DNA of 5,356 bases from the IMG/VR virus record IMGVR_UViG_2537562231_000017; one strand, written 5' to 3'. This document shows, in pieces, positions 1 to 5,356 of the stretch. The position numbers were made by a program, and so were the translations under genes. How positions within the stretch are numbered: position 1 is the stretch's first letter; each line of letters opens with the position of its first letter. This DNA is from a virus. Lineage: Duplodnaviria > Heunggongvirae > Uroviricota > Caudoviricetes. The notes below the pieces were generated by a model. The model had not been told where the DNA came from. It did not search any database and saw only the letters and a list, made by a program, of their open reading frames with translations.

Positions 1-112
1 CAGCAAGTTGCCATTCCCGCCACTCCTCCACCGTCCGGTACGGTGGAACCGACCCCTGTGGTGCAAGTCTGCGAATACGTTCAAGAACCCCAACTGCCGC
101 AATGTTTTTCAT
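1..112 (-). CDS. DnaC-like replicative helicase loader, N-terminal fragment (gene continues beyond window start)
   Basis: Minus-strand ATG at 112..110, 6 nt after the TGA stop of the upstream initiator gene, preceded by GGGGGTGA. Hand translation gives MKNIAAVGVLERIRRLAPQGSVPPYRTVEEWREWQLA..., which resembles the DnaC N-terminus as I recall it (MKN...P..T.EE..WQ). Not in the ORF track because it is incomplete. Position after an O-like gene fits an initiator/loader pair. Confidence 0.45.
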   Translation of the reverse strand, partial: MKNIAAVGVLERIRRLAPQGSVPPYRTVEEWREWQLA

Positions 113-118
113 GACACG

Positions 119-1081
119 TCACCCCCTGAATCCCGGCGGTATTTCAGTGTCCGGTTCAGAAATGTGATTCACGCAACGCTGCGCAGGCGAACGCCCCAGG
201 CGGATAACCAGTTCATCCCATTTTTCCCGGAGTTTTGCCGGACTCATGATGTTTTTTACCCAGAACGAATCCCGCTGGAGACGCCCAAACATTTCACAAA
301 TTTGTCTGTGAGTTCTGCCATCCAGCATCCGCATTGTGCGAACGTCATTGGCCCATGCTGTCCAGTTGGGTTCTTTCGGTCTAGTGATCTCGCCATCATC
401 GCTGGCCGCCTGCTCGTAAAGACTCACGATTCGTCCCCAGATCCACTGTGCGCACACCAAATCTTCCTGACTTCCCCACTGGCGTTTTCTCGCACTGAAC
501 ACAACCGCGTCAGGGTGTCGGGTTAAAAAATCCTGTTCAGCCGTCTGCGGGTCCGGTTGCGAAGCGTCCGGACAAGAAGATCTTTTATCTGACGGATCAG
601 GTTTTAATACTGACGGATCGGGGTCAATCATCGCCCCCCTAATCGGCAGTTTTTTATCAACGGTTGATCCATCAAAATTTGACGGGTCAACCGTTGAGGG
701 GTCAATATTTGACGGGTCAACTGTTAACGGGTCATTTTTTGCCGGGCTAATTTTTCTTTTCGGTTTATATGACTCACGCGCCGCCGCCGCAGCTGCTTCG
801 AGTTTTTCCACATTAAGCCGATAGATATTGCTTACATTACGCCCACCGACCTTACGCTCTTCCTTCGTCAGCCAGCCCTCTTTCGCCAGTTCTGCAATAG
901 CCGATTTCACTGTGGATTCACTTCTTGCACCGATCTGACGCCGGATAGTTTCAATGGCAGGCCATGACACGCCCTCGTCATTGCTGTAGTCTGCAAGACG
1001 GGCCATAACCGCCACCCTGGATAAGATCATGCCGGTGAAGGCGCACCCTTCCCAGACAAGACCATGAAGCTTGCTGCTCAT
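119..1081 (-). CDS. Phage replication initiation protein, O-like, with N-terminal winged-helix/HTH DNA-binding domain
   Basis: 325-aa ORF 119..1096 on minus strand. Preferred start is the ATG at 1081..1079 (MSSKLHGLV...), preceded by GGGGGT with 4-nt spacing; the GTG at 1096 has no comparable SD. N-terminal region (ILSRVAVMARLADYSNDEGVSWPAIETIRRQIGARSESTVKSAIAELAKEGWLTKEE) looks like the HTH of phage replication initiators. The central linker DPLTVDPSNIDPSTVDPSNFDGSTVD is encoded by tandem DNA repeats, as in lambda O where ori lies inside the gene. Confidence 0.7.
   Translation of the reverse strand: MSSKLHGLVWEGCAFTGMILSRVAVMARLADYSNDEGVSWPAIETIRRQIGARSESTVKSAIAELAKEGWLTKEERKVGGRNVSNIYRLNVEKLEAAAAAARESYKPKRKISPAKNDPLTVDPSNIDPSTVDPSNFDGSTVDKKLPIRGAMIDPDPSVLKPDPSDKRSSCPDASQPDPQTAEQDFLTRHPDAVVFSARKRQWGSQEDLVCAQWIWGRIVSLYEQAASDDGEITRPKEPNWTAWANDVRTMRMLDGRTHRQICEMFGRLQRDSFWVKNIMSPAKLREKWDELVIRLGRSPAQRCVNHISEPDTEIPPGFRG
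589..770. repeat. Putative replication origin: iteron array plus adjacent AT-rich tract, embedded in the initiator gene
   Basis: Core TGACGG(A/G)TCA occurs at 590, 611, 680 and 710. About three tandem ~30-bp units at 650-679, 680-709 and 710-739 (e.g. TGACGGGTCAACCGTTGAGGGGTCAATATT / TGACGGGTCAACTGTTAACGGGTCATTTTT). Followed by an AT-rich stretch TCATTTTTTGCCGGGCTAATTTTTCTTTTCGGTTTATAT (732-770). Confidence 0.55.
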
Positions 1082-1103
1082 AAAACCCCCGAACACCGTG
1101 CTT

Positions 1104-1529
1104 TTAGTGCATCACCACAGCATTCCCTGCCGGGCCGCCGCGATTCATCTGGTCATACAAAACAACCGCTGACGCAACAAAATCATCGACATCCTTCACC
1201 AGCCGATCCCTCCGTTCGACGATCTCACGGTAATATTCAGAACTGTGGCTGCGCATACGGGCCACCAGCAAAGGCGGCATCGCCTTTTCGATCGCCGGTA
1301 ACAGAGCCTGCATTTTTTCAACAGCATCAGGGGTGTCTTTATCCAGCCAACGGAAAATTTTCTGGGTATTACGGGCCAGGGCTTCCGGATGGCTGTCGTC
1401 ATACAGTTCCGGGAACGTCATTCCCAGCTCGAAATACGCTTTGGTAATTTTCGCAGCCGGTACTTTTTCGCCGTCCGGATGCGCCCAGGCATTCATTGCC
1501 ATGCGGATGTGTTCATGCTTGATTTTCAT
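1104..1529 (-). CDS. YdaT-family protein (Rac prophage YdaT-like; historically annotated as toxin, possibly a CII-like regulator)
   Basis: 141-aa ORF starting MKIKHEHI..., preceded by GGGGGTGA. Lies directly downstream of the Cro-like gene (17-nt overlap) and upstream of the replication gene, mirroring Rac ydaS-ydaT-replication order. Family assignment is from N-terminal resemblance and synteny as recalled, not from a search. Confidence 0.55.
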   Translation of the reverse strand: MKIKHEHIRMAMNAWAHPDGEKVPAAKITKAYFELGMTFPELYDDSHPEALARNTQKIFRWLDKDTPDAVEKMQALLPAIEKAMPPLLVARMRSHSSEYYREIVERRDRLVKDVDDFVASAVVLYDQMNRGGPAGNAVVMH

Positions 1530-1788
1530 GAATCACCCCCGCCTCTGGTTGTGTGTTAGCCTGATACTCGACAGGTAAGCCGTCGGTTGGGTTGGGATAA
1601 GTACTGCCATCAATCTCGTGCGGAGTTACTATCCAGCCTGTTGCTTCGCACCAGCGTAAAATTTTTTTCCCCGTAAGTTTCGCCCGTCCGGTAATGACAT
1701 GGCTTACCATCCCTTGGGTTACCCCAACAATTTCAGCAAAATGCTTCTGAGTTATACCGGAATGATGCAAATATTCTCCAAGATTCAT
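1513..1788 (-). CDS. Cro/YdaS-like HTH transcriptional regulator
   Basis: 91-aa ORF, start ATG 1788..1786 preceded by GAGGTGA. HTH-like segment ITQKHFAEIVGVTQGMVSHVITGRAKLTGKKILRW. First gene of the leftward operon, divergent from the rightward regulator gene. Confidence 0.65.
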   Translation of the reverse strand: MNLGEYLHHSGITQKHFAEIVGVTQGMVSHVITGRAKLTGKKILRWCEATGWIVTPHEIDGSTYPNPTDGLPVEYQANTQPEAGVIHENQA

Positions 1789-1895
1789 TGTTCACCTCAT
1801 GTGATGTCATCACGATCATTAATAGCATTGTTATTTTTAAAAGTAAATAGCATCACTATTTCAAAGAGATTAATAATCTTATTAGAATTGAAGGT
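1789..1895. promoter_or_regulatory. Divergent promoter/operator region between Cro-like gene and PaaR-like regulator gene
   Basis: 107-bp AT-rich intergenic region between divergent HTH genes. Perfect-armed palindrome GTGATG-T-CATCAC at 1801-1813 next to the cro RBS; extra CATCAC half-site at 1851-1856; second palindrome TAATAA-TC-TTATTA at 1871-1884 just upstream of the rightward gene start. Candidate leftward promoter on minus strand: TTTACT -35, 17-bp spacer, TATTAA -10. Confidence 0.5.
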
Positions 1896-2396
1896 ATGAA
1901 AAGAAAATCCCTGTCAGAGATCGACCTGCAAGCCGCCCAGAGACTGAAAGAAATCTGGACGGCGAAAAAAAATCAACTAGGGTTAACCCAAGAGCGTGCG
2001 GCAGAAATTCTGGGATTTTCGACACAGGGAGCTGTAAGCCATTATCTAAATGGTCAGACACCTTTAAATCTTGAGGCTGTTATCAAGTTCGCAGGGTTGC
2101 TGCAAGTTCCTCCCGAGTCAATCAGACCAGATATGGCCGAGTTGTTACAAATTGTAAGGATGTATCCCCAAGAATCTGGGGAGGACAATGTTGTCACTAT
2201 ATCTGCAGATATGGAACAATCGGAAAACGAACTTCCGTTTAATATAGACCCCATGGAGCGGGATTTGCTCCAGACGTTCAGGGCTTTCCCCAAAGAAGAT
2301 AAAGAGAAAATGCTTAAGGAAATGAAGGAGAAAAAAGAATCAATTGAAGAAATCGTTGCGCGATGGCTAGCTGCGCAAAAGGGTCGTCGCGCCTAA
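1896..2396 (+). CDS. paaR: PaaR-like HTH (XRE-family) transcriptional regulator, first gene of a three-component TA operon; occupies the prophage repressor position
   Basis: 166-aa ORF. N-terminal HTH LGLTQERAAEILGFSTQGAVSHYLNG. Followed 17 nt downstream by the antitoxin gene with an AGGAGG RBS, matching the paaR-paaA-parE three-gene architecture described in E. coli O157:H7 (established knowledge; not verified by search). Confidence 0.7.
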   Translation: MKRKSLSEIDLQAAQRLKEIWTAKKNQLGLTQERAAEILGFSTQGAVSHYLNGQTPLNLEAVIKFAGLLQVPPESIRPDMAELLQIVRMYPQESGEDNVVTISADMEQSENELPFNIDPMERDLLQTFRAFPKEDKEKMLKEMKEKKESIEEIVARWLAAQKGRRA

Positions 2397-2413
2397 TCTG
2401 AGGAGGTAAAAAC

Positions 2414-2605
2414 ATGAGTACAGCCCTTTCCCCGATAATTTCTGAATTTGAAACAGTCGAACAAGAAAACAGCTATAACGAATGGTTGCGAACCAAAGTG
2501 GCAGCAAGCCTCTCAGATCCCCGTCCTGCAATTCCACATGACGAAGTAATGGCTGAAATGGAAAACCTTATTGCTCAATTAGCTGCAACGAACAGGAGTG
2601 AGTAA
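2414..2605 (+). CDS. paaA: PaaA-type antitoxin (partner of ParE toxin)
   Basis: 63-aa ORF MSTALSPIISEFETVEQENSYNEWLRTKVAASLSDPRPAIPHDEV...; the N-terminal ~45 aa closely match PaaA2 antitoxin as I recall it. AGGAGG SD 6-7 nt upstream. Stop overlaps the toxin start (TAATG). Confidence 0.8.
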   Translation: MSTALSPIISEFETVEQENSYNEWLRTKVAASLSDPRPAIPHDEVMAEMENLIAQLAATNRSE

Positions 2606-2895
2606 TGCTGCCCATTTTATGGCTACCTTCTGCACGTGATGATTTACGTCAGATCGTAGCCTATATTGCTAAGGAAAACCCTCCCGCTGCACGTAGACTA
2701 AAAATACGCATTGAAACATCAGTTTTGTCACTTACTGAACACCCTTATCTGTACCCACCGAGCGAAAGAGTTCCAAGTCTTCGTGAGATAGTGACTCATC
2801 CTAACTACATAATACTTTACCGAGTAACAGCATCTAACATCGAGATCGTAAATGTAGTTCACTCACGAAGACAGTATCCAAACAAAACCTGTTAA
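2605..2895 (+). CDS. parE: ParE-family toxin (RelE/ParE superfamily)
   Basis: 96-aa ORF MLPILWLPSARDDLRQIVAYI...EHPYLYPPSERVPSLREIVTHPNYIILYRV...VVHSRRQYP, matching conserved ParE motifs. Translationally coupled to the antitoxin (ATG at 2605 overlaps TAA at 2603-2605), upstream AGGAG. Confidence 0.85.
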   Translation: MLPILWLPSARDDLRQIVAYIAKENPPAARRLKIRIETSVLSLTEHPYLYPPSERVPSLREIVTHPNYIILYRVTASNIEIVNVVHSRRQYPNKTC

Positions 2896-2908
2896 TCCTT
2901 CCTGTCAA

Positions 2909-2932
2909 CAACCACCTTCGGGTGGTTTTTTC
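2909..2932 (+). terminator. Rho-independent terminator downstream of parE
   Basis: Stem AACCACC (2910-2916), loop TTCG, stem GGTGGTT (2921-2927), followed by a T-run through 2931, beginning 14 nt after the parE stop. Confidence 0.7.
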
Positions 2933-2955
2933 TTGCCACGATAATAGCACTGCTA

Positions 2956-2984
2956 TTTACATAATTAAATAGTAGTGGTATTGT
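2956..2984 (+). promoter_or_regulatory. Candidate sigma70 promoter for the ydfABC-dicF-dicB transcript
   Basis: TTTACA (2956-2961), 17-bp spacer, TATTGT (2979-2984), located after the parE terminator and ~180 bp upstream of ydfA. Sequence match only. Confidence 0.3.
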
Positions 2985-3163
2985 TCATTCATCAACCCAC
3001 CCCGCCCCACAGAACGCCAGGCAATACTTCGAGTTACCCGGCAGTGGTCAGGGGTTAAGTAGCCAGCCCGAGGCGTAAGAACATGACGGCAGGGTTCAAC
3101 TTTAATAACTATGCAGCAGGTTTTTGTTCCGCTACCCCGGCGTTAAGGGGAAATGAGGTCAGC

Positions 3164-3319
3164 ATGGATACTATCGATCTTGGCAACAGCGAATCTCTGG
3201 TATGTGGCGTGTTCCCCAACCAGGACGGTACGTTCACCGCGATGACGTATACCAAAAGCAAAACGTTTAAAACCGAAAATGGTGCCCGTCGCTGGCTGGA
3301 AAGAAACTCAGGTGAGTGA
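3164..3319 (+). CDS. ydfA: YdfA-like small prophage protein (Qin prophage ydfA homologue, DUF1391-like)
   Basis: 51-aa product MDTIDLGNSESLVCGVFPNQDGTFTAMTYTKSKTFKTENGARRWLERNSGE from the ATG at 3164, with GAGGT 5 nt upstream. Length and sequence match my recollection of K-12 YdfA. The ORF track's 78-aa version starts at an in-frame ATG at 3083. Confidence 0.7.
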   Translation: MDTIDLGNSESLVCGVFPNQDGTFTAMTYTKSKTFKTENGARRWLERNSGE

Positions 3320-3320
3320 T

Positions 3321-3449
3321 ATGGATTTCGACACAATCATGGAAAAGGCTTACGAAGAATACTTCGAAGGTCTTGCCGAAGGCGAAGAAGCTCTCAGCTT
3401 CAACGAATTTAAACAGGCGCTTTCCAGTTCGGCAAAATCTAACGGCTGA
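3321..3449 (+). CDS. ydfB: YdfB-like small prophage protein (42 aa)
   Basis: Not in the ORF track (too short). Hand translation from ATG 3321 gives MDFDTIMEKAYEEYFEGLAEGEEALSFNEFKQALSSSAKSNG, stop TGA 3447-3449. Starts 1 nt after the ydfA stop, reproducing the K-12 ydfA/ydfB spacing as recalled. Confidence 0.65.
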   Translation: MDFDTIMEKAYEEYFEGLAEGEEALSFNEFKQALSSSAKSNG

Positions 3450-3478
3450 TAAGCGAAACAGCACCGCGAGGAATCAGT

Positions 3479-3697
3479 ATGCAGAAACGAGAACCCGTCA
3501 TCATCGCGCCAGACTATACCGATGATGAACTTTATGAGTGGATGCGCCAGAAAATTAATGCAGCGCAGGATCTGAAATGGGCCAATGAAGCCAGGACTAA
3601 GCAGGCTGAAAATCTGTCCGCTCTGGAGCAGGATATCACCAGGCTGGAAAAAGCAGCGGCATTAAGCATTGCCAGAATGGTTACATACCCACGTTAA
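3479..3697 (+). CDS. ydfC: YdfC-like prophage protein (72 aa)
   Basis: 72-aa ORF MQKREPVIIAPDYTDDELYEWMRQKINAAQDLKWANEARTKQAENLSALEQDITRLEK...; the 29-nt gap after ydfB matches the K-12 Qin arrangement as recalled. Confidence 0.75.
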   Translation: MQKREPVIIAPDYTDDELYEWMRQKINAAQDLKWANEARTKQAENLSALEQDITRLEKAAALSIARMVTYPR

Positions 3698-3719
3698 TAG
3701 CTAACCAACGAGGCTAATA

Positions 3720-4121
3720 ATGGAATTTAAAGATTTACCAATGCCATTCCAGGAAATGGCAGCGAATGTGGTTCGCTCTCAACTGGCGACTCTTGACCTG
3801 AGTACTGTAGAAAAGGAAACCATCGATACTATATCCGGTAACGTGCGTCGTGCCTTTATAGGTCTGTATGAAGAGAAGCGCCTATTCGGCGGACAGAATT
3901 CGCCTGAAAACAAGAATCAAGCAAATGATGAGAAGCTGAAACACATTATCGCCTTACTTTTGGAAGACGCAAAACGTCTACAGCAACTGGAACCAAATGC
4001 AGGCACAGAGGCCCGCATTTGGATTGCCATGAAATCACTCAAATGTGAAAGCAGTGATTATTTCAAAACAACAATTAAAACTACTCAACTTTCGGGAGAG
4101 CTACTGAAGAAATTGCCATAA
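3720..4121 (+). CDS. Hypothetical protein (133 aa), unknown function, in a low-GC segment
   Basis: ATG at 3720 with GAGG SD 6 nt upstream, 23 nt after the ydfC stop and in the operon direction. No recognisable motifs. This region is visibly more AT-rich than the flanking prophage genes (by eye, not computed). Confidence 0.5.
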   Translation: MEFKDLPMPFQEMAANVVRSQLATLDLSTVEKETIDTISGNVRRAFIGLYEEKRLFGGQNSPENKNQANDEKLKHIIALLLEDAKRLQQLEPNAGTEARIWIAMKSLKCESSDYFKTTIKTTQLSGELLKKLP

Positions 4122-4359
4122 GAGCATGGTCTTTCTCTTGTTCTGCAAGATGAGCATTAATACCTGGTATGGTTTTTTCAAATTTATCTATCTGTTGAAT
4201 AACAACTTCGCGGTATACGTTTGTTTTTGTACCACCAAGCGCAGCCGTTAATGCAGAAAGCATATTTAGTATCATATCAGTGCGATATGAAAGAATCCTG
4301 ATAGCTTCATCTTGTTTTTCAATAATAGATTGCAGGGCCTCAATTTGCTTTTTATCCAT
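4081..4359 (-). CDS. Hypothetical protein (92 aa from ATG at 4359), unknown function, predicted largely helical
   Basis: Minus-strand ORF; preferred start ATG 4359..4357 (MDKKQIEALQSIIEKQDEAIRIL...) preceded by a strong AGGAGGGTG SD at ~5-nt spacing. The ORF-track GTG start at 4398 lacks an SD. Convergent with, and overlapping by 41 bp, the 3' end of the 133-aa gene. Confidence 0.5.
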   Translation of the reverse strand: MDKKQIEALQSIIEKQDEAIRILSYRTDMILNMLSALTAALGGTKTNVYREVVIQQIDKFEKTIPGINAHLAEQEKDHALMAISSVALPKVE

Positions 4360-4691
4360 TTCACCCTCCTGAGGGTTGGTAATTAAGGAGTTCTCCACGG
4401 GTCAGGTGGAGTGCGTGCGCCGGACACGGGTGAACATCCGGCACTGACAGTTTACTGAAAGGATATGTCCCTGAAAAGTCAGGGCATAACGCGAAAGCGC
4501 ACGGCGAAATTGGTCTCTCTGTACGGTGTCGTTAAATTTAGTTCGACCGTGCGCTTCCGGTTGTGGCACTCCGCGAAATGGCGCGGCGGTAAGTATGGCG
4601 GGGTTATTCCTTCCCCCGTTGAGGACACCGGGTTGTCAGGTTGACCATACGCTTAAGTGACAACTCCGCTGCAACGCCCTCTGTTATCAAT

Positions 4692-4749
4692 TTTCTGGTG
4701 ACTTTTGGCGGTATCAGTTTTACTCCGTGACTGCTCTGCCGCCCTTTTT
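4692..4749 (+). ncRNA. dicF: DicF small regulatory RNA
   Basis: TTTCTGGTGACTTTTGGCGGTATCAGTTTTACTCCGTGACTGCTCTGCCGCCCTTTTT is near-identical to the E. coli K-12 DicF sequence as I recall it (one apparent substitution), ending in a GC-rich stem plus T-run, located upstream of dicB as in Qin. Confidence 0.85.
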
Positions 4750-4918
4750 AAAGTGAATTTTGTGATGTGGTGAATGCGGCTGAGCGCACGCGGAACAGTT
4801 AAAACCAAAAACAGTGTTATGGGTGGATTCTCTGTATCCGGCGTTAATTGTTAACCGGTTAACGTCACCTGGAGGCACCAGGCACCGCATCACAAAATTC
4901 ATTGTTGAGGACGCGATA

Positions 4919-5035
4919 ATGGAAACGTTATTACCAAACGTTAATACGTCTGAAGGTTGTTTTGAAATTGGTGTCACTATCAGTAACCCTGTATTTACTG
5001 AAGATGCCATTAACAAGAGAGTAAGCGTAAACTGA
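4919..5035 (+). pseudogene. dicB: dicB (cell-division inhibitor) truncated after codon 34 by a mobile-element insertion
   Basis: ATG at 4919 (GAGGA ~8 nt upstream) encodes METLLPNVNTSEGCFEIGVTISNPVFTEDAINKR, matching DicB residues 1-34 (62 aa in K-12, as recalled). The frame then reads VSVN-stop across new sequence starting GTAAGCG at 5021. Confidence 0.8.
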
Positions 5036-5356
5036 CCGCCGTATGTAGCCATCAGACGAGAATTGGTAACTTAGACGCCCATCTGATATAGACGGACATC
5101 TAAGTATGGAATTACAGGACTGGCGAAAAGAACCTCGTAAAAACTATTCGAATGAATTCAAACTTCGTATGGTGGAACTGGCATCACAACCTGGAGCTTG
5201 TGTTGCACAGATTGCACGTGAAAATGGCGTCAATGATAATGTTATTTTCAAATGGCTCAGGCTCTGGCAGAACGAAGGGCGTGTTTCGCGGCGTCTTCCG
5301 GTAACGACCTCTTCTGACACTGGCGTTGAATTATTACCTGTAGAAATAACGCCGGA
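5021..5356 (+). mobile_element. Left end of an insertion sequence (IS66-family-like), partial; continues beyond window
   Basis: DicB homology ends abruptly at 5020/5021. The new sequence starts 5'-GTAAGCG, typical of IS66-family terminal inverted repeats (established knowledge), and an HTH-type transposase accessory ORF begins 85 bp inside. Family assignment is tentative. Confidence 0.5.
5106..5356 (+). CDS. IS transposase accessory protein (TnpA/OrfA-type HTH), partial, 3' end outside window
   Basis: Hand translation from ATG 5106: MELQDWRKEPRKNYSNEFKLRMVELASQPGACVAQIARENGVNDNVIFKWLRLWQNEGRVSRRLPVTTSSDTGVELLPVEITP.... The motif (EFK...V.L....G..V..IARE.GVN.N..FKW) is characteristic of the small HTH first ORF of IS66/IS3-type elements. 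Confidence 0.6.
   Translation, partial: MELQDWRKEPRKNYSNEFKLRMVELASQPGACVAQIARENGVNDNVIFKWLRLWQNEGRVSRRLPVTTSSDTGVELLPVEITP

Follow-up and report, generated by a model that had tools for sequence, protein, structure and literature searches.

A lambda cI-like regulator encoded with PaaA and ParE in the probable immunity region of a lambdoid Escherichia coli prophage

The stretch of viral DNA analysed in this study (the window, 5,356 nt) contains three adjacent genes for a regulator, a PaaA-type antitoxin and a ParE-type toxin, together with a divergent gene block and the ydfA, ydfB and ydfC genes. The features recognised are as follows.

1104-1529, minus strand: ydaT, CII-analogue activator of the establishment promoter (Pfam YdaT_toxin, 2.8e-10; role by analogy with CP-933P, PMC8630535, PMC9986795)
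1513-1788, minus strand: ydaS, Cro-analogue HTH protein (Pfam HTH_3, 9e-6; position and orientation as CP-933P ydaS, PMC8630535)
1519-1536, no strand assigned: YdaT operator-like inverted repeat, TTGATTTTCATGAATCAC, at the ydaS/ydaT junction in the PRE-like region
1821-1835 and 1846-1860, no strand assigned: OR-like pair of candidate operators, AATAGCATTGTTATT and AATAGCATCACTATT, 25 bp centre to centre, kept in the aligned OR regions of related loci
1860-1888, plus strand: PRM-like promoter, TTCAAA-17-TAGAAT (promoter scan), its -10 ending 7 nt before the regulator ATG
1896-2396, plus strand: regulator, open reading frame of 166 aa
2414-2605, plus strand: paaA, antitoxin, open reading frame of 63 aa
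2605-2895, plus strand: parE, toxin, open reading frame of 96 aa
2910-2935, plus strand: intrinsic terminator (scan), stem AACCACC/GGTGGTT, loop TTCG, then TTTTTCTT, closing the regulator-paaA-parE operon
2943-2957 and 2968-2982, plus strand: candidate operators of the OL/PL-like region, AATAGCACTGCTATT (a perfect palindrome) and AATAGTAGTGGTATT, with the 25-bp spacing of the OR pair
2956-2984, plus strand: PL-like promoter, TTTACA-17-TATTGT, flanked and overlapped by the OL operator pair, just 3' of the parE terminator
3164-3319, plus strand: ydfA (Pfam DUF1391, 9e-28; RefSeq annotation of the near-identical locus L001)
3321-3449, plus strand: ydfB (RefSeq annotation of L001)
3479-3697, plus strand: ydfC (RefSeq annotation of L001)

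The regulator, paaA and parE genes share one orientation and are tightly coupled, as the sequence-only reading had described. The TAA stop of the regulator gene (2394-2396) is separated from the paaA ATG at 2414 by a gap of 17 nt, tctgAGGAGGtaaaaac, which carries AGGAGG at 2401-2406, 7 nt 5' of that ATG, and the stop of paaA overlaps the start of parE in TAATG (2603-2607). The regulator, an HTH-type protein, is the first gene, closely linked to paaA-parE, and the terminator scan found no terminator before 2910; the one at that position is kept in a related locus (L004) and has an equivalent in another (L013). The position divergent from a cro-like gene that had been noted earlier was also borne out, with the regulator facing away from ydaS and ydaT. 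The ydaS gene overlaps the start of ydaT by 17 nt, and an O-like replication gene comes after ydaT in the divergent block. Beyond the parE terminator, ydfA, ydfB and ydfC (3164-3697) are the first genes of the PL-driven leftward operon.

The best match in E. coli was a lambdoid prophage adjoining ompW, with an integrase, an excisionase, an exonuclease, dicB, a Q antiterminator and RusA, and a PaaR2-type locus (L003) encodes a YdaT almost identical to that of the window. The window very probably carries the lysis-lysogeny switch, or immunity region, of an E. coli prophage that is lambdoid and of the CP-933P/Qin type. Its dicB is interrupted by an IS66-like element, so the source prophage is at least partly decayed, and a viable phage may no longer be under the control of this switch.

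The assignments of the antitoxin and the toxin were upheld, both proteins clearly belonging to the PaaA2 and ParE2 families by Pfam and PDB comparison. The antitoxin matched Pfam PaaA2 (PF21217) with 77.1 bits (cut-off 27, E 1e-21) and the solved PaaA2 structure (PDB 3zbe_A) at 2e-22, while the toxin matched Pfam ParE_toxin (PF05016) with 65.5 bits (cut-off 23, E 6.6e-18) and ParE2 (PDB 5cw7_B) at 5e-36 over residues 1-92. The closest pair is that of a second O157:H7 copy (L002), with 84% identity for PaaA and 85% for ParE; by elimination, this copy not being PaaR2, it is presumably paaR1-paaA1-parE1 of CP-933M. Identity to PaaA2 and ParE2 is 62% and 65%, respectively. The PaaA2 domain is the sole Pfam domain in the 63-aa PaaA, which has no DNA-binding domain, and transcription of paaA-parE would therefore depend on the prophage switch. 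When compared with diverged alleles, all three genes gave dN/dS values of 0.05-0.18, at synonymous sites near saturation (0.05 for parE against L004), which indicates purifying selection on the regulator, paaA and parE.

A three-gene operon of the paaR-paaA-parE type had also been proposed, and this designation holds for PaaA and ParE. In the regulator, homology to PaaR1 and PaaR2 is confined to the C-terminal ~50 aa and does not extend to the DNA-binding domain. The N-terminal domain did not align with those of PaaR1 and PaaR2, and a PDB search with the regulator at E<=0.01 did not return the PaaR2 N-terminal domain (7nkv), which is present there under the title 'Phage repressor protein CI'. 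Instead, the regulator matched HTH_3 in Pfam at 1e-9 and, by phmmer against the PDB, the N-terminal domain of lambda cI at 1.5e-9, including the N-terminal arm. Identity to this lambda domain is 35-39%, rising to 52% for the corresponding domain of cI of Stx2 phages, and the acidic residues E33 and E37 of the regulator align with lambda E34 and D38. A Foldseek search with the predicted structure gave 3kz3_A with a TM score of 0.93, an rmsd of 1.0 A and 39% identity. In the same AF2 model, helices span residues 8-89, pLDDT falls below 50 at 93-113, and two further helices follow at 119-129 and 133-165. The regulator is hence composed of a lambda-cI-type N-terminal DNA-binding domain, a disordered linker and a PaaR-type C-terminal tail of two helices.

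The tail aligns with those of PaaR1 and PaaR2, and in an alignment of four regulators 20 of the 26 invariant columns lie within the final ~45 residues (L124...A166). At the DNA level, the O157 loci become homologous to the window from about position 2266, within the regulator gene. A Pfam scan of the tail alone (residues 112-166) gave only sub-threshold noise (DUF7557, OpuAC), and the tail fits no described family. Its most likely role is oligomerisation, a property that the monomer model behind its structure cannot reveal. The whole 166-aa protein had no Pfam match to Peptidase_S24 (PF00717), and the C-terminus of the model consists of the two helices only; with no S24 autocleavage domain, a RecA response is not expected.

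Candidate operators were found on both sides of the operon. The 15-bp palindrome AATAGCAnTGCTATT occurs in the window solely as two pairs spaced by 25 bp, and a pattern search of the window gave four sites against 0.26 expected, a number reached in none of 200 shuffles. At OR, site 1 overlaps the -10 of a PR-like promoter (TATTAA, minus strand, 1824-1819, a hexamer read by eye), and site 2 overlaps its -35 (TTTACT, 1847-1842) and abuts the -35 of the PRM-like promoter, these hexamers likewise being read by eye. The PR-like promoter TTTACT-17-TATTAA is weak (8/12 of consensus) and was recognised by eye, by analogy with the PL-like promoter; the promoter scan of the minus strand reported no PR-like promoter. 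A search allowing up to three mismatches for a third operator over the PRM-like promoter gave only the four sites. The stretch 1870-1885 was considered for this role and was not counted, as it forms merely a weak pseudo-palindrome, at best a degenerate operator.

The PRM-like -10 (TTAGAAT or TTAAAAT) lies 7-8 nt from the ATG in five diverged loci, in which the intervening bases vary, and no in-frame start codon lies upstream of the regulator ATG. The regulator mRNA is probably leaderless; PaaR2 and lambda cI are leaderless (PMC8630535). The inverted repeat at the ydaS/ydaT junction has one mismatch from TTGATTN6AATCAA, and no second site of this kind occurs in the window (0.03 expected by chance); the published YdaT site of that sequence sits at the equivalent place in CP-933P (PMC9986795).

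Across related prophages, the operator motif follows the DNA-binding domain rather than the toxin-antitoxin pair. The motif was present at OR and OL in all fetched loci having this N-terminal domain at an identity of at least ~60% (L004, L005-10, L013), whatever their cargo. The OL pair lies downstream of the genes that follow the repressor in L004, L005-7 and L013, and a single site is found there in L008-10. Neither the PaaR1 and PaaR2 loci nor the Salmonella loci contained the AATAGCAnTGCTATT-type motif, and in the PaaR1-type locus OR and OL bear a motif of their own, ACAATAAAAAACTGT. Homology of the N-terminal domain to cI, paired sites at OR and OL, and this co-variation of operator and DNA-binding domain together point to the regulator as the CI-equivalent immunity repressor of the prophage, in agreement with the dual use that had been suggested for it. 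As for a lambda-type CI repressor, the regulator gene diverges from a cro-like and a cII-like gene, and the candidate sites overlap the early promoters at OR as well as at OL.

The slot after the repressor is variable. In related prophages it holds HipA_2 with DUF3037 (matching PADLOC PDC-M66), HigB/HigA in some, and no toxin-antitoxin module in others. As DNA homology starts inside the regulator gene, the tail was considered as a domain for specific interaction with the toxin-antitoxin pair, an idea rejected as the main reading given that the same tail also precedes HigBA, HipA_2+DUF3037 or no such module. Tandem-HTH repressors of 240-255 aa, in which cI-like and PaaR1-like HTH domains occur together, were also observed; the PaaR1-type operator was searched for in their loci and not found. 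A slight preference is given to the view that PaaR1, PaaR2 and the present regulator form one family of non-cleavable lambdoid repressors sharing a ~50-aa two-helix tail (probably for oligomerisation or looping), to which unrelated HTH domains have been joined by swapping or in tandem. The slot reaching to OL/PL would then be a rexAB-like cargo hotspot, taken by paaA-parE, higBA, HipA_2+DUF3037 or nothing, and PaaA-ParE a captured two-gene module that was originally autonomous.

One of the closest described systems is paaR2-paaA2-parE2 of CP-933P/Sp12 in E. coli O157:H7 (Hallez 2010; Jurenas 2021, PMC8630535), which has the same order of O-like gene, ydaT and ydaS diverging from regulator, paaA, parE, terminator, PL-like promoter and ydfA onward. 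Experiments on CP-933P have established PaaR2 as the CI analogue, YdaS as Cro and YdaT as CII, along with the promoter PL933P, and the locus is bistably expressed and addictive (PMC8630535). The dual role of repressor and toxin-antitoxin component is accordingly not new: Jurenas et al. (2021, PMC8630535) demonstrated it in experiments on PaaR2, YdaS and YdaT of CP-933P. The two loci also share an almost identical YdaT with its site at the same place, an antitoxin devoid of a DNA-binding domain and a regulator devoid of an S24 domain (PMC8630535), a leaderless-type regulator start, operators repeated at OR and OL, and the C-terminal ~50 aa of the regulator. They differ in that PaaR2 has 123 aa, starts with MQKKE and carries a DNA-binding domain unrelated at the sequence level; in the published half-site GTTTAGTAA against AATAGCAnTGCTATT in the window; in the divergence of PaaA and ParE noted above; in YdaS, which is another protein; and in having three or four operators per region in CP-933P against two clear ones here. 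The second O157:H7 copy (L002) has the same layout and regulator tail as the window; its regulator, of 133 aa, has another HTH domain and its operator is ACAATAAAAAACTGT.

With the lambda cI-rexA-rexB region, the window shares the cI N-terminal homology, palindromes of 15-17 bp some 24-25 bp apart, a probably leaderless repressor mRNA, and cargo genes lying between OR and OL and co-transcribed with the repressor. The proximal site lies at about -43 from the PRM-like start, and lambda OR2 is centred at -42. In contrast to lambda, the regulator has a 50-aa two-helix tail in place of the S24/LexA-type C-terminal domain, and RecA-mediated cleavage is therefore not expected. Lambda also has three operators per region rather than two clear ones, RexAB rather than a ParE toxin-antitoxin pair as cargo, and Cro and CII rather than the unrelated YdaS and YdaT. 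Qin is not known to carry a toxin-antitoxin pair between dicA and ydfA. This E. coli K-12 prophage (Kim, DicA/DicC) has the leftward ydfA, ydfB, ydfC, DicF RNA and dicB in common with the window, and the repressor occupies the same position (PMC8630535).

As a whole, the locus can with good confidence be explained as an immunity switch, with a CI-equivalent regulator and paaA-parE as its cargo. The regulator would bind the 15-17-bp palindromes (AATAGCAnTGCTATT) through its lambda-cI-like N-terminal domain. At OR (1821-1860) it would shut the rightward promoter of the Cro analogue ydaS and the CII analogue ydaT, and the promoter-proximal OR site is placed where a bound repressor could stimulate the regulator's own, probably leaderless PRM-like promoter. 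At OL (2943-2982) it would silence the ydfABC-dicF-dicB-exo-xis-int operon at its PL-like promoter, and oligomerisation through the tail may give cooperative binding or OL-OR looping over ~1.1 kb. The paaA-parE pair, in the slot held by rexAB in lambda, is coupled in translation and would be read from PRM on one transcript with the repressor, and a YdaT-activated PRE-like promoter probably transcribes the repressor and paaA-parE too. Should the immunity region be lost or replaced, labile PaaA would decay and ParE be freed, so that the region is stabilised by addiction. Repression, bistability, leaderless translation, PaaA lability and addiction are proposed by analogy with the CP-933P experiments; ParE toxicity, neutralisation by PaaA, binding of the regulator to the palindromes and the transcription starts are predicted for the present allele from its sequence.

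The locus is a heteroimmune version of a known switch, with a different repressor specificity in a general arrangement already published for O157:H7, and the general picture from the 2021-2023 publications is unchanged. A third immunity specificity is added to the paaR-paaA-parE prophage switches, and an operator readable from sequence, together with a DNA-binding domain near that of lambda cI, should make it an easier model than PaaR2, including for the role of the tail and for how a repressor that RecA does not cleave keeps, and possibly leaves, lysogeny. In this comparison the toxin-antitoxin pair behaves as cargo that the repressor operon can exchange, with no need for a dedicated regulator, which clarifies a point that the literature had left open.

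It is rather unlikely that paaA-parE serves primarily against phages, as an abortive-infection or superinfection-exclusion system like RexAB whose toxin is set free once phage infection upsets host or prophage gene expression. The pair does replace rexAB at this position in CP-933P (PMC9986795), PaaA2 is degraded by ClpAP and ClpXP (PMC8630535), and the same slot in related prophages holds the PADLOC candidate defence pair PDC-M66. The abortive-infection-like defence raised by the sequence-only reading nevertheless found no support, since a PADLOC scan of the regulator, PaaA and ParE gave no match and neither switch state of CP-933P released ParE2 activity (PMC8630535); any advantage of linking the toxin to the switch is therefore hypothetical. 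A phage-defence phenotype is not reported in PMC8630535 or PMC9986795, and experiments on the paralogue demonstrated post-segregational killing and stabilisation (PMC8630535). An anti-phage role would be compatible with the repressor-cargo explanation, as it bears only on the selective benefit of the cargo.

It is very improbable that the three genes form an autonomous toxin-antitoxin system in which the regulator is a dedicated component (a split antitoxin) controlling its own operon only and not the prophage. PaaA has no DNA-binding domain and some regulator must supply one, and the tail is conserved with paaA-parE at the DNA level from about 2266 onward. Hallez and co-workers in 2010 reportedly found that full repression needs PaaR2 together with the PaaA2-ParE2 complex, which would also favour such a system. 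However, the second operator pair lies over the PL-like promoter, past the operon terminator; the N-terminal domain is a cI homologue and, with its tail, accompanies HigBA, HipA_2+DUF3037 or no toxin-antitoxin genes elsewhere, the OR and OL sites being kept. In Bartonella, Acetobacteraceae and sphingomonads, PaaA-ParE pairs stand alone with no PaaR-type regulator, and PaaR2 has been shown experimentally to repress both PR933P and PL933P (PMC8630535).

That the module is an inactive remnant in a decaying cryptic prophage, with neither the toxin-antitoxin pair nor the switch still working, is hardly credible: dicB is truncated by the IS66-like element, prophages of the CP-933P type are cryptic (PMC8630535) and the whole regulator was found in none of the isolated phages of the phage collection searched, but the three open reading frames are intact, with PaaA and ParE of full length relative to their solved homologues, the dN/dS values are low at nearly saturated synonymous sites, operators, promoters and terminator are kept across diverged loci, and the module is 90-100% identical across 70 complete E. 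coli genomes.

We identify the window as the immunity region of an E. coli lambdoid prophage, and from sequence comparison we conclude that the regulator would serve as its CI-equivalent. Rightward of the regulator-paaA-parE operon lie ydfA, ydfB and ydfC, then the DicF sRNA gene, a truncated dicB and an IS66-like tnpA. The features on which the argument draws are as follows.

119-1096, minus strand, O-like replication gene
1104-1529, minus strand, YdaT-family gene
1513-1788, minus strand, ydaS, a cro-like HTH gene
1821-1835 and 1846-1860, candidate OR-like operator pair, 25 bp apart, in the 107-bp regulator-ydaS spacer
1847-1819, minus strand, PR-like promoter TTTACT-17-TATTAA, read by eye, mirroring the PL-like promoter
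1860-1888, PRM-like promoter TTCAAA-17-TAGAAT (promoter scan), ending 7 nt 5' of the regulator ATG
1896-2396, plus strand, regulator, 166 aa
2414-2605, plus strand, paaA, 63 aa
2605-2895, plus strand, parE, 96 aa
2910-2927 and T run, intrinsic terminator past parE (terminator scan)
2943-2957 and 2968-2982, candidate OL-like operator pair, 25 bp apart, just 3' of the parE terminator
2956-2984, PL-like promoter TTTACA-17-TATTGT (promoter scan), interleaved with the second operator pair
4693-4744, plus strand, DicF antisense sRNA gene (Rfam RF00039, 75.8 bits, full model)

The three open reading frames of the operon occupy exactly the positions and strand that the sequence-only reading had assigned to them. 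Its account of the junctions was likewise accurate: the regulator ends in TAA (2394-2396), the 17-nt spacer before paaA holds AGGAGG (2401-2406, 7 nt 5' of the paaA ATG), and paaA and parE share TAATG (2603-2607), in which the stop of the first and the start of the second overlap. Kinship with PaaA2 and ParE2 was recovered in both Pfam and the PDB, where the antitoxin matched Pfam PaaA2 (1e-21) and the PaaA2 structure 3zbe (2e-22), and the toxin matched ParE_toxin (7e-18) and, over its whole length, ParE2 5cw7_B (5e-36). The regulator matched HTH_3 (1e-9) in a profile search. Judged by dN/dS, which was 0.05-0.18 against diverged alleles with synonymous sites near saturation, all three are real genes under selection.

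Over its first ~90 residues the regulator is truly homologous to the N-terminal domain of lambda cI. A phmmer alignment with lambda cI (1lmb, 1.5e-9) includes the N-terminal arm and pairs the acidic residues E33 and E37 with E34 and D38 of lambda cI; the AlphaFold model fits 3kz3 with a TM of 0.93 and an rmsd of 1.0 A, and in tblastn the domain was 52% identical to its N-terminal counterpart in the annotated cI of inducible Stx2 phages. The whole regulator was found by tblastn in none of the phage records. In the model, five helices (8-89) are followed by a disordered linker (93-113, pLDDT<50) and two further helices (119-129 and 133-165). A Pfam scan found no S24 peptidase domain, and no Pfam family matched the C-terminal tail.

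Four copies of the 15-bp palindrome AATAGCAnTGCTATT were counted in the window, where 0.26 would be expected, and a count of four was reached in none of 200 shuffles. Both candidate OR sites overlap the PR-like promoter. No start codon precedes ATG 1896 in its frame, the sole purine-rich stretch upstream of it (GAAGG) ends 1 nt away, too near for a ribosome-binding site, and in five diverged loci the -10 element and its 7-8-nt distance to the regulator ATG are conserved, the bases between them not. Together these observations point to a leaderless mRNA, a form of transcript demonstrated for paaR2 and lambda cI (PMC8630535). With a transcription start at 1896, the proximal candidate operator would have its centre at about -43. 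Lambda CI activates PRM when bound to OR2, which is at -42 relative to that promoter.

If the palindrome is the operator of the regulator, it should track the DNA-binding domain and not the toxin-antitoxin pair. In the compared loci, listed below, the motif does behave as predicted.

L004: same cI-like domain, then paaA-parE; window-type motif at OR and OL
L005-L007: same cI-like domain, then HipA_2 and DUF3037; motif at OR and OL
L008-L010: same cI-like domain, no toxin-antitoxin pair, Rha/Ash and KilR further on; motif at OR, one site downstream
L013: same cI-like domain, then an unknown 178-aa ORF; motif at OR and OL
L002: PaaR1-type domain, then paaA-parE; motif absent
L003: PaaR2 domain, then paaA-parE; motif absent
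L011-L012 (Salmonella): same type of domain, only 50% identical, then HigB/HigA; motif absent

The distal operator pair (one site in L008-L010) always lies downstream of whatever follows the repressor. The central proposal of the sequence-only reading, that the regulator is also the prophage repressor, is supported by a motif that follows the DNA-binding domain at OR and OL and by the cI-homologous N-terminal domain.

Two of these loci relate the window to the published systems. L003 is of the paaR2-paaA2-parE2 type, since its regulator begins MQKKE and its PaaA is identical to the solved PaaA2. L002, the best match in an O157:H7 Sakai-type genome and the non-PaaR2 copy, is presumably paaR1-paaA1-parE1; the window shares 84% (PaaA) and 85% (ParE) identity with it, compared with 62% and 65% for PaaA2 and ParE2. 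The last ~50 residues (LLQTFRAFPxED..KKES..ARWLAAQKxRRA) are common to all regulators compared, and in alignment the N-terminal DNA-binding domains of the window regulator, the PaaR1-type regulator and PaaR2 are unrelated. L002 has its own operator-like 15-mer, ACAATAAAAAACTGT, in inverted copies in the regulator-ydaS spacer (2655-2718) and once more directly past the parE1 terminator (3689-3728), so that it too has the OR/OL layout. The published PaaR2 half-site is GTTTAGTAA (PMC8630535). These distinct motifs indicate that a single architecture exists in at least three heteroimmune forms.

Three results favour the view that paaA-parE is cargo rather than part of a dedicated three-component system. 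Firstly, the common tail also occurs on repressors whose downstream slot holds other modules or none (L005-L013); one such module is a HipA_2-DUF3037 pair matching PDC-M66, a candidate defence system in PADLOC (A 1.7e-13, B 5e-19). Secondly, among species representatives outside the enterobacteria (Bartonella, Acetobacteraceae, sphingomonads, Rhodobacterales), no PaaR-type regulator was found within 300 bp upstream of PaaA-ParE on the same strand; the upstream gene in the inspected loci was unrelated, or none was co-oriented. Thirdly, the related repressors P0013-P0022 (240-255 aa) combine a cI-like HTH, a second PaaR1-like HTH and the common tail, so the repressor family is modular. Only cI-type operator motifs were found in the tandem-HTH loci L005-L010. 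The CP-933P authors proposed paaA2-parE2 as an insertion into the immunity region (PMC8630535), and it has also been proposed to replace rexAB (PMC9986795).

Several of the fetched loci showed further particulars. In L005 (4787-6360; also L006 and L007), the HipA_2 and DUF3037 proteins fill the slot, with an OL-type pair downstream. In L011 and L012 (4612-5339; Salmonella enterica subsp. diarizonae and a Logan contig), whose repressor belongs to the same family as the window regulator, a HigB toxin and an HTH_3 HigA-like antitoxin replace paaA-parE. The genome contigs L014-L049 (many Bartonella species, Acetobacteraceae, sphingomonads, Rhodobacterales and Burkholderiaceae) encode PaaA-ParE 45-80% identical to those of the window, without a PaaR-type regulator upstream, although their antitoxin has no DNA-binding domain of its own; parE is shortened in several Bartonella copies. 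In the IMG/VR contigs L068 and L083 paaA-parE is intact and the longest regulator ORF is N-terminally shortened to 99 aa; these may be disrupted repressor alleles. The called repressor start in L008-L010 (4001-4768; P0019, P0020) adds 10 residues ahead of MKRKSL, and conservation of the -10 and of the operator spacing points to an internal, leaderless ATG at about 4031 as the true start.

By this scheme the regulator would repress PR (ydaS-ydaT and the replication genes) and PL (ydfABC-dicF-dicB-exo-xis-int), would probably autoregulate its predicted leaderless PRM, and would probably oligomerise through its tail; PaaR2 is octameric in solution (PMC8630535, citing De Bruyn 2019). RecA-mediated autocleavage would be unable to inactivate it. 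The paaA-parE pair would be co-transcribed on the repressor transcript and translationally coupled. By analogy with CP-933P, we infer that the region should be bistable and addictive, guarding the immunity region against loss or replacement.

The idea of the regulator as repressor is not new, having been published with experiments in 2021, followed by the rexAB analogy in 2023; in the PDB the PaaR2 N-terminal domain carries the label 'Phage repressor protein CI'. The window locus is a heteroimmune member of this known paaR-paaA-parE switch type. Its modest additions are a regulator whose sequence shows cI ancestry, candidate operators legible straight from the DNA, and evidence for a modular repressor family defined by a common tail, with an exchangeable cargo slot.

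The YdaT proteins of the window and of the PaaR2-type locus are almost identical. One copy of the published YdaT operator TTGATTN6AATCAA, with one mismatch, was found at 1519-1536 (0.03 expected), on the ydaS stop/ydaT start junction, where the genes overlap by 17 nt. This position matches that of OM and PRE933P at the ydaS/ydaT junction of CP-933P (PMC9986795), and implies a putative YdaT-activated PRE-like promoter reading back toward the regulator-paaA-parE operon.

In the best-matching complete genome the region is flanked on one side by exonuclease, excisionase and integrase genes adjoining ompW, and on the other by RusA, the Q antiterminator and tRNAs. Within the leftward operon the DicF gene has a 133-aa hypothetical gene on one side and dicB on the other, the order also seen in the Qin prophage. 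The truncated dicB (4919-5035) keeps the first 38 of its 62 codons (Pfam DicB positions 1-34) and is followed by the IS66-like element (5036-5356), with its accessory gene tnpA beginning at 5106; the best E. coli matches to the window stop at about 4987-5020, indicating an insertion specific to the source strain. Two convergent hypothetical genes (3720-4121, plus strand, 133 aa; 4081-4398, minus strand, 105 aa) overlap by 41 nt; neither protein had a Pfam match, and both genes are annotated in a near-identical E. coli locus. Among 5426 complete E. coli genomes, the 1-kb module was found at 90-100% identity in 70, at least 80% of it was present in 72, and some homologue occurred in 842.

Follow-up and report, generated by a model that had tools for sequence, protein, structure and literature searches.

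What are two small convergent genes doing between ydfC and DicF, and does the one on the minus strand belong to the early operon or to a unit of its own? In the window analyzed here (the whole 5,356-nucleotide stretch of IMG/VR record IMGVR_UViG_2537562231_000017), the gene order is ydfA-ydfC / ORF92 (minus strand) / DicF / dicB, with ORF133 converging on ORF92 (Table 1). The first-pass annotation described two open reading frames with good ribosome-binding sites, overlapping by 41 bp at their 3' ends in an AT-rich segment, with the 92-aa gene running against the DicF- and dicB-producing operon. Our analysis bears this out: both frames were recovered at the lengths of 133 and 92 aa, with GAGG and AGGAGGGTGAA upstream, the overlap is exactly 41 nt, the orientation is as described, and the GC profile gives 0.37-0.41 across 3900-4400 versus 0.47-0.56 in the flanks. 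A GTG-extended, 105-aa version of ORF92 reaches 4398.

The same annotation had taken an unusually long ydfC-to-DicF distance as a sign of inserted DNA. The distance in the window is indeed 995 bp, but K-12 has 340 bp (from 1649041 to 1649382) rather than the ∼420 bp stated there. Comparison of the two loci confirms the extra DNA: K-12 Qin lacks exactly one 656-bp segment (Table 1), and of the ORF92 leader the part beginning at 4374 is retained. K-12 represents an empty slot.

Table 1. Genes, RNAs and sequence elements of the locus, in window coordinates.
Feature	Position	Strand	Details
ORF133	3720-4121	+	133 aa; ATG start; GAGG 7 nt upstream
CTD-A conserved core (LKHIIALLLEDAKRLQQLEPNAGTEARIWIA)	3936-4028	+	32 aa
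ORF92	4081-4359	-	92 aa; ATG at 4359; AGGAGGGTGAA before start
3' overlap of the ORF133 and ORF92 coding sequences	4081-4121	both	41 nt; convergent genes
Stem-loop (12-bp stem, 6-nt loop)	3993-4022	-	in ORF133 core codons, 58 nt downstream of the ORF92 stop
Structured cargo leader	4360-4442	-	P1 hairpin 4442-4419; P2 hairpin 4411-4393
Anti-SD:SD stem	anti-SD (CUCC) 4390-4386; SD 4370-4365	-	within the cargo leader
Candidate sigma-70 promoter	4449-4477	-	-35 TTTTCA 4477-4472; 17-nt spacer; -10 TAAACT 4454-4449
Segment missing from K-12 Qin	3718-4373		656 bp; L002 positions 4062 and 4063 directly adjoin
DicF	4693-4744	+	Rfam RF00039, 75.8 bits; sole Rfam RNA found in the window

The two genes and their proteins

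Comparison with Salmonella indicates that both ORFs are real genes under purifying selection (omega ∼0.2). Against a 72%-identical Salmonella homologue, the ORF92 frame is the only stop-free one of six and has the lowest dN/dS (0.23), and the C-terminal half of ORF133 gives a dN/dS of 0.2. ORF92 matches phrog_18692 over positions 1-92 of 92 (E 5.9e-63) and 127 of the 5,426 complete E. coli genomes carry it; carriers include E. coli 042 (NC_017626), O127:H6 (NZ_LT827011) and NMBU-W12E19 (NZ_CP042892). Its relatives number 22 among 5.8e9 proteins, and 13 by exhaustive profile search of 1.84e9 representatives; they extend down to ∼40% identity in other elements, some in moron-type positions elsewhere, next to an integrase or convergent with cI. 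The narrow distribution, the lack of a known domain and the 5 of 56 viral-contig copies of ORF92 that are frameshifted in a T-run would fit the idea that one or both ORFs are chance or decaying frames. This idea is largely refuted, and we give it almost no weight, because selection acts in the correct frame only, both ORFs have strong ribosome-binding sites, conservation reaches other elements, and 50 of the 56 ORF92 copies are intact.

The ORF92 protein is predicted to be soluble, mildly acidic and three-helical: its pI is 5.7 and its GRAVY -0.10, the Kyte-Doolittle mean in a 19-aa window peaks at 0.93, with no membrane helix, and the AF2 model consists of three helices (pLDDT 69.5). ORF133 is a mosaic early-operon gene, in which a common N-terminal domain (aa 1-55, 3720-3884) is followed by a linker and by a C-terminal domain, CTD-A (aa ∼68-133, 3921-4121), with a core kept across enterobacterial and Aeromonas temperate phages. 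The whole protein matches phrog_1363 at positions 1-131 (E 3.4e-45), and its N- and C-terminal halves match different PHROGs. The N-terminal domain is shared by alleles having other C-termini, and its 55 residues are those of a widespread early-operon protein; a 52-aa protein of phage phi191 resembles it weakly (E 0.045, TMt 0.84). In the AF2 model of ORF133 (pLDDT 61.4), confidence exceeds 80 for aa 1-50 only. CTD-A exists as a free-standing 71-aa protein in Salmonella. Its core has 24 unique variants in elements of Escherichia, Salmonella, Hafnia, Raoultella, Lelliottia, Edwardsiella, Cronobacter and Aeromonas, and the versions in the phages phiES15 (Cronobacter) and pAEv1818 (Aeromonas) are 79-85% identical to it at the nucleotide level.

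Searches for function agree with the earlier remark that neither protein has recognizable motifs. Pfam gave no match for either ORF; no NCBIfam match reached threshold, the best being RelB-like at 15.9 bits against a cutoff of 50; PADLOC-DB 2.0 returned no defence-protein model for ORF92 and noise alone for ORF133 (E 0.025-0.06); and PDB profile searches and Foldseek against PDB and BFVD yielded nothing indicating function for either protein; the searches of 5.8e9 proteins and of 1.84e9 representatives likewise pointed to none. With nothing above threshold in PADLOC or NCBIfam, the speculation that the genes are TA-like or known anti-phage cargo was not borne out. Nor did homologues of known function turn up, since the PHROG families are labeled 'unknown function' and the RefSeq entries 'hypothetical'. 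The description of the genes as undescribed is accurate in that they are uncharacterized, and a literature search turned up no mention of the protein accessions; it is inaccurate in that both are already RefSeq 'hypothetical' proteins and PHROG members. Because both phrog_1363 and phrog_18692 are of 'unknown function', this membership brings no mechanism.

A polymorphic site for antisense genes

Why, then, does ORF92 stand opposite ORF133? A scan of viral contigs for the leader motif yielded 119 loci, of which ∼64 are empty and 53 carry cargo from at least 11 families. At the same site, that is, other elements have unrelated small convergent genes (57-94 aa) or nothing. Among E. coli alleles, homology breaks inside the plus-strand gene and resumes at the ATG of the minus-strand gene; the leader is common to all of them, and divergence begins exactly at the ATG. 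Across unrelated families the cargo ATG lies 58-64 nt past the P1 hairpin. Plus- and minus-strand genes also reassort: one locus (L005) has the same plus-strand gene and a different, 57-aa minus-strand gene, and two others (L004 and L007) share their plus-strand type and differ in their minus-strand genes. These comparisons indicate that ORF92 is one of at least 11 interchangeable antisense small genes behind a shared structured leader.

The alternatives include types of 57, 61, 64, 69, 73, 77, 91 and 94 aa. Eight alternative cargos were compared with PADLOC-DB 2.0 and gave no match. One cargo family, a zinc ribbon, has a sub-threshold match to Lar (restriction alleviation), the sole hint on the function of an alternative cargo. 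A short inverted motif noticed by eye at the cassette boundaries (TAACCAAC / GTTGGTAA) was discarded: it is too short and was not recovered by a repeat search.

The first-pass annotation had treated the two ORFs as a single module. They might indeed be cognate, ORF133 acting through its C-terminal domain, as effector and antidote, a TA-like pair, or exclusion and self-immunity functions, one lysogenic and the other induced. Between E. coli and Salmonella, at ∼74% DNA identity, CTD-A and ORF92 have stayed side by side and their 41-nt overlap is unchanged; among complete E. coli genomes 127 have ORF92 and 127 have a CTD-A variant at least 95% identical. Since the two genes physically overlap, however, co-occurrence in near-identical copies amounts to simple linkage, and more distant copies separate them. 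In L005, CTD-A (∼91% DNA identity over the segment; 41 genomes in this band) faces the different 57-aa gene; the core is opposed by unrelated antisense genes in at least six genera, with examples in phiES15, pAEv1818, Hafnia, Raoultella, Edwardsiella and others; and ORF92 relatives of ∼40% identity either lack a CTD-A partner or face a 214-aa HTH protein in which only the overprinted tail is shared. The identical 41-nt overlap is likewise found with the 71-aa partner (Salmonella L009 and L155) and with the 214-aa HTH protein (L153). Neither TA nor defence models match, the sub-threshold RelB-like score included. We consider a cognate pair improbable, and the view of the two ORFs as one module is not supported, because alleles reassort and each partner is found without the other.

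Signals around ORF92 and competing explanations

Upstream of ORF92, P1 and the anti-SD:SD stem both come out of an RNAalifold consensus fold, the latter stem carrying an A-U/U-A swap in 4 of the 11 sequences. P2 is formed in 25 of 26 variants, through at least five stem sequences, and shows no strand bias (it is more stable on the plus strand in 18 of the 26), so its use for assigning the leader to a strand was dropped. Rfam covariance models run over 3650-4700 gave no match to the leader or the 3' hairpin at E≤5. The candidate sigma-70 promoter would start transcription at ∼4442, the base of P1. It has 8 of 12 consensus matches by eye, and falls beneath the threshold of the promoter scan, which made no call; a hexamer (TAAACT, TAAGCT, TAAAAT or TATTTT) nonetheless lies exactly 6 nt before P1 in nearly every one of 80 unique leaders, at a position that stays fixed even where the surrounding sequence differs. 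From this pattern we infer a putative promoter for the cargo unit. The leader is kept in empty slots, K-12 included. Salmonella loci retain it too, with no DicF at the Rfam threshold, though a DicF-like remnant of 54 nt persists in L009. An argument from leaders lacking DicF is weakened by this remnant, and by the L153 contig, which stops 167 nt upstream of P1.

Beyond the ORF92 stop, the stem-loop embedded in ORF133 folds at -23.0 kcal/mol as minus-strand RNA (z -4.5) and at -19.6 kcal/mol as plus-strand RNA (z -3.6). Four-fold synonymous sites in its stem are nearly fixed, while those in the loop and flanks vary, and 94.7% of pairing cells are compatible on the minus strand versus 83.8% on the plus strand. 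The alignment contains no double-sided compensatory changes, and the shuffle control was flat; the case for this hairpin rests on synonymous-site constraint and G.U asymmetry, not on strict covariation. A canonical intrinsic terminator was rejected because no U-tract follows the stem-loop and the terminator scan made no call. We regard the element as a candidate 3' end of the antisense transcript, which might serve as terminator, stabilizer or processing site. Other allele types likewise bear hairpins after the cargo stop. In the supplementary tables of K-12 Term-seq, the predicted position has no minus-strand 3' end, an absence without bearing either way.

Do these signals belong to the minus strand at all? 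RNase E and RNase III release DicF from a long untranslated stretch of its operon (PMC5069750). The region lies inside that stretch, and the whole leader is also within the plus-strand DicF precursor, so that its conservation could serve that RNA. Leader and hairpins might then serve to process or stabilize the DicF/dicB precursor, with the ORFs inserted at a permissive site and no antisense promoter. The greater plus-strand stability of P2 in most variants and the retention of the leader at empty slots fit this reading, which we nevertheless judge quite unlikely. It does not account for the at least 11 unrelated cargos that begin at a fixed distance behind one SD, or for the fixed -10-like hexamer in differing surroundings. 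The anti-SD:SD pairing, with its A-U/U-A swap, is meaningful on the minus strand only, and an invariant U.G pair of P1 would become a mismatch (C.A) in plus-strand RNA. Salmonella, moreover, keeps the leader where DicF is reduced to a sub-threshold remnant.

A further explanation places the antisense unit on the minus strand and makes it mainly an RNA-level brake on leaky, toxic DicF/DicB expression, the protein cargo being secondary. Leader and putative promoter are kept in the loci without cargo, about half of the total and K-12 among them, and the convergent geometry is conserved; DicF and DicB are reported to be toxic on overexpression (10.1101/2023.04.14.536235). Against this, cargo families are maintained as intact ORFs, and the dN/dS and strong SD of ORF92 imply selection on its protein. 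We hold this explanation to be unlikely as the main function; it is compatible with the cargo-slot explanation.

Proposed expression and relation to known systems

The cargo-slot explanation takes the region as an occupied copy of a polymorphic slot for antisense cargo in the dicBF-type early operon of Rac/Qin-like lambdoid prophages. Together with the mechanism that follows, we give it about an even chance of being correct. ORF92 would be transcribed by itself from the weak sigma-70 promoter, its mRNA beginning at the conserved P1 hairpin. The upstream CUCC would sequester its SD, so that translation is probably gated, and the transcript would be ended or stabilized at the stem-loop within the ORF133 coding sequence. 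Because the operon that it opposes is repressed, ORF92 is proposed to be made in the lysogen; derepression of the early operon (ORF133, DicF, dicB) would then turn it off through convergent transcription and complementary RNA. A prophage gene that runs against a lytic operon is typically an accessory locus with transcription of its own (PMC7067206). In the dicBF literature we found neither antisense transcription nor these two genes described.

ORF92 has the map position of sieB in Rac and lambda, and the proposed logic would be that of sieB as well. Like ORF92, sieB (lambda, P22, Rac) runs against the early-left operon at a point upstream of kil and converges on the preceding early gene, which in lambda is N. 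Its neighbors in Rac are, on one side, the DUF1391 gene ydaF (a ydfA homologue) and, on the other, the kilS sRNA with the division inhibitor kilR, an arrangement like that of DicF and dicB here. sieB is expressed from the prophage. Regulatory collision of the two opposing transcription units, as the first reading of the locus had suggested, is plausible, with sieB as a precedent. The resemblance is one of position only: when Rac and lambda SieB were compared by BLASTP with every minus-strand allele protein, nothing better than E 3.5 appeared, SieB is a basic membrane protein of 162-192 aa (maximum hydropathy 2.19 in Rac) and ORF92 an acidic soluble one of 92 aa (0.93), and the DNA upstream of sieB has no homology to the ORF92 leader.

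In several respects the slot resembles a moron. It is present or absent between collinear flanks (K-12 lacks 3718-4373, and over half of the surveyed loci are empty), it is poorer in GC than its neighbors (0.37-0.41 versus 0.47-0.56), and it holds many unrelated cargos at one site, oriented against the lytic genes (PMC7067206). For a moron's own promoter and terminator, the candidate counterparts here are the uncalled -10-like hexamer 6 nt before P1, in a promoter with 8/12 consensus matches, and a 3' stem-loop with no U-tract. The defence hotspots of P2 and P4 (Rousset et al. 2022, PMC9122126) also have alternative cargos at one polymorphic site. The slot differs from both in that its cargos are single proteins of 57-94 aa with no recognizable defence domains, in that a shared SD-sequestering leader meets the cargo exactly at its start codon, and in that the distal boundary lies in the coding sequence of the neighbor; we found no description of either of these last two arrangements in the literature.

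With type I TA systems the locus shares small genes in a prophage, convergent with 3' overlap as in some pairs, and with hok-like mRNAs a structured leader that sequesters the SD. ORF92, however, is a hydrophilic protein of 92 aa and not a membrane peptide of less than ∼60 aa, and the opposing transcript encodes a freely reassorting protein, ORF133, rather than a non-coding RNA. Unlike type II systems, ORF92 and ORF133 are convergent and not co-directional, have no recognizable toxin or antitoxin folds, and are not inherited as a cognate pair, given that their alleles reassort.

Because of its slot position and allelic diversity, the most likely role of ORF92 is an accessory function expressed in the lysogen, possibly exclusion of, or interference with, other phages, in which the protein would bind a partner and not act as a catalyst. 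In its broadest form the proposal is more tentative, and we think it somewhat more likely to fail than to hold: an undescribed cassette site in the Rac/Qin-type prophages of most E. coli, at which a promoter and SD-sequestering leader are fused at the start codon to swappable antisense genes for new lysogen-expressed effectors (ORF92 and ten or more alternatives), for example phage-exclusion or host-modulating proteins, with a stem-loop as the distal bound and with the untranslated stretch before K-12 DicF as its empty form.

If the antisense unit is not expressed, the locus merely adds two more hypothetical prophage genes. If it is expressed as proposed, at least 11 uncharacterized small prophage proteins from one site would become candidates to screen for phage exclusion and host effects, the unexplained 340-nt untranslated stretch before K-12 DicF would be explained, and a regulatory RNA structure embedded in one coding sequence would serve the gene on the opposite strand. 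The antisense unit could also influence how tightly the toxic DicF and DicB are silenced.

Gene order and coding status of the convergent pair

The window corresponds to the early and immunity region in a lambdoid prophage resembling Rac and Qin, and an identical copy of it adjoins potC in E. coli NMBU-W12E19. Both convergent genes described in the first-pass annotation, ORF133 (133 aa) and ORF92 (92 aa), are present and overlap by 41 nt; their ribosome-binding sites are good, as claimed (AGGAGGGTGAA-ATG ahead of ORF92, GAGG 7 nt upstream of ORF133), and the segment is indeed AT-rich, with a GC content of 0.37-0.41 over 3900-4400 versus 0.47-0.56 in both flanks. The suspected insertion relative to K-12 was borne out: window 3126-3717 and 4374-5020 match K-12 Qin as two directly abutting blocks, so that Qin lacks exactly 3718-4373 (656 bp). 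The K-12 ydfC-dicF gap, put at ∼420 bp in the first-pass annotation, is actually 340 bp.

Features of the window in order along the sequence (P1-P3, leader pairings; CTD, C-terminal domain of ORF133)
Feature	Position	Strand	Remarks
Replication and ydaT-like genes		-	followed by cro-like gene
DicA-like repressor	1896-2396		after cro-like gene
relB	2414-2605	+	type II antitoxin-toxin pair with relE-parE; RefSeq names
relE-parE	2605-2895	+	
ydfA, ydfB, ydfC	ydfC 3479-3697		
ORF133	3720-4121	+	
ORF133 CTD core	3936-4028		32 aa, LKHIIALLLEDAKRLQQLEPNAGTEARIWIA; nucleotide matches to phiES15 and pAEv1818
Core stem-loop	3993-4004 / 4011-4022		12 bp, 6-nt loop
ORF92	4359-4081	-	
P3	4390-4386		CUCC(A/U); pairs with Shine-Dalgarno 4370-4365
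P2	4411-4393		second hairpin
P1	4442-4419		invariant hairpin; U.G pair valid on minus strand only
Further conserved leader blocks	4483-4560	-	CCGGAAGCGCAC ... GTGCGCTTTCGCGTT
DicF	4693-4744		Rfam, 75.8 bits
Sigma-70-like match	4854-4827	-	TTAACA, 16 nt, GAGAAT
dicB, DUF1482 gene, exonuclease, xis, int			downstream of DicF, in that order

The relB/relE-parE pair lies within the early operon, with the repressor on one side and ydfA on the other. Transcription from the sigma-70-like match between DicF and dicB would run antisense across DicF.

Frameshifts or lack of conservation in relatives had been named as signs of non-coding sequence. ORF92 is intact in 50 of 56 viral-contig copies (1-3 substitutions each), and against its homologue in a Salmonella prophage (72% identity) its frame has a purifying-type dN/dS of 0.23, the lowest of six frames and the sole stop-free one; for the C-terminal half of ORF133 the ratio is 0.2. 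In five copies (L147-L151) an extra T within the T-run at ∼4288-4292 (codon ∼24) shifts the frame by +1, which cuts the product to 27 aa and could be real decay or homopolymer sequencing error, and one departs from the reference past codon 67, leaving a 68-aa ORF.

RefSeq labels both products hypothetical proteins, and they fall into PHROG families of unknown function (phrog_1363 for ORF133, phrog_18692 for ORF92). The first-pass annotation recognised no motifs in either, and searches of Pfam, NCBIfam and PADLOC likewise returned nothing at threshold. The ORF92 family is tiny: a search of 5.8 billion proteins gave 22 clusters, and an exhaustive profile search across 1.84 billion representatives gave 13 relatives, all of ∼90 aa. 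ORF92 is mildly acidic, lacks a membrane helix and is modeled by AlphaFold2 as three helices (pLDDT 69.5), while the ORF133 model is confident only for a helical hairpin in the first ∼50 residues; Foldseek and PDB profile searches found no meaningful relative. Taken by themselves, these are ordinary hypothetical prophage genes.

Allelic variation at the site

The proposal of an accessory module was correct as to the two ORFs, but a joint module of the two is not supported: alleles reassort, ORF92 is swappable and ORF133 is mosaic. Other E. coli prophages also have a convergent pair at this site, with different content. Their plus-strand proteins agree over residues 1 to ∼52, beyond which they fall into at least three C-terminal types, and their minus-strand proteins belong to unrelated families of 57, 73, 77 and 91-92 aa, with distant kinship only between the 91-aa and 92-aa types. 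One locus (L005) combines the plus gene of the window with a 57-aa minus gene, and two others (L004 and L007) have one plus type in common and differ in the minus gene. The partner of the Salmonella ORF92 homologue is a 71-aa protein equal to the ORF133 CTD alone, again with a 41-nt overlap, and a 52-aa protein of phage phi191 weakly matches the N-terminal domain alone (E 0.045); ORF133 is therefore most simply read, from these alignments, as a fusion of two modules. Distant ORF92 relatives lie next to an integrase, are convergent with a cI repressor and lack an ORF133-like partner, or overlap by 41 nt a 214-aa HTH protein whose likeness to ORF133 is limited to the last ∼16 residues, overprinted on the conserved ORF92 C-terminus.

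Of 5,426 complete E. coli genomes, 127 contain ORF92 and 168 contain the ORF133 CTD (127 at ≥95% identity, 41 at ∼91%; the single ∼91%-type locus inspected is L005). With overlapping genes and near-identical copies, such joint occurrence is a matter of linkage and no evidence of partnership.

A P1-motif scan of viral contigs yielded at least 119 loci. Cargo, the small antisense gene filling the slot, is present in 53 and belongs to at least 11 families, 57-94 aa long, each beginning at a fixed distance; 9 of the 53 carry ORF92. It is absent from about 64: roughly 40 of them resemble K-12, and in roughly 21 a 124-aa plus gene runs into the leader, the conserved DNA upstream of the cargo ATG. 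K-12 Qin retains leader DNA from 4374 on and lacks the ribosome-binding site and ORF. Its 340-nt "long untranslated region" between ydfC and dicF (NC_000913.3 ∼1649062-1649382) corresponds to an empty slot, with P1 at ∼1,649,130 on the minus strand.

No known function was found among the alternative cargos. The sole functional hint is a sub-threshold Pfam match (20.3 bits, cutoff 28.6) of a 62-67-aa zinc-ribbon family (CPKC...CxxCG; L167, L169, L171) to Lar, a restriction-alleviation protein. In a Salmonella Rac-like prophage (L009, reverse-complement 4513-4563), 54 nt match the 3' part of DicF at 81% identity, but the Rfam DicF model finds nothing there at its gathering threshold. This stretch may be a diverged sRNA.

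The shared leader and the distal stem-loop

Upstream of the minus gene, the sequence (...TTACCAACCCTCAGGAGGGTGAA) is common to all E. coli alleles, and they begin to differ exactly at the ATG. The leader also precedes zinc-ribbon, "VRIELRD" and other cargos, and is kept in Salmonella as well as in a P2-like element with an ORF92 relative of only ∼45% identity. P2 forms in 25 of 26 unique variants through at least five stem sequences, with no strand bias, and one P3 pair changes from A-U to U-A in 4 of 11 sequences. In almost all of 80 unique leaders, a TAAACT-type hexamer precedes P1 by exactly 6 nt, even where neighboring sequence differs. Together with TTTTCA, another 17 nt upstream, it makes up a putative weak sigma-70 promoter with a predicted start at the base of P1, although a promoter scan did not call it. 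No Rfam family matches the leader. The conserved blocks further upstream could pair mutually or with GCGCAC after P1, a hint of alternative structures. Since leader DNA is also part of the plus-strand DicF precursor (PMC5069750), a role on that strand is possible.

At the other end of the slot, the ORF133 CTD core is 79-85% identical in nucleotide sequence to Cronobacter phage phiES15 and Aeromonas phage pAEv1818, where it belongs to 91-95-aa proteins converging on an unrelated ∼94-aa antisense gene. In phiES15 (NC_018454) the homologue of pAEv1818 gp19 is an unannotated 95-aa ORF at 2735-3022 (minus strand), in a 600-nt gap annotated as empty. We gathered core loci by peptide match, leaving synonymous sites unbiased, and obtained 24 unique sequences from eight genera. 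Nearly all representative loci inspected lie opposite an antisense ORF of one of several unrelated families, whose stop is 38-179 nt from the core hairpin.

The stem hardly varies at four-fold third positions (CCA 21/24, GCA 23/24, GGC 21/24, GCC 24/24, CGC 23/24), while each of the four bases occurs in the threonine codon of the loop, and entropies at flanking four-fold sites are mostly 1.1-1.8 bits. Pairing favors the minus strand (94.7% of cells paired versus 83.8% on the plus strand), where five positions vary one-sidedly via G.U, as does folding (-23.0 kcal/mol, z -4.5, versus -19.6, z -3.6). Because the 24 cores show no double compensatory changes and the stem-loop has no U-tract, we grade it from this pattern as a candidate element for the 3' end of the antisense transcript and not as a proven terminator. 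Hairpins of their own follow the cargo stop in allele types without the core. Stem-loops past the cargo stop were seen in L004, L007 and L005, the last 14 nt past the 57-aa gene and canonical terminator-like (-19.5 kcal/mol); one of the others (AAGGGGGUUC..GAAUCCCUUU) has a U-rich tail and lies inside the plus gene.

A polymorphic antisense slot

The position has a known counterpart. In Rac, sieB is antisense and flanked by ydaF (a ydfA homologue) and the sRNA kilS with kilR; in lambda, it is convergent with N. ORF92 lies in the corresponding place with respect to ydfA-C and DicF/dicB, but its protein and upstream DNA are unrelated to those of sieB. Salmonella prophage transcriptomics has described genes antisense to prophage lytic operons as independently transcribed accessory loci (PMC7067206); our literature search found no paper on the ORF133 or ORF92 proteins or on an antisense unit at this site. 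K-12 Term-seq tables list no minus-strand 3' end at this place, which says nothing either way.

Within a polymorphic antisense slot, ORF92 is swappable cargo; ORF133, a mosaic early-operon gene, happens to adjoin the slot and bears its distal stem-loop. ORF92 would be expressed in the lysogen from its own promoter, its translation gated through sequestration of the Shine-Dalgarno sequence; the antisense transcript would end at the hairpin embedded in ORF133, and convergent early transcription would silence the gene. Given the slot position and the diversity of cargos, our best guess is that ORF92 may serve a phage-exclusion-type accessory function. The interest of the locus resides in the slot architecture, which is directly testable, rather than in the genes themselves.
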